Sequence record: OZ346158.1
Source of the DNA: a phage
Direction: 5' to 3' (one strand)
Length of the DNA stretch: 64,000 nucleotides
Made by a program: the position numbers and the translations under genes
Part shown: piece by piece, positions 1-64,000 of the stretch
Numbering within the stretch: the stretch's first letter is position 1
How the letters are laid out: each line of letters opens with the position of its first letter
Notes under the pieces: generated by a model
What the model was told of the DNA's origin: nothing
Database searches by the model: none
The model's input: the letters and a program-made list of their open reading frames with translations, nothing else

Positions 1-333
1 AATGAAGGCGGCGTTAGTTTCAAAAATGGGAAAAAACCAGAAGCGCTTTTGAAGCGGATTTTCGAAATGTGTACGCGAGAAGGTGATTTGGTATTGGATT
101 CATTCGGTGGTTCGGGAACTACTGCCGCTGTAGCTCACAAGATGAAAAGACGTTGGATCTCCATCGAGATTGGTGATCATTGCCATACCCATATTATTCC
201 GCGCTTGGAAAAAGTGATCGATGGGGAAGATCAAGGTGGTATTTCTAAGTCTGTAAACTGGCAAGGTGGTGGTGGCTTCCGTTATTACAAACTTGCCCCG
301 ACCTTAATTGCGAAAGATAAGTCTGATCAATAA
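1..333 (+). CDS. DNA methyltransferase, C-terminal fragment (gene starts upstream of window)
   Basis: Frame open from nt 1; translation ...PEALLKRIFEMCTREGDLVLDSFGGSGTT... matches the AdoMet-binding motif I (D-x-F-x-G-S-G-T-T) found at the C-terminus of beta-class N6A/N4C DNA methyltransferases. Confidence 0.7.
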   Translation, partial: NEGGVSFKNGKKPEALLKRIFEMCTREGDLVLDSFGGSGTTAAVAHKMKRRWISIEIGDHCHTHIIPRLEKVIDGEDQGGISKSVNWQGGGGFRYYKLAPTLIAKDKSDQ

Positions 334-346
334 AGAGTACAATCAA

Positions 347-652
347 ATGATGAAACGTTATAAACCATACACTTTTGAAATCGATTTCGAACTTGACGAT
401 ATGTTCACTGTAGAAGCTCAGGCAGTTGTCCAGTTGCCAGACCCGGAGTGCCGTGATTCTGATGTTGACTATTACGGATTTAGACAGATCACTGATGTGC
501 ATGTTTACCACAACGGTGAAGAGGTGGACTTCCACCAACTGCCAAACGATATTCGCCACTCAATTTACAAACGTGCAGCCCGTGAACTAGAGTCCTATCT
601 GGATGCAGCGACGACAGCAGCTGCATTTGCCGAAGAAGTGGGAGGTTTCTGA
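347..652 (+). CDS. hypothetical protein
   Basis: ORF track 308..652; internal ATG at 347 lies just past the upstream stop (MMKRYKPYTFE...). Confidence 0.5.
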   Translation: MMKRYKPYTFEIDFELDDMFTVEAQAVVQLPDPECRDSDVDYYGFRQITDVHVYHNGEEVDFHQLPNDIRHSIYKRAARELESYLDAATTAAAFAEEVGGF

Positions 653-1050
653 TGATTACAGGTGTGAAGATTCTCCAATACCACTTAACCAAATTGGAAG
701 ATGCTGAAAAAGAGCTTGCAGAAGTTCTGAATAGTGGATATACTTTGCTATCATGCGCCTGCTCAGACACCTACGTTGTGTGGACACTTATCCGGAAGGA
801 AGAGCCTGCAGGGATCTTGGTGCCAAACCCTAAGATTATTAGTGAGGTGGATGACTATTCCCAGGACGGCCTGCCAGAAGGCTGGGAAGTATGGGAAGGT
901 GGTGAAAACCCTGCACCAGGTAAGTGGGTAAAATATAAACTACGTAGTGGTGCACAGTACGCTGACTACTCTGATGACCTAGACTGGAGTCATTCTTCAC
1001 CAGGATCGTCTGCAAGTTCATATGATATCGTTGCTTTTCAGGAAGAATAA
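652..1050 (+). CDS. hypothetical protein
   Basis: 132-aa ORF; start overlaps upstream stop (tgATGa), same-strand gene chain. Confidence 0.55.
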   Translation: MITGVKILQYHLTKLEDAEKELAEVLNSGYTLLSCACSDTYVVWTLIRKEEPAGILVPNPKIISEVDDYSQDGLPEGWEVWEGGENPAPGKWVKYKLRSGAQYADYSDDLDWSHSSPGSSASSYDIVAFQEE

Positions 1051-1062
1051 GGAGATAGTGTT

Positions 1063-1545
1063 ATGTCAGATTTTATGTGGAAAGTAGGTTACGCAGCTCC
1101 TGAAATGTGTGAGGCTTGCTTTGTGAAAATAGGCCGCGAGGATATCGACAAAGTGATCCTTAAGTTTCGTGATGTGGCTGTGATCGGCAACCGAGTGCTT
1201 AAGCACTTAAAGAATCTGAAGCTCACCAAAAAGAAATTCTTCGGGCTTTTCGAAGAGAAAGTTGATGCTTGGACCCATTGCATTCAGGAAGCTAAATCTC
1301 ACTACAGTGCTATCGTTACCCCAGAACGGGTAGCCAAGATGGAAGGACTCATCAACAGCACAGAGTTTGAGTGTCTGAAAGCTGCACTCGATAGTTATCC
1401 GAAATGCCTCAAGCACTTGGACAAGTATGTAGAAAAGGATGGGGAAATGTATCTCACCCTGGACGCATATTATGAGATGCAAGAAATTTTAAATTTAGAT
1501 TTGACATTGGTATCCACCGAGTATACAATAGGTATCCGGGTTTAA
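1063..1545 (+). CDS. hypothetical protein
   Basis: 160-aa ORF preceded by aaggag RBS-like sequence; followed by terminator hairpin. Confidence 0.55.
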   Translation: MSDFMWKVGYAAPEMCEACFVKIGREDIDKVILKFRDVAVIGNRVLKHLKNLKLTKKKFFGLFEEKVDAWTHCIQEAKSHYSAIVTPERVAKMEGLINSTEFECLKAALDSYPKCLKHLDKYVEKDGEMYLTLDAYYEMQEILNLDLTLVSTEYTIGIRV

Positions 1546-1550
1546 CACTA

Positions 1551-1578
1551 GGCCCTGCCCGAAAGGGTGGGGCTTTTT
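1551..1578 (+). terminator. rho-independent terminator (GCCCTGCCC-GAAA-GGGTGGGGC + T5)
   Basis: 9-bp stem with GAAA tetraloop followed by TTTTT; identical core recurs at about 13180. Confidence 0.7.
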
Positions 1579-2361
1579 GCATTAGGAGACAGCAAATTGA
1601 AATTTATCTACAAAGAACACTACCACAAAGGTGTTGTGTGGAGCCTATTTGACGGATCTGGTGGTGCAGTCATTGACTGGGCAAAAGCTGGATATCTGTG
1701 CCTGTGCTTTAACGCAGAAGGTGCTGACCACGGCAGTTATGCAGAGGTGATCACCGATCATCCAAATATTCACTATGTAGATTATTGGATTGATCCATGG
1801 TTCCCTCAGGAAACTTTCTGCATGTACCCAGCTCCGGACTTTGTTCTTGCATTTCCTCCGTGCACCCACTTAGCGGTGTCAGGTGCTGCACACTTTAAGA
1901 AGAAGCTGGCTAAGGACCCGTTGATCCAGATTAATGCTGTAAAGGATGCTCGGGTTGCAGAAGAGTTGGGAGAGATTTACGATTGCCCGTGGCATGTAGA
2001 GAATCCTGTGGGTGTTATGTCCACACTGTGGCGCAAACCTGATTACCGTTTTCACCCTTCTGACTATGGCGGGTATTTACCGGAGGATGATGTAAACCCC
2101 TGGTTTCCTGAATTTATAGCTCCACGTGATGCCTATCCAAAAATAACTTGCGGCTGGATAGGTAATGGATTTATAATCCCGGCCACAAAACCTGTCCCGC
2201 AAATAGTTGACGCGGTTAGCGGGTATTCCATGCAACACGCCAAGCTGGGTGGAAAGAGTGCAAGAACGAAGATGATCCGAAGCCTCACACCACGTGGCTG
2301 GGCAAAAGCCGTATTCTTAGCAAACGAGCCTGTAGTAAGGAGCAGAATTAATGGGAAGTAA
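1567..2361 (+). CDS. DNA (cytosine-5)-methyltransferase-like protein
   Basis: LFDGSGG (motif I FxGxGG), FPPCTHLAVSG (motif IV PC-type), VENPVG (motif VI ENV-like); true start may be TTG near 1597 after aggaga. Confidence 0.6.
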   Translation: MGLFALGDSKLKFIYKEHYHKGVVWSLFDGSGGAVIDWAKAGYLCLCFNAEGADHGSYAEVITDHPNIHYVDYWIDPWFPQETFCMYPAPDFVLAFPPCTHLAVSGAAHFKKKLAKDPLIQINAVKDARVAEELGEIYDCPWHVENPVGVMSTLWRKPDYRFHPSDYGGYLPEDDVNPWFPEFIAPRDAYPKITCGWIGNGFIIPATKPVPQIVDAVSGYSMQHAKLGGKSARTKMIRSLTPRGWAKAVFLANEPVVRSRINGK

Positions 2362-4429
2362 ATTTATGGCATCTGCATACAACCGTTTCGGTGAGCCAAA
2401 CCCGAAAGCAACTAAGTATAAAAGTGGGGGAAGTGTGAAACGAGACTATCGTGATGAAAAAGAGGTTGAAACTGTAGAGACTGTTTTAGAAAATACTAAA
2501 ATTGTCCCTGTTCCACAACAAAATATCGGTCTGATGGCTGCACAATATTTTGGTGTGCGATCAGCATTGTCTCAAGAAGACGGTGTGACAGTTACTGCAA
2601 CATATTTCCCATATTACGACCGCTACGGAAATCTGTCAGGTTTCAAAAAGCGTGACTGGACGATTCCTAAAGAGCAAAGGGGCCATTTCTCAGTTGTTGG
2701 CATAGTAAAGGCTAACTCTCAGATGTTTGGGCAAAAGCTGTGTGCATCTTCCAACAACCGTAAGCAAATTAACGTTTGTGAGGGGGAAGGTGATGTTATT
2801 GCAGCATGGCAGGCTGCATATCAGATACAAGTAAAAGGGATTCTCACCAACGCTAAAGCCCCGGCAAAGGTGAAGCAGTGGGCTAAAGAGGTCCAGGACG
2901 GGATCGATGCAGTTATCAACGGTGGTGATCTGGCAGGAAAACCCTGCCTACCTTTTGTTGGAATTAACTGTGGATGTGCAAACGCAGTAGATACTTTTGC
3001 AAACAATGAGAAGTTTATCCGTAGCTATGGAACAGTTGTGCTGGCAATGGATAACGATGCAGCTAACGAGGTAGAGAAGCAAAAACACGTCATTAAAGGT
3101 GTCGAGGCCACGCACAATATCGCAGCATTTTTGATGGCTGATAACGTTTACCACGTAGAATACCCTGGTGAAGTAAACGACCCTGACGGTGTAAAAGATA
3201 TCCGAGACATGCTGAAGGCTAAAAAGCTGGAAGATATTGTCAACATGTTCCGGCATCCTGTTAAATATGTGCCTGATGCTGTGTCGGATTTAGAAGACTT
3301 CTCTATCGAGTCTTTGCGGAAAAAGACTTCCAACGGGGTAGATATCAGCGCAGAGTTCCCAAAACTGCAAAAAATGCTAAAAGGCTTGCACAAAGGTACA
3401 CTCGTAATGCTTACAGGCCCATCAGGTGGCGGTAAAACAACCGTAGCTAAAAAACTGGAACACTGTATTGCAAGATACCTAATGGACCCGACATGCCCGA
3501 AGGCTGATGACTATGAAGAGGATGATCGTCTATGTATGATCCATCTTGAGGAGGACCCAGAGGAAGCAATTAACTCCTTGTATGCAAACCAGTTAGGGTT
3601 TGATGTTAAAGAGTTTGTTGAAGATCCTAGCCAGTTTTTAACTGATCAAGAACACGCAGAGATTCATCAGTCATGGGCAAAAGCTGGAAAAATCAAAGTG
3701 TTCAAACATTTCGGGTCTATTCCGGTGGATGAGTTGATTACCAAGCTTAAGCAAATGGTTTGCCTGTACCATTGCCGTTATATTGTGCTGGATCACCTGT
3801 CCATGGTAATTTCAGGGCTTAATGTTAAGGATGAGCGAAAAGAACTGGACATGGCTATGACCCAACTGGCTGCGTTTTGTAAGCAGTTTAATGTGTTTAT
3901 CTTGGTGATCGCTCACCTCAAACGTACAGAGATTGTGCCTCCTAAGGACAAGGATGGTAACCCGTTACCTTTCTGGTATCCTGTGCGAAAAGAGAATTTG
4001 CGAGGATCGGCGGGGCTTGAACAGTTGAGTTGGGTAGTCATAGGTGTCGAGGCCGAAGAAATGGTGGATCGTTCTCGTGGACGTGTCCGTCTGGTAGGTC
4101 TTAAAAACCGTCCAGCAAAAACTCTAGGTATTGCTGACACTTTGGTTATGGACCCGCACACAGGTAAGTTCCATGATGCCAGTAATTGGTACTGGGACAA
4201 AGAAATGCAAATGTTTACAGACGGAGAAGGTGGGGAGGTTGTTTGGAGACCTCAGGCTATGTTTGAGGATCAGGAGCATGCAGTTGTAGAAACACCTATG
4301 GGCAAGGTTGTGGCTGATAAGGTTGTAACACCCACTGTCAAGCCTATTGACACGCAGGAAGACCTCCAATACGATGATCCATCCTCTGATCCGGTCCCTG
4401 GTTTTGAGGATGATGAAACACCTTTTTAA
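2351..4429 (+). CDS. DNA primase/helicase (T7 gp4-like; TOPRIM + DnaB-type helicase)
   Basis: CEGEGDVIAAW (TOPRIM E-G-x-x-D), Walker A LTGPSGGGKTT, 692 aa, immediately upstream of DNA polymerase. Confidence 0.75.
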   Translation: MGSKFMASAYNRFGEPNPKATKYKSGGSVKRDYRDEKEVETVETVLENTKIVPVPQQNIGLMAAQYFGVRSALSQEDGVTVTATYFPYYDRYGNLSGFKKRDWTIPKEQRGHFSVVGIVKANSQMFGQKLCASSNNRKQINVCEGEGDVIAAWQAAYQIQVKGILTNAKAPAKVKQWAKEVQDGIDAVINGGDLAGKPCLPFVGINCGCANAVDTFANNEKFIRSYGTVVLAMDNDAANEVEKQKHVIKGVEATHNIAAFLMADNVYHVEYPGEVNDPDGVKDIRDMLKAKKLEDIVNMFRHPVKYVPDAVSDLEDFSIESLRKKTSNGVDISAEFPKLQKMLKGLHKGTLVMLTGPSGGGKTTVAKKLEHCIARYLMDPTCPKADDYEEDDRLCMIHLEEDPEEAINSLYANQLGFDVKEFVEDPSQFLTDQEHAEIHQSWAKAGKIKVFKHFGSIPVDELITKLKQMVCLYHCRYIVLDHLSMVISGLNVKDERKELDMAMTQLAAFCKQFNVFILVIAHLKRTEIVPPKDKDGNPLPFWYPVRKENLRGSAGLEQLSWVVIGVEAEEMVDRSRGRVRLVGLKNRPAKTLGIADTLVMDPHTGKFHDASNWYWDKEMQMFTDGEGGEVVWRPQAMFEDQEHAVVETPMGKVVADKVVTPTVKPIDTQEDLQYDDPSSDPVPGFEDDETPF

Positions 4430-4487
4430 TGTTTAACAAAGAGTGGGAGGGGTAGTACAACCGCCTCCCCTTTAAGGAGAACTGTAT

Positions 4488-6881
4488 ATGAGCATGTGGT
4501 CGTTCGACTTTGAGTCATCCGGTTTGCTGGAAGATCCAGATCTTTATTATCACTGCGGCCTGTTTAAAGAGCTGAATAAGAACCGTTTTATGCTGTTCCT
4601 TCCTCTAAATGACCGCACACACTACTCCGAAGAGGATATAGAGAAGGCTAAGAACTTTATTCTGGCAAAGAAAACTCTTCATAAAGATTTTGAAGTTCGC
4701 ATAGCAGATTTTTCGGAGTTGGAAGGTTGGCTTACAGGCAATTCCGACTGGTCACCAACAGCTTTGAACTGCCATAACTGCTACAGTTATGACTTTATGC
4801 TGATGGAAAGATTATCCGGTATTCATTTTGATATGTTCCGTGATCCTAAATGCATGGGGACTATCAACGACCACCAGGTTAACCTGTTTGATACGTTGGC
4901 TATGAGCCGAATCTTGTGGCCTGATCGCCCTTTACCAAAAGGTTGTCCGGACGCTGTATTCAACCCGGTTACTAAGAAAATGCAACCTGTTGGTCCTCAC
5001 GGCCTTATGGCATGGGGCTACGCCCTTGGTAACCAGAAAGTTCAAATTGATGACTGGCGCGATCTTCCGCTGTGGAAATATGTGGATCGTGTGTTCGAGG
5101 ACGTTATCATCCAGGAGTTGCTCTGGAAAGAGTTGGTAGCGGAATCAAAAGGTGTATTCTACGGCAAATCTGACATGCAGAACTTTATGTATGACCCTGC
5201 CAAAGAGAAGCCTAAAGGATTCAAGAAGATTACCTGGAAGAATGCATTACGCCGAGGCATGCTGCAGCATTTCCTGATGGAGCTGCAGGCTCGACAGGGT
5301 GTGTATTTCGACATAGATGGGGCTATTGCTTTACGTGACCGCTGCGATGCGTGGATGAAAGAGATCGCTGATCGTGTTGAACCACAACTTCCTTTAAAAG
5401 AGTTATCAATGTCTCAGCGGCCTAAGTTCCCTGAAAAGCCGTTTAACCAGGATGGGACAATCTCCAATAATGGTTGGAAATGGTTAAAAGATAAGCTTGG
5501 CTATCCTGTAGACATGAGCGCTTTAGAATTCAAAGCCCCGCCTAAGCGAGCATTTACCTCCACAGGAGATGTCAGCAAGATGGGGATAAAATGGTGCGAA
5601 GAGATGGGCTGCAAAGACCCCGACAAGATGGCTGATTTCTTGAGAGGTTATATTAAGGGCACCTCCACACCACAACCTTTACCTAAAGAGCTGATGGATC
5701 AGGCAATAAGTGATCTGCAGCAGAAGCGAATGCCTGACTGCAAGATACCTATGAAAATCAGCAATCAGGACGACATTAAGCGATACCTGATCAGTGCTGG
5801 TTGGCTTCCGACAATGTGGAGAACTAAGGATGTAACTAAGGACAGCAAGAAGAAAGCTCTACCTGATGCAGATGTTGATGCACGAGTATATGCATACATG
5901 GACGAGCTTTTAGAGTCAGAGTATTGTGACCTAATTATCAACTTCTGGAACAAAACTGATGCTAAGTTTCAGACAACAGTGCACAAGTTCCGAAGCTTTC
6001 CTAACTCCGAAAGGATTAAAAAGGAAGTGTTCGGGAAAATACGCAGAAAAGCCAGGGCACTTATTACTTCTCCGCAACTGAAAGATACGTTTGGACACCT
6101 ATGTCCGAATCTTGAAAAATTGAACGGAGAGATGGCTAAAGATATCGTCTTGTGGTTATCATTGCGAAACCGCAGATCGGTCCTTGATCCAATCAAGGAG
6201 GATAAGGTTGATACTGGTCTTCTTAATCACCCACGTTTGAAGATTGACCATAAGCTTCCTGCTAAAAGCTCTGGATTAACAAACACTTCCCGACAGAAAC
6301 ACAGTATTTGTGCAAACATGCCTAAACCATCTCCTAAAGTGGTTATGGGTAAAGAGATGCGTAGCTTGTGGGGTGTTCCTCCTGGATACTTTGAGATCGG
6401 TATTGACGGGTCCAACTTAGAGCAGCTTATCGGGGCTTGGGGTGCCTTTGAGTTCGACAACGGCTTGTACTATGATGTTGTAAGTAACGGGGACGCACAC
6501 CAAAACAATGCTGAGGCATATACAAAAGTAGCAGGCAGAGAGGTGTCTCGTAACGACGGTAAACCTATCACGTATGGGGTTATGTACGGGGCACAAAAAG
6601 ATAAAGTTGCAGATATGCTGGATATCTCCCCAGAGTTGGGGCAAAGGGTGATCGATGCACTTTGGGATGCCAACCCCGGTCTTAAGGGGCGCAAAGAGGA
6701 TCTGGAGAAATTCTGGGAAGCAACGGGTAAGAAGTTTATCTACTCTTTTGATGGTCATGCCATCTGGACCCGATCTAAACACTCTTTACTTAATGCATAC
6801 CAACAGAATGGTGGTGCATCGCTGTGTGACTTGGTTGGGATACTTATGCACCACCAAATGGTGAAGCGTGGGTGGTACGAT
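4488..6881 (+). CDS. DNA polymerase, family A (T7-like), exon 1 (ORF runs to in-frame stop at 6917 inside the intron)
   Basis: N-terminal 3'-5' exo motif FDFESSG; KPITYGVMYGAQ resembles motif B; tail GASLCDLVGILMHHQMVKRGW aligns with the segment just upstream of motif C in T7 gp5 as recalled. Confidence 0.85.
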
Positions 6882-7753
6882 GAAGGTGTTCGTCGTATTA
6901 TTTATTACCATAAATAACATTGTGGCTTCGTGCAGTGATGCACGTCGAAAACCTCTTTAATTGACGGGAAGGCTAAGTTGACTTTTACACCTAAACATGG
7001 TAAAAGCTCAATATGCTAATCCGCAGCGAAGACTAAAGGGGTGTAGTTAAAATGGCTAGATCAGTTGATTATCACGGATATACCGTGTTTGATGATGGAA
7101 CAATACCTTTATCGAAACGTGATCATACAACAATGTTCTGTTTTGATAATGGTCGAGGTTACCTTTGCGTAACCATGTTCATCGAGGGGAAGCAGTGCAC
7201 AAAAGGTGTCCACCACTTGGTTGCTGAATGCTTTGTATCAAACCCTGATCCTGAAAGGCTCACATGGGTGAACCATAAGGACGGAAACAAATACAACAAT
7301 GCATACTGGAACCTTGAATGGACCACCCCTGGTGGAAATATCAAACACGCTTATGATAATGACCTCAGAGTAAGGCCAGTCGGTGAGTATAATGCCAACG
7401 CTGTACTGACCGAGGATGAGGTAACGGAGATTTGCGAACTGTTACAAAGTGGTTTACGACAATGCGAGATTAGGGATCTTGGGTATCCTTATGAGACGGT
7501 CAGAGCCATAAAGCAAAGAAGACAGTGGAAACATATCTCTAAAAACTACACCTGGTAGTAACGTTCAGAGACTATCGAAAGCATAGCGCCAACATAAATT
7601 GGTGCGAAGAAGCGAGTAGAGTAGGCCAGCAAGTGCGGTCGAAATGGGAGGTGCCTTGGTAACAAGGTAGTGAGATAGTCCGATCCATACAGGAAACTGT
7701 ATGGCTGTGCACGTAATGGTGCGGGGTAGCTTAACGACCTACCTGAACTATTG
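6882..7753 (+). mobile_element. group I intron in DNA polymerase gene (boundaries proposed)
   Basis: Conserved core elements read directly: P-like AATTGACGGGAAGG (about 6958-6971), Q AATCCGCAGC (7018-7027), R GTTCAGAGACTA (7563-7574), S GAGATAGTCCGATCC (7672-7686), P9 hairpin with GAAA loop (7685-7704); in-frame stop just after the 5' junction; HNH ORF between Q and R. Confidence 0.8.
7052..7558 (+). CDS. HNH homing endonuclease (I-HmuI-like), intron-encoded
   Basis: VHHLVAECF...VNHKDGNKYNNAYWNLEW HNH motif; own RBS aaagggg; lies inside the polymerase intron. Confidence 0.85.
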   Translation: MARSVDYHGYTVFDDGTIPLSKRDHTTMFCFDNGRGYLCVTMFIEGKQCTKGVHHLVAECFVSNPDPERLTWVNHKDGNKYNNAYWNLEWTTPGGNIKHAYDNDLRVRPVGEYNANAVLTEDEVTEICELLQSGLRQCEIRDLGYPYETVRAIKQRRQWKHISKNYTW

Positions 7754-8107
7754 GATGAGTACCAACTTCAGGTCCCTGACACACCTAAGTATAAGACTGT
7801 GTACACCTTCGACACAATTGAAGAATTGGAAGCATTTAAGGCAGAGCAGGAGGCCAAACTTCATGTGTTCGACGGTCATAAGTACAAAAAGGCACGCAAG
7901 GATGAAAACGGAAACGAAGTGGTTGACAGAGACGGAAACACGGTGTACGATCCTATCCTGAACGATGACGGAAAGCTTGAACTTATCTGGAGCCCTGTGG
8001 GTGAAATGGTGGTGCATTGCTTCTGGCAAGCTTCTAAAATGATGGGCGTTCCATTCCAGATCACAGGTGAATACTTGTGCGGTCGTAACTGGGGTGATTG
8101 TCACTAA
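7754..8107 (+). CDS. DNA polymerase, family A, exon 2 (C-terminal part)
   Basis: Ends ...GRNWGDCH, the family-A C-terminal signature (T7 gp5 ends NWAICH as recalled); proposed junction gives ...KRGWYD|DEYQLQV resembling motif C WVHDEIQV. Confidence 0.7.
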   Translation, partial: DEYQLQVPDTPKYKTVYTFDTIEELEAFKAEQEAKLHVFDGHKYKKARKDENGNEVVDRDGNTVYDPILNDDGKLELIWSPVGEMVVHCFWQASKMMGVPFQITGEYLCGRNWGDCH

Positions 8108-8156
8108 TGTAAACTATCAGCACAGGGAGGTGCTGTTGAGCAAAGAGGAGACTTTT

Positions 8157-8441
8157 ATGGTAGTAGAGCCAACAAAAACATTTACATCCATGACCATTCC
8201 TGTTATTATGCAGGTGGAGTGTGTTCAGGTATCTCAAGTGTGGCCTGGCACCAAAATCCCAACAGGGCCTGATTTCTTTCAGGTTGGGAAAGTGTACAAT
8301 GTCTGGAAGGCACCAGATTGTTACCCTTTCATTAAAGATGACCGTGGGATGCTGTGGTATCTTGGAAATGACTTGACACTGCACCTTGGGAATGCTATTA
8401 TTGCAGTATTCAGACTTAACAAGAAGGAGACCGATCAATGA
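8157..8441 (+). CDS. hypothetical protein
   Basis: ORF track 8067..8441 overlaps polymerase end; internal ATG at 8157 preceded by aagaggag. Confidence 0.5.
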   Translation: MVVEPTKTFTSMTIPVIMQVECVQVSQVWPGTKIPTGPDFFQVGKVYNVWKAPDCYPFIKDDRGMLWYLGNDLTLHLGNAIIAVFRLNKKETDQ

Positions 8442-8665
8442 CGACTTTGGTTAAAGCTACCTTTGTAGAAGAAAAGATGACAGACCTGTCATTCTTTAAA
8501 GAAGGAAAGACCTACGAGGTTTATTACGATAAAGCTCGTGCAAACAAAATGATTAAAGACGAGGAAGGGGTTGCCTGGTATATCTCTCACCTGGCAAACG
8601 GTGAGTATCATATCTACGGAACCACTTTGCTTGCCAAGTTTGTAGTTGTTGAAGAGGACCTATGA
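8438..8665 (+). CDS. hypothetical protein
   Basis: 75-aa ORF, start overlaps upstream stop (ATGA). Confidence 0.5.
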   Translation: MTTLVKATFVEEKMTDLSFFKEGKTYEVYYDKARANKMIKDEEGVAWYISHLANGEYHIYGTTLLAKFVVVEEDL

Positions 8666-8856
8666 AAGTAAAGTATCTTGCTGAAGGTATGAATAGGTAT
8701 TTTACCCTTGGTGAAGAATATTGGCCCTTTACAAACAACGGTGATGTCTACGTGAAAGATAATTTCGGCACGCCGTGGTTTCTGCACTCTAATGGGCTGG
8801 GATACTCCATTTACTGCGGTGCAGTGAACAACACAACTCTTGCAGAGTTCGTTTAG
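8662..8856 (+). CDS. hypothetical protein
   Basis: 64-aa ORF, start overlaps upstream stop. Confidence 0.45.
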   Translation: MKVKYLAEGMNRYFTLGEEYWPFTNNGDVYVKDNFGTPWFLHSNGLGYSIYCGAVNNTTLAEFV

Positions 8857-8866
8857 AGGAGGTAGG

Positions 8867-9238
8867 ATGTTAGTAAAAGGTACCCATACAGTCAAACAAC
8901 GTATTGAAGTTGAGATTGATGATTGTGAGCTGAAGCATATTTTACGGTCATGCTCCAACGTTTTGCTCCTTAGTATTCTCCAGGAGCGAGCGGAGAACGA
9001 GTTCTTAAATGCACTGGCAGGCCGCCCTGGTGATTTCTGTGTGCGTAAGCGTGGTGACAACAAGTCATGGCTGTGGGAGATAGACGCAGAATGGGATTAC
9101 CATAAAAATGAGGGTATAGATGAACCTATTCGTGAATTGACGGACAACGAGGTTCAGATGTACAATGAAGTTTGTCAGTGGGCAAAAAGTCAACAAACTT
9201 ATCTTGATCCTTGGTGGATGATCGAAAATAGTCGTTGA
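8867..9238 (+). CDS. hypothetical protein
   Basis: ORF track 8840..9238; ATG at 8867 preceded by gaggaggtagg. Confidence 0.5.
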   Translation: MLVKGTHTVKQRIEVEIDDCELKHILRSCSNVLLLSILQERAENEFLNALAGRPGDFCVRKRGDNKSWLWEIDAEWDYHKNEGIDEPIRELTDNEVQMYNEVCQWAKSQQTYLDPWWMIENSR

Positions 9239-9314
9239 CAGGAAGTAAGATTAGATATAAGATGCTTCACACAAACAGAGCGTTGATTGTTTAACACTTA
9301 AGGAGACCGCTAAG

Positions 9315-9569
9315 ATGAAAATTACTCTGAAGCCAGAATGCGTTGAAAATGACCGAGCTTTTAAAGATTGCACAATCGGTGCAATTTATGAAGCAGAGTT
9401 TTGTGAGAACCCTTTGGTAAAAGCCCTTCTGGAAGAAGGGGCCCCTTTATCACAAGAAGAGATCGATGAGCTGGAAAACTCAGCACAGTGCCTTACCTTT
9501 AAAGATGATGAAGGAGACTCTGTCTGGTGCACTGTTAATGAAGTCGTTTTTGTAAAACCTGAACATTAA
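9315..9569 (+). CDS. hypothetical protein, paralog A (D-x-AF-x-DCT family)
   Basis: 84 aa; shares KPE/DY-x-E-x-D-x-AF-[KR]-DCT and D-[DE]-G-D-x-V-[WC]-CT with next gene; RBS aaggagac. Confidence 0.55.
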   Translation: MKITLKPECVENDRAFKDCTIGAIYEAEFCENPLVKALLEEGAPLSQEEIDELENSAQCLTFKDDEGDSVWCTVNEVVFVKPEH

Positions 9570-9632
9570 TACTTGACAACAGCGATAGGACCTAATACAA
9601 TGGTCCTATCAAAACGAAAGGGGACCACAACA

Positions 9633-9905
9633 ATGACCAAACAATACCAACGAATTAAAGCCAAGGTTAAGCCAGACTATCTGGAGAAGGACTCTGCTTT
9701 TCGGGACTGCACAGCTGACAAAGTTTACACAGGGGCCGTCCTGCTGAACGATGAACTTGAAGTAGATATTCTTGGTAAAGAGGCCACTATTAAGGACGAC
9801 CAAGGCGATTATGTTTGCTGCACCACACGTGAGCTAGAAATCTTAGAATACTTCGGTGAAATCTTCACCTCTCTTGATGATTACTTAGATGATGAGGAAG
9901 CGTGA
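9633..9905 (+). CDS. hypothetical protein, paralog B (D-x-AF-x-DCT family)
   Basis: ORF track 9573..9905; ATG at 9633 after gaaagggga; sequence similarity to 9315..9569 product. Confidence 0.5.
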   Translation: MTKQYQRIKAKVKPDYLEKDSAFRDCTADKVYTGAVLLNDELEVDILGKEATIKDDQGDYVCCTTRELEILEYFGEIFTSLDDYLDDEEA

Positions 9906-10294
9906 TGAAAAATATTTGGGATATCGATATCTTTGAAGCCTCTAAGCTTGATGGTGCTGATGGAGTGATTATGGTGTCTGATGGCAAGGCAACACTAACT
10001 TCTGGGGATATCATCTATGCCTTGGACGAGCTGGCGCTTCTGAAATCTACCGGTAACACTTTAGAGGAGCGTCTTCAAGGCTTCGCCTTCAAAGAAGGCA
10101 CAAATACCGCCATGATGTGCACCACACGGACAGTTCAAGTTGGTAACGGTGTCTATATGATCATTGCTGTGTGTCCTAAATTCAGCAACGTCAACAAAGA
10201 TGATGCTGACGCTGTCAACGATGTGGTTGTTCTCTTCGTGGGTGACGCTATGGCAGATCTGATGAATGCAGGAGAAGCAGCAAATGAAGACTGA
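9902..10294 (+). CDS. hypothetical protein
   Basis: 130-aa ORF, start overlaps upstream stop. Confidence 0.5.
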   Translation: MMKNIWDIDIFEASKLDGADGVIMVSDGKATLTSGDIIYALDELALLKSTGNTLEERLQGFAFKEGTNTAMMCTTRTVQVGNGVYMIIAVCPKFSNVNKDDADAVNDVVVLFVGDAMADLMNAGEAANED

Positions 10295-10586
10295 AAACAT
10301 CACCCCCGCAGGGTTCTTAAAAGTATACCGTGAACTGCTATATACTACAGAGGACAGTGTTCTAGAGTATCCAGAATATCTTTTGCTGTATAAGTATCTG
10401 CAGGAGGCTGGTGAAAATCTGCCAGTTAGTGCAGAAGGTGGTCCGAACTGGATATACAGCGCATGGAGAAAGGTTGACATTCTCCCCGACCCAGGTAAAG
10501 ATATGGTAGTTTGGCAGCTTATTAACAACATCGGGATTCCAATCTTTGATGAAGCTGTTAAAATCTATTTTGAACTTGACGATTAA
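10284..10586 (+). CDS. hypothetical protein
   Basis: ORF track 10266..10586; ATG 10284 after ggagaag. Confidence 0.5.
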   Translation: MKTENITPAGFLKVYRELLYTTEDSVLEYPEYLLLYKYLQEAGENLPVSAEGGPNWIYSAWRKVDILPDPGKDMVVWQLINNIGIPIFDEAVKIYFELDD

Positions 10587-10603
10587 TATCAGGAGACCTT
10601 AAG

Positions 10604-10849
10604 ATGACTGAAGTAGTTGCTCGCGCAGGACAGAAAGTACGTTGTGTTGAAGTAGGTTTTGGTGGCAAAGGGTGTCAAAACTTGACTCAAGGTAAGGAAT
10701 ACGCTGTTATTTCTGGTGGTGGCGACGAAAGTATTGTGTTCGAGGGCCACATCCTGGATGCTGAAAACTTTGAAATCTTTGACGACGATGGGGATCCGAT
10801 CACCTGCCTGCTGGACGGGAATTGGGGAACTTTCGAAGTGATTGGCTAA
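10604..10849 (+). CDS. hypothetical protein
   Basis: 81-aa ORF after caggagacc RBS. Confidence 0.5.
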   Translation: MTEVVARAGQKVRCVEVGFGGKGCQNLTQGKEYAVISGGGDESIVFEGHILDAENFEIFDDDGDPITCLLDGNWGTFEVIG

Positions 10850-10932
10850 CAAATACCTATTGTAATTTACAGAAGGGGATGCTAAAATAGTGTCTCCTTC
10901 TATGTTGTTCAAATAAAATCGGAGATTCCATA

Positions 10933-11298
10933 ATGGAACAAATGAACGATCAAGCGTCGGTTGCGATGAACGAGCAAGAACAACCTCAAGAATTTTTCTT
11001 AGGGTTAAGTAAAGATCAAGTGTCTCTTTTGCTAGTGCTTTCTTCTTTCATGGGAAGACTTCAGGAGCTCACACAACAACCGGAGGCTGAACAATTATTT
11101 CAGGCTCTGCGTGAAGAAGAAAAATATCGTCGTTTGGACTATGCCTTAGGTTGGGTAGCTCAACAACGAGATATGCTGATGGCCCTCTCTGGGACCACAA
11201 GTTTTGCAATGGGCCTGTTGGCTCAAGTTCAGGACAAATTAATTCAAGCAGGGTTTGCACACACGGCAAACACTAACGAAGAACAAGGAGACAAATAA
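10933..11298 (+). CDS. hypothetical protein
   Basis: 121-aa ORF after atcggagatt; no recognisable motif. Confidence 0.5.
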   Translation: MEQMNDQASVAMNEQEQPQEFFLGLSKDQVSLLLVLSSFMGRLQELTQQPEAEQLFQALREEEKYRRLDYALGWVAQQRDMLMALSGTTSFAMGLLAQVQDKLIQAGFAHTANTNEEQGDK

Positions 11299-12569
11299 TG
11301 AGCGTTATTCAACAATTCGCTAACCCGATGAATCCGCGTGAAACTGTTTTACTGGCTCACGGCATGATTAAACGCGTCAGCATCAAGCCTATCAAAGGTG
11401 CTGATCCTACAACAGGTATTAAAACCACTGTGTGGCAAGGTAAGAAAATTGAGTCCAGCCACACCATCTCTTTACTGATTTCTGAACTGGATTCCTCTGA
11501 TAACCTGCTTCAAGGTGGTGAAGAAGTCTGGATCAGCATGGGTGATAAACTGCTTAAACCGGGTCATCAAGACTCTGTCTCTGTTAAGATTGATGACAAG
11601 TGGGAAACCGTAACGCCAGGATGGATCGTAAATATCCCTTTGAAGGCAAACGAGCATAACGGTAAGACCTACTACAAGGGCTCACTGGCTAAGATGGTTA
11701 AGCTGGGTGCAGGGGAGGCTCCAGCAGCGACTCAGCAGCAAAAACAGCAACAAGGTGCACAATCACAAGGCCAGAAGCAGAAACCTCAGCAGAATGCCAA
11801 TCAGGACGTTTTACGCATCTATGGCGATGTGACTCAGATTGTTGGCAACGTGGTTACTGTTAATGACCACAAGATTGGCGAAGGTGCTATGGTTGTCACT
11901 GATGAGCAGCTTAAAGACCTGGTGGTAGGTGGTCGTGTTGCAGCCATTGTTGACAAAGACACCGGAAACATTATCAGTGGTTTCAAAGCCTACCCACCTA
12001 AGGCAGAGAACGGCACTCAAGGCTCTGGTGGCAAGCGTAAATCCTCTTACGACCCTATTGGTGTGGAGACGGGACATAGCATCAATGCGTTGCAAATCAT
12101 CCTGGATCGCGGGTTTAAGGTAGACGACCCACTAGGTGTGGCTAAAACACTGCACGTAGTCACCATTGAGCTTAAGAAAGAGTATGCTCAAGCCACCAAC
12201 CGAACTGAAGATGAAGTAGGTGCCAGTGTCGGTAATGCGGTGTTGAACGCTTGTCGCCGTATTGACAAGAAAACGAAAGTTGATGATTTTGCAGCGGCAA
12301 TTACTGCAGAAGCAAAAGATGTCTTGACTAATCTGGCTGAGCCGTTGTACGATTGGATCAAGAACGGTGCTGGGTCCACTGACCATCAAGAACCTCAAGC
12401 TGCCAAACAGGAAGCTGCTTCACAGCAAAATACTGTAGACGCTCCTCCTGTAAATGACGAGGAAGATGACCCAATGGATCAGAATCCAGCACAGTATGAC
12501 TTCTGTGATGACATACCTTTCGCTCCGGTGGGTTTGCAATATGGCAAAAGTAGAATCCACGCATTGTAA
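11298..12569 (+). CDS. putative ssDNA-binding protein with SSB-like acidic DDIPF tail
   Basis: Q/G-rich low-complexity linker ([20 protein letters not shown]) and C-terminal ...DFCDDIPF... resembling the bacterial SSB C-terminal DDDIPF tip; RBS aaggagac; in replication module. Confidence 0.4.
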
Positions 12570-13164
12570 GAGGTGCATCAAGTGTGGAGAGGTGAAAAAC
12601 CTCTCCGAGTTCTACAAACATCCAAAGATGTCTGACGGTCATCTTAATAAGTGCAAAGAGTGTTGCAAGAAGGCCAGCAGGGAGGCTGACCAATTTTCCC
12701 ACGACTCTTCAGAAAAAGGTGTGATCCGCGTGTTGTACAAGACTCAAAAGTGCAACAGTAAGAAGAGAGGTCACCCACCTCCGACTTACACCAAAAAAGA
12801 GTTTAAGGAGTGGCTATACCTAAACGGTTACAAAGAGTTGTATGATCAATGGGTAGCCAGCGGATACGACAAAAGGAAAAAGCCTTCTTGTGACAGGATA
12901 GATGATTTCAAAGGGTACTCTTTTGATAATATCCGTTTAACGACTTGGGGAGAAAATAAAGACAAGCAGACAGAGGATATTCTGTTACATAGAAGCACCA
13001 GCGGTAGACGGTGCAAAAATGTAAGGAGGTTGGACATGAATGGTAACGTTCTTAAAGAATGGGTATCCCACAATTCTTGCCGAAGAGAAACAGGGATATG
13101 TGTTGATTACTACATTCATGAAAAAATTCCAGCTCCCGATGGATACCTCTATGAATACTTCTAA
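12541..13164 (+). CDS. zinc-ribbon protein, possible degenerate HNH-type endonuclease
   Basis: N-terminal C-x2-C...SEFYK...C-x2-C arrangement common in phage freestanding HNH endonucleases; [12 protein letters not shown]...N...W resembles an HNH core with His replaced. Confidence 0.35.
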
Positions 13165-13179
13165 CATCTAGTTAACATA

Positions 13180-13208
13180 GCCCTGCCCGAAAGGGTGGGG
13201 CATTTTTG
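13180..13208 (+). terminator. rho-independent terminator (same hairpin as 1551-1578)
   Basis: GCCCTGCCCGAAAGGGTGGGGC followed by ATTTTT. Confidence 0.7.
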
Positions 13209-13226
13209 TATAAGGAGATCTGAAAA

Positions 13227-13643
13227 ATGACATTAGAAGATATCATTGTTAAGCCTGAGAACTATGACCAATACAACCTGTCAACTCAATCTGTAGACCT
13301 TGGATGCGCCACGGTCAGTGCGTGGCTGGTTAACGGAAAAGAGCTGGATAAATGCTTAGAAGCTCACATGTCTATTAACAAGTTTCTGGATGAAAATACT
13401 CACTGGCTTGAGGGTGCAGGCGTATATGCTTCATGGTTGGAGAGTATGGGATTCGACTACCAATCTGAAGAGGGGTGGTGGAGCTATTTAGCTATCTGCC
13501 CAGAGACGCTGCAATGCTTCATGAAATATTCTGAAGATTTAGAGTATCGCGCTGTGGTTGACAGTGCTATTGCCCGTTATAGCCGTAAACCTTTTTCCCA
13601 CGACATTAAAACTGTGGAAGAGTTTGTTGAAGTTTTCTGTTGA
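13227..13643 (+). CDS. hypothetical protein
   Basis: 138-aa ORF after aaggagatc RBS. Confidence 0.5.
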   Translation: MTLEDIIVKPENYDQYNLSTQSVDLGCATVSAWLVNGKELDKCLEAHMSINKFLDENTHWLEGAGVYASWLESMGFDYQSEEGWWSYLAICPETLQCFMKYSEDLEYRAVVDSAIARYSRKPFSHDIKTVEEFVEVFC

Positions 13644-13738
13644 CACAGGTTGAAAGGTGTGCAATTATAACTTCATAGACGGGAGGACGTGATGAACGAA
13701 GAAAACTGGGATGTATAACTAACAGGAGGCCACTGCCC

Positions 13739-13936
13739 ATGATTTATCGAATCCGTGTAAGAGAAGATGCACCAGGCTGTTACTTTGACTGGCGTGGGTG
13801 GTGGTTTCTCCACCCGATGGATGGACTCACAGATAGAATGCTGGATGCTGCCCTTTATACAGATACCGACATAGAATATAATCTCTATCTGAAGGACGGT
13901 ATAGATAACGGTCTATTTGAAGCAATTCCTGTGTAA
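13739..13936 (+). CDS. hypothetical protein
   Basis: 65-aa ORF after aggaggcc RBS. Confidence 0.45.
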   Translation: MIYRIRVREDAPGCYFDWRGWWFLHPMDGLTDRMLDAALYTDTDIEYNLYLKDGIDNGLFEAIPV

Positions 13937-14004
13937 GAGACTGTGATAGCCATGTTTTATGATCTTCCTGTAGCACCACCACCTGTTGAACCCGGAGAAC
14001 TAAG

Positions 14005-14430
14005 ATGATCTATGAAATGCCAAAACTGATTCGTGATGATGCCCAAAACGCTCACACCATTATTATGGGCAAACGTATGGATATTATTTGTCATAAAGAT
14101 TTCTGGGAAGGAAGTTACTTCACAGAGTATTTTGGTAAACTGGACAATGGTCTGCTGATCCAGTTCTACACCGATGCGGAAAACAACATTCACTGGGAGT
14201 TCGAAACTGAAGATATCCATAAACTTTTCACCTTCCTCGGTATTAAGGTCGAGGCCAAGTTTGAAGAAGGTGAGTGCGACGATTGTGGATTCTATGAGGT
14301 AACAGATTTCTACCTTCCAAGTGGTAAAAATCTCTACTACGAAAGCCACTTCGGCAACTCAAATATGCCACAGGGTTGGGATGAGTTTTTGGAAATTGCA
14401 GAAGAGGAGCTGGAATACCGTGATTATTGA
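14005..14430 (+). CDS. hypothetical protein
   Basis: 141-aa ORF after ccggagaac. Confidence 0.5.
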   Translation: MIYEMPKLIRDDAQNAHTIIMGKRMDIICHKDFWEGSYFTEYFGKLDNGLLIQFYTDAENNIHWEFETEDIHKLFTFLGIKVEAKFEEGECDDCGFYEVTDFYLPSGKNLYYESHFGNSNMPQGWDEFLEIAEEELEYRDY

Positions 14431-14878
14431 TACTGTAAAGGGAGATCTAATCTCCATTTTCAAGAAAGGGTCAGGCCACATGATCCACGGTTGTAACTGC
14501 TTTCACACAATGGGTGCAGGTATAGCGAAAGATATTGCCCGTGAGTTCCCTCAAGCACTGGCAGCCGACAAAGAGACTGCTTATGGTAATCTAGACAAGC
14601 TGGGTATGTTTTCTTGTTGGGAGCATTTTGCCAAGGCCAGGGTCGTATATGGAATCAACCTGTATACCCAGTTCTACCCAGGGCCCAATGCTGAATACTT
14701 CTCAATCATGAAAGGTTTTGAGCGAGTCAACGAGGTATTCAAAGGTATGTCATTGCCGTTCTACATTCCTAAAATCGGATGCGGTATTGGAGGTCTAAAG
14801 TGGAAACATGTAGAAGATGTAATTAATCTTGCAACCACAGATATTGATGTGGTTGTAGTAGAGTACAAAAAGTGTTGA
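14420..14878 (+). CDS. macro-domain protein (ADP-ribose binding / ADP-ribosyl hydrolase-like)
   Basis: VIIDTVKGDLISIF...HMIHGCNCFHTMGAGIAKDIAREFP, the macro-domain N-terminal signature; GTG start at 14420 after gaggag. Confidence 0.65.
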   Translation: MIIDTVKGDLISIFKKGSGHMIHGCNCFHTMGAGIAKDIAREFPQALAADKETAYGNLDKLGMFSCWEHFAKARVVYGINLYTQFYPGPNAEYFSIMKGFERVNEVFKGMSLPFYIPKIGCGIGGLKWKHVEDVINLATTDIDVVVVEYKKC

Positions 14879-15129
14879 CGACCATCTTCTGAGGTGATAT
14901 AGTTTCCACAACAACTAAGAGAGGAGAGCACTGTGGAGACTAAAATCTTAATTCTTGCTGTGGTAGATACAACCGAAGGAGCTATATTCGAATCTGCAGG
15001 AGGGTATTTCTACCTACCATACGGAAAAAGAACTTCCGAGCCAAGTAAAGATTCAATCCTCAAAGTGTTCCCGTGTGCTTTCTGGCTGGAGATTTTGGTA
15101 TAAGATTGCAGATGATTTGGGAGAGAATT

Positions 15130-15324
15130 ATGAGAAACAAGAAAGAACTTTACTCTGGTGAGTGGATCAACGATCAACAGGTGGGAGAGGTAACCTGCTT
15201 CCGATGTTTTACCAGGTACAATCTTAAAACTGCACCAAAAAGTGTTCCAAAGACTGATGGTTATTATATAAAAGAACCTCATTGCCCAAAATGTAAATGC
15301 CGATTGTACTGGAGCAATCTGTAA
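15130..15324 (+). CDS. small zinc-ribbon protein
   Basis: CFRCF...CPKCKC paired CxxC; ATG 15130 after gggagag. Confidence 0.45.
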   Translation: MRNKKELYSGEWINDQQVGEVTCFRCFTRYNLKTAPKSVPKTDGYYIKEPHCPKCKCRLYWSNL

Positions 15325-15328
15325 GAGG

Positions 15329-15356
15329 TTGACATCTGAAAACTGCAGTGTATAAT
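15329..15356 (+). promoter_or_regulatory. sigma70-like promoter (TTGACA-16-TATAAT)
   Basis: Perfect -35 and -10 hexamers with 16-nt spacer upstream of gene 15388. Confidence 0.6.
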
Positions 15357-15387
15357 ATACGCATAAACTAACAGAGAGCGATGTATT

Positions 15388-15579
15388 ATGGTAATTTTTA
15401 ACCGAGATGGTATCATAGTTAGACAGCACCCGTTCCTTGAATACTATCAAATTGAGCAATGGTGCTACGGGGATTGCAGTCACTCCTATGGGCAAAGTTG
15501 GGGATACCGTACAGTTTTTGAATCCACAGACCTTGACAAAGTAAGACAGAAAGTTTTAGAACTTATTAACAACAAGTGA
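15388..15579 (+). CDS. hypothetical protein
   Basis: 63-aa ORF downstream of consensus promoter. Confidence 0.5.
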   Translation: MVIFNRDGIIVRQHPFLEYYQIEQWCYGDCSHSYGQSWGYRTVFESTDLDKVRQKVLELINNK

Positions 15580-15586
15580 GTATGAT

Positions 15587-15919
15587 ATGGTAACATTAGA
15601 AAGACGTAAAGCTATTGCCGCCACACTGGCAGACATCTTTTGGGATTGTAATTTAAAATCTACCCGAAATTGTGGCGCATCTGTAGATGTATTATTCCCA
15701 CGGCCTACTATTGTTGCAATGGGCAACCTTCTTGATGTGGTATATGGAGCATGGGACAAGGAAGGTGGATTCTATATCTGGCAACCTGACTACGGGACTT
15801 GGAAAGAGGTTAGTGGTTCTACGGACTTCACTCCTGCAGTGGCTAAAATGGATGGCTGGAAAATCTATGTCGGTAACGACATGGAACTGAAAGGCGAAAT
15901 TGTTTACTGGTTACCTTAA
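15587..15919 (+). CDS. hypothetical protein
   Basis: 110-aa ORF. Confidence 0.5.
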   Translation: MVTLERRKAIAATLADIFWDCNLKSTRNCGASVDVLFPRPTIVAMGNLLDVVYGAWDKEGGFYIWQPDYGTWKEVSGSTDFTPAVAKMDGWKIYVGNDMELKGEIVYWLP

Positions 15920-15939
15920 GAAAGTGCAGGAGATAAAGT

Positions 15940-16185
15940 ATGAACAAAGGGTGGACATTTGTAGACGGCGTTGAAAACATGCCTCTAGGAAAGTATATTG
16001 TAGCCATGGCAGATGAGAATGGCAAGGTTGATTTCGGAGCTTGCGAGATTGTTCTTGCAGGATCTGGTGACCATGTGCACAAAACTGGGATAATTAACGG
16101 TCATTTCTACTTTGATTACAACCCTGTTGTGGCGTATATGGCTATGCCAGAGTTAGAGCTCCCAAAGGAGGGTGCAGATGTTTAA
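15940..16185 (+). CDS. hypothetical protein
   Basis: 81-aa ORF after caggagata. Confidence 0.5.
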   Translation: MNKGWTFVDGVENMPLGKYIVAMADENGKVDFGACEIVLAGSGDHVHKTGIINGHFYFDYNPVVAYMAMPELELPKEGADV

Positions 16186-16375
16186 GCTTAAATCTGCATG
16201 GAACATCGCTGTGGGGGATGAGATCCGCATCCCAGGTGGAAAGACCATTATGAAGATATCACGTATCGAGTATGAAGGTGATCGTGTATTTCATATCTTT
16301 GCAGAAGATGGTCGAGAAATTTATATACAGGCAGGCTCTCACATCTATATCAGTAAGAAAGGGGACGACAAATGA
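16178..16375 (+). CDS. hypothetical protein
   Basis: ATG 16178 after aaggaggg. Confidence 0.5.
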   Translation: MFKLKSAWNIAVGDEIRIPGGKTIMKISRIEYEGDRVFHIFAEDGREIYIQAGSHIYISKKGDDK

Positions 16376-16704
16376 CAGAGATCATCGTTTCAACTGCAGG
16401 GTATGTATTCCTGACAATCATTGCGTTGGCTATTCTGGTGGCGGTGTATGGATTTGTTATCCTGCCTATTCTTGAGACATTTAGCTTGTGTCGGTGTTGG
16501 AGAAAAGCTTACGGACCACAACCGTGGAAAGACTGGTTTCATTTGGTGCGTATAGCGTTCTCTTATGCCTATGATCACTCCAGCAGTGCATGCGTAACCG
16601 GGTACCATGCCTACAACTGGAACTGGGAAGGGCTTGGGAGATGGACTGTTACAAAAACTATACCCTTACGGTTGTATAAAGGAAAGAACACACTGGGAGC
16701 CTGA
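16372..16704 (+). CDS. hypothetical membrane protein
   Basis: Hydrophobic segment AGYVFLTIIALAILVAVYGFVILPIL; start overlaps upstream stop. Confidence 0.5.
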   Translation: MTEIIVSTAGYVFLTIIALAILVAVYGFVILPILETFSLCRCWRKAYGPQPWKDWFHLVRIAFSYAYDHSSSACVTGYHAYNWNWEGLGRWTVTKTIPLRLYKGKNTLGA

Positions 16705-16739
16705 TATTTTAAGTTATCAGATTGCCAGAGATCAGGAGG

Positions 16740-17200
16740 ATTTCTAAAATGGATTTCCTCCTTTTGATATTTTACCTACCAGGATATTTTAAAATCCTTA
16801 GAAAATCAGAAAATGGATCGAAAACTAAAATGGATTTTTCAGAGCAGGCACGACGAGATGAACCACTCATCCTATCGTCTGCACCATATTCCAGACCACC
16901 ATTACAGATTTCCCGCACATGCTCACATCCTTCTACTAGAACTTCCCCCACTTACCCTTGACCTTTTATAGTAATAATCCAACCACTACCTTGAAGTTGT
17001 GGCGCAGCTTTCCAAGTACTCGATCTGTTTTTCGTTTCAAAGATTTAATTTTCTGAAAATTTTTCTCGATAAATTTCTCAGTACTCGATCTGTTTTTCGT
17101 TTTCTGAATCGGATTTTCTGGAAATCGTTCCGGCTCTCGACCTGAAATTTTTGGGGACGAAATCGATTTTTCGTTTTCAGAAATGGATTTTTAAAATTTC
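16740..17200. repeat. AT-rich iteron-like direct-repeat region (AAATGGAT and (T)CTCGATCTGTTTTTCGTTT families)
   Basis: AAAATGGAT at about 16747, 16811, 16827, 17192; CAGTACTCGATCTGTTTTTCGTTT exact at 17014 and 17079 with degenerate copies through 17180; no ORF. Confidence 0.6.
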
Positions 17201-17295
17201 TATATGGGAATATTTTAGTGGATACTATTTTATAGGAAATTGTTACGGAGGGTAATTAGCGTGCTAATTAAATTTATTAAATGCGAGGAGTTCTC

Positions 17296-17530
17296 ATTTA
17301 GAATTTTGAATGATAATCATTCTCGTTTGCAGAATAACGGGCAGGCCCGGTGATTGTCTCCCGGCCCCTACTGCCCCGGCTTGTTATTATAGTAACACAC
17401 AGGACAAAGAAAGCAAGAAGTTTTTGCATAAATTTTTAGACGATAATGATAATCGTTCTCATTTCATGCAGCGCCCATCCCCGGTGGTTGTCTCCCCCGT
17501 CACCGGTGCCTGCCGTCCTTTCAATAGGTA
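17296..17530. repeat. duplicated structured GC-rich element (core CCGGTGATTGTCTCCC)
   Basis: Two direct copies (about 17296-17380 and 17440-17520) each with GATAATC..TTCTC..TTT..TGCAG leader and CCGGTG(A/G)TTGTCTCCC core; inverted third copy near 26461. Confidence 0.55.
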
Positions 17531-17706
17531 TATTTTGCCACCTGGCGGGGCCGCTGTCAACACTTTTCAAAAAAAAAATTCTAACCTGATGCGCTGACCG
17601 CTGCAACCTGGCAGGGCCTAACTGACCAGGTAGGAGAGAATGAAGGCTTGCAAACCTGGTGGGCCTATGCTATAGGATAGGTAACAATTGAAGAGGAGGT
17701 ACAAAA

Positions 17707-17883
17707 ATGGAAGGTAATATGATCCCCCTGGAAAATGTAGCTATTAATGACGCTGAGGCTATCGCCCTGGTTGAAAAGGCTATGGCGGGAGCGTTGGAAC
17801 ATAAAGAAGAGTACGAAAAAATGGTGGTTAACCTGGCAGGGGCGGCGGCTGGAGAATTCTACCCAAAAAATAATTTTAACTAA
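17707..17883 (+). CDS. hypothetical small protein (58 aa)
   Basis: ATG after gaagaggagg RBS; below ORF-track cutoff; TTGCAA-17-TATAGG promoter-like upstream. Confidence 0.45.
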   Translation: MEGNMIPLENVAINDAEAIALVEKAMAGALEHKEEYEKMVVNLAGAAAGEFYPKNNFN

Positions 17884-17968
17884 TGGTTGACAGCTCGGAC
17901 AGTTCTTGTTATTCTTATCCTCGCAAGGTGAACAACACCACACCAATTAACAGAGAGGATAAAAAATC

Positions 17969-18166
17969 ATGAACGCCTACGGAATTAAAGTACGTCGCAA
18001 CACTCGCCAGGTGGTCACCAATCAAGTGATTTGCCGGGTGGATGTAACCATCAACAACGGGCAAGGCCTTTATAAATTTCGTCGCGGTCATAGCTATACC
18101 CTGCAACAGCTTAACCGTTGCGCCCTGACAAAAGGTCAGATCAACCACTGGTTTAATAAAAAATAA
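17969..18166 (+). CDS. hypothetical protein
   Basis: 65 aa; RBS agagaggat. Confidence 0.5.
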   Translation: MNAYGIKVRRNTRQVVTNQVICRVDVTINNGQGLYKFRRGHSYTLQQLNRCALTKGQINHWFNKK

Positions 18167-18168
18167 TG

Positions 18169-18197
18169 TTGACATAGGGTCTGACACAAAATACACT
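18169..18197 (+). promoter_or_regulatory. sigma70-like promoter (TTGACA-17-TACACT)
   Basis: Upstream of gene 18230. Confidence 0.5.
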
Positions 18198-18229
18198 GAA
18201 ATCACAAAAGACACTAAGAGGATAAAATC

Positions 18230-18628
18230 ATGAAAACCACTACCTTTAATTTTGATAATGCGGACTTTTCTTTTTCTGATGTCAAGAACTGCCGCCGTGA
18301 TCGTGGATTTTACAAGGCTTATAATCTGGTGGGCCTGGACGATGACAATAATTTGCACGAAGTAGCTGAGATCCGGTATTATGCCGCCGCCAGTGGTAAC
18401 ACTCACTACTGCGTGTTTTGGATTCACGACAACAAGAACAATAAGTACGGTTATACTGGCGGCAAGGCGAGCGGTCACGGTTACGATAAAGCTAACGCAG
18501 CACTTGAGAGCGCATTAAATGCTATGGGGATCACTGCCGACGGCTGGATCTACGAAGAAGAGTTTTTGTCGGCACTTGCTGACCACCTGGGCTATAAAAA
18601 GCACATTGTGACATGCGCCCACGAATAA
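18230..18628 (+). CDS. hypothetical protein
   Basis: 132 aa; RBS aagaggat. Confidence 0.55.
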   Translation: MKTTTFNFDNADFSFSDVKNCRRDRGFYKAYNLVGLDDDNNLHEVAEIRYYAAASGNTHYCVFWIHDNKNNKYGYTGGKASGHGYDKANAALESALNAMGITADGWIYEEEFLSALADHLGYKKHIVTCAHE

Positions 18629-18711
18629 AAATCATTGACACGCTGCAAAATTTAAGTAAACTAGACACAAAAGGCGGGAATGTTTCCCGCCAGCACAAAG
18701 GAAAAAAGATC

Positions 18712-19107
18712 ATGAATAAGAACGTACGCCGCATCATGAACGAACTGGCAAACGATGAAAAAATTATTGACATGCATTTAGTCAACATTTGCCGCCGTTG
18801 TGTAACATATAACAACCGCGCCGCAAAAGCGCGTGAGATGAACGCAAAAGGCACCTTAAAGCCCTTTCAGGTGGTTGTAAAATCTATAACCAGTGCAGCA
18901 GGCCAGGCGCATGACCACAACAACGGGAGCACTAATATTGATCCGTCTTACGTAATGAAACGGATCCGGACTTGCAAGAATAAAGAGCAGGTGTATAATG
19001 TCATAGACTGGTTGGATTCTATGGGCGATGTGGTTTACAATAGGTTTTCTGCAGCTATCGAGATCCAGCTTGACAGGTTGGACGGTAAAGTACTGAAAAC
19101 TTACTAA
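18712..19107 (+). CDS. hypothetical protein
   Basis: ORF track 18613..19107; ATG 18712 after aaaggaaaaaag; upstream TTGACA at about 18635. Confidence 0.5.
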   Translation: MNKNVRRIMNELANDEKIIDMHLVNICRRCVTYNNRAAKAREMNAKGTLKPFQVVVKSITSAAGQAHDHNNGSTNIDPSYVMKRIRTCKNKEQVYNVIDWLDSMGDVVYNRFSAAIEIQLDRLDGKVLKTY

Positions 19108-19155
19108 GATTATTTTTAGATGGCCTTGACTTCAGGGCCATCAATAAAGTAAACT
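19107..19155 (+). repeat. 48-bp intergenic cassette copy 1 (hairpin GATGGCC-TTGACTTCAG-GGCCATC + AATAAAGTAAA)
   Basis: Near-identical sequence at 19737-19788 and 23478-23527, each directly after a stop codon. Confidence 0.7.
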
Positions 19156-19308
19156 AATCCCAGTTAAGCGAAAAAGGAGGCTTGAAGATGAGCACTACAC
19201 GCCAACACACAAAGGTAACGATTATCGTTTGCATCATTGGTTACATCCTGGCGCAAATGTTGATGGGTAGCGCCAATGATTTCGCAAAATTTTTCTTAGA
19301 CTTTTAAT

Positions 19309-19335
19309 TGACAAGCTAACTTAAATCAGTATAAT
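19309..19335 (+). promoter_or_regulatory. sigma70-like promoter (TTGACA-16-TATAAT)
   Basis: Consensus hexamers upstream of gene 19388. Confidence 0.6.
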
Positions 19336-19387
19336 ACTAAGCACATAAACGGGAAAACTTCCCAGAACACCAAAAGGAGAAAACATT

Positions 19388-19738
19388 ATGAATACTTCCA
19401 TCACTATGACCGCCGAAGAAAAAGCCCTGCAGATCGCCGCTCTGAAAAAACAGATTGCAGAACTTGAAGACAAGATCGACAATTTTGAAATCGACGAAGA
19501 CAAGTACGACGATAAATATGATGAATGGTTAGACGAGATCTACGGCGAAATTATGATCGGAAACATTTCTTTTCTTCCGTCGCGTATCCTCAAGGAGCTA
19601 GATCCTATCGCTTACCGCTGCGGATTTAGCGACTACATCGACAGCCTGGATATTGAGGACGATGAAGAATACCAGGAATTACAGACAGAGTTAGAAGAAG
19701 CAAAAGAAGAGCTTGCAGAACTGGAAGAAAACGAGTAA
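19388..19738 (+). CDS. hypothetical acidic coiled-coil protein
   Basis: 116 aa, highly acidic (E/D-rich), RBS aaaggagaaaac. Confidence 0.55.
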   Translation: MNTSITMTAEEKALQIAALKKQIAELEDKIDNFEIDEDKYDDKYDEWLDEIYGEIMIGNISFLPSRILKELDPIAYRCGFSDYIDSLDIEDDEEYQELQTELEEAKEELAELEENE

Positions 19739-19788
19739 GATTATTTTTAGATGGCCTTGACTTCAGGGCCATCAATAAAGTAAACTTT
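19737..19788 (+). repeat. 48-bp intergenic cassette copy 2
   Basis: Identical hairpin plus AATAAAGTAAACT as copy 1. Confidence 0.7.
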
Positions 19789-19827
19789 ATACTGTTAACA
19801 CTGAACTAATGCATAGGAGTTAAAACC

Positions 19828-20073
19828 ATGGCAGCACTAATCACCAAATATTATGCCCCTACCAACACCAAAAGCGCCCGTATCATGGTAAAAGGCTTCG
19901 GACGTAAAAAGGTGTACACCTGGGATTATGCCTTAGACACGGAAGACAACTACACCAACGCGATGACCGATTTTATTAATGATCTGAACACGCGGATCTT
20001 GACAAATTATAAAATTACCGATATTGCCTATATAGGGGAAGGCGGGATCTGTTTTGTCGGTATCGTCAAATAA
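19828..20073 (+). CDS. hypothetical protein
   Basis: 81 aa; RBS ATAGGAGTTAAAACCATGG identical to that of gene 24445. Confidence 0.55.
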   Translation: MAALITKYYAPTNTKSARIMVKGFGRKKVYTWDYALDTEDNYTNAMTDFINDLNTRILTNYKITDIAYIGEGGICFVGIVK

Positions 20074-20148
20074 GCTGTTTTTTCGGTGGTCCTGGTAGCA
20101 GGGCCATCTATAAAGATAGTTTATCAATACAATGAAAGGAGAAAGTAC

Positions 20149-20502
20149 ATGATCAGCGGGGCAAGTTTTATTATTGGCGCTATTGCTACGGCTTTAATTG
20201 TAAACAAGATCCAATCTAAAAACGAAAAAGATAGCAACGCCCTTACAGAATACCCGTTTTGGGTATTCAACGACAATGAAGACTATATTATCAAGTACAA
20301 GAATGAGAAGGGCGACCAGGTAACACCTCGACCGATCCCGGCTTACAAGATGCAAGAAACACTATACCGCCTAAAGGCTGGAGGCGCAAAAATCGTAGAC
20401 TTTTGGGGATACGATCACACAGATCAGGAAGTTATAAAGCGCCGTATCCGGGCTATTCAGGCCAATATTGAAGTTAGCAAGGGGGGAATATATGAAGATT
20501 AA
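20149..20502 (+). CDS. hypothetical membrane protein
   Basis: ATG 20149 after gaaaggagaaag; N-terminal TM helix ISGASFIIGAIATALIV. Confidence 0.5.
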   Translation: MISGASFIIGAIATALIVNKIQSKNEKDSNALTEYPFWVFNDNEDYIIKYKNEKGDQVTPRPIPAYKMQETLYRLKAGGAKIVDFWGYDHTDQEVIKRRIRAIQANIEVSKGGIYED

Positions 20503-20689
20503 TTTTGAGAAGATTGTAAAGCGATCTCATGCTTCCGAAGAGCTGCCGGAACGCCGCCAGCGCAACAATAAACTGAATAAGCCAAAAAGATTTGGGAAGA
20601 TCTGGCGGAATCATTATGATCGCAAATTACCGGGCCTGCTTTTGGAACGTGAACGACAGGCGGAACGATACCGCCACAAAGGCAAATAA
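20492..20689 (+). CDS. hypothetical basic protein
   Basis: ATG 20492 after aagggggg; Arg/Lys-rich. Confidence 0.45.
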   Translation: MKINFEKIVKRSHASEELPERRQRNNKLNKPKRFGKIWRNHYDRKLPGLLLERERQAERYRHKGK

Positions 20690-20695
20690 CAACCA

Positions 20696-20725
20696 ACGCC
20701 CCGCCATTGTGCGGGGCTTTTTATT
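20696..20725 (+). terminator. rho-independent terminator
   Basis: GCCCCGC-CATTGT-GCGGGGC followed by TTTTTATTT. Confidence 0.7.
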
Positions 20726-20871
20726 TCTATCCTACAAATAGCGCCCCTGGTTGGCCCTGTAAGCGCCAAAAAGGCCCCACCTATGCAATCGCCCCCCCTT
20801 TAACCTGAAAACATCGCTTAGGGCCGTTTTATGGCGTTAAAAATATCATTGACAGTGATTTTATTTAAAGC

Positions 20872-20899
20872 TTGACATCTTAAACAGGTTAGCTATACT
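20872..20899 (+). promoter_or_regulatory. sigma70-like promoter (TTGACA-16-TATACT)
   Basis: Upstream of gene 20932; second TTGACA at about 20849. Confidence 0.55.
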
Positions 20900-20931
20900 A
20901 ACCACATCAAAGAGAGAAAGGAGTAAACGCC

Positions 20932-21192
20932 ATGCGTAAATTAAAAAATTTTGATAAAGTTGATGTTGTCCTGAATAATTTTTACTACTGCAACAACAAG
21001 GCCATTTGGTGGCGTGATAGTTCCACCGATAAAGTCAAGGCGCGCTTTCTCCAGGGGCACTGGCAAGGCCGCCCAGTGATTAAAATCATGGGGCAATTGG
21101 TAGCGTTTAAAAATTGCCGCCGTGTTGATGACGTTGAAGAGATCTTGAATATTTTACGCCACAATAATTTAAAAAATAGTGTTGACAAGTAA
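20932..21192 (+). CDS. hypothetical protein
   Basis: 86 aa; RBS aaaggagtaaacgcc. Confidence 0.55.
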   Translation: MRKLKNFDKVDVVLNNFYYCNNKAIWWRDSSTDKVKARFLQGHWQGRPVIKIMGQLVAFKNCRRVDDVEEILNILRHNNLKNSVDK

Positions 21193-21209
21193 ATCTCAAT
21201 AAGTATACT
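21182..21209 (+). promoter_or_regulatory. sigma70-like promoter (TTGACA-16-TATACT)
   Basis: Overlaps 3' end of gene 20932; followed by GGCGGGAAGTTTTCCCGCC hairpin and gene 21267. Confidence 0.55.
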
Positions 21210-21266
21210 TAAGCACACAGGCGGGAAGTTTTCCCGCCACTAACAAAGAAAATAGGAGAAAATATC

Positions 21267-21890
21267 ATGACCACCGTTAACATTACCACAGGTTGCAATT
21301 TATCTTTCGACGTGCTGACCGACGAACAAAAAGAAAAAGCTATTGAAATGGTCCGCGAAAGAGAAGAACACAGCGGAGAGGATTTTTTCGCAGAAAGTGT
21401 AATTGAATATTATAAAGAACAAGTTTTTCCAGAGTACGGCCTTGAAGATACCGATGTACATTGGTCCGGCTTTTGGTGTCAAGGCGATGGCGCGTCAATT
21501 AATGCTGAAAATGTAGACTTAGAGAAATTCTTGCGTAAAGTCAAGGCCCTGACCAAGTTCCGATCAATTCGTCACTTGTTCGGCACAATGCACGATGGCG
21601 AACTATCAGCCAGTGTTGAACGCGACAAGTACAGCCATTACAGCCATGAAAACACTGTAAGCGGATATATTGATACTACCTGGCTAGATCTGACCGCAAA
21701 ACAAGAAAATAAAGTAGAAGATCTGGAAGAGCTGATCACCGAGACGGTACGGGAGCTATCCCGCAAGGTTTATGTAGACCTGGAGGAGGCCTATCTTGAA
21801 CAGTTTACTACCGAAAACCTGATCGGCCTTATTGAAGCCAATGATTGGCGGTTTGATGTGGATGAATATGGAGAAATGAGTTTTTCATAA
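21267..21890 (+). CDS. hypothetical acidic protein
   Basis: 207 aa; RBS ataggagaaaat. Confidence 0.55.
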   Translation: MTTVNITTGCNLSFDVLTDEQKEKAIEMVREREEHSGEDFFAESVIEYYKEQVFPEYGLEDTDVHWSGFWCQGDGASINAENVDLEKFLRKVKALTKFRSIRHLFGTMHDGELSASVERDKYSHYSHENTVSGYIDTTWLDLTAKQENKVEDLEELITETVRELSRKVYVDLEEAYLEQFTTENLIGLIEANDWRFDVDEYGEMSFS

Positions 21891-21981
21891 ATAAAGTGTT
21901 GCAATAATCTAAAAACCTGCTATATTAAAACTTAAGGGGGAGAGATGACTTGCCCCCACACAAAACAAAGAGGAAAACATC

Positions 21982-22362
21982 ATGAAAAACACTACTAAAG
22001 CTATTGACACCGTTATGTTTAACCTGGTTACATTCCGTGAAGATATGAAAGATCTTCCACGTGAAACAGTGTGCGACCATATCGAAAACTATCGCAAACT
22101 AATCAAAGAGTTGCCTTTAAAACGTGACCAGTACGCGGCTAACGCTATGCTTAACGCCATGATCAAGAAAATGATTCAGTGCGATTTGACTTTAGCTTAT
22201 GATTATGCAGGTGGTCGTTTTGCAGTATACAATCAGCCCGTGCCTGGTATGAGCACCACAGAAGAATTGCACGCGTTAAATCTAAAACAAGACGTATGGG
22301 ATAACATGCCCCGCGTGGTGGTGTGGGCAGAAAGCGGAAAGATTTACGGCGATAATTTTTAA
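21982..22362 (+). CDS. hypothetical protein
   Basis: 126 aa; RBS aagaggaaaac; followed by terminator hairpin. Confidence 0.55.
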   Translation: MKNTTKAIDTVMFNLVTFREDMKDLPRETVCDHIENYRKLIKELPLKRDQYAANAMLNAMIKKMIQCDLTLAYDYAGGRFAVYNQPVPGMSTTEELHALNLKQDVWDNMPRVVVWAESGKIYGDNF

Positions 22363-22371
22363 TCAGGTAAC

Positions 22372-22398
22372 AGGCGGCATATTTGCCGCCTTATTGTT
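22372..22398 (+). terminator. rho-independent terminator
   Basis: GGCGGCA-TATT-TGCCGCC followed by TTATTGTT. Confidence 0.6.
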
Positions 22399-22426
22399 AA
22401 ACAGAACTGCAAAAGAGGTACATAGA

Positions 22427-22798
22427 ATGGAATTTATTATTTTGGCTGTAGTAGTTGCCTTGTTCAACGCCTGGATCGCTGGCAAGATAGGTAGATCCGC
22501 TTTTCTATGGTTTGTTATATCTATTTTCCTGGGAGTGGTTGCAACTATTGTATTGGTTATCCTTGCAATTGTTGACAAGGGGAATAATAGAAAGGGTAAA
22601 GTATTTTCAGACCTGTACGACGCTCAAACGTTTGTCAACGCCTATTATAGTGATCTTCCAGTCTCCCTACGTTGCAGCCTTGCACAACAGGTTTTCGATG
22701 AAGCTAAAACCAGAGATCACGCCCATGAGATTTGTTTAACTGAGGCGGATCGCCTATTTGAGAGGAATAGAAAATATGTGGACCAGCCGTTTAAATAA
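22427..22798 (+). CDS. hypothetical membrane protein
   Basis: ATG 22427 after aaagaggta; two predicted TM helices. Confidence 0.5.
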   Translation: MEFIILAVVVALFNAWIAGKIGRSAFLWFVISIFLGVVATIVLVILAIVDKGNNRKGKVFSDLYDAQTFVNAYYSDLPVSLRCSLAQQVFDEAKTRDHAHEICLTEADRLFERNRKYVDQPFK

Positions 22799-22851
22799 TG
22801 CCACGTTAATTAACCCCTTTAGTGAAGATTTGAAGCCAGCCGCCTGGCGGG

Positions 22852-23136
22852 ATGGATTCAATAACGAAAGCTTTATTTTCAGGCCTGATCTTAAGGAATT
22901 TTATAACAATGGATCGAACAACGACAGAGATAATTTTTCTTGTAATGTGCGTGGTGATAATACTCCTGGGGGCCATTGCAAACCACGTCACTGCTAACAG
23001 GAGGAAAGGGGAGACGATGACACCCAAGGATAAGCCCCGTACCGATAAGGCGCGCCGTGTTATGGTATGGCTTGAGATCATCGCCCTTGAAATATTGTTA
23101 GGCGTAGGGATGTATTTTATCGCTGTAAGTAATTGA
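22852..23136 (+). CDS. hypothetical small membrane protein (start uncertain)
   Basis: Hydrophobic segments; best RBS aggaggaaagg precedes internal ATG near 23016. Confidence 0.35.
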   Translation: MDSITKALFSGLILRNFITMDRTTTEIIFLVMCVVIILLGAIANHVTANRRKGETMTPKDKPRTDKARRVMVWLEIIALEILLGVGMYFIAVSN

Positions 23137-23276
23137 TAACGGCCCCGATCCCTGGGGCCTAACTTTTCAAATTTTTTTCTCCCTGAGTGTTGCAATCCGA
23201 TCCAGAATATGGATAATAACAATCAACGGGGAGACACTCCCCACCGCATAGACAAAGTTCCAAAAGGAGAAACAAA

Positions 23277-23477
23277 ATGAGCAACAATATCCGCGTTATT
23301 AACTTCAAAAAAGAAGAAAAAATTGCCGTGCTGATTGACGGTCAAGAAATCTTTAAAGGTGATTATGAAGATCATCAAACGGCGATTAGTATCACTCGCG
23401 TGATTGGTTACCATAATTTTTACCCTCAAGGCGCTGAGGCAGCAGTAAAACGAATTAAAGAGATTGTAGGCCTGTAA
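23277..23477 (+). CDS. hypothetical protein
   Basis: 66 aa; RBS aaaggagaaac; preceded by GGGGAGACACTCCCC hairpin. Confidence 0.55.
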   Translation: MSNNIRVINFKKEEKIAVLIDGQEIFKGDYEDHQTAISITRVIGYHNFYPQGAEAAVKRIKEIVGL

Positions 23478-23527
23478 AATTTATTTTTAGATGGCCTTGA
23501 CTCCAGGGCCATCAATAAAGTAAATTT
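23478..23527 (+). repeat. 48-bp intergenic cassette copy 3
   Basis: GATGGCCTTGACTCCAGGGCCATCAATAAAGTAAAT, one mismatch relative to copies 1 and 2. Confidence 0.7.
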
Positions 23528-23568
23528 AAACCCTGTTAAAATAATCAGTGCAAAAAGGAGTAATGATC

Positions 23569-23868
23569 ATGTTTATCCAGGCTAATAATCTTTATTTCTT
23601 TGATGGTCAGATCGTAGACGGCGTGGAGGTGGAAATCACCGGGTGCCCTGGCGGTCAGGTTATGACTTTTCGGAATAATGCCTTTGATGATTCTCATATC
23701 GTTATGAGAATGGAAGTTAGTAAGCTGGATGACAAGAAAACACTCATTGATTATTCCGTGAAAGATCATCCAGACTACCACATGATCTATGGTGATTTGT
23801 GCATTGTTGACCGTGACAAGGTGGGCGGCATTGTGATCGCTATTGTGAACGATGTTTTCTCAAACTAA
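23569..23868 (+). CDS. hypothetical protein
   Basis: ORF track 23548..23868; ATG 23569 after aaaggag. Confidence 0.5.
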   Translation: MFIQANNLYFFDGQIVDGVEVEITGCPGGQVMTFRNNAFDDSHIVMRMEVSKLDDKKTLIDYSVKDHPDYHMIYGDLCIVDRDKVGGIVIAIVNDVFSN

Positions 23869-23885
23869 TTTCAGCAGGTGATTTT

Positions 23886-24236
23886 ATGAAAGTAAAACTA
23901 TATTACCTTAATGAGCTTAACCCCCTTGCCCAGGTCCGCGCCATGGCTAATACCTTGATTTGTGAGAAATCTGTATATTGTGTTGAGCTTAACTCCATGC
24001 GTGAACGTCTCAAAGGTGGTTACTTTGACATCCATGCTGCAATCAACGGCCTGAATATGGAATTTATCCGCTTACGTAACAGCCGCCAGAATCTGGGAAG
24101 AATGGAACAAGATCCGGCCCACCTTCGTAAGCTGGTTATTGAAAATCATCTAATGTTTAATGCCGATGGTGATTATTACCATTTTCACCGTAAACGCTGG
24201 TACCGTAGCGGCAATATAGGAAAGAATGCAAAATAA
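23886..24236 (+). CDS. hypothetical protein
   Basis: 116 aa; followed by terminator. Confidence 0.5.
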   Translation: MKVKLYYLNELNPLAQVRAMANTLICEKSVYCVELNSMRERLKGGYFDIHAAINGLNMEFIRLRNSRQNLGRMEQDPAHLRKLVIENHLMFNADGDYYHFHRKRWYRSGNIGKNAK

Positions 24237-24271
24237 GGCCCCTGGCAGGGCCTGCAGCGATATAATCACAT

Positions 24272-24306
24272 AAAGGCTATGCGGTTGCATAGCCTTTATT
24301 ATTTTG
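24272..24306 (+). terminator. rho-independent terminator
   Basis: AAAGGCTATGC-GGTT-GCATAGCCTTT followed by ATTATTTT. Confidence 0.7.
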
Positions 24307-24444
24307 GCGTTACAGCGGCCCCCAAGGCGCTTAAAAAAATTTTTAAAGAAGTACTTGCATCAAGTCCTACAATATGGATAATAAAGGGTGTCGGGGGGGC
24401 GGTGAGGCCTCCAATCATTAACCGGATAGATAGGAGTTAAAACC

Positions 24445-24729
24445 ATGGCTATTGTTACCGTTGGCGATGTAGTAGAAATGGAAGCCAAATACTTAAAAGC
24501 TGGTATGCATATCATACGGAATGATCAAGAATTGTTATTAACCATGGTTGAATATAATCCCGGTCAGGATTATCCAAGCATTGACTACTTTTTCCAGTAT
24601 GTTGATGAAGAATTAAAAGAGGATGAGGCTTATCAGGGTGAATTTTGTAATTTCTTTTGCCCTGATGAGGTTGTAAAAGTTATCTATCAACCTGGCGTAC
24701 CTTTCCCGCTGCACGCTATCAACAAATAA
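24445..24729 (+). CDS. hypothetical protein
   Basis: 94 aa; RBS ATAGGAGTTAAAACCATGG. Confidence 0.55.
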   Translation: MAIVTVGDVVEMEAKYLKAGMHIIRNDQELLLTMVEYNPGQDYPSIDYFFQYVDEELKEDEAYQGEFCNFFCPDEVVKVIYQPGVPFPLHAINK

Positions 24730-24784
24730 ACCTGGCGGGGCCGAAAAGGCCCCCAATTATGAAAATAAAGAGAGGCAAATCATC

Positions 24785-25018
24785 ATGATGGAACAAATTA
24801 AACGCGCCGAGGCTATTAATGGCAACGTGATCTATTTTGTCAGCAAAAACGAAAAAGGCGTACCCTATGCGGCGGTAATAGTACAGCCTGACGGCGATTA
24901 TTGGTGTACTGTGTACGGCGCTTATTCTTTTGGGCGTCCAGTGCATGATAAAATTTTGAAAGTAGCGAACCCTACCGGGAAAAATATCACAGCAGAAAAA
25001 TTTTTTGAAAATAGTTGA
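24785..25018 (+). CDS. hypothetical protein
   Basis: 77 aa; RBS aaagagaggcaaatcatc. Confidence 0.55.
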   Translation: MMEQIKRAEAINGNVIYFVSKNEKGVPYAAVIVQPDGDYWCTVYGAYSFGRPVHDKILKVANPTGKNITAEKFFENS

Positions 25019-25042
25019 CATGACCATATAAGACTGTAGTAT
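25015..25042 (+). promoter_or_regulatory. sigma70-like promoter (TTGACA-16-TAGTAT)
   Basis: Upstream of a 59-aa ORF at about 25090..25269. Confidence 0.5.
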
Positions 25043-25779
25043 ATAAATCAAAGGGGCAAGCCCCACCAACCACAAAGAGGATAAAAATCATGGCTATTAT
25101 TGCAAAGACTGAGATCGTAGGCTTGGATTCTATTCTCCTCGCATATGAGGAAGCTATAGAAATGTATGTGGTTTCCTATGGTGAGTATATCCGTGAATAT
25201 AAATCTATTGATCTGGCTTTTGAATGTTATATTCGCCAGGTTAATAAAGCGTACGATGATTATCGTTAAAATAGTTTGAAAACAAACAACCATCTTACAA
25301 AGCATAATACATAAGGCGGTGGAATGGTCCGCCACCTGGAACAAGAAGAGGAAAACAAAATGAAACAGAAATTAATTGATGCGGTGATCCTGGTTATTGC
25401 CCTGGGTATTGGCCTGATTGCAACCATGGCTAATGTGATCTTGTCTTCCAACGGTATCGGGTGAGGTTGGCAAATGATCACTAACAAAACAGGCAAGCGG
25501 AATTTTTACTCAACTTACAGATCGGCAAGCCTGAGATCTGGTATTGCACTAAAACACCACGTGACGAAATGAAAGACTTCACCGCCACGCTGCAACGGGT
25601 AAAGATATCCATCACGCAGAAAAAGGCCTTGATAGTGGTGGAAGGTGAGATCCCTCAAACCGTTGTTATAGTTGAGCGTACAGCATAGTTTAATTTATAC
25701 CGATACCCGAAAATTAACCAACAAAGCATAAACAGGCGGTTACCGCCGCCTTAAACGTAGCAGAAAGAGGATAGACACA

Positions 25780-26064
25780 ATGAAAAAGATGATCGCAGTG
25801 GTTGCCCTGGTTGTTGGACTTAATGCGCCTGTAATGGCTAAAGAGCTGGCAAAAGAGGTTAATCTAACGGATATTCATGCCGTCAATCGAATCGGGGTTA
25901 CTTATCGCTTATGCCTTGCCGCTAAAACTTTTAAGGACGGCACGACAGAGTACTACGGATTCGAAGGTGTCCGGTGCGGTGAACTTGCTCGCGACCTTAA
26001 GGAAGATCCAGACCTGGAGGATCTGCCCATCACCGTAAACGGGAAAACTTACGTAAACCGTTAA
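25780..26064 (+). CDS. hypothetical secreted protein (signal peptide)
   Basis: N-terminus MKKMIAVVALVVGLNAPVMA is signal-peptide-like; RBS aaagaggat. Confidence 0.55.
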   Translation: MKKMIAVVALVVGLNAPVMAKELAKEVNLTDIHAVNRIGVTYRLCLAAKTFKDGTTEYYGFEGVRCGELARDLKEDPDLEDLPITVNGKTYVNR

Positions 26065-26212
26065 CCATGATAAAGATAATCATCACCTTGGCATCGTGGC
26101 GGGATCGCTGGCGCTCTTTCTCCTTATGGTTAGGTATGTGCTGATCGGTATTGTCCTGGTAGTCAGTGATCTATTGGAAACGGTTGGCACCTTGTTTTAA
26201 AGAGCGGTAAAA

Positions 26213-26404
26213 ATGAATATCGAACAAGTTAGAAAGGTATTGGCGGTACTGCGTTATCATAATCATAGAAAGGTCATAGACGATCCTGATTATGTCGATT
26301 CAAGCCTGGAAGGGGATACACTACAAGCCATAAGTAACATGCAAGAATTGCTAAAGCGCATGACAGAGAAAAACCGACCGGACTACATAGGCGAAAAAAT
26401 ATAA
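26213..26404 (+). CDS. hypothetical protein
   Basis: 63-aa ORF. Confidence 0.45.
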   Translation: MNIEQVRKVLAVLRYHNHRKVIDDPDYVDSSLEGDTLQAISNMQELLKRMTEKNRPDYIGEKI

Positions 26405-26615
26405 TCCTTATAAACTACAAAACAGGGCTTGCAATGGTCCTGTTTTTTGTTATACTTGTTTCACGGCAGGCGCCTGGCGACGGGGGAGACAATCACCGGG
26501 TGTGCCTGCTATATAAAAACTATAAAAACCGTTGACATCTGCCAGGTGGTGGGGTAGCATTTATCTCGAAGGGGGCAAAAGCGCCCACACAACAACCGGA
26601 AGAGAGGAAAACGCC

Positions 26616-26888
26616 ATGTTAAGCTGGATTAACCAAGAAGTTGAATCACGTTTCAATGCTATTTGGGATCTCATCGAAAAAGAGGACGGAACATCAAGCC
26701 CTTATCTCAATAATCTTGAATTCCATTTCGTGGAAGCGATGAACGCAGAACATGATCACGAAGGTGGTGCGGATGAATTCGCTAAAGGATATGGCTTCAA
26801 CAATGCCAACGAAATGATCGAGGCGGTTGTACTCCAGGCTGAGGAAGATTATCAATTAAAAACGCTTGAATTCTGCCGCCGTAAGTAA
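26616..26888 (+). CDS. hypothetical protein
   Basis: ORF track 26532..26888; internal ATG after gaagagaggaaaac; upstream TTGACA at about 26532. Confidence 0.5.
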   Translation: MLSWINQEVESRFNAIWDLIEKEDGTSSPYLNNLEFHFVEAMNAEHDHEGGADEFAKGYGFNNANEMIEAVVLQAEEDYQLKTLEFCRRK

Positions 26889-26950
26889 TAAGATAATGAC
26901 ACGGGCCAAAAGGCCCACTAAACAAAAACCACATAAAGAGGAAAAACATC

Positions 26951-27214
26951 ATGAAACGTCTTGATCAGCTCAAATTAGTTCAATATATGGCTTATCGTGT
27001 TCTTGAAGTCCAGAAAGGTAGCAAAAAAGAGGTTTGCGAGAAAGCTTATAAGATCTTCACTCGCAAAAAAGATGATTGGATGTTACGCCAGACCAAAAAA
27101 GCCGATATCTTGGGGTACCTGGAAGAAGAGATCCGGCTTGAAGAGCAAGAAGAGATCCGCCGCAGTGAGGCAGATTATCAGGCAGCTTGGGAAAACTGGA
27201 TGAATAACAAATAA
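26951..27214 (+). CDS. hypothetical protein
   Basis: 87 aa; RBS aaagaggaaaaac; preceded by GGGCCAAAAGGCCC hairpin. Confidence 0.55.
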   Translation: MKRLDQLKLVQYMAYRVLEVQKGSKKEVCEKAYKIFTRKKDDWMLRQTKKADILGYLEEEIRLEEQEEIRRSEADYQAAWENWMNNK

Positions 27215-27280
27215 TACAACAAGTTACATGGTCAGGGGCAATAAAGCCCCTTGATCACATAAAAATTATGCCATCCTTGG

Positions 27281-27309
27281 TTGACAGGGATCGGCAGTTT
27301 TGCTATATT
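27281..27309 (+). promoter_or_regulatory. sigma70-like promoter (TTGACA-17-TATATT)
   Basis: Upstream of gene 27359. Confidence 0.55.
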
Positions 27310-27358
27310 CTTTTTTGAAGGGAAGTTGTAAGAAAATTAACTAAGAGGTAAAAACACC

Positions 27359-27778
27359 ATGAACATTAAATCTAATAATCCGGCATATAGCTTTGATAAC
27401 GCTTTTTGTCACGGTCCGGCGGCGAAAGGATTCGAAATCGATGGTAAACTAGTTATTGTCAATGTTGACGGGGAAGAGGTTGCAGTATATCCGGTGGCAG
27501 ACGTTAAAAGCCGTCTACAATGCCGCATCGATGTTACCGCCTACCAGCTTGATCCGGTCCGGGTAGTTGCCCTGGTCCTGGAAGAAGAAATTAAAGCAAT
27601 GCACCACAGCAACAAGTTTATTGGTGACGCTCAAGATAATATGAAGGTGTGCCGCCATAAAGTTAATGAAGTGCTTAAAGAATATGGCTTTAAAGATCTG
27701 ATGATCAAACGTGAGGAAAAATTCCGCTACCGTAACGACCTGGCAAATCGGATTTTTGAAATATACGAATCATTATAA
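27359..27778 (+). CDS. hypothetical protein
   Basis: 139 aa; RBS aagaggtaaaaac. Confidence 0.55.
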   Translation: MNIKSNNPAYSFDNAFCHGPAAKGFEIDGKLVIVNVDGEEVAVYPVADVKSRLQCRIDVTAYQLDPVRVVALVLEEEIKAMHHSNKFIGDAQDNMKVCRHKVNEVLKEYGFKDLMIKREEKFRYRNDLANRIFEIYESL

Positions 27779-27796
27779 TTTCTTAACTGAATTATC

Positions 27797-27824
27797 AAGG
27801 GGCTTAAAGGCCCCTTTCTTTTTG
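27797..27824 (+). terminator. rho-independent terminator ending the + strand block
   Basis: AGGGGC-TTAAAG-GCCCCT followed by TTCTTTTTG. Confidence 0.7.
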
Positions 27825-28544
27825 TCTGCTCTTCTCCTACCATAAACGGCCCTACCTGGCAAGTGGAATAATTGACTAGCCATCAATCCCACATACTGTA
27901 CAAATATACATGGAAAATAACTATTGCATAATTTTTCATTGTGTGGTAGCAAGTCCATTTTTACCCGTTTTCTCTCCCAAAAGTGCACGTAATGCCGCTA
28001 TTGCACAAATTTTAACCTGATGCACATCTCCAATATCTTGTCAACAACTAAAAATCTTTATAAGTCATACACTTACACAGCATCGAAAGCGTGTTCTACG
28101 CGAAAAATCGAGTATAACTATAGCCGCCAGATCTCAGAATTCACGTACGCACGCCATTCTATAGCCTGCAAAGTATTTATTCCAACCACAGAATAACGGA
28201 ATAGTCAATACCTGCATAAAATAATTATTCGTGTAAACTGCATAACATAAATCAGCTCAGGTGTCAACATTTTTCGTAAACAGTCCGAAATTATCACGAT
28301 GAGTTATCATAAACAGAGAAATCTTTAGTCGTCTAATGTTTACTGTACATTACTATACTGACTGGAATCATTAGATGACTAATACAATAGAACAAATTAA
28401 TAATGTAATTATTTTACCTGTAACAATAAGGCAACTATGCAAACGAATGGCATGGCGCGACGGAGTCGCGACATAATATAAAAGCAGTAACCATCACCCC
28501 CGTGATAGTTTGTCTGCAAACTATTAATCAGATCATAGTTGCCT

Positions 28545-28584
28545 TGTATTTAGTTAATCATGACATAACAAGCAAGGCAACTAT
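28545..28584. repeat. 12-bp perfect inverted repeat ATAGTTGCCTTG / CAAGGCAACTAT with third copy at about 28429
   Basis: Read directly; hairpin or operator-like, at the 3' end of the - strand gene block. Confidence 0.6.
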
Positions 28585-28591
28585 AGATATA

Positions 28592-28849
28592 CTAAACCAT
28601 AGCTTCAAAAGGAGTCATGAACGAATAAACGGCATCATCATCTGCTTCAGGGAATGCTCCCAAAGACTTCATATCTGAACCCTTGACAAATACAAGGTTT
28701 TGATCAAAGGCTTCTTGGGGGTCAATCCGATACATATTTCGTAGAATATCGCTTACCTCCTCATCAAGAGGTGAGTATGCTGTGCACGTTTTTCCGATCA
28801 AGCTTTGAGAATCAGGGTATCCACCTGAAGTTTTAAAATAAACAATCAT
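28592..28849 (-). CDS. hypothetical protein (possible distant member of small paralog family)
   Basis: 85-aa ORF. Confidence 0.45.
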   Translation of the reverse strand: MIVYFKTSGGYPDSQSLIGKTCTAYSPLDEEVSDILRNMYRIDPQEAFDQNLVFVKGSDMKSLGAFPEADDDAVYSFMTPFEAMV

Positions 28850-28940
28850 ATAGTATCACCTCTGGTAAGAGATTGGGATTCCTTTCCCACAAATAATTAC
28901 AAATCTTCCTTATCGAGGAAGTATGCTAATCCAAGCAGGA

Positions 28941-29210
28941 TTATTCCTCTACAATCTCATACACATCAGGAGTTACAATCAATTCTTCTCCGTTACCCGG
29001 TGCAACAAACACCACCAAACCTTCAGGTGTGTGCTTTTTAGCCATCTCGATAACATCTTCTCGCAGAGCTGGCTCCATCAGATCAAAACCTTCACCCAGG
29101 GCATCACGAACCACCTTCATATAGTCCACTGGTTGTGCTTCAACAATCATGCCTTCAACCAGTCCACAGTTTTTGTCTGCCAGCTCAGTTTTGAATAATT
29201 TAATTTTCAT
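28941..29210 (-). CDS. hypothetical protein, MK[VI]K-x-[LF] paralog family member
   Basis: Starts MKIKLF, ends EIVEE; RBS gaggag; family resemblance to 30467, 30711 and 34360 genes. Confidence 0.55.
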   Translation of the reverse strand: MKIKLFKTELADKNCGLVEGMIVEAQPVDYMKVVRDALGEGFDLMEPALREDVIEMAKKHTPEGLVVFVAPGNGEELIVTPDVYEIVEE

Positions 29211-29347
29211 TTAGAGGTCTCCTCAATTATTTGATATTAATAGCCGTAACCTAACACATTAACTACAACTGCGATTGCAAACATAATTTCAAAGCATGCA
29301 ATCTCTACATTTGGGACTAATTTCTTAATCACACCCATTGTAGCACC

Positions 29348-29665
29348 TCATTTTCCAAAGTCAATCTTTACTTTGCCTTTCCCCTTACCTTTCTTTCCAC
29401 CGCATTTAGCCAGCTGACGTGCTGCAACATCTACCATACGGTCAGTTGCCTCGTAAGCATCACTACCTTTAGCCTTGGCAATAACTTCTTTTCCAGAATT
29501 GTCAAAAATGAACGCCATAACTTCCTGGTGATCATTTTCAACTTTTACACTCACACGTGCATAGTTGGCAGAGGGGTGCAAACGCTCCAGTTTAGACATT
29601 TTGTTGGAAATGAAAGACACCATACCTTCAGTGATTTCTACGTTGCCAGTGATTTCAATTTGCAT
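29348..29665 (-). CDS. ribosome hibernation-promoting factor / RaiA (YfiA) family homolog
   Basis: MQIEITGNVEITEGM...KLERL...ARVSVK...D...ARQL parallels bacterial HPF/RaiA (MQLNITG...EITEAL...KLE...KHK) as recalled. Confidence 0.7.
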   Translation of the reverse strand: MQIEITGNVEITEGMVSFISNKMSKLERLHPSANYARVSVKVENDHQEVMAFIFDNSGKEVIAKAKGSDAYEATDRMVDVAARQLAKCGGKKGKGKGKVKIDFGK

Positions 29666-29747
29666 AACGTGTTCCTTTTAAAGAAGAGGGAACCAAACCC
29701 TCTTTGAAAACAATGATACTAAATCTGAAGCGTTGTGTCAACAGTTT

Positions 29748-30038
29748 TTACAGATTGTTGTCGATAGTTTTTAAAATATCCACAGCAAGATCTGCCATTT
29801 TTCGAACATACTCTGCAAACTCAACAGGATCCTTGATCAAAGAATTCACAGGGTCGTACCCTAGAGCGTTCAAAATGGCTGCAGCATCTACAACCTTCTC
29901 ATCATTTGCGAAGATCTCTCCATCAAACTTGTAGGTCCATTTTGAGTCAATCTTGGCAGGGAAGGATTGGTCAACGCTTGTTACACCATCCTTTTTAAAC
30001 GCTCCGGTGTTATCAGTGTCCAGAACTAAATCCATCAT
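29748..30038 (-). CDS. hypothetical protein
   Basis: 96-aa ORF. Confidence 0.5.
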   Translation of the reverse strand: MMDLVLDTDNTGAFKKDGVTSVDQSFPAKIDSKWTYKFDGEIFANDEKVVDAAAILNALGYDPVNSLIKDPVEFAEYVRKMADLAVDILKTIDNNL

Positions 30039-30055
30039 GTTAGTACCCCACTGTT

Positions 30056-30454
30056 TCAGTTTAGCTTTTCTTCAACAACCCCATAGCTCGGGACAGAGTC
30101 AAGAGCTTTCTGGTTTAAAAGTGGTGTAGCAGAATCTGCAAACGGTGTCCAAGTTTTTGTTCTGGCATTCCAGTAATGCTTCACTCTGGAATCTGGATGC
30201 ACTATAACAAAAACTTTTTCACTTGTCAACACATTAATTTCTTCTACACCCTTGCTGATAATTTCTCCGTCATAGCCCCCAGTCTGGTATCCTTCGTACC
30301 AGGTTCTTGCATAGGCATAGCCAGCTTGCCAGCATGCAGCCTCCTCCGAGGTGGAGACTACGTAGAAGTCTTTCTCAAATTCTGGAATACGCCCTTGCTT
30401 TATGCTCCAAGCTCCGCGAATTTTCATTGTAACTTTGAACAGTTTATTTTTCAC
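30056..30454 (-). CDS. hypothetical protein
   Basis: 132-aa ORF. Confidence 0.5.
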   Translation of the reverse strand: MKNKLFKVTMKIRGAWSIKQGRIPEFEKDFYVVSTSEEAACWQAGYAYARTWYEGYQTGGYDGEIISKGVEEINVLTSEKVFVIVHPDSRVKHYWNARTKTWTPFADSATPLLNQKALDSVPSYGVVEEKLN

Positions 30455-30466
30455 AACGGTTACCCA

Positions 30467-30721
30467 TCACAGCTCTACAATATTTGCATCTGACCCTACC
30501 CCAAAGGCATAATAGGACTCTTCCCCGAAATAATATTCAGGTGCACCAGCGGTGATCAGGTCTGCTCCTAAGATAAACACTACGTTGTGGCCTACATAAC
30601 TGTGATGTTGCCGAACAGGATCATCCCACGGCAACCCTTCAAAGTATACCGCAGGAACGACCTTTCCCTTCAGGAAGGATTGTCCCAAGTAGACGTTAGA
30701 ATCAAGAATTTTAACCTTCAT
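30467..30721 (-). CDS. hypothetical protein, MKVK-x-L paralog family member
   Basis: MKVKILDSNVYLGQ...GADLITAGA...IVEL. Confidence 0.55.
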   Translation of the reverse strand: MKVKILDSNVYLGQSFLKGKVVPAVYFEGLPWDDPVRQHHSYVGHNVVFILGADLITAGAPEYYFGEESYYAFGVGSDANIVEL

Positions 30722-30938
30722 GATTGTCCTCCACTATCTCTACATCCTCACCTAGGGCAAAGTTGTAGGTCCACTGACTGTCAAAGCATTCCTGAGATGC
30801 ACCAGCGGCAATAAGATCTGCCCCTTTTATTTTTAAAAGGTCGGGGTAATCTTCGTTAGGGACAGCAGTAAACACTTTCCCCACTAAGGGCTCCTGACCA
30901 ATATAGAAGCTCGAATCTAAAACTTTAACTTTCATCAA
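30711..30938 (-). CDS. hypothetical protein, MKVK-x-L paralog family member
   Basis: MMKVKVLDSSFYIGQ...KGADLIAAGA...EIVED. Confidence 0.55.
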   Translation of the reverse strand: MMKVKVLDSSFYIGQEPLVGKVFTAVPNEDYPDLLKIKGADLIAAGASQECFDSQWTYNFALGEDVEIVEDNHEG

Positions 30939-31222
30939 CGGTCTCCATCAGGTGGTTGTGGGACGTAAACACTGTTACGAATATCGTCCGCAGTATAGTA
31001 ATAAGTGTCTCCAACCCTATCTCTGGCTGCAATGTACTCTGCTATACCAATAAGTGCCATTGATTTGGTGGCGTATCTTCCCCACTCGTTAGCTCCCCAG
31101 TAGAATTTAGACCAGTAAGGAATAAGACCGAACAAATATACCTTTTGACGAACTTCCCAGTAAGTGCCTTTTCCGACAAGTTTAAACTCGACTTCACTAC
31201 TGTTAATCTTTTTCATTATCAA
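30935..31222 (-). CDS. hypothetical protein
   Basis: 95-aa ORF in overlapping-stop chain. Confidence 0.5.
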   Translation of the reverse strand: MIMKKINSSEVEFKLVGKGTYWEVRQKVYLFGLIPYWSKFYWGANEWGRYATKSMALIGIAEYIAARDRVGDTYYYTADDIRNSVYVPQPPDGDR

Positions 31223-31515
31223 TCTCCCTCTACCGTGGTAGGATTGTCAGTAAGAAATTGAGCATTGGCTGGAGGCACGCCTGACATTTTCCACACAACC
31301 ATAAGTTTGTAACCAGGCACTCTATTAAGTGCAGATCGAGTAGAGTTTGTGCACGTATACTTTCGCTTTCCAAACCCGTTCTCCATCATAATCCAGTACC
31401 CAGTATCTTTGTCACCAGGTATCGGTAGACCACCTTCATCAACCCACTGAATGGACCACGGCACGATGGCTACAGCTTTATATTTAAACTTTTTAAACCA
31501 CTCAAAAAGTTTCAT
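31219..31515 (-). CDS. hypothetical protein
   Basis: 98-aa ORF. Confidence 0.5.
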   Translation of the reverse strand: MKLFEWFKKFKYKAVAIVPWSIQWVDEGGLPIPGDKDTGYWIMMENGFGKRKYTCTNSTRSALNRVPGYKLMVVWKMSGVPPANAQFLTDNPTTVEGD

Positions 31516-31610
31516 AATTCAGCCTCGCATAGACATAATCACTATAAACAGGCAAACAATGAATCCGAATGCCACGCCACCCATAAACGTTAATATTGAT
31601 GCAATCATAG

Positions 31611-31796
31611 TCAATCAGCCTCGCTTGGCAACTCTTCTACCTTAACATGCCGAAAAGTGTTACCGTAATGGTTGATCCATGACATCAGCTCGCTTTCTTG
31701 CTCTTCCTCTGGGATGAACTCTCGAATGCTGACAAGTTTTAAGAAAACCCAATCACAATCTGCACCCATTCTACCAGACAGGCAATAGTGCTTCAT
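31611..31796 (-). CDS. hypothetical protein
   Basis: 61-aa ORF. Confidence 0.4.
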   Translation of the reverse strand: MKHYCLSGRMGADCDWVFLKLVSIREFIPEEEQESELMSWINHYGNTFRHVKVEELPSEAD

Positions 31797-31814
31797 AAAA
31801 CCCTCCCGCCTGGT

Positions 31815-32009
31815 TTAGAATATTGCTTCTTCCATTGCGCCTGAGAGCAACAAAGAGGTGATCTGGCTAACATTCATCTCAGACTCTACTTCCTCCCCTT
31901 TGAAAGGTTCGCGGCAGAATAGGACTGTTTCAGGACTTTTACTTCGAACAATATAATACAAATCATTCAATGTGTTGTAGTAATAAGTGTTAAAACGTAA
32001 GTTTTTCAT
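31815..32009 (-). CDS. hypothetical protein
   Basis: 64-aa ORF. Confidence 0.4.
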   Translation of the reverse strand: MKNLRFNTYYYNTLNDLYYIVRSKSPETVLFCREPFKGEEVESEMNVSQITSLLLSGAMEEAIF

Positions 32010-32293
32010 TTTCTAGTCCTCTTCTTAGATTTTTGGGGAGAAACGCTTTCTGCAATACGAGACAGACGTTCTTCTGAAGCCTTACCTACTCCAGGTTTTT
32101 TGAGTGGATTATCTTTATGACCACAATCCAACTGGATATTGGATACCTCTCCAACTTTGTAAGTCAATTCTAGCAAAAGGTTGTCGTCCTTGTCAAATGT
32201 TTTTACGATAAATTTTTTATCGTTCTCCTGAACTTCATATCTGGTACCTGCAGTATACAGCATGGTGCCATCAGCATAGGATATCCAAATCAT
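32006..32293 (-). CDS. hypothetical protein
   Basis: 95-aa ORF, start/stop overlap with neighbours. Confidence 0.5.
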   Translation of the reverse strand: MIWISYADGTMLYTAGTRYEVQENDKKFIVKTFDKDDNLLLELTYKVGEVSNIQLDCGHKDNPLKKPGVGKASEERLSRIAESVSPQKSKKRTRK

Positions 32294-32637
32294 TGAGCCT
32301 CCTTTTGCTGCAACAGCATTAACTCTTTGTTAGAAATCTTTACTGCTGTTTTTATTGTTCCATCTTCACGAAACCACGACCAGAACTCTACAGTGTCACC
32401 ACTATCAAGTAAAGCATGCCCATGGTAAAAATCTTTGTCCTTAGACAGTTTCTCATCTATATCTGCATCAACACATTCGTGATCCATAGCATTTTGCCTG
32501 AACGCATCGGTTATGCCAATGCACGCCTTGCTCTCAAGACTGGTATATCCGATATCTTTTAATTCAGTTTCCCAAGTCCAGTACCCTATAAAAGCTAAAA
32601 CAGCTACCCACAGTAATAACGTTTTAATCTTTGGCAT
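32290..32637 (-). CDS. hypothetical protein with N-terminal signal/TM segment
   Basis: MPKIKTLLLWVAVLAFIGYWTW hydrophobic N-terminus. Confidence 0.5.
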   Translation of the reverse strand: MPKIKTLLLWVAVLAFIGYWTWETELKDIGYTSLESKACIGITDAFRQNAMDHECVDADIDEKLSKDKDFYHGHALLDSGDTVEFWSWFREDGTIKTAVKISNKELMLLQQKEAQ

Positions 32638-32699
32638 TCTCTCTACCTCTTTCTTAGTTTATTTCACTATGGCACATCCTTTGTGCCATATCTCAACTA

Positions 32700-33170
32700 C
32701 TACTTAAATAGTAGTTCAAAATAGTGCAAAATTAACAGAAGTTGAACTACACCTAGTGCAACGGCGAGTATGTTAATCTTAGAATCGAAAAACTTCTTAA
32801 CTTTTACTCTAAAAGGTTCCTTAATGTCCTTTACGATCCTATCTATAGATGACCTCATATCTCTGATTACCATCCTGAACATTAAAGACGGATGCTCCCC
32901 CATCTCTGTAACGGAATCGAAAACATACTCTCTTCGGTCATAAGGGCCGCCAGCTCTGCGTATTAACCTCTCCACAGAGACCTCGAACGTCACACCTGTA
33001 ACGTAATCATCTATAACAAGTCGTGACGGGTCTTTACCTTTACTGTCAAGAGGTATCAAAGTTATCTTTCCAGATTTTGTTAAAATTTCCCCTTTTTCAA
33101 GCAAGGTGTACCAATGCTCTCTGCCAAGACTGTTGAGGCACGTTTTTACATATTTAACAAACATCGTCAC
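32700..33170 (-). CDS. hypothetical protein with C-terminal TM segment
   Basis: 156 aa; C-terminal LAVALGVVQLLLILHYF. Confidence 0.5.
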   Translation of the reverse strand: MTMFVKYVKTCLNSLGREHWYTLLEKGEILTKSGKITLIPLDSKGKDPSRLVIDDYVTGVTFEVSVERLIRRAGGPYDRREYVFDSVTEMGEHPSLMFRMVIRDMRSSIDRIVKDIKEPFRVKVKKFFDSKINILAVALGVVQLLLILHYFELLFK

Positions 33171-33370
33171 CCCTCATCACACGTCTGATATAACCACTCT
33201 ATGAAATCTTGATACCATTCGCCCTCTGAGCGCTCCGTAGGCCAATAATCTTCACCCTCTCGTGCATTAAAATCTGAGTATTCAACTTTCCACTCCTTTA
33301 CCAGCTCGTGGAGAAGGTTTTCAGCCTGTTCTAAAGATTTATTTTTTACCATTGCTGTCTCCTTTTTCAA
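33167..33370 (-). CDS. hypothetical protein
   Basis: 67-aa ORF; a likely ATG start lies a few codons in, after aaaaaggagaca. Confidence 0.45.
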   Translation of the reverse strand: MKKETAMVKNKSLEQAENLLHELVKEWKVEYSDFNAREGEDYWPTERSEGEWYQDFIEWLYQTCDEG

Positions 33371-33571
33371 GATAGTTATACATCAGAACTGCACCACCTA
33401 AGATGGCTACCAGTAACAATATCCCAGATAGCATCTCAATAAACATGGCTTGAAACACTGGAAGGTCTCCCTAAATTAACGCACCATTTTAAATACATGC
33501 TCTTTTCCCATAAAGGTGCCTGGCTAAGATCTGCGTAGAACGCAATCTCTTTAAGAACAGTATAGATAGTT

Positions 33572-33799
33572 TTAGGTGCGGTCTCCATCCCTACTCTCCT
33601 TCCTGATATTCTTGTAGTAATCAACTAGGCACATTATTACGATGAAGATAACAACAGGCCAAAAAGGTGCAGCAGTGATGATGGTGATAAAATCATCAAA
33701 CTTCACCCTTCGTCTGGACACGATGCATACACCTGTCAAGAATACCGCTGTTATAACGGACATTACCAGGTAACCTATTAGCACAACATTTATACTCAT
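33572..33799 (-). CDS. hypothetical small membrane protein (2 TM)
   Basis: Two hydrophobic helices (VVLIGYLVMSVITAVFLTGVCIV, AAPFWPVVIFIVIMCLV). Confidence 0.5.
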   Translation of the reverse strand: MSINVVLIGYLVMSVITAVFLTGVCIVSRRRVKFDDFITIITAAPFWPVVIFIVIMCLVDYYKNIRKESRDGDRT

Positions 33800-33829
33800 T
33801 GGTCCTCCCTTTGTAGGTTAAATTGTATA

Positions 33830-34363
33830 CTACAAATGGTCGCTGAGGGTGTCAAGAAAATTATCCCGTTCTTTCTCAGAGTTTTCATGTGTGTAGCTGA
33901 AAAACATATCGAGAATAACCTTATTGATATATTCCAGCTCCTCTGTGTTCAGATGCTTAGCAGGATCTACAATGACATCCCAAATATCATACAGACCACA
34001 CTCATGATACCCATAACGCCACTCAATTGTCAAGCTGAGCGGCAAATCTTTACCTTCACAAACAACCTTCCATCTACATATGTTGGTATCTGGTCGTACC
34101 TGTGCACGGTACACCTGCACAAAATCCAATTTGAATTTGAGGTACTCGTCATACAATTTAAGCACAAAGCTCTCGATTTGTGGAGACACTTTTGCAGCAA
34201 ACTGTGCGTATTTGTACTTGCACTGGATGATCTTTCTGCGTTTTGCAGTTAAATTTTTTGCCGCCAGTTGTTCTTCAGTGTATCTCCACCTACGATCAAC
34301 AAACGCAACAGGGTCTTTGTCCCCATAGAGGTCTTCCCAGTTAATCAGAAGCATACCTGTCAC
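33830..34363 (-). CDS. hypothetical protein
   Basis: 177-aa ORF. Confidence 0.55.
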   Translation of the reverse strand: MTGMLLINWEDLYGDKDPVAFVDRRWRYTEEQLAAKNLTAKRRKIIQCKYKYAQFAAKVSPQIESFVLKLYDEYLKFKLDFVQVYRAQVRPDTNICRWKVVCEGKDLPLSLTIEWRYGYHECGLYDIWDVIVDPAKHLNTEELEYINKVILDMFFSYTHENSEKERDNFLDTLSDHL

Positions 34364-34593
34364 TCCTCCACAACTTCAAGGCCTTTACCGCCTCGCTCTG
34401 GCAGATTACTTAAAGATAGGTAATACATATAATCAGGAGAGATCCTGCCAGACTCTGCACCTGCAGCTAGTAAATCCTTCCCTTTAACCAGGACAACATT
34501 CTCGTTTGCAGATAGCCGTTTTGCTTCCACAATTTTACCAACACAGTCAACCAAGGAAGGGTACCCTAAATCTGTAAGAAATTTAACTTTCAT
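34360..34593 (-). CDS. hypothetical protein, MKVK-x-L paralog family member
   Basis: MKVKFLTDLGYPSL...KGKDLLAAGA...EVVEE. Confidence 0.55.
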   Translation of the reverse strand: MKVKFLTDLGYPSLVDCVGKIVEAKRLSANENVVLVKGKDLLAAGAESGRISPDYMYYLSLSNLPERGGKGLEVVEE

Positions 34594-34630
34594 GCTACCT
34601 CCTACCTACCGTCCCTGGTAAGATAAATTA

Positions 34631-35029
34631 TTACTGAACAGAGCGCGGTGCTGGGAAGGATAACTCTTCTAAAGAGAAGATTTCATTTCCTACCACCCAA
34701 GTTGCTGGGTCATCTGGATCAACAGGTTGGATAATCATTACCTCATCCGCCTCGCACACACGTTTCCCACCCATAGTAGCGTCAGCCACTAACATACGCG
34801 GCTCTTCAGAAATGCACAGGTAGCCACCTCGGCCCACTGTTCCTTCCACGGGATCCTGCCCTTTGACCACAATGAATACCTTCTCTCCTGTGGAGATATT
34901 ACTTTTCACACTAACAGTTTGACCAACTTTAGATGTACCGATCTTGGTGGCTTCAAACATTAAATCCCGAATTACTGTTGCATAGTTGCCGGACACTTTC
35001 TTACCTTCTTTAGTAATCTCAATCTTCAT
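34631..35029 (-). CDS. hypothetical protein
   Basis: 132-aa ORF. Confidence 0.5.
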   Translation of the reverse strand: MKIEITKEGKKVSGNYATVIRDLMFEATKIGTSKVGQTVSVKSNISTGEKVFIVVKGQDPVEGTVGRGGYLCISEEPRMLVADATMGGKRVCEADEVMIIQPVDPDDPATWVVGNEIFSLEELSFPAPRSVQ

Positions 35030-35301
35030 AATCTAGGCTCCTTAAATGAATCTATGTAATCAATTAAATCCCAAGCATCGCGATGGGCTGTCAGAGGGTA
35101 TACTTCTCCGAGAGGGATCATAGCAATAAGTCTATCAAAAACCCAGTCTGGACGCAACATTTTATGGTGATATTCCCACTCACCTTCCACAGATTTTTTC
35201 TGAGTGATCAGGATCTCTGTGTAGTGTTTCGCCTGTCTTGAGTAGATTGAAAATGACTTGTACATAAATGACCCCCTCTTGTTGAAAACAACAATACACA
35301 A
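35026..35301 (-). CDS. hypothetical protein
   Basis: 91-aa ORF. Confidence 0.5.
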   Translation of the reverse strand: MCIVVFNKRGSFMYKSFSIYSRQAKHYTEILITQKKSVEGEWEYHHKMLRPDWVFDRLIAMIPLGEVYPLTAHRDAWDLIDYIDSFKEPRL

Positions 35302-35616
35302 CTACCAGGTTACTGTCAAGTAGGCAACCGTATTATTTTTCTCTGGGGAGATGCCAACAACATCTACCTGCAGACCTCCTGCCCTTAAATCTCCAACAAT
35401 GTGCGGGAAGTAATCTGAGAGATGCGAGGGTAGATTTATCGAAAATCCGCACCCCAGAAAGCCTGCTAACGCTTTATTTTGTATCTCCCCTACAATCGCA
35501 TCATAAATGGAGTTAAGCTCGTCAGGGAGCGTTACAGGGCGTTTTAGCGCTAGCTGGTGTAATTTGTCCTTAGCACTCATTTTCATTTCAGGTCTACCTC
35601 TGGGGGTGCCAACCAC
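35302..35616 (-). CDS. hypothetical protein (start probably internal, near 35586)
   Basis: ORF overlaps upstream gene by about 34 nt; internal Met codons available. Confidence 0.45.
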   Translation of the reverse strand: MVGTPRGRPEMKMSAKDKLHQLALKRPVTLPDELNSIYDAIVGEIQNKALAGFLGCGFSINLPSHLSDYFPHIVGDLRAGGLQVDVVGISPEKNNTVAYLTVTW

Positions 35617-36116
35617 ATAAACGGCGGCAAGTCTAAACGGTTTTTCTTATCCCACACAAAATATGCATATGCTTGCCCGTCAGTTCTGCCGTTTGATTGA
35701 AATGATGGACGCTTAGATATTGTGATCACAGTAGTAGGTGCATTATCAAGCCACCATTCAAATCTGGCTTTGCTTTCCAGAAAATTAAGACGCAAAAGCA
35801 TAATAACTACGTCAGCATCTTTCAACGCCTTGTCTACAAACTCACGAGCCAGGCTGTATGGTGGGTTGGTGATAATACAGTCAACATGGTTGTATTCTGT
35901 ATTCAGATAGTCAACACCTTCTTGTATTTCTCCCCATGCAGATCCTAACGGCATACGGGAGTAGAACACACCTGAGGCACTATTCCTGCAAGGCTCTAAG
36001 TAGGTCCAGTCTTCTGGGAACGGAATAAGGTCATACAGCCCTTCTGCACACCACTCCGGTGTCACATACTCATCGTAGGCGTTACGTTGTTCATCAGGTT
36101 TTCTAGCACAAGTCAT
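35583..36116 (-). CDS. DNA N6-adenine methyltransferase (small phage Dam-like)
   Basis: IITNPPYS (motif IV NPPY) and LEPCRNSASGVF (AdoMet-binding region). Confidence 0.7.
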   Translation of the reverse strand: MTCARKPDEQRNAYDEYVTPEWCAEGLYDLIPFPEDWTYLEPCRNSASGVFYSRMPLGSAWGEIQEGVDYLNTEYNHVDCIITNPPYSLAREFVDKALKDADVVIMLLRLNFLESKARFEWWLDNAPTTVITISKRPSFQSNGRTDGQAYAYFVWDKKNRLDLPPFMWLAPPEVDLK

Positions 36117-36167
36117 GCAAATCTCCAGATCATAAAAGCCCTCCGAAGAGGGCTTTAGAATTAATGT

Positions 36168-37217
36168 TTAAGCTTCTTCGACAATTCCTGCACCCAGGAT
36201 TTTTTCATTGAGCTCTTTTGCTGTTTTAATAATATTGTCCACCAGACGCTTGCGAGTCTTATCTTTCACCTTAACCTCTTCACCGCCGTTCAGAGTAGTC
36301 TTCAATTGAGACAGAATATCCTGAAGTTCAACGACAGAGAATCTCTGCAGATCTTCTGAAGTAATCTCACTCAGGGCAATTCTGACGGTCTCGCCACTTT
36401 CCATCTGCAGATTCAGGAACACAGTGTGAACATCACCTTTCGAACCACCCGCTTTTGCAGATTCAACAGCATGAACTAACTCATCTAAAGATGTGCACTG
36501 GTGAATCTCCGGAAGACCTGCTTCACCTAACACGCCTTCTTCATCACCTTTTGCCAGAAGCTTTTTCGGTTTTTGTCCGTTCTGGATGCGTTGTATGTTG
36601 CCTTCATCCAGAATAATAGCTCCAGTGCGTGCTGCCAGCTCTTCTCCGTCCAACCACACTTCGCCACCAGCTGTGATGGATGCGATCTCATCTTCTGTCA
36701 GCACCCCACCGTAGTATTTTTCGATCAGGCGTTCAAAACGTTTTTTCCAGTAGCTGACCTGAGTATTCATGTTCACACCGTTACCATAAGTGCCACCTTG
36801 ATAGTAGTGGAACATAAACTCTGTGTCCGGAGCCACAGTACGTTCTTTACAACCAAGCCATAAGATTGTTCCAGCAGAGCAGCACATCCCTTCAGCATGT
36901 GCAACAACGCTTGCCTGAGACTCTCGGAATGCCTGCAGATAAGCCATTGCAATGTGCACGCAACCCCCAGGACTATTGATGATCACCCGAATGCTTTCTT
37001 CCGGCTGAGCCATACGGATCGTCTGCAGACGAGACATATGATCTTGTAAGTCTTCCAAATCGTCGATATAAAGAACGTGGTCAACAACAGGTGTTGGGTA
37101 GCTGTATGTTTCCATGATACCGCCCGGCATACCGAACATTTTATTACTCATAGGTTCGAAACCGTTCTGTTTTTCTTTCATGCCGTGTACCATGGTTCTG
37201 CGAGGTGTTAAATTCAT
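36168..37217 (-). CDS. ClpP-like serine protease
   Basis: IINSPGG and GMCCSAGTIL match ClpP catalytic-region motifs (INSPGG ... G-x-AAS-x-G); long C-terminal extension. Confidence 0.7.
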   Translation of the reverse strand: MNLTPRRTMVHGMKEKQNGFEPMSNKMFGMPGGIMETYSYPTPVVDHVLYIDDLEDLQDHMSRLQTIRMAQPEESIRVIINSPGGCVHIAMAYLQAFRESQASVVAHAEGMCCSAGTILWLGCKERTVAPDTEFMFHYYQGGTYGNGVNMNTQVSYWKKRFERLIEKYYGGVLTEDEIASITAGGEVWLDGEELAARTGAIILDEGNIQRIQNGQKPKKLLAKGDEEGVLGEAGLPEIHQCTSLDELVHAVESAKAGGSKGDVHTVFLNLQMESGETVRIALSEITSEDLQRFSVVELQDILSQLKTTLNGGEEVKVKDKTRKRLVDNIIKTAKELNEKILGAGIVEEA

Positions 37218-37277
37218 GAGAAATCCTTAATATTGGAAGTTGAAAGCTATTTATTTAAACCTGATTCACATTTACCT

Positions 37278-37589
37278 TTATTTAGCAATCACTATGGAAT
37301 ACTTACGATTGTCAGAAGCATCACAACTCAATGATTGCCAGTCTACCACATACCACGTATCATTGTCAACAATTACTTTATCGCCTGTTCTGTAGCAAGT
37401 GCTGCTTTCAATAATTCGAGACTCGATAAAGAATCTGTGTCGGCGCTCACGTAGCAACGCTAAGTTAATTATATTACCACCGCTGTCCTTGGTCCACACA
37501 TTCTTGGATCCCTTATTTGCCAAAATTGTCTCGCCGTTATAGACAAACAGGCAGTATATTTTATTCAGTTTCTCTTGTATTGTAGCCAT
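37278..37589 (-). CDS. hypothetical protein
   Basis: 103-aa ORF. Confidence 0.5.
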   Translation of the reverse strand: MATIQEKLNKIYCLFVYNGETILANKGSKNVWTKDSGGNIINLALLRERRHRFFIESRIIESSTCYRTGDKVIVDNDTWYVVDWQSLSCDASDNRKYSIVIAK

Positions 37590-37690
37590 ACTGTCCTTCT
37601 CTCTGTTTTGTCCGATAATAATATCTAAAGCTTACCTATTTGTCAACAACTGTTTTAGATATTTAAGGGTGGAATAACCACCCTTCTGTA

Positions 37691-38479
37691 TTACTCGGAA
37701 ACAGGGGTCCAAATATGATTTGCACGATCCTCAATAAGATTGAGTGCGATCTGACGACCCAACCCAGAACGAACGACATCGTCTGGACTATCAAAGCTGA
37801 TCATTCCAACCTCAGGATCTGGATGACGAGTAAAGAAATCCGTCACCCATGCAAGGCCAGATTTACCAGGGATGTCACGTTGGCTATTATCACCCATAAT
37901 TACAAGGGTGGCTTGATCAGAGATCCTTGTGATAATTGACAACATTTCTTCAGGGTTAGTTTGCTGTGCCTCGTCAATCAGGACAAAGCATCGCTCATCG
38001 AAACTACGACCACGAATGCTTTCAACTTCACAAATCTCGATACGGCTGTTCTGACCGTCTCCCAGCATTGCGGCAAAAGCACCTTTGCCAACACGACGAC
38101 AAATCGTGTCCATCATGCTTCGAAGATAGGGCCACAGTTTCTGCATTGCATTTCCAGGTTTAAATCCTGAAGTCTTTCCTGTCTGAACGTAAGGACGTGC
38201 AACAATAATCTTATCAATCTCGTTCTTACGCAGAAGATCACCTGCATATGCAGATGCCATGAATGTCTTACCGGATCCAAACACACCGTTTACAATAATA
38301 ATCTTACGTGACCCTAGATAATCAAGATACTTTTGCTGCTTCTTATTCATTGGTCGGAGAGCTGGAGCGGTGTGCTCTCTTTCGTCAGCAAATTTCTCAG
38401 CAGCCTTACGCAGGCGATCAGATTTGCGAGCCTCTCTAGCTTCATCACGCATGCGTTTTGTTTCTTTAGCTCGACCCAT
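37691..38479 (-). CDS. phoH: PhoH-like ATPase
   Basis: Walker A GVFGSGKTF, Walker B-like VLIDEAQQT, PhoH-type length and layout. Confidence 0.8.
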   Translation of the reverse strand: MGRAKETKRMRDEAREARKSDRLRKAAEKFADEREHTAPALRPMNKKQQKYLDYLGSRKIIIVNGVFGSGKTFMASAYAGDLLRKNEIDKIIVARPYVQTGKTSGFKPGNAMQKLWPYLRSMMDTICRRVGKGAFAAMLGDGQNSRIEICEVESIRGRSFDERCFVLIDEAQQTNPEEMLSIITRISDQATLVIMGDNSQRDIPGKSGLAWVTDFFTRHPDPEVGMISFDSPDDVVRSGLGRQIALNLIEDRANHIWTPVSE

Positions 38480-38517
38480 GTTGGGACTCCTTTCAGATTG
38501 AGATGTGCCAAGTACTT

Positions 38518-38868
38518 TTACTGCAACAGTTTTTCAATAGCCGCTTCCATGCTGCTTGCAACAGCCTGAACTCGGATATTCATCTCTTCTTGGTGGATCA
38601 GCTCCTTAAGCTCTTTAATGGTAAATTCTTTAGAGAAACCTTCCACCATAATCTTGTGCAAGGCTTCTTGCGTGTCTACTTGCAAGAACTTTTCCAGTTT
38701 GTTGGCAGAGGCTTCTAAATCAGCCCGAATACGAGGGTCATCTGTGCGATTCAGCATTAGGCGTAAGCCATCAAGATTAGTAGAAATAGCATCTGCATGT
38801 TGAGTAACTAACCGTGGCAAAATGAGATCTACAAACTTATTAGCCAAATCGATACGTTCTTGTGTCAC
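38518..38868 (-). CDS. hypothetical protein
   Basis: 116-aa ORF; GTG start overlaps stop of upstream small ORF (GTGA). Confidence 0.5.
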   Translation of the reverse strand: MTQERIDLANKFVDLILPRLVTQHADAISTNLDGLRLMLNRTDDPRIRADLEASANKLEKFLQVDTQEALHKIMVEGFSKEFTIKELKELIHQEEMNIRVQAVASSMEAAIEKLLQ

Positions 38869-38978
38869 TGTTGCACCCCCTCTTCATCTTCATGATGTTT
38901 CTTTTCACGCTTGTGTTTTTTCTTAAGCTCAAGCGCAATCTCTTTCTTGTACGCCTTCTTCAAGGCTTTTTTAGCCAT
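38865..38978 (-). CDS. hypothetical small lysine-rich protein (37 aa)
   Basis: ATG preceded by agaggagg; MAKKALKKAYKKEIALELKKKHKREKKHHEDEEG; below ORF-track cutoff. Confidence 0.35.
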   Translation of the reverse strand: MAKKALKKAYKKEIALELKKKHKREKKHHEDEEGVQQ

Positions 38979-39040
38979 TTGGCACCTCCTCTGCTTTCAT
39001 TACGGCAATTATAACCAACTCAACAAAGCTTTGTCAACAA

Positions 39041-39514
39041 CTAGTCTACCTGAACCCAACCGCCTGATACTTTTTTAAACATTCTTTGGTTATCACTGCC
39101 TCGGAACGGTTTCTTGGTTGGTAAATCTTTTACATACTTACCGTCAATGATGATATCAGCCAGTTTAAGAACATCACTAGAGATATGGTCAAATGTGAAC
39201 CCAGTATATACAAGAATAGTTTTCTTGTCACCAAATTTTTCCTTAATTTTCTCCATCAGGCTAATAATATCTGGCTCATTATAGTATGCTAAGGGTTCTC
39301 CACCCAGCAGAGAGATACCGCACACAGACGGGTTATCTAAATCTGACAAGATTTTTTGCAAGTCTTCTTCAGTGAACTCCCTCCCCTTATCTTTTGACCA
39401 AAATGCCTGATTAAAGCAACCAGGGCAAGCGTGTGGGCACCCAGATACCCACAAGGCAGTTCTAATACCTGGTCCTTCGGTGTAAGATATTTCTGTGTAT
39501 CCAGCAATGTTCAT
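39041..39514 (-). CDS. nrdG: anaerobic ribonucleotide reductase activating protein (radical SAM)
   Basis: CPHACPGC radical-SAM cluster motif, 157 aa, adjacent to nrdD. Confidence 0.85.
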   Translation of the reverse strand: MNIAGYTEISYTEGPGIRTALWVSGCPHACPGCFNQAFWSKDKGREFTEEDLQKILSDLDNPSVCGISLLGGEPLAYYNEPDIISLMEKIKEKFGDKKTILVYTGFTFDHISSDVLKLADIIIDGKYVKDLPTKKPFRGSDNQRMFKKVSGGWVQVD

Positions 39515-39690
39515 AGATACTCCGCATCACATTTAGGGCAATGCCAAATAAAATCGTCTAGTGCCTTGCACCAACGAAGATTACAACTACAGCCGCACTT
39601 GCAAATTTTATAAATACCTGATGACATACTGCACCTCCTAGCTCACTGTGTGTCAATAATATGCCACATCCTTGTGGCTTTTGTCAAGAA

Positions 39691-40935
39691 TCAGCAACCA
39701 CAACTTCCGTAGTGCTTAACTCGCTCGATAACTTCCGCTTGCTTACCTTTATTGTAAGGACGGGAGTTAGGACTGGAAAGGTATCCAGACACACGTCGAA
39801 TTACACTGATCGTTCCCTCTTCATGGTTTCCACACTCTGGGCATACAAAGCCTTTAGCTGTTGCACTGAACTCACCAGAGAAACCACACTTGAGACATTT
39901 ATCCACAGGTTGGTTAATACCAAAATACATAATGTGTTTATACCCGAAGTCAACAAGAGCCTCTAAAGCATCCAGGTTGTTTTTCAGGTTAGGTGTTTCT
40001 ACGTATCCGATGTTGCCACCAGAGGAGATCATAGCAAAACCTTCCTCATACTCCCACTTATCAAAAGGAGAGCTATTTATCCATACTGGCTGATGGAAAC
40101 TGTTGGTGAGATATTCATGCTCGTGCTTCAACACTTCCGGATATTCACGATCCAGACAGGTTGCAGCTTTATAGCATAGACTCTCAGAAGGAGTGCCGTA
40201 CAAGCTAAATGCTAGTCTACTTTCCTTCTTGTATCGCTCACAAGCATCTCTCATGTGCTGAAGGATTCCAAGAGCTAAAGCCTTGTCACCCTCTCTGCCC
40301 AAAATCTGACAGGTTTCATACACACCGATATACCCAATACTGATGGAAGCGTACCCGTCATAGAAGAGTTTATCAATACTCTCTTCAGGATCCAGGCGAG
40401 CAAGAGCGCCTTCACACCACATGATGGGGTTCTGCCCTGCCTTTGTTCCTTTTAGACGATTAACCCTTACAAGGTGAGCCTCGTATGCAAGATCCAAGTA
40501 TTCGTCAAGAACTGCAAAGAAATCAACACCTTCCGTCTTGGCTTTTGCCGCAATCATTGGCAGGTTAAGGCTAACAACGCCTAAGTTAAATCTGCCAAGG
40601 TATTTCTCCTCGCCTGTTTCCAAGTCATTGTATTTGCTAAGAAAACTCCTGCAACCCATGCTAGTTACTTTGCCATCTGTCGAGCCTGTCACTTTTCTAT
40701 TTAGTGGTACAGATACGAAGTCAGGATAGATACGTTCTGCACAGCATTCCAGAGCTAATCGTTTCAAATCATAGTTAGGATCCCCAGGGTTCATGTTGAC
40801 ACCCTCTTCCAGGAAGAACAGCACTTTAGGGAACACAGGTGTGATACGTTCTTCACCAAGACCCATTTTGTGGACTTTCAGGTAGTTTTTGGTAATCATT
40901 CTACCAAAGACCGAGGTATCCAGTCCTAAACTCAA
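39691..40935 (-). CDS. nrdD: anaerobic ribonucleoside-triphosphate reductase, exon 2 (C-terminal part; 5' end approximate)
   Basis: FSLYGTPSES, C-terminal Cys cluster and glycyl-radical motif IRRVSGYL; frame continues from intron. Confidence 0.85.
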   Translation of the reverse strand: MSLGLDTSVFGRMITKNYLKVHKMGLGEERITPVFPKVLFFLEEGVNMNPGDPNYDLKRLALECCAERIYPDFVSVPLNRKVTGSTDGKVTSMGCRSFLSKYNDLETGEEKYLGRFNLGVVSLNLPMIAAKAKTEGVDFFAVLDEYLDLAYEAHLVRVNRLKGTKAGQNPIMWCEGALARLDPEESIDKLFYDGYASISIGYIGVYETCQILGREGDKALALGILQHMRDACERYKKESRLAFSLYGTPSESLCYKAATCLDREYPEVLKHEHEYLTNSFHQPVWINSSPFDKWEYEEGFAMISSGGNIGYVETPNLKNNLDALEALVDFGYKHIMYFGINQPVDKCLKCGFSGEFSATAKGFVCPECGNHEEGTISVIRRVSGYLSSPNSRPYNKGKQAEVIERVKHYGSCGC

Positions 40936-41747
40936 TGTGATGAATGGAGTCTGCTGTCTCCTCCCTGTGTTTCCACAGGGCCAGACTATCTCTTACTCTA
41001 CTTCAATAAGATAATAACCCTTTATTGTGAGATGCTTACCTTCGGCATTTCCTTCGATAGCCCTATGAACGTTACCTACGTTCAAATTTAAGGCTTTTGC
41101 ACAGGCATAGAGTGAAGGATATTCACCAACCAAGGTTTTACCTTTGTATGCCTGCACTTTCCTATAGCACTTACCTGGACAAAGTCCTGTTCGGAAAGCA
41201 TGTCTCTTATTATCTTCCGGCAAAACCCACTCTAGGTTAGACGGATGATCATTCAATGTATTGCCATCTTTATGATTCACTTCCCAGTTTTCAGGGTCTA
41301 CTGGGACATCTGGCAAACAATACAAGGCAACAACCCTTGAGGTTTGGATTCGAATCTTTTTGCCTTTGTGGTTGAAAGAGTACATATAACGGCGTTTAAC
41401 ATGCTTGTTACCTTTTCCATAACCTCCCCACAATATTGGGTGTAGCATTCCACGTTTTCCGTATACGTTTCCAACCTCATCAATCACATAGTTTGATTCT
41501 TCACCATTAAGAATGATCTTTTTCATAGAGCCTCTCCATTTCGAAGTTAGTATTTCAACTAACCCCTACACTACTTGGTTCAGAAATGTTTGTCAAGCAT
41601 CTCTGCCTTTCGTTAGTCGTTACAACCGTTCCAACTCCTGTAAGAACTAGTCACGGGATTGGCATAGCTTTCGCCTTAGCGTTCCCCGTTAGCCGGATTT
41701 ACCGACCCCTCTTATGAGGTTAGGAGAGTTTTACAACGGCCAGTTTG
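40936..41747 (-). mobile_element. group I intron in nrdD (boundaries approximate)
   Basis: On - strand: R-like GUAACGACUAAC (about 41610-41622), S-like GAGAUAGUCUGG (40981-40992), P9 hairpin CCCTGTG-GAAA-CACAGGG (40963-40980); HNH ORF embedded. Confidence 0.7.
40993..41526 (-). CDS. HNH homing endonuclease, intron-encoded
   Basis: SRVVALYCLP...VNHKDGNTLNDHPSNLEWV HNH motif; RBS ggagagg; between the two nrdD segments. Confidence 0.85.
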   Translation of the reverse strand: MKKIILNGEESNYVIDEVGNVYGKRGMLHPILWGGYGKGNKHVKRRYMYSFNHKGKKIRIQTSRVVALYCLPDVPVDPENWEVNHKDGNTLNDHPSNLEWVLPEDNKRHAFRTGLCPGKCYRKVQAYKGKTLVGEYPSLYACAKALNLNVGNVHRAIEGNAEGKHLTIKGYYLIEVE

Positions 41748-42611
41748 TTAACCGTTGACAGAAGTTAACGTATTGATTTGATAGAGCAAAGTCTGCATGC
41801 TGTCAAATACGTCTTTATCTGTCATTTGCATTGCAACAGTCTCAGCATCTGGCAACCAATGTTCCTGGCAAAATTTAAGGTTCTTCTCATAGGTCGCTTC
41901 AGCATACTGTGCCAGATAATGATCAATATGGCTCATAGTCTGACCACCATATTGAGCACTAGCTACCGCACTAGAGATTTGGCTAAGGATTGTTGTTGCA
42001 ACCCCTATTGACTTCGGCTTACTGACATGGGCGTTACCAATGTTGAATCCGTTTTCCAACATATCTGGATAATTTACCAAACAACAGTTTGTTAACGGAC
42101 TGATCAAGTAGTCAAGATCATGCACATGGATGAATCCTTTATTGTGCTCTTCGGAGACACGGTCTGGCAGGATCTGTGTTGATGCAAGGTGTTTGCTAAG
42201 AATACCTGCAAGCAGGTCGCGATGAGTGTGTACATGATTAGTAGGCTTATTTGCGTTTTCTTTTGTAAATTCATCACAAGTTCGATCCAAGAAGCCACTA
42301 ATATCTGCAAGCAGTTTTCCACCTGCCTCTCTGTTATTATCTCTTGTCTGTCTATACTGGATGTATTCTCTGGCTGCACATTTTAAACCCATATCCATAA
42401 GAGCATCTTCAACAAGGATATGGATATTTTTTACAGAGATCGTGCACTGGTCGGTTGGTAGATTGTTAGCAACAACTTCATTAACCGCGCAGGCGATCCG
42501 GTAAGCTTCTTCTTCAGTATGTCCAGACTCAAGTAAGGCGGACTCTGCCGCCTTGATCACCTTAATTCCGTTATAGAACTCTTCTCTACCGTCCCGTTTT
42601 ACAACTTTCAC
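41748..42611 (-). CDS. nrdD: anaerobic ribonucleoside-triphosphate reductase, exon 1 (N-terminal part incl. ATP-cone; 3' junction not pinpointed)
   Basis: ATP-cone start MKVVKRDGREEFYNGIKVIKA; ORF ends at a stop just inside the intron. Confidence 0.8.
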   Translation of the reverse strand: MKVVKRDGREEFYNGIKVIKAAESALLESGHTEEEAYRIACAVNEVVANNLPTDQCTISVKNIHILVEDALMDMGLKCAAREYIQYRQTRDNNREAGGKLLADISGFLDRTCDEFTKENANKPTNHVHTHRDLLAGILSKHLASTQILPDRVSEEHNKGFIHVHDLDYLISPLTNCCLVNYPDMLENGFNIGNAHVSKPKSIGVATTILSQISSAVASAQYGGQTMSHIDHYLAQYAEATYEKNLKFCQEHWLPDAETVAMQMTDKDVFDSMQTLLYQINTLTSVNG

Positions 42612-42886
42612 TTTTTCTCTCCAAAACCATTCTTAACAAAAGAGATGAAATCGTCGGCACCGCCTATATGGACACTGTCAAGATCGCTTTCTAAGAAGAT
42701 CTGCGGCAACGTTCTGGGGACAATTGGACTGCACTTCTCAATAAGCTCTTCTTTTGTGTAGCCCTCGCCAAGTGTCTTATATACAAAAGGCAGACCTTTG
42801 CTGATTGCAAATTCTTTTGCTCTGACACAATGTGGGCAGTTATCCTTACCGTAAATGATGATGAAAAAAGATTTTTCGCAGCTCAT
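42608..42886 (-). CDS. glutaredoxin / NrdH-like redoxin
   Basis: CPHC active site in IIIYGKDNCPHCVRAKE; 92 aa; between nrdB and nrdD. Confidence 0.75.
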   Translation of the reverse strand: MSCEKSFFIIIYGKDNCPHCVRAKEFAISKGLPFVYKTLGEGYTKEELIEKCSPIVPRTLPQIFLESDLDSVHIGGADDFISFVKNGFGEKK

Positions 42887-42889
42887 ATA

Positions 42890-43978
42890 TTAAAACTCCC
42901 AAATTTCTTCTTCAGCGTCGTTAACAGTTGTGTTGACGCGGTAGTCAGTGTTCGACATTTCTTGGTTCGCCGTCTGTTGTAATGAAGGTTTCATCCACAC
43001 CTGCATAAACGGTAGCGGGTCCTTTGTTGGCGGCACAAAGTCTTTGTCGATGTCGTAGTAATCATAAATCGGTGAGCAGTTATAGTCAACCCACTCTTTA
43101 AGCAACGGTGAGTTAAGACCTATAATCGCTCTTCCTTCGCTGAAAATATAGTCACTCCAACCGTACTCTTTGGTTCGTACTTCATCAAGAATCTCTTTTA
43201 ACTCCCCCTTTATCTCAAGGAAGCTTTTCTCCCATGCGGGATCATTAAGCAAGATATCAATGATGGCAAAATCACCTTTCGAATGTAGCATTTCGTCAAG
43301 CATGATTTTTTGAACAAGCTGCGCCACCTGAACAAAGATACCCTGTTCAGCTACTGCGAAAGTGCATGCAAAACTTGCAATAAACTCAATACTTTCCAGA
43401 GCTAAAAGCGCAAAAAGCGCTCTAAGAATGCATTTCCGCACAATATCTTCTTCAACACTAGAAGGATCCAGGCGGTATTTTGCACCAATAACCTCAAGCT
43501 CTTGCATGTATTTGACAATAACGCCGGATCTGCTCAGAACGTTTTGGTTTTCCTGAATCTCTTCTATAATCTCACGGGCATTGGGGAGGCATTGTCTAAC
43601 AATCTCTGAGTAAGTTAGTGCGTGAAGAACTTCAATCTCTGACTGTTTCATCAATAGAGTGAAAAGCTCACTATTAGTGATGAATGGTGAAAAGAGGCAG
43701 ATGATCGATCTTGCCGCAACGCTATCAGCCTCCCATTGCCACATCAAGGTCTGCACCATCACGTCATAAGTTGACTTTGAGCATGTTACAAAATCTGAAA
43801 TAGATTGCGACAAATCCACTTCATCCTCTGCCCAATCTTGCTCTTTTTGTTTTTTGTATAGTTCAAACAGTTGTGGATATTTTTTGTTGATAGAGTCGTA
43901 CATACCCATTTGCTGTCCCAGAAACAGCGGATAGTCACCAGTTTTATGAGCGGTGTTCTCAGCATTAAATACAGCCAT
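42890..43978 (-). CDS. nrdB: ribonucleoside-diphosphate reductase beta subunit (class Ia R2)
   Basis: Ferritin-like R2 fold with E-x-x-H pairs; ATG at 43978 after gaggt avoids overlap with nrdA (ORF track 42890..44038). Confidence 0.85.
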   Translation of the reverse strand: MAVFNAENTAHKTGDYPLFLGQQMGMYDSINKKYPQLFELYKKQKEQDWAEDEVDLSQSISDFVTCSKSTYDVMVQTLMWQWEADSVAARSIICLFSPFITNSELFTLLMKQSEIEVLHALTYSEIVRQCLPNAREIIEEIQENQNVLSRSGVIVKYMQELEVIGAKYRLDPSSVEEDIVRKCILRALFALLALESIEFIASFACTFAVAEQGIFVQVAQLVQKIMLDEMLHSKGDFAIIDILLNDPAWEKSFLEIKGELKEILDEVRTKEYGWSDYIFSEGRAIIGLNSPLLKEWVDYNCSPIYDYYDIDKDFVPPTKDPLPFMQVWMKPSLQQTANQEMSNTDYRVNTTVNDAEEEIWEF

Positions 43979-44016
43979 TATTCTACCTCTAAAATGGGGC
44001 CGAAGCCCCTTTAAAA

Positions 44017-46332
44017 TTATAGTGCACAGCTTTCGCAATACGGATCTTCAACTGAACTATCTGCAATCAAAGGATAGTTCTTTCTGGTTTCATCTTCAGC
44101 CTGTTTCTTGGCATGAAGTTCCTCTGCCAAGGAGTCACCAGCACCAACCCTAGAGTTTAAATAATACCATGTCTTCATCCCGAATTTAGTGGCACGGATA
44201 AGGTACCCTAACTGCTCCTTCATTGAAATTTTACCATCTTTCAACTTGGTGTAGTCTATGTATAAATCCGCGCTGATTGCCTGACCTGTGAATTTTTGAA
44301 TCACGGCATACATATCGATCATGTCGTTAGTATCAACGTCCCAAGCCGAGGTATAATACTCTTTCAACTCATCATAGTCAGGAACGATAAACAGCACCTG
44401 CCCTTGTGGCGACTTTTTAAAGATAATGTGCTCACGGACAGGATAAACCCCGTTAGTGGTGTTTGTTGCCAGCGAAGAGCTTTCATTAGGCATATATGCT
44501 TCAAGAACGCTATTACGTAGCCCACCATTCTCAATGATTTCTTTACGTAACCCTTCCCAATCCTGTTTAAGAGAAGGATCTTTCACCACGCTATCGACCT
44601 CTTTGTTATAGGTGTCGATTGGTAACCAACCTTCTGGATATTTTGTTTTATGCATCCACTCGCAGACACCACGCTCTTTTGCCAACCGTAAACTTGCCTT
44701 ATGCAAGCTGTAGCTGTGAAGTTCTGCAAGATCGTGAACGAGCTGTTTACTTTCAGGAGACCCGTAAGTAACCTTGTGGCTGGCAATAAAATGTGCAACA
44801 TTGGTAAGGCCAACCCCGATGGATCTGCGTTTTTTAACTGTGCTTTCCATATTTTCATACGGATATGTCATGATTTCCATAACATTGTCAATCATAAGCA
44901 CCGTATAGTATGCAACATCCTCATACTCCTCTGGAGTAACCCTCCCAGCTACAAGAGATGACAGGAAGCACAATGCAACCTCTCCATCATCAGCATCGTA
45001 CTTGAAGATATTACGCATATCTGAATAGCCTTTTGTCGGGAGGGCTATTTCTGCACACAGGTTGCTTGAATAGATCACATCTTTAAAAGGTGTATGTCTA
45101 TTCATCTCATCTGTCCAGTATACGTACAGCCTTCCCACCTCAGTGCGCTGCGTGATCAGTTCAACAGCAAGATCTCTAGCTCGGATCCATGTTTTAGGAA
45201 TACTGTCATCTTTAGCAATACGATCAACCTCTGCATCAAACTCCTCCATAGACATGGTGAAGATACCCTCATGCAGTTGAGGCGCGTGCTTATAAGAAAC
45301 AAGCATCCAATCTAAATTCTTAGCCACACGGTTGATAAACGACCTATTAATACCGATGGAGTAGTCCATGGTGTTGATTCTTTTTGAAGCAACAGTCATA
45401 GGGTTTCTCAAACGGATTAGCTCATCAATCTGCGGGTCCAGTGCAAGGAATGATACTGTTGCAGAACCACCACGTGATTGTTGTCTGTTCTCCTTAACCC
45501 CAGCATCAATACCTCGATAATATGGAATCTTACCCATATGTTTAATAGTGTTACCACGAACACCATCGCCTGCAGATCTTGAGGATAAGTAGTAGCCGAT
45601 ACCTGCTTGGTTAACCGTCATTGTGTACGCAACTTCACGTGCCACACCAATAGATTTTGCTGTATCGTCAGCTTTTATTACACAACAAGATGCATACCCT
45701 GTCTTACCTGTGCGCAGCCCGTTTAAGTACGGTGTTGGGGCATTGATCTTTAAGTCGGACAGATAAGTGTATAATTTTACAACATCGTTGATACGACGTT
45801 CTTTCGGCATATTCTTCATGACAGCCATTGCTATCCCCATAAACATCATCTGGGGAGATTCAAACAAGGTGTCTTTAAGAGTATCCTTGATCCCGTATTT
45901 GTCGCGAAACTGTTTAAGGACTGCATAGCCATAACCGAGATCTTTACTGTGGTCAATAACAGCGTCTAAAGTGTTTAGCTCGGTAAAGCTATAACCCATA
46001 TCCTCCCAATAACCTTTCTCAACCATGTCATTGTAAAATGATGGTAAGGAAGGGATCTTTGTAAACCCTCCAAAAGCCTCTTTATAGATCTGACCAATAA
46101 GAACACGACCAGCCATACGGGAATGTGCTTCGTCTTTACGGCTAACACAAGAGTCTATAATAGCTTGGTTAACTTCTTTGGTTGTACATCCATCATACAA
46201 CCGCTTGTAGGCATCCAGTGCAATATGTGACCAATTGCCGTTACCATCGTCACCGAAAATAGCTGCCTTATTTAAACGTTCTGGATCGAATGCCACTTCA
46301 CATCCGTTGCTTTTAATTACCTTGGTGATCAA
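44017..46332 (-). CDS. nrdA: ribonucleoside-diphosphate reductase alpha subunit (class Ia R1)
   Basis: ATP-cone N-terminus, active-site SNLCAEIALPT, C-terminal CESCAL, 771 aa. Confidence 0.9.
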   Translation of the reverse strand: MITKVIKSNGCEVAFDPERLNKAAIFGDDGNGNWSHIALDAYKRLYDGCTTKEVNQAIIDSCVSRKDEAHSRMAGRVLIGQIYKEAFGGFTKIPSLPSFYNDMVEKGYWEDMGYSFTELNTLDAVIDHSKDLGYGYAVLKQFRDKYGIKDTLKDTLFESPQMMFMGIAMAVMKNMPKERRINDVVKLYTYLSDLKINAPTPYLNGLRTGKTGYASCCVIKADDTAKSIGVAREVAYTMTVNQAGIGYYLSSRSAGDGVRGNTIKHMGKIPYYRGIDAGVKENRQQSRGGSATVSFLALDPQIDELIRLRNPMTVASKRINTMDYSIGINRSFINRVAKNLDWMLVSYKHAPQLHEGIFTMSMEEFDAEVDRIAKDDSIPKTWIRARDLAVELITQRTEVGRLYVYWTDEMNRHTPFKDVIYSSNLCAEIALPTKGYSDMRNIFKYDADDGEVALCFLSSLVAGRVTPEEYEDVAYYTVLMIDNVMEIMTYPYENMESTVKKRRSIGVGLTNVAHFIASHKVTYGSPESKQLVHDLAELHSYSLHKASLRLAKERGVCEWMHKTKYPEGWLPIDTYNKEVDSVVKDPSLKQDWEGLRKEIIENGGLRNSVLEAYMPNESSSLATNTTNGVYPVREHIIFKKSPQGQVLFIVPDYDELKEYYTSAWDVDTNDMIDMYAVIQKFTGQAISADLYIDYTKLKDGKISMKEQLGYLIRATKFGMKTWYYLNSRVGAGDSLAEELHAKKQAEDETRKNYPLIADSSVEDPYCESCAL

Positions 46333-46559
46333 TTTGCTTCCTCCACTTCACTAACGTATTTATCAAGGCAGGTATCAGTATCTTGCTGGATAAAAGTATC
46401 CTCTTCTACAGAGATATTTATAATTTTACCTGTATACTCGTCATAATAGACATCATCATACATTTTAATATCGTTTGTCAGGCCATTGAACCAAAGCCAA
46501 CCAACATACTCTGCCCGACTTGCAAAACCAAGATCCTTCCACTTGGAGTTATGACTCAT
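46329..46559 (-). CDS. hypothetical protein
   Basis: ORF track 46329..46637; ATG 46559 after aaggtgg avoids overlap. Confidence 0.5.
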   Translation of the reverse strand: MSHNSKWKDLGFASRAEYVGWLWFNGLTNDIKMYDDVYYDEYTGKIINISVEEDTFIQQDTDTCLDKYVSEVEEAN

Positions 46560-46569
46560 CTTCACCACC

Positions 46570-47070
46570 TTAGCTTTCAATACCGAATAATTTTTCCAGG
46601 CGATGCAGATCTTCAAAATTGAAAGGTTCATCAACAATATGAATATCTTCAGCCTTTTCAGATTGTTTTGTATACTTTCTTACATTAACACGATCCTCTA
46701 CGGGGATATCATACGGGAGATCTTGAACAAGCATTGCCTCACCAGGTGCTTTATCTACATCTAAAATATCTACACCGTTATACATTTGTGGGTATCTAAA
46801 GTCTGCACGCATGACACCAGCAAATACATCTGCCTTTCGATAATGTGTTGGCTTATTTTTGCATCGAACGTTTTTTCCACGAAGAACATCAATACTTTTT
46901 AAATCAAACCCTACGGCAAAGAGTGCAGCTCGGAGACCGTTTCGTGTGCGAACGTTAAACCCGGGGACGGTAGATAGAAAATCTAAAGTAACTGAAATAA
47001 ATGTCTTTTTAGGAATCATAACATTACTCATATCTGTCTCCATTTCTGGCTCACCAACAAAGTGAGCCAT
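46570..47070 (-). CDS. hypothetical protein
   Basis: 166-aa ORF. Confidence 0.5.
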   Translation of the reverse strand: MAHFVGEPEMETDMSNVMIPKKTFISVTLDFLSTVPGFNVRTRNGLRAALFAVGFDLKSIDVLRGKNVRCKNKPTHYRKADVFAGVMRADFRYPQMYNGVDILDVDKAPGEAMLVQDLPYDIPVEDRVNVRKYTKQSEKAEDIHIVDEPFNFEDLHRLEKLFGIES

Positions 47071-47129
47071 TATTATAGATTATCTAATACTATTAGTCAA
47101 CACAAAAGTTACCTATCGCTGTGATAGGA

Positions 47130-48113
47130 TTAACCTTTCACGAAGTGGTTATTAAGCAGTTGTCTGTGCTGAACCCACCCACAAAAGTTGGCAGACCAGA
47201 ATTTACCATCACGGTCTTGATGGGTTACACCTTCCTGCCAAGTACTGATGTCTTGTGTGATTTCACATGAAGACAGGTAGTAGTTTAAACGTTCCATTGC
47301 GTTATCGTGATCCATAGGTGTTGCCTGGTGCTCGTAAGGGCTTGCATGAATACGATCCCCACCAATCAATTTTTTAGCCACACTATCTGCCTTTTCAAAC
47401 GTGCTGTCAATATTTCGATAAGATACTTGTGCACAGCAACTAGCACTGATAGACAGAGCTTCTTTAGTATCGAGAATGCAGAGCTTTCCTTCTGTGTCAC
47501 GTACAGCGTAGTTAAACTCTCCGTCCAAATAAACGTGCTCTACATATGGGGTGTGCCATTGACCCGGTTTAAGGATTTCAGGAGTGCTATTCTCAAGAGC
47601 CTCCCACATACAATTAGCTAACATCTGAATCGTAGGATCCGCATCGTGCCAGCAACGGAGGTGGAAAAAATTATTCCACTCGGTGCTTGTTACAACTGTT
47701 TTCATGCGCTGGAACGGCTCCACTAAGCGGTTACATACTTGCTTATGGTAACCAGCAAGGGCGAACTTCTCTGCATGCCAAGCGGCGTTTTTTGCAGCTT
47801 CTTTCCAAAACTCTTCAGGAGTTAGCTCCATGTCAGTGTACTCTACACGGATCTTTTGATCGTGTTCCCCACCATCTTCCATTCCTCGCTTATTTACACC
47901 GAAGCGAACTGGCATTGCCGGATTCTCCACAATCTGTTGCAGCATCTTGCCGACAGGTACTGCACGGGAAGACATGGCGTTTCGGCTGAACACTCGGTGC
48001 GTCATAAGCTCTGAGTGAATAATTCGAGGATACTCTAGTTCAAAAGTGGTGATACGCTTACCTTTCTCGGAAATGCTGTCAGCAATAATCTTTGCAGTGC
48101 ACAGTTTTAGCAT
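47130..48113 (-). CDS. thyX: flavin-dependent thymidylate synthase ThyX
   Basis: ThyX signature HRVFSRNAMSSRA (R-H-R-x7-S). Confidence 0.8.
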   Translation of the reverse strand: MLKLCTAKIIADSISEKGKRITTFELEYPRIIHSELMTHRVFSRNAMSSRAVPVGKMLQQIVENPAMPVRFGVNKRGMEDGGEHDQKIRVEYTDMELTPEEFWKEAAKNAAWHAEKFALAGYHKQVCNRLVEPFQRMKTVVTSTEWNNFFHLRCWHDADPTIQMLANCMWEALENSTPEILKPGQWHTPYVEHVYLDGEFNYAVRDTEGKLCILDTKEALSISASCCAQVSYRNIDSTFEKADSVAKKLIGGDRIHASPYEHQATPMDHDNAMERLNYYLSSCEITQDISTWQEGVTHQDRDGKFWSANFCGWVQHRQLLNNHFVKG

Positions 48114-48313
48114 TATTTAGCTCTCCTTGTTTTAATTTTGGAAATTTCGTCTGGGTTTATGTTGGCCTTAAATGCAAGGTATCTGTTGAACATGTCAGAG
48201 CACATATCTTGGGTGATCCTAGAGGCATACACTAGCTTACCTCCTAGATCATACACCTCTAGCCAGTCACCGTATCTGACTACAGGATCGCCACCTTTAG
48301 AACATCTGCCCAT
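48113..48313 (-). CDS. hypothetical protein
   Basis: 66-aa ORF. Confidence 0.45.
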   Translation of the reverse strand: MGRCSKGGDPVVRYGDWLEVYDLGGKLVYASRITQDMCSDMFNRYLAFKANINPDEISKIKTRRAK

Positions 48314-48314
48314 T

Positions 48315-48908
48315 TCAAATACCTTCTAAAAATTTTCCTATTTTATACCAGCTATTAGCGGTATAGTCAACACTGACCTTTAACTCCTCGAATTGCTCAT
48401 AAGGCGTATCTTTTAGGATTTTAATAACTTCAGGTCGTGAAGCGAATTGGTTCAGGTATTCATGCCTGTCGTCAATTATAACATCTACAGCCACATTCCC
48501 TTTGAAATGTGTGGCGTAGAAGCCGTGGCCCTGGGTGTGATCGTCCAGATCCATAAAATCACTGGTCCAACGCTTTAAGAACCTTGATTTAGATGCAAGG
48601 TGACCTTTCTTGCATACCGAGATAAATGCAAGCTTGTGACCACGAGCCACCAAATCTTTCATAACCTCAATAGCCCCCTCTTCAGGCTTAAGGAAGTCGT
48701 AGAGGAACGGATCACTCCAGAAATCAAAAGGTCCTATGATGTTTTCTTTGGGACGATCAGGCCAATACTTTGACAGATCGTAATACATTAGCCCATTAGA
48801 AGGTTTAGCTACTGTCTTACTGGCTGGACCATACAAACGCTCCAACCACTCCCACCATGCTGTTCCTGAATCTACCAGTGTCAGATCTACATCAATTCCG
48901 ATTAACAT
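48315..48908 (-). CDS. HAD-family hydrolase, putative 5'(3')-deoxyribonucleotidase
   Basis: N-terminal IGIDVDLTLVDS (HAD motif I D-x-D-x-T), later VIIDDR. Confidence 0.45.
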   Translation of the reverse strand: MLIGIDVDLTLVDSGTAWWEWLERLYGPASKTVAKPSNGLMYYDLSKYWPDRPKENIIGPFDFWSDPFLYDFLKPEEGAIEVMKDLVARGHKLAFISVCKKGHLASKSRFLKRWTSDFMDLDDHTQGHGFYATHFKGNVAVDVIIDDRHEYLNQFASRPEVIKILKDTPYEQFEELKVSVDYTANSWYKIGKFLEGI

Positions 48909-49516
48909 TCTTCTTGGGCCTCTTTAGCATCAATATACTTGCACACAATCTCCGATGCACACTCCCAAGGTGCACCTTCAGGGTTTACAACATCAAACTC
49001 AACCCCTTTTATTCCGTTCTTTTCCAGACTTAGATAGGTTCTGGAATCATTTCCCCAGTCATATCCTACACGGTGAATACGGAACAACAACAGATCTCCA
49101 CCTGTGCTGTATGCGTACTCGCTAAGGCATGCCAGCTCCTCTTTGAATCCCCCATCGGAGTAAACAATAACCCCTTTACCTTCAGGGAAATCTTTCTTCA
49201 AAGATGCGACTGCGGCTTTACCGAAAGCATCTTCACCAAAGATAGGTTTAATCAGATTTTCACTACAATGGATCATCCATTCTCGCGGAGAAACATGCTT
49301 GCCGTCTATCATTAAGAAAGGGCAAGGCTCTTCTTTGTAGTGGCGGTCATAAAGTGCATTCCAGAGTTGAGGAGTTACACCAGCTGCCTTAATTGCCACA
49401 CTGAAGAGCATTTCCTTAACCTCACGGTGGTGTGAGTTAGGAATAGCTTCCAACAAGAGATCTGCAATGTGATCCTTACCACTGCTGGGTGGGGCGTTAA
49501 GAACAATAATATCCAT
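48902..49516 (-). CDS. P-loop dNMP kinase-like protein
   Basis: IIVLNAPPSSGKDHIAD resembles the T4 gene 1 dNMP kinase P-loop (SGKD); nucleotide-metabolism neighbourhood. Confidence 0.45.
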   Translation of the reverse strand: MDIIVLNAPPSSGKDHIADLLLEAIPNSHHREVKEMLFSVAIKAAGVTPQLWNALYDRHYKEEPCPFLMIDGKHVSPREWMIHCSENLIKPIFGEDAFGKAAVASLKKDFPEGKGVIVYSDGGFKEELACLSEYAYSTGGDLLLFRIHRVGYDWGNDSRTYLSLEKNGIKGVEFDVVNPEGAPWECASEIVCKYIDAKEAQEEC

Positions 49517-49719
49517 TAAAAACCTCCGTGGTATTCTTCAACTGCATCAATAATACTTTTACACTTATCTACCAGCTCGTTAGCCACTACAGCATCGTCT
49601 TCCCAAACAGCCTCCTCAATCTGATCAAGCAATGATCGCATCTTACTCATCATTTCTGGGATAAAGTTTTCTGAAAAGCTGTCTGGAATTGTTAACTCTA
49701 GTGTCATTTCGGTCTCCAA
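49516..49719 (-). CDS. hypothetical protein
   Basis: 67-aa acidic ORF. Confidence 0.45.
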   Translation of the reverse strand: METEMTLELTIPDSFSENFIPEMMSKMRSLLDQIEEAVWEDDAVVANELVDKCKSIIDAVEEYHGGF

Positions 49720-49734
49720 TCATACTATGCGTTA

Positions 49735-50193
49735 TTAGAAGTTTGTTTTTACACGTCCCTTCTCATCAACCTCGTTGTTAGCTAAAAGCGTTACAAAGTC
49801 TGTGAAACGAACATGAAGAACCCTTTTCTTATCAAGGTATCCTAAAGCCACCCCTGAGAAATTTAGCATCAAAGGGGCTAAAGAAGCTCTGGCACTGAAA
49901 TGCTGTTGTTCTACCCTTCCAACACCCTTAGTGTAGGATGGGTTAAGATTGTAAGTTCTGAATCCCAGTTTTGTTGGAGCTTTAGAATTAAAAACGACTT
50001 TATAGCGTTTCTTACTCAACTTATGCTCCAGGATAAGCATTCCCTTATCACCTTTGATAAGTTGAAAATCTGTAAAGTGCTCTTTTAAGACGAAAGGTAG
50101 TGCCAGTCCCATCGCCTGTCCTCTTTGTACCGCTGTCTCACCAAAAGCTTTTGCATCAGTAAGTTCTTTGGTCAAGTCTATGCTTTTGATCAT
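49735..50193 (-). CDS. hypothetical protein
   Basis: 152-aa ORF. Confidence 0.5.
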   Translation of the reverse strand: MIKSIDLTKELTDAKAFGETAVQRGQAMGLALPFVLKEHFTDFQLIKGDKGMLILEHKLSKKRYKVVFNSKAPTKLGFRTYNLNPSYTKGVGRVEQQHFSARASLAPLMLNFSGVALGYLDKKRVLHVRFTDFVTLLANNEVDEKGRVKTNF

Positions 50194-51004
50194 ACCTGGT
50201 CTCCAAAATGTATTGTAGTTCTTTCTTACCTATACTCTTCATTCCAGCAGTCTTACCTGCTTCTTCTTGAAAAGAAGAATAGCATTCAGCAAACACTCTG
50301 TCAACACCGTTAACTAAAGATTTTATGAAATATGTTGATTCTTCAGATTTTGGGTCATCATCCCCCAATACTTTTCCAGCATTATACCCAACACGTCTTA
50401 CACAGAAGTCGTAGTCATCTGGTGTGCTAAAAGAAAATAACTTATTCTCTCCAATCTCTACAGGATCCCTATTGCACGCCTTTTTCTCCCAAATTTGGAA
50501 AACACATGGCACGTCATAAGGTTTGCCATTAAGTAAAAACGAATTCTTAGGGCACCTTTCGCTGTAGACAAGGTGCATCGACATGTCCAGTTTGTTTGCA
50601 AAAAATATTTTTTCAAATGTCCGTGGCAAGATGAAGGCTATAGCCCCTCCAAGCTCTAGCAATGATGCACAATGGTTAAAGAATTTGCAAGCTAAGGATG
50701 AATTCTTGCCAAATGGTGGGTTACCTATGAAGACATCTGCCTTGGGATGCACCTCCAAGAAGTTTGCCTGAATGCACGGTGTTGGTCCTTCAAATTCAGG
50801 ATCTGGTACTAAATCGTACGACAGTATCTCTGAAAATAGTTTTGAAAAAGAACCCCTTCCAGCAGAAGGCTCAACGTATGCACAATTCCCATACTTATCT
50901 TTTACTTTACCAACAAGATATTCTGCATACTCAGGGTTTGTGTAGTATTTGTCGTTGGACTCTTTCTTGCTCAAAGTGCCTCCAAAAGGAAAAGGGAGGC
51001 GCAA
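50156..51004 (-). CDS. DNA N6-adenine methyltransferase
   Basis: YVEPSAGRGSF (motif I) and FIGNPPFG (motif IV NPPF). Confidence 0.7.
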   Translation of the reverse strand: MRLPFPFGGTLSKKESNDKYYTNPEYAEYLVGKVKDKYGNCAYVEPSAGRGSFSKLFSEILSYDLVPDPEFEGPTPCIQANFLEVHPKADVFIGNPPFGKNSSLACKFFNHCASLLELGGAIAFILPRTFEKIFFANKLDMSMHLVYSERCPKNSFLLNGKPYDVPCVFQIWEKKACNRDPVEIGENKLFSFSTPDDYDFCVRRVGYNAGKVLGDDDPKSEESTYFIKSLVNGVDRVFAECYSSFQEEAGKTAGMKSIGKKELQYILETRYDQKHRLDQRTY

Positions 51005-51019
51005 GCCTCCCTATAATTG

Positions 51020-52003
51020 TTAGATTATCTGAATCAGGGTATTTTTCATTTCTTCTCTGGTGCGGATGTTGTTACGGTCACGAACAACAGATCCACAACC
51101 TTCGCAGCGGTATGTTTTAAATGCACTCAGTTGAGTATACGCCAAAGCTTCTTCCTCGTGAAGGTGTTCTCCACCACAGCGTGGGCAACGAACTTTTGGC
51201 TCCTCATCCTGGTAGTACAATGACATGTTGGGGTGCTGCTTAGCAAACGGGCGAGCCAGCAAATACAGGCCTTCCAGAGATAGGATATCGCCAACATTGT
51301 ACTCCCGCATCTGTTTAAACGCCTCAAGATCACCGTGAACACACTTGATCCACATTTCAAATGTGTGGTCAATCAGTTTCTGTCGGGCAAGTTGGAAGTA
51401 TTTGCATGCATACTCCAAAGTGTTTGCATTCAAACGGAATGCCTTCTTGATCATTTTAAGGGTGTCAACCTCTTTGTAGGGGCTTGTTGGAGGCAATCCG
51501 TGAAATGCAAATCGTTGGTTGGCCCACCCACAGTCAAAACCTGAATTGTGGGCTACTGCGACATCACATTTATCCAGATAATACCACAAATCCTGAATCA
51601 ATTCGAGATCATTGTGAATATCCTCATCCCACATTTTGTAATCAGGAAGAGCGCAGTCAACCACACTAGGACTGTCTAACCACTTACCTGCGAAAGTTAG
51701 CATGTAGGGCATAATTTCAATACCGCAGGTTTGAATGTTGGTCTTATAGTGCCCAAAGAACCAGCCGTTTGTTGGAGATGTCTCTGTATCATACACCCAA
51801 ACTTTAGCACCTTTGTGCTCTTCAAGGAAGCGCTCCGTTGCTTCTCCTACAATCTCTGACATATTCTCTTGTGCACGTTTAAGCTGTAGTCGGATCCAGC
51901 TCTCACGTGACTCACGGCCTAAAAATTCACGAGCAATTTGTCTATTAGTGTATCCCTGTTGCTTTAGTGTTAAAATTTGCTCAAGAGTTAACTTTGTCAT
52001 CAT
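51020..52003 (-). CDS. DnaQ-like 3'-5' exonuclease with N-terminal HTH and C-terminal zinc ribbon
   Basis: VYDTET (Exo I), AHNSGFD (Exo II), DEDD-type; N-terminal LTLKQQGYTNRQIAREF HTH-like; C-terminal CPRCG...CEGCG. Confidence 0.6.
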   Translation of the reverse strand: MMTKLTLEQILTLKQQGYTNRQIAREFLGRESRESWIRLQLKRAQENMSEIVGEATERFLEEHKGAKVWVYDTETSPTNGWFFGHYKTNIQTCGIEIMPYMLTFAGKWLDSPSVVDCALPDYKMWDEDIHNDLELIQDLWYYLDKCDVAVAHNSGFDCGWANQRFAFHGLPPTSPYKEVDTLKMIKKAFRLNANTLEYACKYFQLARQKLIDHTFEMWIKCVHGDLEAFKQMREYNVGDILSLEGLYLLARPFAKQHPNMSLYYQDEEPKVRCPRCGGEHLHEEEALAYTQLSAFKTYRCEGCGSVVRDRNNIRTREEMKNTLIQII

Positions 52004-52015
52004 CGTTAAGATTCC

Positions 52016-52237
52016 TTAGTAAAACTGAAGAATGTCTTTTAAAGCGAAGTCACGATATTCGCCCTTGTCTACATCGAAGGCACGCATCAACCACTGCTCT
52101 TCTTTATGATACTCTGTAGAGCCAAACCATAAATTAGGCTCAGTAACGCAGCGATCTGCAACAACACCTTTCCAGTTACGGTATTTCATCCTGATCAGAA
52201 CTGAATCGCAAGGATTGAATACCTTTTTCATCCCCAT
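52016..52237 (-). CDS. hypothetical protein
   Basis: 73-aa ORF. Confidence 0.45.
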   Translation of the reverse strand: MGMKKVFNPCDSVLIRMKYRNWKGVVADRCVTEPNLWFGSTEYHKEEQWLMRAFDVDKGEYRDFALKDILQFY

Positions 52238-52781
52238 AGAAATCTCTCTCCTCAGTTTTCTTTATAAACTCCTGCATGTAGAACTCAATAGCCTCATGCT
52301 TGGTGCACTCCGGATTAATGACAAGATTGAGATCTGATTCTGCTCGTGCAATGATCGTAGCTTTAGAGCATCTCCTCAAGAACTTTGTCATATCATCTCT
52401 GTAGTTTTTGTGGAGCGGGAAGTCGCTGTAGTCTTTCTCCAAATAGTCAGCCATCCGGCGCAACGCCTCTGATAAACTGCAATCTGTATACTCGTTACAG
52501 TATTTCATCCAGTATTTAAGCACATACCCCTCAAAGGTATTAGTGCATTGGGACAAAACACCCCTGCAACGACCAGTCAGATGGTCATGATCCAAACAAG
52601 GCTTACGAAGTGGCTCGCACAAGATAGGATCAAGACCATCCTGCTCCTCTGACAATTCTTTTCGAAAGTTGGCTATGTCCTTAGAATCTTTTAACCACCC
52701 GTTATGAACGGGGGCTTTGACAGCTTTCTTTCTTATTTTACGCTTTGCGATAATCCCTCCAGATGCGCCCTGCCTATCCAA
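52176..52781 (-). CDS. endonuclease VII-like junction-resolving nuclease
   Basis: CLDHDHLTGRCRGVLSQCTN matches the Endo VII zinc-binding/catalytic signature (DHDH-x-TG-x-x-RG); start uncertain. Confidence 0.6.
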   Translation of the reverse strand: MDRQGASGGIIAKRKIRKKAVKAPVHNGWLKDSKDIANFRKELSEEQDGLDPILCEPLRKPCLDHDHLTGRCRGVLSQCTNTFEGYVLKYWMKYCNEYTDCSLSEALRRMADYLEKDYSDFPLHKNYRDDMTKFLRRCSKATIIARAESDLNLVINPECTKHEAIEFYMQEFIKKTEERDFYGDEKGIQSLRFSSDQDEIP

Positions 52782-53362
52782 TAAGCATCTGCGAGATCGG
52801 CCTTACCTTGTACCAAATTGATCCCATCTAGGAACCCAGGTTCAGATACTTCGCAGGCCTTAACCATCAACTTTTTATCCATCGTAACAGGTTTCTTCAC
52901 AGTATGCTCTTTACCTGTCTTTTTGTCAAGCTTTTTCTTCTCCTCGAAAGCAAGTTCCTCAGGAAGATGACCACGAGCAAACTTTTTGGCAGTTGTTGGT
53001 GTCACTGTGTGGACCTTAAACAGGCCGTCATTTTCACAATCAGCTAAGGCATCCCAAAGCATAACTTCAAGACCGTAAAACAACCCAGCCAGTTCACGTG
53101 TGGCATCCCCGCGTGATCCAAAGGAAAGCCCTTCCATAACTACAGTGTCAACGCCGTGCGTGTGGATATAATATCTGACCTGTTTGCAGATCCAGTCAAT
53201 ACGCTCAGCAGCTGTTGCAAAAGAAACCGTCCCTGGTTTCTTCTCTTTTGCAGATGAGCTTTGAGTTCGTAACACAACCTTATGAACAGGCTTTCCATCG
53301 TCCCATACAACGCAAGCTGTGTGTGTCAACGACTGGTCTATGGATAATAGACGCTCTCTCAT
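52733..53362 (-). CDS. RuvC-like Holliday junction resolvase
   Basis: LSIDQSLTHTACVV (RuvC motif I-like), ...ADLADAYWIGRAHL C-terminal catalytic Asp region. Confidence 0.55.
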   Translation of the reverse strand: MRERLLSIDQSLTHTACVVWDDGKPVHKVVLRTQSSSAKEKKPGTVSFATAAERIDWICKQVRYYIHTHGVDTVVMEGLSFGSRGDATRELAGLFYGLEVMLWDALADCENDGLFKVHTVTPTTAKKFARGHLPEELAFEEKKKLDKKTGKEHTVKKPVTMDKKLMVKACEVSEPGFLDGINLVQGKADLADAYWIGRAHLEGLSQSVK

Positions 53363-53694
53363 GCTTCCTCATCCTCCTCTCCTTCATCAGGAGCATAAGC
53401 CTTATCTTTGAACAATACGAGAGAGCAAAGCTTAACATCTGTTTCCACACTGGTGAACATGCATAACCGCTCGCCCTCAATCAGCTCACAATCCTCTTTT
53501 AAAACAGCAGACCATACACGGTCATCTGCGTAATCATCCGTGTACAGGATGTATGAAATGGTGTCATCTTCATACAACCGCCACATACCTGTGGCAACAA
53601 CGAATGTATTTTTTGTTTTAAGTGTCCCTGTTGTGTGATCATCCTCAAAAACAGCTTCCATAATTGCGTTATCTACAGAATTTTTAGTCATCAA
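53359..53694 (-). CDS. hypothetical acidic protein
   Basis: 111-aa ORF with acidic C-terminus. Confidence 0.5.
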   Translation of the reverse strand: MMTKNSVDNAIMEAVFEDDHTTGTLKTKNTFVVATGMWRLYEDDTISYILYTDDYADDRVWSAVLKEDCELIEGERLCMFTSVETDVKLCSLVLFKDKAYAPDEGEEDEEA

Positions 53695-54830
53695 ATTGCT
53701 CCAACATTTCTAAGAACGTTAACAAGTTTTGTTTGATCATTGAATGTTCGCTTCATATACAAACAGTCAAAAATTATACTCATCCATTGACCTACAGAGA
53801 TTCTACGATCAATACCATTGAAGTCAGTATACTTAACAACACCTTTCGGGAACCACTTCTTGTACTGATCAATAATAGCCACCCACATCTCCTTTGGAGT
53901 GCTGCACTGAGACAGTAGGTAGAATGCTGAGGCATCTCCGAACTTACCCTTACCGATAAGTCCTTGATACGGCTTGATGTTGTCAGCAGAGTCACCACAC
54001 AGCATTTGGTATCCGAAGAACAGCATTCCGTAACCACCAACCTCTCCATTAGGCTTCATGAAGATGTTCCCCATACCGTTATCGATCAGCATAGGGGTTT
54101 CCCTTACAAAATCTCCCTTATCGTTTCGCATGGGATCGAACACAAGCCCCGGTAGTGTTCTTTGGTCCTTATCAATAGAGATAATAAACTTGTTGAACTT
54201 ACCTGTTTTTTGGTAGTGGTTCCAACCTTCAAATTGCTGGATAGCTAACCAGTCATCAGCCTCGATACCGTTGATCACTTGAGCATTATACTGCTTTTGG
54301 AGATACTGTCTTGCATCTCCAAGCAGCAGTGGTCGAAGAGTATTGTTACGGTTGGCTTTGTATCTTTCCGGCATTGGAAGATCTAGTCTGAAGTTACCTG
54401 TGCCTCCCAACACCCCGACACATCGCTCTTCCGGAATACCAAGATAGTTAAGAACTGCATTTGCCTTACATTTTATTGTGTGCAAGCAGTTCTCTACAGG
54501 GTCAGGTGTTTGGATATCCAAGACATCAAAATCTTCACGTGTCCACGGAATAAACTCCTTACCAGACTTTTTACATGCGGCTTCACGGTTGGTATTCTCA
54601 GCTTTTAGCCAACCACCAACGGTGTTCTTCTGCCGCCCCCAGAACTCTGTTCGTGTTTTAAACATCTTCTTACGTCCGGAGGCTTTGTGTGTTACCTCAA
54701 TTGTCCTTTTTTCACAACTTGCTGCAGCTTGATATGCAACCTGATCGAAGTCATAATAAACTATAGCGTCAGGTTCAAGAAGATCAGCCAGACAATCTAT
54801 GGACTCAATAAGTGGATATTCTCTACTCAA
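53691..54830 (-). CDS. 5'-3' exonuclease / flap endonuclease (FEN family)
   Basis: GIEADDWLAI (G-x-EADD) and LCGDSADNIKPYQG (GD-x-SDNIPG-like) FEN motifs. Confidence 0.7.
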   Translation of the reverse strand: MSREYPLIESIDCLADLLEPDAIVYYDFDQVAYQAAASCEKRTIEVTHKASGRKKMFKTRTEFWGRQKNTVGGWLKAENTNREAACKKSGKEFIPWTREDFDVLDIQTPDPVENCLHTIKCKANAVLNYLGIPEERCVGVLGGTGNFRLDLPMPERYKANRNNTLRPLLLGDARQYLQKQYNAQVINGIEADDWLAIQQFEGWNHYQKTGKFNKFIISIDKDQRTLPGLVFDPMRNDKGDFVRETPMLIDNGMGNIFMKPNGEVGGYGMLFFGYQMLCGDSADNIKPYQGLIGKGKFGDASAFYLLSQCSTPKEMWVAIIDQYKKWFPKGVVKYTDFNGIDRRISVGQWMSIIFDCLYMKRTFNDQTKLVNVLRNVGAI

Positions 54831-55131
54831 AGACCCTCCTGTTAGTTATTCTGCAAGATGGTTGGATGCTGTAATGGAATGCATCATCACTCTCTGCAAT
54901 AAGTGACTCAACATCCCAATACTTTTCAAAAAGGAACGGATTAGACCCCCAGTGGTGGGTTATTTTCATCAAGGAGTCTGGTATCATATAACCACAGATC
55001 TTAATTACATCGCCAGGTTGAATTGTGTTTTCATGAAGGTTGCTTGCCTTCTTCAGAATCATACCTTTATGATTCTCGTTTGCATACAACTGGACAATAT
55101 CTTTATCTTCAACAATAAAAATTTTAAGCAT
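54823..55131 (-). CDS. hypothetical protein
   Basis: 102-aa ORF. Confidence 0.5.
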   Translation of the reverse strand: MLKIFIVEDKDIVQLYANENHKGMILKKASNLHENTIQPGDVIKICGYMIPDSLMKITHHWGSNPFLFEKYWDVESLIAESDDAFHYSIQPSCRITNRRVFE

Positions 55132-55190
55132 ACCTAGTTCTCCTAGTTTATAGATATCTGACCGATAATATCAGATTAATAACACTTTTG

Positions 55191-55484
55191 TCAAGACTTT
55201 TTAGTCTTTCTTGGAGAGCTTTTTGTTGATCTTTTCCTTTTGTGGTAGATTCCAAGTGCAGCGTTTTCTTGGGCGCACGTTTTAACAGTTCTCAGACAAG
55301 AACTTTCAGCTTTAGGCAGGTTTAACTCCCACCAACCAAGCCAGTAAAGTTCTGATTCAGACAACTGCTCAGATTCAGCCTTCCGATACAAGGATTGCAT
55401 ACCTCTGATGATGTCGTCCAGAGGTGTATCGAATACAAAAGCTGTCTTATCAAATTTCTCTTTTAAAGGTTTCTTAGCCATCAA
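55191..55484 (-). CDS. hypothetical protein
   Basis: 97-aa ORF with basic C-terminus. Confidence 0.5.
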   Translation of the reverse strand: MMAKKPLKEKFDKTAFVFDTPLDDIIRGMQSLYRKAESEQLSESELYWLGWWELNLPKAESSCLRTVKTCAQENAALGIYHKRKRSTKSSPRKTKKS

Positions 55485-55938
55485 GGTAACCCTCTATCCA
55501 CGAAAAGTCAGTCTTCCATTCTGGAACTTTACTAAGCTCACGCCACTCTGCAAAGCAGTCTCGGTAATACGCCTCTGCCATACCCTTGGTGATCTTATTC
55601 ACCTTAGCCAACTGACTAACTGCCTGAGCATACTTTCCACGGATATTTGCTAACCCAGGATGCACAGATGTGTGACAATCTGGGCACAACGCTATCAGTC
55701 CGACAAGCCGGATCACTCCCTCTTCGAAAGTGTAAAGTTCATGACACTCCACTGGGTGTTTGCTGCCTTTACCGCCGCACACCTCACAGGTGTAGTTGGC
55801 TTCTCTATAGCACTTCTTGCGGATCTTATCCCACTCACTCTTCTTTACAGCGTTTCGGAGGTTATTATACCAAGCTGTTTCTGGGATCAGTTGCACAATA
55901 AGCCTGCGTTCAGACTTCATTAAACGTCCGTCTTCCAC
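55474..55938 (-). CDS. hypothetical zinc-binding protein
   Basis: CEVCGG...H...CPDCH metal-binding arrangement. Confidence 0.45.
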   Translation of the reverse strand: MEDGRLMKSERRLIVQLIPETAWYNNLRNAVKKSEWDKIRKKCYREANYTCEVCGGKGSKHPVECHELYTFEEGVIRLVGLIALCPDCHTSVHPGLANIRGKYAQAVSQLAKVNKITKGMAEAYYRDCFAEWRELSKVPEWKTDFSWIEGYLDG

Positions 55939-55947
55939 GTATCCCCC

Positions 55948-56154
55948 TTATTCAAAGAAATGGGTGCGAGGGCAGGAACCTGCCTCGCCTTGTTTCACAA
56001 GCTCGTAGAGCTCACCTTGGCTTGTCTCATAAAGGCAAATACGTTTACCATTGTCCCGATATACATCGACAAGATACGCTGTTTCACCTGCAAACACGAC
56101 ACCACAGGCCAGACATGCTGCCATGAACAAAATTGCCAACAGAAAATCTTTCAT
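55948..56154 (-). CDS. small signal-peptide/lipoprotein-like protein (spanin candidate)
   Basis: MKDFLLAILFMAACLACGVVFAG hydrophobic N-terminus with Cys; near endolysin. Confidence 0.35.
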   Translation of the reverse strand: MKDFLLAILFMAACLACGVVFAGETAYLVDVYRDNGKRICLYETSQGELYELVKQGEAGSCPRTHFFE

Positions 56155-56222
56155 GGTTAAACCCTCCCTAACATTGTATGAGGTAACAATACCACGTCCG
56201 TGTGGTCATGTCAATGATACTG

Positions 56223-56921
56223 TTACAATCTTTCAGCAAGAGCCTTTGCGTAACACGCTTCAGCAGACTCTTTGGTGTCAAACCTGCCTAGCGTTTTTCC
56301 TCTGAAAGTTACTTTCCATTTGCCCCTATCTGCTTCAAATCTGACACCTCTAGATTTATCCCTCCCTAAAGGCTGTCCACGATATTCCCTGACAAACGTG
56401 CCACTTTCAAAAGACTTTTGAGCAGCAAGGGCCTCTTCTAAGGTATCGTATTCTCCTAGGTCTTTCTTATAGTAATGACCTACCTTACCAAAAGCAGCAT
56501 ACCTTCCAGTTCTAGCATGAAAATATACACCCAAGTGTCCAGTGTTAGATTTAGGTATCTTGCGTGCCAGGCATCCGTCATCTGCCGCCTTTTTTGCGTT
56601 TTCTTCTGGTGTTAACAGTTGTAGGTTTTCTATCCTGTCATCAGCAACACCATCGGAATAGAAAAGTGGCTTTATGTGATCAACTTCGTACCCTTCTGGA
56701 ATTGGTCCATAATGCATCTCCCACACCAATCTATGCCTGTAGTAATGCACGCCGCGATAGATTATATCCCTGTACCCGTCCATGTTAGTACATCCAGCCT
56801 CCTTTCCCATCAGTTGAGGTTTGTTTTTTGGTGGGGACTTCCAAAACAACCTTCCAGTGCCTGTATCGTATCTAAAGACACTCCACCAGTCAATCCCGTT
56901 ACTCATCTGTAACAACTCCAC
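56223..56921 (-). CDS. HNH homing endonuclease with tandem AP2 DNA-binding domains (freestanding)
   Basis: HRLVWEMHYGPIPEGYEVDHIKP...ENLQLLTPEEN HNH core; two AP2-like repeats (GVYFHARTGRYAAFGK..., GVRFEADRGKWKVTFRGK...). Confidence 0.8.
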   Translation of the reverse strand: MELLQMSNGIDWWSVFRYDTGTGRLFWKSPPKNKPQLMGKEAGCTNMDGYRDIIYRGVHYYRHRLVWEMHYGPIPEGYEVDHIKPLFYSDGVADDRIENLQLLTPEENAKKAADDGCLARKIPKSNTGHLGVYFHARTGRYAAFGKVGHYYKKDLGEYDTLEEALAAQKSFESGTFVREYRGQPLGRDKSRGVRFEADRGKWKVTFRGKTLGRFDTKESAEACYAKALAERL

Positions 56922-57387
56922 CTGCCTTCTTAAAGATCTCCAGCATCTTGTCTATACTTTCTGCTCGCTGATTGTACAGCTTTCCAGCCCCTGGCGGTGG
57001 TGGGAAGCTTGCCCAGCGGCTGCGGCATTTATAAATGGCCTGATGAATACGCCCTTCATCAATGTCGGCGAGAGCCTTGCACTCACGGATCAGTTGCAAC
57101 GCAATCTTGTCCTGACTGTCAGGGCCAAAATCTGGTAATCCTAACTGTTTCATGTAGTGTTTAGCAAACTTCTCCAAAACCTGGTAACGCCCAGCAGCGG
57201 AGGAGGTAAGTTTAGCATTTAGCTTAACGTAAACACCGGGATGCTTGCTGTAATCGCTGAACAGCTTGCCTCCGACTATGACATCGTACCCCCGATCCTT
57301 GGTAGGTTGTCTACCATTATCTGTGCCTTCCGAATATGCGATCATATCCAAGAAAGCTTTTCGTTGAACATTTTTATCAAGTTTCAT
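56899..57387 (-). CDS. endolysin (lambda R-type lytic transglycosylase)
   Basis: QRKAFLDMIAYSEGTDNGRQPTKDRGYDVIVGG...FSDYSKHP nearly collinear with lambda R (QRKAFLDMLAWSEGTDNGRQKTRNHGYDVIVGG) as recalled. Confidence 0.85.
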   Translation of the reverse strand: MKLDKNVQRKAFLDMIAYSEGTDNGRQPTKDRGYDVIVGGKLFSDYSKHPGVYVKLNAKLTSSAAGRYQVLEKFAKHYMKQLGLPDFGPDSQDKIALQLIRECKALADIDEGRIHQAIYKCRSRWASFPPPPGAGKLYNQRAESIDKMLEIFKKAGGVVTDE

Positions 57388-57511
57388 TTTTCATACTCTC
57401 CAGTTTACTCATAACTAACCCGATCAACAACACTGCATAGTGTGGTTATGTAGGTGCCAATTGAAAAACCATCATTCAATTGGCTACCGTTACCTACTGA
57501 ACCTCCCTACA

Positions 57512-58795
57512 TCATTCCAGCACCTCCCAAGTGTCTGGGTTAACATTTCGGACGCAGATACCGACAGGGAATTGGTAGTTGTTGTCTTCTGTCCTTGCTT
57601 GATATTTGAAGGTGACAAACTTGCCGATCATTTCCTGCATCCTGTCATAGCTACGCTCCTCGTGCGTGCCTTTCATCTTCATTTTAACAATAACACCTTC
57701 CTTGTCAACACAGATAAGAACACCTTCATCATTCTTATCTTTCTCAACGTCAATAACTTTCACCTCTGCGTCGTTGAACTTTTTCCATTTCAATGCTTCA
57801 GATGTTCGCTGACCGTACTCGTATTTACCGCAGAAATTACGCATGATAGTACCTTCATATCCTTCGGACATGAATATACCAACAGATTCTTCGCAATGAT
57901 CAACTGTGTACGCAAGCTCTGCGTCAACAACCTTGATATGGTCAAGCATCAGAGTGGTAACGGTATCCTCTGCATCCATAAGATCCTTGCAGCGTCCAGA
58001 CTCTGTTTCTGGATCCCACCACACCTTGTCGCTAGGAATATCAAAAATGTGATACTCCAGATCGTAGCTACAGTACCCACCGTAACGCAAATCATCACGA
58101 ACAGGCTCAACATCGACAGGAATATCTACCTTGTTGAAGTTTTTGTATGTTGATAAGCCTGCCTTAATTGCTGCATGACGGCGTTTTTTATCTGCCTCAT
58201 AGTCTTTATCGATCTCGGCCTGAATCTCTTCCTGTGTGCGCCACCGTTTAGCAAGAGACACTATTTTCTGCAAAGGAAGACCATGAATGTATAGTTCCCC
58301 ATCAAGTTGTTTAATCCCAGTGGTAGAATGGAAAGAACGAAGTTGCTCTAAAAGCTTTCCTTGAATAGGGTAGGACTTATTACCACGGGAAATAAATTTA
58401 GGCTCACCATTTTGGAAAACAACAAGCAGACGAAGGCCATCTAACTTACGCAAGATCCAGCAAGGTAATTTAAGTGCCTTGCCACGCTTCAGGTAGTCAT
58501 GCACCAGCATGGGTAAAAGATCAACACCCTGCTCGCAATCTTCCATGTTTTCAACATACCCCAGACGGACTTGTTTTTCCCACTTGCTGATAGCCTCAAG
58601 CTCGGCCTGTTGCTCAGCTGTAGTCTCGTTGGCACGACCTACGTTCTTAGGTGTGCATACCGTCTCTTTGTACTGCAGTTTACCATCAAGCTTGCCAAAC
58701 TCTACGATAACCTTATCACCATCCGTGAATACTTTCCACTGTTGGTAGCTGCCATCTTTATTCAGTGCGTACAGTGTTGTTTTGATCTGATGCAT
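57512..58795 (-). CDS. ATP-dependent DNA ligase
   Basis: Motif I KLDGLR (K-x-DG-x-R), DGELY, EGTIM, KWKKF nucleotidyltransferase motifs. Confidence 0.85.
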   Translation of the reverse strand: MHQIKTTLYALNKDGSYQQWKVFTDGDKVIVEFGKLDGKLQYKETVCTPKNVGRANETTAEQQAELEAISKWEKQVRLGYVENMEDCEQGVDLLPMLVHDYLKRGKALKLPCWILRKLDGLRLLVVFQNGEPKFISRGNKSYPIQGKLLEQLRSFHSTTGIKQLDGELYIHGLPLQKIVSLAKRWRTQEEIQAEIDKDYEADKKRRHAAIKAGLSTYKNFNKVDIPVDVEPVRDDLRYGGYCSYDLEYHIFDIPSDKVWWDPETESGRCKDLMDAEDTVTTLMLDHIKVVDAELAYTVDHCEESVGIFMSEGYEGTIMRNFCGKYEYGQRTSEALKWKKFNDAEVKVIDVEKDKNDEGVLICVDKEGVIVKMKMKGTHEERSYDRMQEMIGKFVTFKYQARTEDNNYQFPVGICVRNVNPDTWEVLE

Positions 58796-59064
58796 TACTC
58801 GGCCTCTTCCTTAAAAATTTTAAACATCTCTTCTTTACTCATTACCAACCAGTCTCCCATAAAGTCAACTAGCCAATCTCCCTGGTACAAGACAAGGTTA
58901 CCAAAAGGCTCGACAAGCTCACACATGCGACGAAGATCTCTGGTCCGAACAGGTGACGATGTAAACACACCTGTATCAATCCACCGTTGCAGATCAGATA
59001 CTGATGAAGAGCTTCCGTCAAACTGATGTGCTTCTACAGGTTTAGCAAGATTAAATAACGGCAT
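58795..59064 (-). CDS. hypothetical protein
   Basis: 89-aa ORF. Confidence 0.5.
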   Translation of the reverse strand: MPLFNLAKPVEAHQFDGSSSSVSDLQRWIDTGVFTSSPVRTRDLRRMCELVEPFGNLVLYQGDWLVDFMGDWLVMSKEEMFKIFKEEAE

Positions 59065-59359
59065 TGCAGTCCTCCTTCTGTAGTAGGTCTTTTATAGGAT
59101 AAACAAGTAAGTGTGGGTCGTAATAACGTATAGTCCTATTCTGCCACACTATGAACTTTATTACAACCAAATTTACAATATCTTTATCACCATGTAGCCC
59201 AACACACACATTTGTCCATATTTTGTGGTTGAAGACCTTGCTATCGATGTAGATTTTAGTGTCAAACTTATCTTCCATTCTACCAATAAGTTTGATCAGC
59301 TCCTTCATCTGGTCGCCAAACACAGCATCTTTTTCAAGATCTCTGGAATGCTTGTACAT
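59051..59359 (-). CDS. hypothetical protein
   Basis: 102-aa ORF. Confidence 0.5.
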   Translation of the reverse strand: MYKHSRDLEKDAVFGDQMKELIKLIGRMEDKFDTKIYIDSKVFNHKIWTNVCVGLHGDKDIVNLVVIKFIVWQNRTIRYYDPHLLVYPIKDLLQKEDCNAVI

Positions 59360-59421
59360 AACTGACTACCTCACTGCATACTTTCCATAATAAGTAAAGC
59401 CGGGTAATCCCGGCTATGTTG

Positions 59422-60135
59422 TTAAATATACTCTGTTACATCCTTGAAGCTCGAAGGCTTCATAATCTTACCTTTACTGTCAAGGAATATAATAACTTTA
59501 TTGCCGTTGTAGAACTCCTCTTTAGCAACGAAACCTTCGTAGCGACCACCAAAACGACGCTCAAGATCTTTAATCTCCAACTCGATGAGTTGTTCAGCAG
59601 GCATATCTGCACTGGCACCGTGTGAATGCCGTAGATGGTTGATCCGTGCAAACTTACTGTCATTAGATTTTAGAACCTTCCGCATCATCCCACACACATC
59701 CCCGCTAAGCTGGAACAGCAAAGCTGTTGATAACTCCGCTAGTCGGTAAGCTGACGCTCTTTGCTTGGATGTGTTTTTCGCAGCGATCAGTGTATCATAG
59801 AACTCACCGATCTTGAACTTAAGACCTCGCGGATTATCAAACAGGTTTGACCACTTTTCGTGGTTATCATTAACAAGATAAGCTGCATAACTTGTGACAA
59901 CGTGAAGATCGCAGGCCTCTTTTAGCAGGTGATCTCCACCATCACCTTTCTCCAGCTCTTCCAAAACCTCATTGAACTCTTCCTCAATGAAGCTAAGCTG
60001 TAATTCGAATGGTGTGTATGATTTTTTCACTTTAGCTGCCACACGGTTCCAGTTTTCCACCCAGTTGGCAGACCAAAGGTAGTTTTCAGGCTGGGACAGT
60101 TTTTCCAGGTTGTCGATCAGTTTAGTATTCAGCAT
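59422..60135 (-). CDS. putative MazG-like nucleotide pyrophosphohydrolase
   Basis: EEEFNEVLEELEKGD resembles the MazG E-E-x-x-E metal-binding helix; weak. Confidence 0.35.
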   Translation of the reverse strand: MLNTKLIDNLEKLSQPENYLWSANWVENWNRVAAKVKKSYTPFELQLSFIEEEFNEVLEELEKGDGGDHLLKEACDLHVVTSYAAYLVNDNHEKWSNLFDNPRGLKFKIGEFYDTLIAAKNTSKQRASAYRLAELSTALLFQLSGDVCGMMRKVLKSNDSKFARINHLRHSHGASADMPAEQLIELEIKDLERRFGGRYEGFVAKEEFYNGNKVIIFLDSKGKIMKPSSFKDVTEYI

Positions 60136-60148
60136 TAAAGGTCTCCTT

Positions 60149-60910
60149 TTAAAGTTCCATAAAGTTTTCTACAGTTTCAATAAATGCTTTATCAGAGAAA
60201 GCGTCAACAGCACCGTTAAACCATACAGGGATCCCGCGATCCTCATATTGATAAAGGTCGCTACGTGAAATGCCACTTCCATCTGCACTCTGCGAATCAT
60301 ACTTGTTTACAATCAGCAGTTTTGTGCCTTTACAAGTAGCAGGAAACAATTCCCAGTTAAAATTAATAACTGTGTTAGAACAACCTACCAGGATCACCAT
60401 ATCATTGCTTGTGAGAGATGTCAACAGGTCATACATGTCTGTATACTTAGGAGCAACCTCACCGAAGAACACTACATTGGGCTTAACCCAGGTATACTTG
60501 CCTGTATCTACCTCCGTGTATCCGATATTTTTAATTACATCATTACCTTCAGCATCTTCGTAGGTGATTTCAGGCAAATACCCGTGGACATGTAAAATAT
60601 CTTCATGTTTTACACCAGCACGCTCCAGCAAATCATCTACATTGGTAGTAAGGTTGATCACACGACCAGACCAGCGGGAATACCACTCAGCGATCCGAAG
60701 ATGTGCAAGGTTAGGATCAACACTGCCCAGAGCTACACGACGTGCATTGTAAAAGTCATGCACCTTATAGTAGTTCTTGGCAAAGGTGTGGATGTTGCAC
60801 ACCTCATCGATGCTGAAATTCTCCCACATTGCAGTGCTACCAGATCGGAAAGTGGGAATACCAGATTCAGCGCTCAAACCAGCACCGGAGATAATAATCA
60901 GTCGTCGCAT
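60149..60910 (-). CDS. Sir2-family NAD-dependent deacetylase-like protein
   Basis: ISGAGLSAESGIPTFRSG (Sir2 NAD-binding G-A-G-x-S-x-x-S-G-I-P-x-F-R) and ...HVHGYL. Confidence 0.8.
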   Translation of the reverse strand: MRRLIIISGAGLSAESGIPTFRSGSTAMWENFSIDEVCNIHTFAKNYYKVHDFYNARRVALGSVDPNLAHLRIAEWYSRWSGRVINLTTNVDDLLERAGVKHEDILHVHGYLPEITYEDAEGNDVIKNIGYTEVDTGKYTWVKPNVVFFGEVAPKYTDMYDLLTSLTSNDMVILVGCSNTVINFNWELFPATCKGTKLLIVNKYDSQSADGSGISRSDLYQYEDRGIPVWFNGAVDAFSDKAFIETVENFMEL

Positions 60911-60918
60911 AAGTGTCC

Positions 60919-61269
60919 TCAGTAGATGTTTTGTTTAATCTCTATTCCAAACTTCTTGAATGAGTCAGCAGCAAGCATAAATTTACGAGCTGCCGATGGA
61001 TTAGAAGTATGCACGAAAATAATCACGTTGTCAATAAGTGGTGGCTTTCCGAATACAAGTTTCTCCTCTAGCGCAGAGAAGCAGTCGTACCCTTCAAGCA
61101 CTTCACCTAGATCATTGTCAAAATGCCACTCAGAAACGCGCCTGTAGAGCTTTCTATTATCGTTAATAAAATCCATGAACTCAGAAGAGTTCTTCAGCCA
61201 AAGAGCATCTTGGATTCCGTAATTTGACGGATCTCTCAAGTCATCTAGCCACACAATCAACTTCTTCAT
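60919..61269 (-). CDS. hypothetical protein
   Basis: ORF track 60919..61299; ATG at 61269 overlaps RNA ligase stop (ATGA). Confidence 0.5.
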   Translation of the reverse strand: MKKLIVWLDDLRDPSNYGIQDALWLKNSSEFMDFINDNRKLYRRVSEWHFDNDLGEVLEGYDCFSALEEKLVFGKPPLIDNVIIFVHTSNPSAARKFMLAADSFKKFGIEIKQNIY

Positions 61270-62201
61270 TGCATATAGTCCTCGTTGTGAAAATAGCAAT
61301 CAAGTATCTCACGGCGTTCCTGCTCCAGGAGGCAGTTCCACACATCTTCTGTGTAATTGCTACGAATGAAGTTTACCATGCCATAAAACTCTTCGTCAAT
61401 ACGTTTAAAGATATCATCATCCCAAATCTTCCAAGCTTTACCCCTCATTACGGCCTTCCGTGCCAAATAGTATGGAGACTTGATCTTCAGCTGCAGGTCA
61501 TAAGGGTAGTAAGGCTTACGGATCATATACCCTTCGCCCCTTGTTTCTGCAGCTAATTCTTTTGCATAGCTGAACGGGATTTCACGCAAAGTGTGAGGAC
61601 GTTTTGCACCAAGGTATTTGGCAATCCCATCTAAAGCTGCTTCTGGTAGCATTATTCCAGAATCATTATATCTGCAACCTATCAAATATGCGCCATGGTC
61701 TTCTTGAACAATATGCGGATCTGAAGGGTGACAAATTTCAAACATGAATGTCATGTTTTCATTGCCCATAACCTTCTTGATAAGATCTAAATTACCACAT
61801 TGCTCTTGGATGGTTTCCTTTGCAAGGTTACAATATGGAGAATCAAGAGACCCGGTTGTTGAGAACAATAGGTCACCTTTATGAGATGATACCACACCAA
61901 GGAATCCGTTCTTTTTCTCTACCGCAGTCACAAGCTTATTGTCAGGCAGGTTGGTGGAGTTTTCTCCCAAGTTAAACACTTTTGTGAAGGGCCATGCCAC
62001 AACATTTCCTTCATTACCTACAACAATGCCTCGGCACTCCAGTAAACGAGGGGACAAATGCCATAAATTGTTGTAAAATACTTTTCTAGCATATTTATAG
62101 ATCTTTAACCCGAGATCTGGGTAATACCTACTGGTTACAAGACCTTTGTCAACTAGGTCGTCTGCATTAAAATACTTCATCATACGTTCCTCATTTGTCA
62201 T
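61266..62201 (-). CDS. RNA ligase, T4 Rnl1-like
   Basis: LLECRGIVV / KVFNLGEN / KKNGFLGVV parallel T4 Rnl1 ALECRGIMF / KFFNLNEN / KEDGSLVST (motif I K-x-[DN]-G) as recalled. Confidence 0.75.
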   Translation of the reverse strand: MTNEERMMKYFNADDLVDKGLVTSRYYPDLGLKIYKYARKVFYNNLWHLSPRLLECRGIVVGNEGNVVAWPFTKVFNLGENSTNLPDNKLVTAVEKKNGFLGVVSSHKGDLLFSTTGSLDSPYCNLAKETIQEQCGNLDLIKKVMGNENMTFMFEICHPSDPHIVQEDHGAYLIGCRYNDSGIMLPEAALDGIAKYLGAKRPHTLREIPFSYAKELAAETRGEGYMIRKPYYPYDLQLKIKSPYYLARKAVMRGKAWKIWDDDIFKRIDEEFYGMVNFIRSNYTEDVWNCLLEQERREILDCYFHNEDYMQ

Positions 62202-62244
62202 TTTGTCAGTCTATCCTGCCACACAAATAACCTAGTGTCAACAC

Positions 62245-62273
62245 TTGAAATTAACAAAACAGTTAGATATACT
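62245..62273 (+). promoter_or_regulatory. sigma70-like promoter (TTGAAA-17-TATACT) in divergent intergenic region
   Basis: Upstream of + strand kinase gene; - strand RNA ligase diverges from the same region. Confidence 0.5.
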
Positions 62274-62301
62274 ATCGTTGAAATTAAAACGGAGGGTCAC
62301 T

Positions 62302-62712
62302 ATGTCTAAAATGCTATATATCGTGCGTGGTCTACCAGGGTCTGGCAAATCAACACTGGCAAATGCGCTATCTTTAGAGGGTCTGTATCCACATTTTGAG
62401 AACGACATGTTCTGGTATGACGATGACGGCAATTACAACTGGGATGCAAGTAAAGTAACACTCGCAGCGAAATGGTGCAAAGATAACGTAGAAGATATGA
62501 TGCGTATGGGATACGACCGTATCGTGGTAAGTAATACGTTTACAAAAGAAAAACATGTGCAGGAATATGTTGACATGGCAATCAGTCATGGGTATAGTTA
62601 TACCGTGATCGTGGTTGAAAACCGCCACGGTAATAAAAGCATTCATGATGTTCCAGACAAGGTTGTGGATCGTATGGAACGCCAGCTTAAAAACTGCATT
62701 AAACTTAAATGA
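62302..62712 (+). CDS. P-loop polynucleotide kinase-like protein (AAA_33-type)
   Basis: Walker A GLPGSGKST near N-terminus; ATG 62302 after ggaggg (ORF track 62245..62712); next to RNA ligase and phosphatase. Confidence 0.55.
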   Translation: MSKMLYIVRGLPGSGKSTLANALSLEGLYPHFENDMFWYDDDGNYNWDASKVTLAAKWCKDNVEDMMRMGYDRIVVSNTFTKEKHVQEYVDMAISHGYSYTVIVVENRHGNKSIHDVPDKVVDRMERQLKNCIKLK

Positions 62713-62719
62713 GGAATGT

Positions 62720-63274
62720 ATGAAATACTTTGTAACAAGCGACACACACTTTCTCCACCAGCGGGTCATGGAGTTTGATTCATGTCAAAAACACAGATCT
62801 CAGTATGATCACAATCTTGACAGTATGAATGCGGGAATCATCGCCGAATGGAACTCTGTTGTGTCACCTGCAGACACTGTGTTCCACTTGGGAGATATTG
62901 CGTGCACTAATGATAAGAATATCAACAACTTACTTCCAGATATTCTAAATATGTTGAACGGACATATTATTCTTGTTCGTGGCAACCATGACACACGGAC
63001 GACTGTCAGAATTATGAAAGAGTTCGGTCATGAGGTTGTAGATTATTACGAGCTTCGCCACAACAAGAATTTGATCTGTATGAGCCATTACCAATTTGCA
63101 AAGTGGAACAGAAAGCCTCACGGATCAGTCCAACTGTTCGGTCATGCTCACGGAACCACACAACAGTTGTTTGGCAGGCAGCTTGATGTCGGTTGGGATG
63201 TGTGGGGGAGACTCTTACCATTAGAAGAGGCATACCGTATTGCAATGAGTCTTGCTATTGACAGCGGGGAGTAA
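62720..63274 (+). CDS. calcineurin-like metallophosphoesterase
   Basis: VTSDTHF, GDIACTND, RGNHD, GHAHG metallophosphatase motifs; ATG 62720 (ORF track 62615..63274). Confidence 0.65.
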   Translation: MKYFVTSDTHFLHQRVMEFDSCQKHRSQYDHNLDSMNAGIIAEWNSVVSPADTVFHLGDIACTNDKNINNLLPDILNMLNGHIILVRGNHDTRTTVRIMKEFGHEVVDYYELRHNKNLICMSHYQFAKWNRKPHGSVQLFGHAHGTTQQLFGRQLDVGWDVWGRLLPLEEAYRIAMSLAIDSGE

Positions 63275-63321
63275 TCCCTGCTATTTTAAAGAAAATTGCC
63301 ACACAAGGAGAATCAGGAGAT

Positions 63322-63672
63322 ATGAAAGATGGGGATAAGCTGCTATATCTTAAAGTCCCCCTTGAAATACTGTCTATGTCAAAAGTTTTGAATGACACAA
63401 CTGGGGAGGTTGTTGTTCTTGACTTGTATGACAAGATCGTATACTGCTACCTGCACAACTGGTATAAGCTTGGAGGAAGTTCACGCTTCACACCCAGCAC
63501 AAGGAAAATTGCAGCAGATGTTGGGATAAAGAAAACAAAAGCAGCAGCGTGCGTTAAAACTTTAGAATGTGCAGGAGTGGTTGAAATATCCACACAAGGG
63601 AGAGGTAAAAGATGCACATTTTCCAAAGTTTTGCCACCAGAAGAGGTTATTCGAATGTCAACAACTGGTTAG
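63322..63672 (+). CDS. putative HTH DNA-binding protein
   Basis: STRKIAADVGIKKTKAAACVKTLECAGVV helix-turn-helix-like segment; followed by iterons. Confidence 0.45.
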   Translation: MKDGDKLLYLKVPLEILSMSKVLNDTTGEVVVLDLYDKIVYCYLHNWYKLGGSSRFTPSTRKIAADVGIKKTKAAACVKTLECAGVVEISTQGRGKRCTFSKVLPPEEVIRMSTTG

Positions 63673-63749
63673 ACCAGTAAAAACTTAAATATCTGTACTA
63701 TAAGGATTCGTATGTTTTATGTTCGCTCTGGAACAGAGGTTAGTAACTG

Positions 63750-63830
63750 TCCGTGATACGGACACTACTGTCCGTCACGCGGACACATCTGCCCGTAATA
63801 CGGACACTAACTGTCCGTGATACGGACACA
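63750..63830. repeat. four tandem palindromic iterons (CTGTCCGTGATACGGACAC family) followed by AT-rich tract
   Basis: CTGTCCGTGATACGGACAC at about 63757 and 63808 (exact), variants CTGTCCGTCACGCGGACAC and CTGCCCGTAATACGGACAC between; each has GTCCGT/ACGGAC dyad. Confidence 0.7.
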
Positions 63831-64000
63831 TAAAGAATATAACTAAAATAACTAAATAATAAAAAATAAAAGATCTAGTACTTATGGTACTAAGTACATA
63901 TACTTAACTTATGTAGAATATACTAGATCCTAAGTACCATGTTTTAAATTTATTACTTACTATGGGTAGTGTCGGCCCTTCATTGGCACTCGCCTACGAG

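Follow-up and report, generated by a model that had tools for sequence, protein, structure and literature searches.

Does the gene-poor stretch between two blocks of genes transcribed towards each other in the phage sequence OZ346158.1 constitute a regulatory locus in its own right? It lies at positions 27826-28591 of the window, i.e. of the entire 64,000-nt (64-kb) DNA stretch analysed here. The first-pass annotation had described it as a 760-bp non-coding convergence zone with repeats and a hairpin, in which an ncRNA, a terminator acting in both directions or a locus bound by proteins might reside.

Identity and extent of the gene-free zone

Megablast identifies the window as the genome of a Vequintavirus (rV5-like phage). 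Window positions 27791-28595 align to positions 1491-685 of the Gotham record and to positions 1485-685 of the EdH4 record with 90-94 % identity. The search for conservation suggested in the first-pass annotation reveals the zone to be homologous in about 120 relatives, namely in 120 Vequintavirus records at 89-98 % identity, nearly all of which leave it unannotated, while no DNA similarity to it was found outside Vequintavirus. The following features delimit the zone:

27797..27816, plus strand: intrinsic terminator AAGGGGCTTAAAGGCCCCTT followed by TCTTTTT, found by pattern scan; left edge of the zone
27826..28426, no strand: AT-rich gene-free spacer, homologous to about positions 860-1460 of the Gotham and EdH4 records, which are unique DNA inside the left terminal repeat
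28592..28849, minus strand: last minus-strand gene, 85 aa, no known function, matching positions 1-85 of the 87 positions of phrog_13920
28595..28596, no strand: breakpoint, whose left side corresponds to position 685 of the Gotham and EdH4 records and whose right side corresponds to a point 6189 bp before the right genome end

The gene-free zone spans from the plus-strand terminator at 27797-27816 to the stop codon of the minus-strand ORF 28592-28849. That a terminator at 27797 closes the plus-strand block had been claimed before, and it is both recovered by our pattern scan and annotated as such in Gotham, Murica and Alma; its GGGGC/GCCCC stem is kept in the relatives while the loop varies. 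The context upstream is likewise that of the relatives, a 139-aa gene and its terminator preceding the zone. As described in the first-pass annotation, the zone is AT-rich and poor in ORFs. Its GC content amounts to 36.3 % compared to 42.9 % for the whole window (33-34 % between 28000 and 28600), and none of its 12 ORFs of at least 20 aa, which we compared across 9 relatives, resembles a gene. Most of these 9 genomes carry disrupted versions of the longer ORFs, and non-synonymous changes by far outnumber synonymous ones, which rules out hidden genes for small proteins. The GC skew flips at the 27797-27816 terminator, and within the zone it agrees with minus-strand transcription. The authors of the rV5 genome paper, who draw the region as a “non-coding” box, ascribed the skew change at this place to the orientation of transcription (PMC3606486).

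In the relatives, the gene-free region between the two blocks transcribed towards each other measures about 2.5 kb and contains a direct terminal repeat (DTR) of 458-459 bp, which represents the physical ends of the virion DNA. The terminal repeats of Gotham and EdH4 have been published with this length (PMC7471380; PMC6563267) and also appear as repeat_region features in their records. The zone is the inner left-hand part of this terminal non-coding region of Vequintavirus; the terminal regions of rV5, Gotham, EdH4 and HdK5 are directly homologous to it and equally devoid of genes. Compared to these relatives, homology in the present genome ends 225 bp before the DTR, and both the DTR and 6.4 kb are absent. 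It is because the sequence jumps by 6.4 kb at 28595|28596 that the zone is only 760 bp long and abuts a minus-strand gene. The non-coding character assigned to the “convergence zone” holds, with no conserved ORF among those present, but the zone is not a native unit, since 6.4 kb are missing at its right edge. It is this jump that places the minus-strand gene at 28592 next to the zone, so that their convergence is secondary.

Repeats and hairpins as parts of one nested palindrome

The repeats and hairpins are confined to the right-hand part of the zone, where we assign the following elements:

28427..28438, plus strand: motif copy 1, TAAGGCAACTAT; 11 of 12 bases match, the shared 11-mer being exact
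28437..28456, plus strand: first copy of a 20-nt direct repeat, ATGCAAACGAATGGCATGGC; the second copy is absent here
28456..28470, plus strand: GC-rich hairpin CGCGAC-GGA-GTCGCG, expected 0.008 times per shuffle
28470..28487, plus strand: left arm GACATAATATAAAAGCAG of an 18-nt perfect inverted repeat, forming the outer stem in folds; the right arm is lost here
28489..28510, minus strand: terminator-like 9-bp hairpin followed by ACUGCUUUUAUAUU, found by pattern scans; in this genome 82 nt separate it from the stop codon of the last minus-strand gene, which lies upstream
28516..28546, minus strand: motif copy 2, ATAGTTGCCTTG (plus-strand letters 28535-28546), which makes up the left side of the palindrome's long inner stem jointly with a partial fifth copy
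28516..28524: partial fifth motif copy, GCAAACTAT, part of the preceding element
28573..28584, plus strand: motif copy 3, CAAGGCAACTAT, which pairs with copy 2 across a 26-nt spacer

The exact 11-mer AAGGCAACTAT matches three times in the 64-kb window, and all three matches fall within the 157 bp from 28428 to 28584 (0.08 matches expected by chance; three reached in 0 of 100 shuffles). Shuffling the zone yields on average 0.008 perfect 12-bp inverted repeats with arms within 100 bp, and perfect 6-bp hairpins number seven compared to 1.6 expected from shuffles. The elements reported in the first-pass annotation are recovered, some of them with corrected boundaries. The 12-bp inverted repeat is indeed perfect, yet it does not start at 28545, its arms occupying 28535-28546 and 28573-28584; the further direct copy placed at about 28429 exists at exactly 28427-28438 but agrees in 11 rather than all of the 12 bases. 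The CGCGAC-GGA-GTCGCG hairpin, placed at about 28455-28472, is present in full at 28456-28470 and is overlapped by a palindrome, GTCGCGAC, at 28465-28472. Among the relatives this hairpin is invariant save for one nucleotide inserted in Alma, whereas FV3 does not contain it. In the minus-strand hairpin 28510-28489, nine pairs, three of them G-C, precede the short U-run ACUGCUUUUA; in the relatives the stem is kept while the loop varies, with a single U.G to C-G change in L021.

The full arrangement becomes apparent from the relatives. Motif copy 1 is found in all of those aligned, FV3 included. A fourth copy, ATAGTTGCCCTG, follows next in every aligned relative except FV3 and is gone from this window. 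Successive copies point in opposite directions and are separated by 96, 26 and 10 bp, and in the relatives copy 3 alternatively pairs with copy 4 across the 10-nt spacer. In Gotham, the 18-nt inverted repeat (659-676 / 793-810) closes a nested palindrome, and the second copy of the 20-nt direct repeat is located 228-323 bp to the right of the first in the relatives so that the pair brackets the palindrome. As the repeat map of Gotham reveals, the four motif copies, the 18-nt inverted repeat and the side hairpin build up a single nested palindrome of about 170 nt. Hence, the repeats are the arms of one conserved palindrome, two-thirds of which survive in the present genome, and not an independent array. 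The intact palindrome folds with -79.1 and -81.9 kcal/mol (z = -8.8 and -8.3 on the two strands), compared to z = -4.1 and -2.4 for the truncated version in the window. Among 20 relatives the variable positions are mostly situated in predicted loops and bulges.

The palindrome, which is present in about 118 of about 120 records, lies approximately 200-500 bp from the inner DTR boundary, its spacing to the DTR differing by hundreds of bp among the relatives, and is adjoined by a variable array of 16-bp GTAAACAGT tandem repeats. FV3 is the only deposited genome found to be free of it; copies 2-4 are missing, and a single copy of the 20-nt repeat is left with nothing in between. Such an arrangement is to be expected from recombination between the two 20-nt copies. 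V18 does not contain the 16-bp tandem array, and both FV3 and V18 are deposited as complete genomes. The case for dispensability of the palindrome is thin: its single source is FV3, a genome from about 2011, and cloning or sequencing easily leads to the loss of palindromes. A search of IMG/VR with the motif pair returned one rV5-like contig and three unrelated matches. The architecture of palindrome and repeats is not described in PMC7471380, PMC6563267 or PMC3606486, and only small “terminator” or “repeat_region” features mark the region in a few records. The intact element, comprising the palindrome, the 20-nt repeats, the 16-bp array, the DTR and a near-invariant kilobase beyond, thus appears to be undescribed.

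The junction at 28595|28596

The right edge of the zone is a breakpoint in comparison with each of the relatives examined, and homology stops there 225 bp short of the left DTR. Compared to Gotham 6414 bp are missing, the flanks matching the same relatives about 6.4 kb apart with a microhomology of 1 nt. The absent segment includes motif copy 4, half of the palindrome, the 16-bp tandem array, the DTR, 13-17 small genes whose products are small proteins with no known function, and about 1 kb of highly conserved non-coding DNA. Relocation of this DNA within the window is ruled out, as blastn with the missing 6414 bp, the DTR included, finds no match anywhere in the 64 kb. Searches for the junction in 123 phage records, IMG/VR, JGI metagenomes, E. 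coli genomes and plasmids gave no match, and it is equally missing from 10 further contigs which carry the identical neighbouring gene. The shorter relatives V18, EduardKellenberger and rV5_ev146 do not share the deletion since all of them keep the region. In the 85-aa gene a stop codon stemming from the left side of the junction takes the place of the two final codons (...AMVVG* becoming ...AMV*), and no database record of this exact product was found. The closest relative switches at the junction, from WalterGehring (99.3 %) on its left to pangalan and MaxTheCat (99.9 %) on its right.

The palindrome is cut short here, and the DTR removed along with it, either by a 6.4-kb deletion or by an assembly mis-join. 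We give about even odds to an artefact of assembly or finishing, in which either two contig ends were joined with the loss of a strain-variable segment, or the assembly represents a minority or defective variant. Every other genome and contig examined contains the DTR and its flanks, the join is essentially blunt apart from the one shared nucleotide, and the left breakpoint falls exactly where the relatives begin to differ in sequence and length, as is typical of a break in an assembly graph. The switch of the nearest relative between the two sides points in the same direction, although mosaicism between relatives is normal in Vequintavirus. Against an artefact, the minus-strand gene is intact but for two codons and ends at an immediate in-frame stop, the junction is located within a large palindrome, and such palindromes are classic sites of real deletions, and the lost small proteins are of a kind which is often dispensable. 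Genomes of the genus are reported with defined ends at the DTR (PMC7471380; PMC6563267), so a genome devoid of it should not package. Such a genome is hard to reconcile with site-specific packaging at the DTR, which casts doubt on the junction sequence itself. Replicate Vequintavirus contigs differing by 6.2 kb have been reported in one study (PMC13211470), which we regard as a lead only.

That the junction is real, i.e. that a viable Vequintavirus arose by one 6.4-kb deletion which began inside the palindrome and took away one half of it along with the DTR, the flanking arrays of repeats and 13-17 early genes, we consider rather improbable. In this case, the mapped DTR would not be needed for packaging in this lineage, the phage would possess new ends or another mode of packaging, and the palindrome would be a deletion hotspot at the concatemer junction. 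A real genome without a DTR would challenge the packaging mechanism assumed for the genus.

Candidate roles of the palindrome

At a probability of roughly 60 %, the locus is explained as a whole by its identity as a terminal region together with a truncated palindrome that acts as back-to-back terminators. The palindrome would comprise a pair of intrinsic terminators, both of which presumably make use of the two arms, one A-rich and one T-rich, of the 18-nt inverted repeat. On the plus strand, the hairpin of copies 3 and 4 followed by CUUUUAUAUU would halt read-through from the left block, and its minus-strand counterpart, the 28510-28489 hairpin with CUGCUUUUAUAUU behind it, would halt leftward transcripts. 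Both terminators together might keep the genome-end region of replicating concatemers free of transcription. In the truncated genome the minus-strand half would survive alone and now end the minus-strand operon. We infer the terminator function from the sequence pattern only. In intact relatives the inverted repeat of copies 3 and 4 is followed by CTTTTATATT and was called a terminator by two independent teams (Murica, Alma). In the window this plus-strand candidate is cut in half. Among the three options of the first-pass annotation the bidirectional terminator is probably the best supported, with terminator-like hairpins found on both strands, although the second plus-strand hairpin is halved here.

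The element resembles bidirectional intrinsic terminators in that an A-rich and a T-rich tract border its hairpins on opposite sides, which gives a hairpin plus a U-tract on either strand, and in that it is located between convergent blocks, where standard terminator finders predicted a terminator in two relatives. It differs from them in being a composite nested palindrome of about 170 nt with different final hairpins for each strand, in termination being predicted only, and in lying about 700 bp past the terminator of the plus-strand block, with its plus-strand half destroyed in the window. Several points weigh against the terminator model. The terminator of the plus-strand block, 780 bp upstream, is already strong, and the minus-strand hairpin contains only three G-C pairs and a short U-run. 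No sigma-70-like promoter is predicted upstream of this hairpin in the intact relatives, and it may have nothing to terminate there unless transcripts cross the DTR from the strong promoter which, in the relatives, resides on its far side and points across the junction. Furthermore, the palindrome folds equally on both strands, and a role at the DNA level, be it as cruciform, end-processing hairpin or protein-binding site, fits the same data. The absence of the whole palindrome from FV3 is consistent with a non-essential insulator role.

Such a DNA-level role, in which the palindrome and the motif copies serve as a cis element for genome-end processing or packaging, is the foremost alternative considered here, albeit an unlikely one. 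As a hairpin or cruciform, or as a set of sites for the terminase small subunit, the element would be used when the DTR is cut and duplicated from concatemers. Its occurrence in about 118 of about 120 records, its location 200-500 bp from the inner DTR boundary beside the variable 16-bp array, and the equal folding of both strands, as it should be found for a DNA palindrome, agree with this role. At the concatemer junction of T7, where repeat-rich non-coding DNA beside terminal repeats is known, the terminal repeat is flanked by arrays of short repeats and by an inverted repeat that has been implicated in the duplication of the terminal repeat by hairpin priming. Like T7, the Vequintavirus relatives combine a short exact DTR with an inverted repeat and arrays of repeats in the unique DNA next to it, and with a strong far-side promoter pointing across the junction. 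Unlike in T7, sub-elements are individually missing from FV3 and V18, and this window does not contain the DTR itself; the two systems share no sequence similarity, and hairpin intermediates are suggested by analogy only. Repeat-rich non-coding DNA also accompanies the terminal repeats of T5 (bioRxiv 10.1101/866236). Strict necessity of the element for packaging is unlikely, as FV3 and V18 are complete genomes although the former is devoid of the palindrome and the latter of the tandem array, and the variation of the palindrome-DTR spacing by hundreds of bp further argues against such a role.

Very unlikely, in our view, is a structured ncRNA of about 170-220 nt, encoded on either strand, whose alternative helices would pair copies 1:2 and 3:4 or else 2:3 and 1:4. 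The very stable folds and the GC skew, which fits minus-strand transcription, speak for it, as does the finding that both helix imperfections, A.C mismatches when read on the plus strand, become G.U wobbles on the minus strand. A high fold score, however, is to be expected of any palindrome, and two wobbles on the same strand amount to a coin toss (P = 0.5). Rfam yields no match in the window or in the Gotham end regions at the gathering score, and none even at E<=1 in 27700-28700; ARAGORN finds no tRNA or tmRNA in the window. Sigma-70 promoters which could drive an sRNA were rejected, since promoter-like sites in the zone occur at chance level (8 compared to 5.0 +/- 2.2 expected). The helices are invariant in 20 relatives, with single-sided changes only and no compensatory change, which deprives covariation of power, and the element is absent from FV3. 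The ncRNA option of the first-pass annotation accordingly finds no backing in the Rfam and promoter searches or in the helices.

Hardly more probable are motif copies that function as operators for a phage DNA-binding protein, a candidate being the 101-aa phrog_639 “transcriptional regulator”, or as iterons of a replication origin. Four 12-bp copies in inverted pairs with spacers of 10 and 26 bp are typical of sites bound by dimers, the motif is invariant across the relatives, and the gene of the putative phrog_639 regulator is situated about 3.5 kb away in the relatives, within the block missing here. Against this, the copies are irregularly spaced (96, 26 and 10 bp), the motif does not recur elsewhere in the 64 kb, e.g. 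at promoters, and FV3 does not contain copies 2-4. An iteron or DnaA-IHF origin, or an architecture like that of the T5 iss region, is argued against by the irregular inverted copies and by the absence of DnaA boxes and IHF sites from the zone; the regularly spaced 16-bp tandem repeats of the relatives are missing from this window. The skew change, moreover, was credited to the orientation of transcription (PMC3606486). The T5 iss region, located in the untranslated part of the left terminal repeat, has 8 conserved DnaA boxes, compared to none in the zone and two relaxed matches in the 2.5-kb region of Gotham, and it lies inside a repeat of about 10 kb whereas the Vequintavirus region lies outside a repeat of 459 bp. 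Two-step injection as in T5 is not known for rV5-like phages.

The zone should hence not be read as a stand-alone 760-bp regulatory locus but as the truncated copy of a region common to rV5-like coliphages, and the sequence around 28595 is to be regarded as suspect pending a check of the reads. The intact element of the relatives is the obvious place to seek signals for packaging, end duplication and insulation. Since rV5-like phages are widely used in the biocontrol of E. coli O157 and in therapy, such signals matter for the engineering or rebooting of their genomes.

Identity of the gene-free stretch

Between the plus-strand terminator at 27797-27816 and the stop codon of the minus-strand ORF 28592-28849, the sequence of 27500-28900 together with the ORF list reveals a gene-free stretch which, as the first-pass annotation had stated, is AT-rich (36 % GC within the zone, 27826-28591, versus 43 % in the window). 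The zone harbours the following elements:

Repeats and hairpin of the zone
28427-28438, motif copy 1, TAAGGCAACTAT
28456-28470, hairpin CGCGAC-GGA-GTCGCG
28535-28546, motif copy 2, 12-mer ATAGTTGCCTTG, exact
28573-28584, motif copy 3, 12-mer CAAGGCAACTAT, exact

Copies 2 and 3 constitute the perfect 12-bp inverted repeat noted earlier, the start of which had been placed at 28545, 10 bp away from its true position. The third direct copy and the hairpin, formerly assigned to about 28429 and about 28455-28472, are both present. Of the common 11-mer AAGGCAACTAT, for which 0.08 occurrences are expected in the 64-kb window, there are three, all within the zone. Dinucleotide shuffles of the zone contain on average 0.008 GC-rich hairpins of the above kind, 0.008 perfect 12-bp inverted repeats and 1.6 six-bp hairpins, as against seven of the last kind observed in the zone itself. 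The repeats and hairpins are real and non-random.

Megablast identifies the window as Vequintavirus, i.e. as belonging to the rV5-like myoviruses of E. coli. Conservation among relatives, proposed earlier as a check, is evident, as the zone is 89-98 % identical in all 120 matching genus records; no DNA similarity was found outside the genus. Nearly every submitter of these records left it unannotated. The rV5 genome paper shows a grey “non-coding” box at its place, the change in skew at this region being put down to a switch in transcription direction (PMC3606486). The Gotham record contains a 459-bp repeat_region at each end, and terminal redundancies of 458 bp were independently reported for EdH4 and HdK5 (PMC6563267). 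The alignment of EdH4 to the window is in register with that of Gotham, window position 28595 corresponding in both to record position 685, which is 225 bp inside the left direct terminal repeat (DTR). rV5-like phages have a known terminal region that is conserved and free of genes, and the zone is part of it; in its native state this region measures about 2.5 kb, extending across the concatemer junction. Rather than a unit of its own, the 760-bp “convergence zone” is the left part of this region, beside which a jump has put the minus-strand gene.

Some 18-20 MG0656xx records (“Campylobacter phage” D1, C2, C12 and others), whose labels name Campylobacter jejuni as the host, share 92-98 % identity with rV5-like phages of E. 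coli across this region. Their lengths vary between 75 and 143 kb, which makes the host labels or the assemblies look doubtful.

The breakpoint at 28595 and the missing 6.4 kb

The homology of all relatives to the window stops at 28588-28595, and the counterpart of the sequence from 28595 on lies, in the same relatives, about 6.4 kb farther on; compared to Gotham, 6414 bp are absent. The missing DNA was not found elsewhere in the 64-kb window, which is otherwise, small indels aside, collinear with MaxTheCat. MaxTheCat lacks two segments of about 640 bp that the window has in and after the DNA polymerase region (6976-7620 and 12521-13159); they could be intron or homing-endonuclease-type insertions.

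The microhomology at the junction (28595|28596) amounts to 1 nt (...CTA[A]ACCATAGC...), and the breakpoint is the first base of a fourth motif copy present in relatives only. The minus-strand gene lacks its last two codons (85 versus 87 aa), its new stop codon originating from the left side of the junction. A weak sigma-70-like match at chance level (TTGAAG-17-TATAGT, 9/12, 28608-28580, minus strand) spans the junction, with its -35 element from the right parent and its -10 element from copy 3; this match is a product of the join. As 28595 equals position 685, the missing segment starts with the 225 bp preceding the DTR:

Missing segment
Part 1, 225 bp between the 28595 equivalent and the DTR
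Part 2, the DTR
Part 3, about 1 kb of non-coding DNA, 97-100 % identical among relatives
Part 4, 13-17 small genes, one a phrog_639 “transcriptional regulator”, the others without known function

None of 123 phage records carries the junction, nor was it found in IMG/VR, complete E. coli genomes, plasmids or JGI metagenomes, and the exact junction protein has no match in an index of 153 billion genes. Ten contigs (NCBI, ENA, Logan) encode an identical copy of the neighbouring 139-aa protein; the junction is present in none and the full gap of about 2.5 kb in all. The short-genome relatives V18, EduardKellenberger and rV5_ev146 have all three kept the region. The apparent limits of the zone are set by the 6.4-kb loss, which is unique to the window among the sources searched.

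For this loss we consider a real deletion and an artefact to have roughly even odds. An artefact is suggested by the universal presence of the DTR region in the genus, the defined ends reported at the DTR, the blunt join and the coincidence of the breakpoint with the point where strains start to diverge in sequence and length. In addition, the closest relative changes at the junction: the left side (24000-28588) is closest to WalterGehring (99.3 % identity; MaxTheCat 91-96 %), the right side (28595-33000) to pangalan, MaxTheCat and CarlMeissner (99.9 %; WalterGehring 97.3 %). Mosaicism could account for this change, as could assembly from a mixed sample. Replicate contigs differing by 6.2 kb are described in a 2026 paper, without link to the window, on a cocktail-derived Vequintavirus (PMC13211470). 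In contrast, the preserved flanking gene, the position of the breakpoint inside a large palindrome and the dispensable kind of the lost genes speak for a real event. A viable DTR-less Vequintavirus would be one surprising reading, to which we assign a low probability.

Architecture of the palindrome in intact relatives

The layout was derived from the Gotham repeat map and an alignment of nine relatives, extended to 20.

Elements in window orientation
Copy 1
20-nt repeat ATGCAAACGAATGGCATGGC, 28437-28456
GTCGCGAC hairpin
Left arm of an 18-nt perfect inverted repeat, 28470-28487
9-bp hairpin, 28489-28510
Partial motif, 28516-28524
Copy 2
Copy 3
Copy 4 ATAGTTGCCCTG, 10 nt after copy 3 and overlapping the right 18-nt arm
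Variable spacer
Second 20-nt repeat
Tandem 16-bp GTAAACAGT repeats, 4 to about 12 copies
DTR

From one 18-nt arm to the other the intact element folds into a single nested palindrome (plus strand -79.1 kcal/mol, z = -8.8; minus strand -81.9 kcal/mol, z = -8.3), of which the window retains the left two-thirds only (z = -4.1 and -2.4). This fine structure is of a familiar kind and apparently undescribed. In rV5 (NC_011041) the loop between copies 2 and 3 is enlarged by a 33-bp insertion, AAACTCAGGCATAGCCTTCGTCTCGAGGATGTT; at this point the alignment to the window also ends for several other records (C9, A147, LL12).

Among relatives, indels cluster in the segment from palindrome to DTR, whereas the DTR itself shows 95-98 % conservation and is present in all genomes except the window. 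FV3 (NC_019517, about 3650-3670) possesses a single 20-nt repeat with nothing in between, lacking the small hairpin, the 9-bp hairpin and copies 2-4; it alone among about 120 Vequintavirus records is devoid of the terminal palindrome, the others having two 20-nt repeats 228-323 bp apart. This state is consistent with recombination between the 20-nt repeats or with loss of the palindrome in cloning or sequencing. In V18, palindrome and DTR are kept, but tandem array and second 20-nt repeat are missing. Hence, no sub-element left of the DTR occurs in every deposited genome.

The 16-bp array adjoins the inner DTR boundary (Gotham L004 496-580; alignment columns 1050-1250), with about 4 copies in Gotham and about 12 in V5 and Murica. 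Beyond the DTR, the non-coding kilobase absent from the window (Gotham L003 about 930-1400) is 97-100 % identical across nine relatives and better conserved than the flanking genes. It contains a near-consensus sigma-70 promoter (TTGACA-16-TG-TAAAAT, 11/12, L003 1321..1294, minus strand) reading towards the DTR, followed within about 30 nt by a small terminator-like hairpin (1271..1259, minus strand). Both could belong to a short leader or sRNA, or to transcription across the concatemer junction.

Candidate functions

A coding function of the zone was rejected. Since DnaA and IHF sites are absent from it, the zone does not show the T5 iss-type organisation (bioRxiv 10.1101/866236).

Among the 20 relatives the helices are invariant, variable positions lying mostly in predicted loops, bulges and interior loops, with few single-sided changes. 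Such a pattern would follow from a constraint of any type on palindrome or motif, and RNA, DNA and protein-binding models agree with it alike. Rivals of the terminator reading given below are a structured RNA, a part played at the DNA level in end processing or packaging, for which T7 may serve as analogy, and operator or iteron sites. The ncRNA considered in the first-pass annotation is kept as the structured-RNA rival; no Rfam family was found in the window, the zone or the Gotham end regions, no tRNA or tmRNA was detected, and the eight weak promoter matches of the zone are at chance level (5.0 +/- 2.2 expected).

As to termination, a terminator scan yields a minus-strand hairpin with U-tract at 28510-28489, and the annotators of Murica and Alma independently labelled the copy-3/copy-4 hairpin plus CTTTTATATT a terminator. 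As read from the sequence, the T-rich tract after either hairpin is one arm of the 18-nt inverted repeat. Hairpins and shared arms have the geometry of a bidirectional terminator, as proposed earlier, although in the window the plus-strand half is lost with copy 4. Against termination stands that a good terminator already closes the plus block 780 bp upstream, and that in intact genomes the minus-strand hairpin has no predicted promoter upstream of it, unless transcription started at the near-consensus promoter beyond the DTR crosses the junction.

On the terminator reading, which is the most likely one, the palindrome would represent back-to-back intrinsic terminators which, in replicating DNA, may shield the genome-end region from both of the convergent transcription units. 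It would be accessory rather than essential, which fits FV3. In the window the minus-strand half alone remains, 82 nt downstream of the last minus-strand gene, and would end that operon.

What the first reader, a model, noticed from the sequence alone, without database searches (positions are those of the whole stretch)
29348..29665. Ribosome hibernation-promoting factor (HPF/RaiA) homolog inside a block of small unknown genes
The 105-aa product aligns along its length with bacterial HPF/RaiA (MQIEITGNVEITEGM..., KLERL, ARVSVK, ARQL). A phage-encoded ribosome-silencing factor suggests direct manipulation of host translation, for example shutting down host ribosomes or stabilising them during takeover. 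It sits among paralogous small proteins that may act with it.
Basis: partly seen in the sequence, partly recalled or inferred. Interest (0 to 1): 0.65.

Follow-up and report, generated by a model that had tools for sequence, protein, structure and literature searches.

The report
Known rV5-phage ribosome hibernation factor homolog
The gene is real and does encode a diverged copy of the bacterial ribosome hibernation factor HPF, but it is gp144 of the well-known rV5-like coliphages, which was annotated in 2006, published, and even tested once for ribosome binding with a negative result, so the finding is correct but not new.

Summary
The 105-aa ORF at 29348..29665 (minus strand) is real. It belongs to the HPF/YfiA family: Pfam PF02482 E=1e-12, 42% identity to E. 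coli HPF over its full length, and an AlphaFold model that matches solved HPF at 1.0-1.1 Å.

The window is a Vequintavirus (rV5-like coliphage), and the gene is rV5 ORF144. GenBank has annotated it since 2006, together with its own sigma-70 promoter P144. It was discussed in Kropinski 2013, Mizuno 2019 and Mathieu 2020, and it is present in about 119 phage records.

Mizuno et al. expressed it in E. coli. They found it in extracts but not in salt-washed 70S/100S ribosomes, and saw no effect on 100S.

What I add:
- The phage clade is as far from enterobacterial HPF (37-43%) as HPF is from RaiA.
- It scores below NCBI's equivalog cut-offs for both HPF and RaiA.
- It has lost three conserved rRNA-contact residues (E51, K80, K89) and HPF's K93/H95 end.
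- It carries a new Lys/Gly-rich tail instead.
- It is under purifying selection (dN/dS about 0.1), and a second phage lineage (64% identity) keeps the gene, a promoter-like site upstream and the flanking genes.

The nearby paralogs (phrog_5009) are unrelated to HPF. Ribosome silencing remains an untested inference.

The parts
29348..29665 (-). CDS for a 105-aa HPF/YfiA-family protein, equivalent to rV5 ORF144 / ABI79209. [quoted passage not shown] Residues 90-105 form a disordered Lys/Gly-rich tail (GKKGKGKGKVKIDFGK).
   Evidence: It is 98% identical to the rV5 protein cluster P0001. dN/dS is 0.06-0.14 against diverged rV5-like copies.
29713..29741 (-). Sigma-70-type promoter, TTGACA-17 nt-TATCAT, in the 82-bp gap between the upstream gene's stop codon and the HPF ATG. 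It corresponds to rV5 promoter P144.
   Evidence: It matches 11 of 12 consensus positions. The pattern TTGACA-N16-18-TATNAT occurs 8 times in the window against 0.24 expected. It is listed as P144 in rV5 Table S4 and in GenBank DQ832317. It is conserved in 8 rV5-like loci, and a promoter-like TTGACA site also sits directly upstream of the 64%-identical homolog.
29684..29704 (-). Small hairpin near the predicted 5' end of the transcript (AAGAGGG-TTTGGTT-CCCTCTT). It is of doubtful significance.
   Evidence: The fold gives -9.9 kcal/mol, but the z-score is only -0.72 against shuffles. It is imperfect in V18 and A141 and absent from the L003 lineage. There is no Rfam match.
29673..29676 (-). Shine-Dalgarno-like AGGA, 7 nt upstream of the ATG.
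   Evidence: Read directly from the sequence.
29237..29338 (-). Downstream 33-aa hydrophobic ORF, equivalent to rV5 ORF145 ('membrane protein, 1 TMD'). It is probably co-transcribed with HPF and is absent from the 64%-identity lineage.
28941..29210 (-). Downstream 89-aa acidic protein of unknown function (rV5 ORF146, phrog_11868). It is the syntenic partner of the HPF gene in both phage lineages (58% identity between them). It is not an HPF homolog, although one record labels it 'sigma 54 modulation factor'.
28905..28921 (-). Weak terminator-like hairpin after the 89-aa gene. It may mark the end of the P144 transcript.
   Evidence: This is a consensus scan match only.

Best explanation
This is gp144 of an rV5-like Vequintavirus. 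It is a diverged, phage-specific member of the HPF/YfiA (Ribosomal_S30AE) family, and it sits closer to short HPF than to RaiA. Host RNA polymerase probably transcribes it from the gene's own sigma-70 promoter.

The mechanism I think most likely is inferred, not shown. The folded domain still docks in the decoding channel of vacant host 30S/70S ribosomes, using the retained K25, R83, K87 and K91 plus a new flexible Lys-rich tail. Binding would be weaker or altered, because E51, K80, K89, R33 and H55 and the K93/H95 end of HPF are replaced. On this reading it acts as a reversible occupant of idle ribosomes that competes with host HPF/RaiA, either protecting the ribosome pool or keeping it from entering RMF/HPF 100S hibernation. 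It would not be a classical 100S-promoting or translation-killing factor.

My confidence differs by step. Identity and family membership are about 0.97. Ribosome binding at the HPF site is about 0.55. The direction of the effect is unknown.
For: - Family and fold: Pfam and TIGR00741 scores are above their cut-offs. The protein is 42% identical to E. coli HPF. The model matches HPF in the hibernating ribosome structure 6h4n at TM 0.90.
- Conservation of the core: 17 of the 24 columns that are at least 75% conserved in diverse bacterial HPF/RaiA are retained. These include K22, K25/L26, D69, Y71, D75, R83, Q84 and K87. R83, K87 and K91 are among the four ribosome-contacting residues shared by HPF and YfiA (bioRxiv 10.1101/2025.10.07.680626).
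- Tail charge: the tail carries +4 to +6, compared with +2 in HPF and -4 in YfiA. In E. coli the tail is the feature that separates HPF function from YfiA function (PMC7764885).
- Selection and distribution: dN/dS is 0.06-0.14. The gene is present in 119 phage records. A 64%-identical lineage keeps the gene, a promoter-like site upstream and the same flanking genes.
- Promoter: it is a strong consensus match and was already annotated as P144.
- No 100S promotion: expression in E. coli had no effect on 100S.
Against: - rV5 HPF was not detected by mass spectrometry in 70S/100S fractions, although it was present in extracts (PMC6375957). The authors themselves list high-salt washing and growth phase as possible causes.
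- Three conserved rRNA-contact positions are replaced in both phage lineages: E/D51 to M/S, K80 to V/T and K89 to G/S. The uS9-contacting H55 is F. T53 is F/R. The E-tRNA and G693 contacts R33, K93 and H95 are gone.
- The protein scores far below NCBI's equivalog cut-offs for HPF (56 against 125 bits) and RaiA (18 against 158 bits).
- There are no expression-timing or infection data.
Confidence: 0.55

Rival explanations
1. It is a classical hibernation factor. It binds like E. coli HPF, works with RMF to drive 100S dimers or otherwise silences host ribosomes, and so shuts off host translation during takeover.
For: It belongs to the same family and has the same fold. It is closer to HPF than to RaiA, at 37-43% against 22-26% identity. 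Databases label it hpf or 'ribosome hibernation factor'.
Against: Expression in E. coli did not change 100S levels, and the protein was not found in 100S/70S. It lacks the K93/H95 C-terminus that contacts E-tRNA and G693 in the 100S structure and lacks K80 and K89. It scores below the HPF equivalog cut-off. A general block of the decoding site would also stop phage translation. The binding mode of HPF cannot tell host from phage mRNA, because it occupies vacant ribosomes only (inference from established HPF biology).
Confidence: 0.15
2. The protein has been neofunctionalised. [quoted passage not shown] It instead binds another RNA or protein, for example host RMF, HPF or YfiA as a decoy, or phage or host transcripts.
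For: The ribosome mass-spectrometry result was negative. Conserved contact residues are lost in both phage lineages, and a new hydrophobic face appears on strand beta3, where T53 and H55 are replaced by F52 and F54. The divergence from HPF equals the HPF-RaiA distance. A distinct conserved tail ends in K-x-D-aromatic: KIDF in the rV5 type and KWDY in P0004.
Against: The R83/K87/K91/K25 basic track is retained, and the added basic tail is what an rRNA binder would keep. The negative experiment used salt-washed ribosomes from arabinose-induced cells, which is not a hibernation condition. No alternative partner is known.
Confidence: 0.25
3. It is a passenger gene with no function, a decaying host-derived gene.
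For: The gene is small and lies in a block of dispensable-looking small ORFs. This very genome has lost about 6.4 kb and 17 small genes just downstream.
Against: Purifying selection is strong. There were 26 synonymous against 8 non-synonymous differences to the most diverged copy, and dN/dS is about 0.06-0.14. The gene is intact in all 119 records. A lineage that has diverged to 64% identity keeps it, with its own promoter-like site.
Confidence: 0.03

Closest known systems
rV5 gp144 / ORF144 (ABI79209; 'sigma 54 modulation factor', 'hpf', 'ribosome hibernation factor') of Vequintavirus phages
   Same: It is the same gene. The protein is 98% identical to the rV5 protein cluster. It has the same promoter P144 and the same neighbours ORF143, 145 and 146. 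About 119 phage records carry it at 93% identity or more.
   Different: This copy ends in ...DFGK instead of ...DFGE. Residue 21 is N, as in pangalan and MaxTheCat, where the rV5 cluster representative has H. The genome lacks about 6.4 kb that follows three genes further downstream in relatives.
E. coli HPF (YhbH), the short hibernation promoting factor (PDB 2rql, 6h4n, 4v8h)
   Same: The fold is the same, at rmsd 1.1 Å. Identity is 42% over residues 1-91. The N-terminal MQ(L/I)xITGNxVEITE motif, K26, E60, D69/Y71, R83, K87 and K91 are conserved.
   Different: K80 is V, K89 is G, D51 is M, T53 is F, H55 is F and R33 is S. The KHKDKLKQH end, with K93 and H95 contacting E-tRNA and G693, is replaced by a tail 10 residues longer, KCGGKKGKGKGKVKIDFGK. 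The protein fails the NF007780 equivalog cut-off. It had no effect on 100S when expressed.
E. coli YfiA/RaiA (protein Y)
   Same: It has the same family and fold. Like the phage protein, it has a C-terminal extension beyond the HPF length, and that extension is what makes YfiA antagonise RMF and 100S formation.
   Different: Identity is only 22-26%. The YfiA tail is 26 residues long and acidic (-4), whereas the phage tail is 18 residues long and strongly basic (+4 to +6). The protein fails the NF007654 cut-off. RefSeq's 'RaiA' label on phage copies is a generic family name.
Other virus-encoded HPF homologs (Cronobacter phage GAP32, E. coli jumbo phage Sharanji, Xanthomonas phage XaC1; phrog_8990)
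   Same: They are PF02482 proteins in large (>130 kb) myoviruses (PMC6375957).
   Different: They are independent acquisitions. The rV5 clade forms its own PHROG (phrog_12469, E=4e-70) and only weakly matches phrog_8990 (E=9e-7). GAP32 groups with Firmicutes-type sequences according to Mizuno et al..

Membership tests
HPF/YfiA superfamily (Pfam PF02482 Ribosomal_S30AE; TIGR00741) | Profile score above the curated cut-off over the full domain | tested here: met
   PF02482 scores 48.9 bits against 23.7, covering model positions 1-83 of 88. TIGR00741 scores 46.1 against 40.9.
HPF/YfiA superfamily (Pfam PF02482 Ribosomal_S30AE; TIGR00741) | [quoted passage not shown] | tested here: met
   The AlphaFold model has elements E2-7, H13-29, E33-42, E47-55, E60-67 and H70-89 with pLDDT above 90 for most of residues 1-89. 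The top 37 Foldseek PDB hits are all HPF, RaiA or pY.
HPF/YfiA superfamily (Pfam PF02482 Ribosomal_S30AE; TIGR00741) | Binding to the 30S decoding channel of vacant ribosomes | not testable with these tools
   The published test on rV5 HPF was negative but inconclusive, because the ribosomes were washed in high salt (PMC6375957).
Short HPF of gammaproteobacteria (NCBIfam NF007780 equivalog, E. coli YhbH type) | Equivalog-level profile score | tested here: not met
   It scores 56.2 bits against a cut-off of 125. It is 37-43% identical to enterobacterial HPFs, which are 83-98% identical to each other.
Short HPF of gammaproteobacteria (NCBIfam NF007780 equivalog, E. coli YhbH type) | Conserved basic track on helix alpha2 (K80, R83, K87, K89, K91) that contacts 16S rRNA | tested here: inconclusive
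   R83, K87 and K91 are kept. K80 is V (T in P0004) and K89 is G (S in P0004).
Short HPF of gammaproteobacteria (NCBIfam NF007780 equivalog, E. coli YhbH type) | Short C-terminus ending in K93...H95, which contacts E-site tRNA and stacks on G693 | tested here: not met
   It is replaced by an 18-residue Lys/Gly-rich tail predicted to be disordered.
Short HPF of gammaproteobacteria (NCBIfam NF007780 equivalog, E. coli YhbH type) | Promotes conversion to 100S together with RMF | not testable with these tools
   The literature reports no discernible effect on 100S in cells expressing rV5 HPF.
RaiA/YfiA (NCBIfam NF007654 equivalog) | Equivalog-level profile score and the long acidic C-terminal tail that blocks RMF | tested here: not met
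   It scores 18.2 bits against a cut-off of 158. Identity is 22-26%. The tail is basic rather than acidic.
Long HPF (Gram-positive type) | C-terminal dimerisation domain, giving a protein of about 180-190 aa | tested here: not met
   The protein is 105 aa with no second domain.

The most novel reading that the evidence does not exclude
The rV5-type protein may be a third functional class of the HPF/RaiA family, a phage 'anti-hibernation' or placeholder factor. It would use the retained core and a new Lys/Gly-rich tail to occupy the HPF/RaiA site weakly. It would exclude host HPF, RaiA and RMF and prevent 100S formation, including hibernation triggered by stress or by defence systems. Ribosomes would then stay immediately available for phage mRNAs in slow-growing or stationary hosts. 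Mizuno et al. raised a version of this idea in 2019, but it has never been tested.
Probability: 0.2. Interest if true: 0.6.

Novelty: already known. Interest (0 to 1): 0.22.

Why it matters
If a function were shown, this would be a clear case of a virulent coliphage tuning the host's ribosome hibernation machinery. That bears on how phages replicate in slow-growing or dormant bacteria and on phage therapy against stationary-phase cells.

The gene itself, its family assignment and its promoter are already in the databases and the literature, so nothing new is discovered here. The open question is purely functional: does the protein bind ribosomes during infection, and with what effect?

The residue-level comparison made here gives concrete mutants for that experiment. 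These are the loss of E51, K80, K89 and of K93/H95, and the gain of a basic tail.

Tried and rejected
- 5' UTR hairpin (29704..29684) as a regulatory element. Its folding energy is no better than shuffled sequence (z -0.72). It is imperfect or absent in relatives. There is no Rfam hit in 27000-32000. I rejected it as evidence of anything.
- A second HPF-like gene next door. Phage pangalan labels the 89-aa ORF (28941-29210) 'sigma 54 modulation factor'. It has no Pfam hit, falls in a PHROG of unknown function, and did not match HPF in the all-against-all BLASTP. The label is an annotation error.
- Neighbours as HPF partners. Nine flanking proteins have no Pfam hits, and all their PHROGs are 'unknown function'. 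The paralog family phrog_5009 is unrelated to HPF.
- Recent capture from the host. The word-indexed search found only the phage clade. The exhaustive search of 1.84 billion representatives found one relative above 50% identity, which was also from a phage, and bacterial HPFs at 45% or less. The gene is therefore not a recent host copy.
- Literature search for any later functional study of phage HPF. Searches found nothing beyond Mizuno 2019 and genome descriptions.
- Contact geometry. I could not compute atomic contacts on 6H4N because no coordinates are available in the sandbox. Contact residues are therefore taken from the papers.

Full report

Yes. An ORF runs on the minus strand from the ATG at 29665 to the stop at 29348 and encodes 105 aa. 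An AGGA ribosome-binding site lies 7 nt upstream.

Several independent tests place the protein in the HPF/YfiA family:
- It matches Pfam PF02482 (Ribosomal_S30AE) at E=1.1e-12, 48.9 bits against a gathering score of 23.7, over nearly the whole model.
- It passes TIGR00741, the HPF/YfiA family model, at 46.1 against 40.9 bits.
- phmmer against PDB sequences puts E. coli HPF first, at E about 6e-12 over residues 1-89.
- BLASTP gives 42% identity to E. coli HPF and 25% to YfiA.
[quoted passage not shown] Residues 90-105 are disordered.
- Foldseek against the PDB returns V. cholerae HPF (rmsd 1.0 Å) and E. coli HPF from the hibernating ribosome 6h4n (TM 0.90). The top 37 hits are all HPF, RaiA or pY proteins.

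**2. What is the genome, and is the gene known?**

The window is an rV5-like coliphage of the genus Vequintavirus. The 3.5 kb around the gene is 97-99.9% identical to about 100 phage genomes, including pangalan, MaxTheCat, rV5 and FV3. tblastn finds the protein at 93% identity or more in 118 phage records.

The gene is rV5 ORF144 (ABI79209). GenBank DQ832317 annotates it as 'sigma 54 modulation factor', together with a 'Sigma70-type promoter; P144' feature.

It has appeared in three papers:
- The rV5 genome paper lists it with its PF02482 hit and lists the promoter sequence (PMC3606486 Tables S3/S4).
- Mizuno et al. 2019 (PMC6375957) catalogued it among virus-encoded ribosomal proteins and tested it. 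The protein was expressed from pBAD24 in E. coli NM522 and its peptides were found in crude extract. No peptides were found in 70S/100S ribosomes isolated under high salt, and the 100S peak did not change. The authors list growth phase, genuine loss of binding, or salt stripping as possible explanations.
- Mathieu et al. 2020 (PMC6969025) note hpf as an auxiliary gene of rV5 phages.

I found no later functional work. The finding is therefore already known as a gene, and its function is unresolved.

**3. Anatomy of the locus**

The 82-bp gap upstream of the gene holds TTGACA-17 nt-TATCAT at 29741..29713, which matches 11 of 12 consensus positions. The pattern TTGACA-N16-18-TATNAT occurs 8 times in the window against 0.24 expected by chance. 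These are therefore very likely genuine host-type promoters, and this one is P144.

A small hairpin follows at 29704..29684. It is not statistically distinguishable from shuffled sequence (z -0.72), and nothing in Rfam matches the region.

Downstream on the same strand lie a 33-aa hydrophobic ORF (29237-29338, rV5 ORF145) and an 89-aa acidic protein (28941-29210, ORF146). A weak terminator-like hairpin follows.

Three to four members of phrog_5009 lie at 30467-30721, 30711-30938 and 34360-34593, with a weak fourth at 28592-28849. They have no similarity to HPF and no Pfam hits. Nothing but proximity links them to it.

**4. How diverged is the gene, and is it maintained?**

The word-indexed search found only the phage clade. 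An exhaustive HMMER scan of 1.84 billion cluster representatives found 23 proteins at E of 1e-3 or better. The only relative above 50% identity is P0004 (64%, 103 aa), and the next best are bacterial HPFs at 45% or less.

P0004 is encoded on other 125-137 kb phage contigs, in the same place within the block of small genes. The ORF143 and ORF146 homologs flank it, at 45% and 58% identity, and a promoter-like TTGACA site lies directly upstream.

Within the rV5 type, Nei-Gojobori dN/dS against diverged copies is 0.06-0.14. The most diverged copy shows 26 synonymous against 8 non-synonymous differences. The gene is therefore under purifying selection and was inherited vertically across at least two phage lineages.

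The phage proteins are 37-43% identical to enterobacterial HPFs, which are 83-98% identical to each other. They are 22-26% identical to RaiAs. HPF and RaiA are 35-43% identical to each other. The phage clade is thus as far from HPF as HPF is from RaiA.

Consistent with this, the protein fails NCBI's equivalog cut-offs for both HPF (56 against 125 bits) and RaiA (18 against 158 bits). RefSeq's 'RaiA' label and the old 'sigma 54 modulation factor' label are generic family names.

**5. Ribosome-contact residues**

Published cryo-EM work names the following HPF contacts:
- a basic track on helix alpha2 (K80, R83, K87, K89, K91) that contacts 16S rRNA
- H55/E60, which contact the C-terminus of uS9
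- T53 and V/H62 (with E51 in P. aeruginosa), which contact m2G966
- K26 and Q29, which contact the phosphates of C1496 and G1497, the nucleotides next to m3U1498
- R33 and K93, which contact the E-site tRNA
- H95, which stacks on G693

These come from bioRxiv 10.1101/2025.10.07.680626 and Beckert et al. 10.1101/382572.

In the phage protein some contacts are kept and some are replaced:
- K26, E60, R83, K87 and K91 are kept.
- Q29 is R and H62 is I, both compatible changes.
- D/E51 is M (S in P0004).
- T53 is F (R in P0004).
- H55 is F (F in P0004).
- R33 is S (T in P0004).
- K80 is V (T in P0004).
- K89 is G (S in P0004).

The KHKDKLKQH end is replaced by KCGGKKGKGKGKVKIDFGK, or KYSKSKGIDKRTAKWDY in P0004.

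I also compared the phage proteins with 20 diverse bacterial family members. Of the 24 columns that are at least 75% conserved, 17 are retained. The seven exceptions include E51, K80 and K89. K80 is invariant in all 24 enterobacterial HPF/RaiA sequences aligned.

The new tail carries +4 to +6 net charge, compared with +2 for HPF and -4 for YfiA. In E. coli the C-terminal tail is what distinguishes HPF, which is compatible with RMF and 100S, from YfiA, whose tail blocks RMF (PMC7764885). The tail is therefore the most informative difference.

**6. Mechanism**

These points are shown:
- family membership
- the fold
- the gene's own sigma-70-type promoter
- purifying selection
- conservation across two phage lineages
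- partial loss of canonical contacts, together with gain of a basic tail

The rest is inferred. I think the most likely mechanism is that the protein still occupies the decoding channel of vacant ribosomes, but with altered or weaker contacts. It would act as a reversible occupant that competes with host HPF/RaiA, and it would not promote 100S. I put this at about 0.55 for ribosome binding, with the direction of the effect unknown.

The rivals are:
- a classical silencing or 100S factor (0.15), which is disfavoured by the 100S result, the missing K93/H95 end and the sub-threshold equivalog score
- neofunctionalisation away from the ribosome (0.25), which is supported by the negative mass-spectrometry result and the lost contacts, but the experiment was done under high salt in non-hibernating cells
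- a functionless passenger (0.03), which the dN/dS values contradict

**7. Verdict**

The novelty is 'already known'. Interest is low, because the gene, the family call, the promoter and even the obvious first experiment are published. The residual interest lies in the unresolved function of a phage-specific third branch of the HPF/RaiA family.

**8. Seen in passing**

This genome lacks about 6.4 kb that all 123 related records carry just downstream. The missing stretch holds 17 small genes plus part of rV5's 'non-coding' region, and the junction lies at 28594|28595. Several database labels on this gene or its neighbour are wrong.

Noticed in passing
window 28594|28595: There is a deletion junction here. 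Window 22000-28589 matches phage WalterGehring 88131-94725, and window 28595-31500 matches 101112-104017. About 6.4 kb is therefore missing, comprising 17 small hypothetical genes (bas51_0134-0150) plus about 1.65 kb of rV5's 'non-coding' region. None of 123 related phage records spans this junction. The deletion clips the last two codons of the gene at 28592-28849 (85 aa here, 87 aa in relatives).
   Followed up: partly
window 29348-29350 (last codon of the HPF gene): This copy ends ...DFGK, whereas the eight other rV5-type copies examined end ...DFGE. The change raises the tail charge from +4 to +6.
   Followed up: no
window 30467-30721, 30711-30938, 34360-34593 (and weakly 28592-28849), all minus strand: A small paralog family (phrog_5009, function unknown, about 75-85 aa, MKVK(I/V)LDS... 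N-terminus) has three to four copies. Two of them are adjacent and overlap by 11 nt.
   Followed up: partly
window 28941-29210 (-), equivalent to pangalan_77: Several Danish phage records label this 89-aa acidic protein 'sigma 54 modulation factor', but it has no PF02482 hit. Separately, some records (bov10K2, bov11CS3, 12A_SA_NWU) label the true HPF gene 'ATP-dependent protease La type I'. Both are annotation errors that are propagating through the databases.
   Followed up: yes
phage records MG0656xx: About 18 'UNVERIFIED Campylobacter phage' records, with C. jejuni given as host, are 95-99% identical to E. coli rV5-like phages across this region. The host assignment looks doubtful.
   Followed up: no
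window, 8 sites (8373, 15329, 19308 on +; 29741, 34033, 37646, 39037, 55194 on -): Perfect TTGACA-N16-18-TATNAT promoters occur 8 times against 0.24 expected by chance. This is consistent with rV5 relying on unmodified host sigma-70 RNA polymerase across the genome.
   Followed up: partly
window 9315-9569 / 9573-9905 (+); 40993-41526 (-) vs 7052-7558 (+): Two further pairs of similar ORFs turned up in the all-against-all BLASTP. One is a tandem pair at 34% identity (E=1e-8). The other pair shares a 48-aa stretch at 48% identity (E=2e-6).
   Followed up: no
L009 (phage V18) and L008 (JES2013), HPF gene: V18-type copies have an extra Asn (GNNVEIT), which restores the E. coli HPF spacing. The JES2013 copy starts with GTG.
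   Followed up: no

Follow-up and report, generated by a model that had tools for sequence, protein, structure and literature searches.

A probable mobile group I intron of SPO1-like design, with an HNH endonuclease gene, in the nrdD gene of a Vequintavirus coliphage

The analysed window, a 64,000-nt stretch of phage DNA (OZ346158.1), exhibits the anaerobic ribonucleotide reductase gene nrdD on its minus strand in the form of two ORFs, 42611..41748 and 40935..39691. The first has the C-terminal end LYQINTLTSVNG*; the second opens with a TTG codon and is translated as MSLGLDTS.... Both ORFs are present in the ORF listing as a preliminary description of this DNA had reported, and Pfam identifies an ATP-cone in the one and a Gly_radical domain in the other. 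The same description took the spacer between them, given as 40936-41750, for a group I intron with an HNH endonuclease gene. Does the locus contain one gene interrupted by an intron, or two genes with an insert that stays in the RNA? We consider it very probable that the insert is a mobile phage intron of the IA type, with the layout of the SPO1 polymerase intron, splitting nrdD within the conserved NGQTPF motif, after the Gly codon and before the Gln codon.

A comparison with intron-less nrdD of related phages, proposed earlier as a means of defining the insertion site, fixes this site exactly. In an alignment with the intron-less nrdD of rV5_ev156, the insert (minus strand, 41750..40954, 797 nt) corresponds precisely to the gap. 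The 5' edge at 41750 is thereby retained, while the other edge moves from 40936 to 40954: the last 18 nt of the presumed spacer belong to exon 2 (QTPFIT). The true start of exon 2 at position 40953 (CAG ACU CCA UUC, for QTPF) lies 18 nt upstream of the TTG at 40935. The junction is AAC GGG|CAA ACU in the intron-less allele and AAC GGU|...|CAG ACU in the window. Joining 42611..41751 to 40953..39691 restores a NrdD of 707 aa, identical to that of rV5_ev156 at all 707 residues. This spliced NrdD exhibits the Pfam domains ATP-cone, NRDD and Gly_radical, and the NRDD match is a single one that covers the entire profile (1-562 of 562) and crosses the exon junction. The parts of the locus are as follows.

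41751..42611, minus strand: nrdD exon 1, 287 codons, with the ATP-cone and the start of the NRDD domain; 3' end AAC GGU.
40954..41750, minus strand: group I intron, 797 nt, opening with UAA; terminal G at 40954.
40993..41526, minus strand: HNH homing endonuclease ORF, 177 aa, filling the P8 loop of the intron.
39691..40953, minus strand: nrdD exon 2, 420 codons and the stop, including the glycyl-radical motif RVSGYL.
Insertion point: target site sequence without the intron, TCTGTCAACGG|GCAAACTCCATTC; intron-less site of rV5, TCTGTCAACGGGCAAACTCCATTC.

The UAA that opens the intron is an in-frame stop directly following exon 1. We also considered an intein at this position and rejected it: the first intron codon is this in-frame stop, and the HNH ORF lies in a different frame context with a start of its own.

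Ribozyme elements were placed in the intron with the help of the T4 sunY sequence and its Rfam structure line. From 5' to 3' in the RNA, they are the following.

41734..41757, minus strand: P1, exon sequence CAACGGU (41757..41751) with the internal guide GCCGUUG (41740..41734).
41723..41728, minus strand: P3 5' strand CUCUCC, pairing with GGAGAG.
41691..41719, minus strand: P3.1 (CCUC-AUAA-GAGG) and P3.2 (GGUCGG-UAAAU-CCGGCU), our names for the additional hairpins that separate P3 from P4; from folding and covariation.
41653..41689, minus strand: P4, P5 and P5a, the last capped by GAAA; from folding and covariation.
41624..41652, minus strand: P6 (GAC/GUU) and P6a (GUUCUUAC/GUUGGAAC); from folding and covariation.
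41614..41618, minus strand: P7 5' strand GACUA, with the R-like GGUUGUAAC ahead of it; core shared with T4 sunY.
41543..41605, minus strand: P7.1 (CAGAGAUG/CAUUUCUG) and P7.2 (GGGGUUAGU/ACUAACUUC), then GAAAU; order as in T4 sunY.
41532..41537, minus strand: P3 3' strand GGAGAG; from folding.
40995..41531, minus strand: P8, GCUCUAU (41531..41525) with GUAGAGU (41001..40995).
40981..40992, minus strand: S-like element GAGAUAGUCUGG, with the P7 3' strand UAGUC at 40988..40984.
40963..40980, minus strand: P9 hairpin CCCUGUG-GAAA-CACAGGG, read from the sequence; its variants are given below.
40954..40962, minus strand: 3' tail AGGAGACAG, with the terminal G.

Structured RNA thus flanks the HNH ORF with 224 nt before it and 39 nt after it. 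The S-like element followed by the hairpin CCCTGTG-GAAA-CACAGGG, already noticed in the preliminary description, is found at 40992..40981 and 40980..40963. In P1, the final U of exon 1 (U41751) stands opposite G41740 and forms the U.G pair of the 5' splice site. Covariation in related introns affects all seven P1 pairs, whose closing pair is most often U.G (37 of 57). P2 is absent between P1 and P3. The P5 sequence GCUAAG...UAUGC appears to resemble the 11-nt GAAA-tetraloop receptor, a well-established motif.

The whole scheme, parsed by hand, comprises 79 pairs, a single one of which is non-canonical. It contains the entire conserved core of a group I ribozyme, with the P4 to P6 and P3 to P8 domains, the P3/P7 pseudoknot and the R and S elements. 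A hand alignment shows that it fits five diverged introns with at most one non-canonical pair each: that of the window, two ORF-less Vequintavirus introns (L001, L018) and two unrelated introns from IMG/VR (L019, L011), nearly every helix differing in sequence. P3 exhibits compensatory changes in all four of the latter, and the same pairing is seen in at least nine lineages; a scripted search for the P3 3' strand downstream of GAAA separated poorly from its controls (mean best helix 6.6, controls 6.0), so that we rely on the individual clear cases. An unconstrained minimum free energy fold of the 231-nt 5' segment has a free energy of -77.5 kcal/mol (z = -5.16), with none of 200 shuffled sequences as stable. 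It recovers P1, P3, P3.1, P3.2, P4 to P6a, P7.1 and P7.2, including the long-range P3 pairing.

For a wider comparison we built a covariance model of the 5' half of the intron (R1) from three well-aligned Vequintavirus sequences. R1 identifies one site in the window, 41612..41757, with 160.8 bits, and 56 sites in IMG/VR loci. The resulting alignment of 57 introns has 91.9% of its cells paired, against 61.0% after shuffling and 34-47% with slid partners; both-side changes occur in 36 of the 38 pairs, and none of 500 shuffles matches the observed value on any measure; since the alignment was fitted to the model, these counts are biased towards the structure. MAFFT alignments of the diverged introns (A1, A2) placed the variable hairpins out of register and were excluded from pair counts. 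The model-based statistics cover the 5' half apart from P3, whereas P7.1 to P9 rest on the five hand-aligned sequences and a few structure-neutral substitutions. Eight ORF-carrying variants have few substitutions at paired ribozyme positions, and these keep the pairs: the closing G.U of P8 becomes A-U in the variant of FV3, and in P9 a U-A becomes U.G in EI-SP-GF. In the ORF-less form a C-G of P9 becomes U-A.

About 30 of the 57 related introns have the two hairpins that separate P3 from P4; there, 96% (P3.1) and 93% (P3.2) of their cells are paired in the R1 alignment, and P3.2 closes with a conserved G.U, G-C, U.G series. When upstream sequences were recovered with a core pattern, 26 of the 57 distinct ones ended in GCUAA|CGGGG, nearly all of these folding as two adjoining hairpins directly 5' of P4. 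Our literature search returned no published name for this pair of hairpins.

The covariance-model scan suggested in the preliminary description had a divided outcome: R1 matches strongly, as given above, and Rfam does not reach its threshold. A scan of the whole window at Rfam gathering thresholds gave no match. The Intron_gpI model (RF00028) scores 27.8 bits in the window (E-value = 9.5e-5; gathering score 50), the alignment being made to run across the ORF. For the ORF-less form the score is 29.8 bits, also below 50, and the alignment is end to end and starts exactly at P1. The T4 sunY intron reaches 105.3 bits with the same model, so RF00028 is not weak in general. The nrdD intron departs from RF00028 most visibly by the two P3-P4 hairpins and the absence of P2, and the hairpin insert is probably the source of the low score. 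Failing this threshold means that a curated cut-off is missed, not a defining property of group I introns. Phage introns are under-represented in the Rfam and GISSD models (PMC11878797).

An HNH endonuclease at 40993..41526, as first described, is borne out by Pfam: the 177-aa ORF matches HNH_3 with 29.1 bits (cut-off 24.8). For a C-terminal DNA-binding module of the NUMOD kind, PF22083 (I-HmuI_NUMOD-like) gives a weak match of 18.4 bits, below its cut-off of 27. PHROG 59, "HNH endonuclease", matches with an E-value of 1e-25. The sole PDB match obtained by phmmer, a weak one (E-value = 6.8e-4, 22.6 bits, residues 8-160 of 177), is I-HmuI (1U3E). In this alignment NHKDGN...SNLEW...EDN of the ORF faces DHKDGN...TNLRW...KIN of I-HmuI; the catalytic His and Asn residues are aligned, and the Asp preceding the His is replaced by Asn in the nrdD-intron protein. 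The ORF is embedded in the ribozyme. The 5' strand of P8 holds the A and U of its AUG, the last U of the P8 3' strand opens its UAA stop, and the stop codon overlaps both this strand and J8/7. In all eight variants the ORF is intact, with neither frameshifts nor stops. They exhibit 34 distinct substitutions, of which 29 are at third positions and 30 are synonymous against 4 non-synonymous (pN/pS 0.036). Given this ratio and the intactness of the eight variants, the comparison indicates that the HNH protein is under purifying selection. Among records of the phage collection, 28 encode it with at least 95% identity, and the other matches are below 60% (at most about 48% among those listed). This distribution suggests that the protein travels with the nrdD intron.

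The closest described relative of the nrdD intron is the DNA polymerase intron of Bacillus phage SPO1, which encodes I-HmuI (Goodrich-Blair et al. 1990) and homes by nicking (Landthaler et al. 2004), both as cited in PMC3984707. Both introns exhibit P3, two hairpins, GCUAAC and P4 in this order, as well as P7.1, P7.2 and an endonuclease ORF in the P8 loop. The SPO1 sequence reads CCCAGUG-AAC-hairpin-GGUGU-hairpin-GCUAAC-AGGGG, with GCGCUGGG as the 3' strand of P3, and R1 matches it with 27.1 bits (E-value = 2e-7). Since the hairpin arrangement and the P8-loop ORF are the same and R1 matches, the nrdD intron is SPO1-like in design. The two also have the I-HmuI endonuclease family in common, as far as the weak phmmer match (E-value = 6.8e-4) goes. 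They differ in their hosts, the SPO1 intron residing in a polA-type polymerase gene of a Bacillus Herelleviridae phage and ours in nrdD of an Escherichia coli Vequintavirus. The second hairpin of SPO1 is much longer, and its ribosome-binding site is in a loop, whereas the putative one of the nrdD intron is in the 3' strand of P3.

The preliminary description had seen in this insert an echo of the T4 nrdD intron (sunY). This applies to the host gene, and does not extend to the insertion site, the endonuclease family or the loop that harbours the ORF. The T4 intron shares the gene and the conserved region with ours, and its core is of the IA type, has no P2, contains P7.1 and P7.2, and carries GAAAC before the 3' strand of P3. 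The R and S sequences and the order of core elements match, and the junction sequences GUAAAA, AACGGG, AACGACUA and AGAUAGUC are common to both. However, the T4 insertion is after the first base of a Tyr codon (YEVNTL; AYE-Y-EVNTLFSSNGQTPF), 32 nt upstream of the window site, and the aligned nrdD sequences have no indels between the two sites. In the T4 intron, positions 236-1012, 3' of P9, hold the gene for the GIY-YIG enzyme I-TevII, whereas the window intron encodes an HNH_3 enzyme in the P8 loop. T4 sunY has no hairpins between P3 and P4 and scores 105 bits with Rfam, against 28-30 bits for our intron, and R1 does not match the T4 intron even at E-values up to 10. The T4 and Vequintavirus nrdD introns entered this conserved stretch independently.

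The occurrence of two endonuclease-bearing introns within 35 kb, which had been called notable, is unremarkable for this group of phages. rV5 carries introns in its terminase gene, the only ones that its paper describes (PMC3606486). Certrevirus CB7 has 23 homing endonucleases, and its HNH introns, in other genes, were verified by RT-PCR; its nrdD is described as a single gene (CB7_188), and the description does not mention an intron in it (PMC7344957). CB7 and rV5 belong to the same subfamily (Vequintavirinae) as the phage of the window and have HNH introns in replication, packaging and nucleotide-metabolism genes, all different from the gene that harbours the window intron.

Within Vequintavirus the site is polymorphic. 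The nrdD region of the window is 94-99% identical to that of many rV5-like coliphages, the best match being slur16 (99.1%). Of 122 nrdD records from Vequintavirus, 28 carry the ORF-containing intron, 14 an ORF-less intron of 257 nt at the identical site, and about 80 no intron; about a third of the records thus carry an intron here. EmilHeitz (MZ501062), WalterGehring, MaxBurger, FV3, FFH2 and slur16 have it at the same site with 797-798 nt. In these and other carriers the nrdD-intron region is 94-99% identical, the ribozyme parts are nearly invariant and the HNH protein is at least 95% identical, which is essentially no difference from the window intron. Compared with rV5_ev156, the window differs at 7 of 2124 coding positions, and six of these seven differences are at -144, -99, -90, -21, 0 and +3 from the insertion site. 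Between -11 and +20 no differences occur among the sampled alleles that carry the ORF. Such clustering is the co-conversion pattern expected from homing, and with seven substitutions it may be read as a small-count indication of it.

What remains to be weighed is whether the element acts as an intron in this phage. A once self-splicing ribozyme could by now be defective, or need the help of host or phage factors, and the HNH enzyme could be inactive, as is reportedly the case for the T4 nrdB intron with I-TevIII. The low Rfam score, the Asn instead of Asp adjoining the catalytic His, and the circulation of an ORF-less derivative would agree with such decay. However, nrdD is otherwise intact and under constraint, the substitutions in the eight variants keep the pairing (P8 G.U to A-U, P9 U-A to U.G), and the ORF, free of frameshifts and stops, has a pN/pS of 0.036. 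The two-hairpin insert, the probable source of the low score, is shared by the SPO1 intron, which is self-splicing. We therefore regard decay as very unlikely. We find it highly improbable, too, that nrdD is a genuinely split gene, with the insert staying in the RNA and NrdD consisting of two assembling polypeptides, as is said of NrdA in Aeromonas phage Aeh1, which is split by mobE. Two long ORFs are indeed available, with a TTG six codons into exon 2, and splicing of this element is itself read from sequence. Moreover, related phages harbour endonuclease insertions that do not splice (PMC7344957). Against this, a complete covarying ribozyme core is kept, even in the 257-nt ORF-less form, and the boundaries fit group I chemistry exactly, with U.G at the 5' site and a terminal G. 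At the junction, exon 2 opens with QTPFIT and has no start codon; a start at the TTG would drop these six conserved residues.

The last alternative, a free-standing HNH cassette inserted in nrdD whose likeness to an intron is due to chance, is effectively refuted by structure and covariation. Such HNH genes are common in these phages, and the Rfam gathering score is reached nowhere. Yet the ORF is surrounded by 224 nt and 39 nt of structured RNA with all core helices, R1 gives 160.8 bits on the window and detects 57 homologous 5' domains, that of the SPO1 intron among them, and the ORF-less form occupies the identical site. With a full core, an exact indel, the U.G pair of P1 and the terminal G, the earlier interpretation of the spacer as a group I intron with an HNH endonuclease gene holds, and we predict that the intron is spliced.

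In such an intron, ribosomes completing exon 1 would halt at the UAA that opens it. The RNA would fold into P1, P3 to P9, P7.1, P7.2 and the two hairpins between P3 and P4; guanosine would attack after U41751 of the U.G pair, the terminal G at 40954 would set the 3' splice site, and the ligated mRNA would give the normal 707-aa NrdD. The HNH enzyme, presumably acting like I-HmuI, would nick or cleave nrdD of a co-infecting Vequintavirus without the intron, and repair from the intron-carrying genome would copy the intron together with some flanking exon sequence. Expression of the enzyme may be linked to splicing. GGAGAG could double as the 3' strand of P3 and as the Shine-Dalgarno sequence of the HNH gene. 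Because this putative ribosome-binding site (P3 3' strand) and the start codon (P8) are inside core helices, RNA folding and endonuclease translation are probably mutually exclusive: once folded, the ribozyme would mask the signals for translation, and ribosomes passing through would pull the core apart. A search for sigma-70-like promoters within the intron found none, which says nothing about phage promoters. In phage PhiPA3, an intron endonuclease has been shown to damage a gene of rivals in co-infection (PMC11620839). That the nrdD intron is likewise an active weapon against intron-less co-infecting Vequintaviruses, its endonuclease gated by ribozyme folding, and that it is an SPO1/I-HmuI-type module moved between phages of Firmicutes and Enterobacteria, is a speculative proposal that we think rather unlikely as a whole.

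The intron is a real but ordinary phage mobile element, already annotated as an intron in sister phages, and nothing in it should surprise specialists. In the GenBank records of the BASEL phages, nrdD is a two-piece join around a "putative homing endonuclease" in EmilHeitz and around the ORF-less form in HeinrichReichert. The join lengths agree with intron sizes of 797 and 257 nt and with a remaining coding sequence of 1911 nt in each case, and the boundaries had been set by comparative genomics (PMC8594841). Most other Vequintavirus records have two separate nrdD genes annotated. Our literature search found no description of the RNA structure or splicing of this nrdD intron in any phage. New here are the exact coordinates, the structural model, the affinity to SPO1 rather than to T4, and the population picture.

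The two "nrdD" genes with an intervening "hypothetical protein" in many Vequintavirus records are accordingly to be read as one gene with a mobile intron, and the exact splice coordinates permit a correct prediction of the NrdD protein. The insertion provides a second independent nrdD intron site, 32 nt from that of T4, where the enzyme is most conserved. This choice of site is consistent with homing endonucleases favouring invariant sequence in nucleotide-metabolism genes. With no intron, an ORF-less intron or an ORF-carrying intron at the same position in near-identical coliphages that are candidates for therapy, this polymorphic site offers a natural system for the study of homing and marker exclusion.

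At the nrdD insertion site of Vequintavirus genomes more than one form of the intron is found. Exactly the same site is occupied in 14 phage records (e.g. HeinrichReichert, L001 1251..1507) by a 257-nt intron lacking an ORF. Its 5' half is about 86% identical to that of the HNH-bearing intron, its P7.1, P7.2 and P8 elements differ from those of the latter, and the ORF-less allele carries its own set of silent flanking changes (positions -27 to +12 relative to the insertion site). By sequence comparison, the ORF-less intron seems to represent a second lineage and not an HNH-bearing intron that simply lost its gene. The three 'rV5_ev' phage records compared (LR699804, LR694165 and LR694610) exhibit nearly identical nrdD exons, and the intron is present in ev146 and absent from ev156 and ev168. 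The HNH protein itself is 100% identical between the window and phage magaca; at its codon 76 (window 41300, minus strand) the window encodes valine, against glutamate in all seven other variants compared.

The ribozyme exhibits a pair of hairpins between P3 and P4:

41691..41719, minus strand: paired hairpins of the nrdD intron, also found among the IMG/VR loci L010-L083 and in the Bacillus phage SPO1 intron (L089, about 920..990)

The closing pairs of the second hairpin (G.U, G-C, U.G) are conserved. The hairpin pair was identified in 26 of 57 distinct sequences with the core pattern, SPO1 included, and is the hallmark of a large class of group I introns from phages; introns possessing it also tend to score poorly in Rfam. 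Our literature search found no published name or role for it. The P5 element (41662..41680, minus strand) reads GCUAAG...UAUGC, one base pair off the 11-nt GAAA-tetraloop receptor in its canonical form (CCUAAG...UAUGG); the related introns of L019 and L042 have this canonical form exactly. The L9 loop (40970..40973, minus strand, in the window) reads GAAA in all five introns compared, and a tertiary contact between L9 and P5 is suggested.

The other intron named in the preliminary description lies in the DNA polymerase region:

4488..6917, plus strand: family-A DNA polymerase ORF, upstream of the intron
about 6918..7704, plus strand: polymerase intron
7052..7558, plus strand: 168-aa ORF, downstream of the polymerase ORF

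The 168-aa ORF has no Pfam match at E-value 0.001 or better, but a 64-aa stretch of it is 42% identical to the nrdD HNH protein. It is followed on its 3' side by UCAGAGACUA ... GAGAUAGUCCGAUCCAUACAGGAAACUGUAUG, which end near 7703, and the Rfam Intron_gpI model matches this 3' end (22.9 bits, E-value = 0.009). Since this intron is on the strand opposite to nrdD and was not matched in a search of the window with R1, a covariance model of the nrdD intron 5' half, it belongs, on these criteria, to a different lineage.

Some relatives harbor additional insertions at two places in nrdD exon 2, neither of which is present in the window. Relatives also annotate a small ORF downstream:

L002, about 2357..3106: insertion of phita32, also in C2 and JEP1; it carries an ORF of 170 aa, and its 3' end resembles that of a group I intron (Rfam, 35.3 bits at 2954..3059)
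L003, 3347..4373: insertion of nomine, about 1 kb, close to the nrdD 3' end
about 39511..39627, minus strand (window; coordinates inferred by offset): 38-codon ORF in the nrdD-nrdG interval that overlaps the start of nrdG; hypothetical or 'putative anaerobic ribonucleoside-triphosphate reductase' in relatives' records

Among the IMG/VR loci, L020, L040, L064 and L070 each contain two or three separate R1-type intron 5' domains in a span of a few kb. Five others (L014, L016, L026, L031 and L062) combine the 5' architecture of the nrdD intron with an ORF in the P6 loop, replacing the HNH gene in P8. These ORFs open with MFIYKI.N..NGK.Y.G, which resembles a GIY-YIG motif. The P6-loop ORFs and the P8 HNH gene exemplify endonucleases that have independently invaded one ribozyme family.
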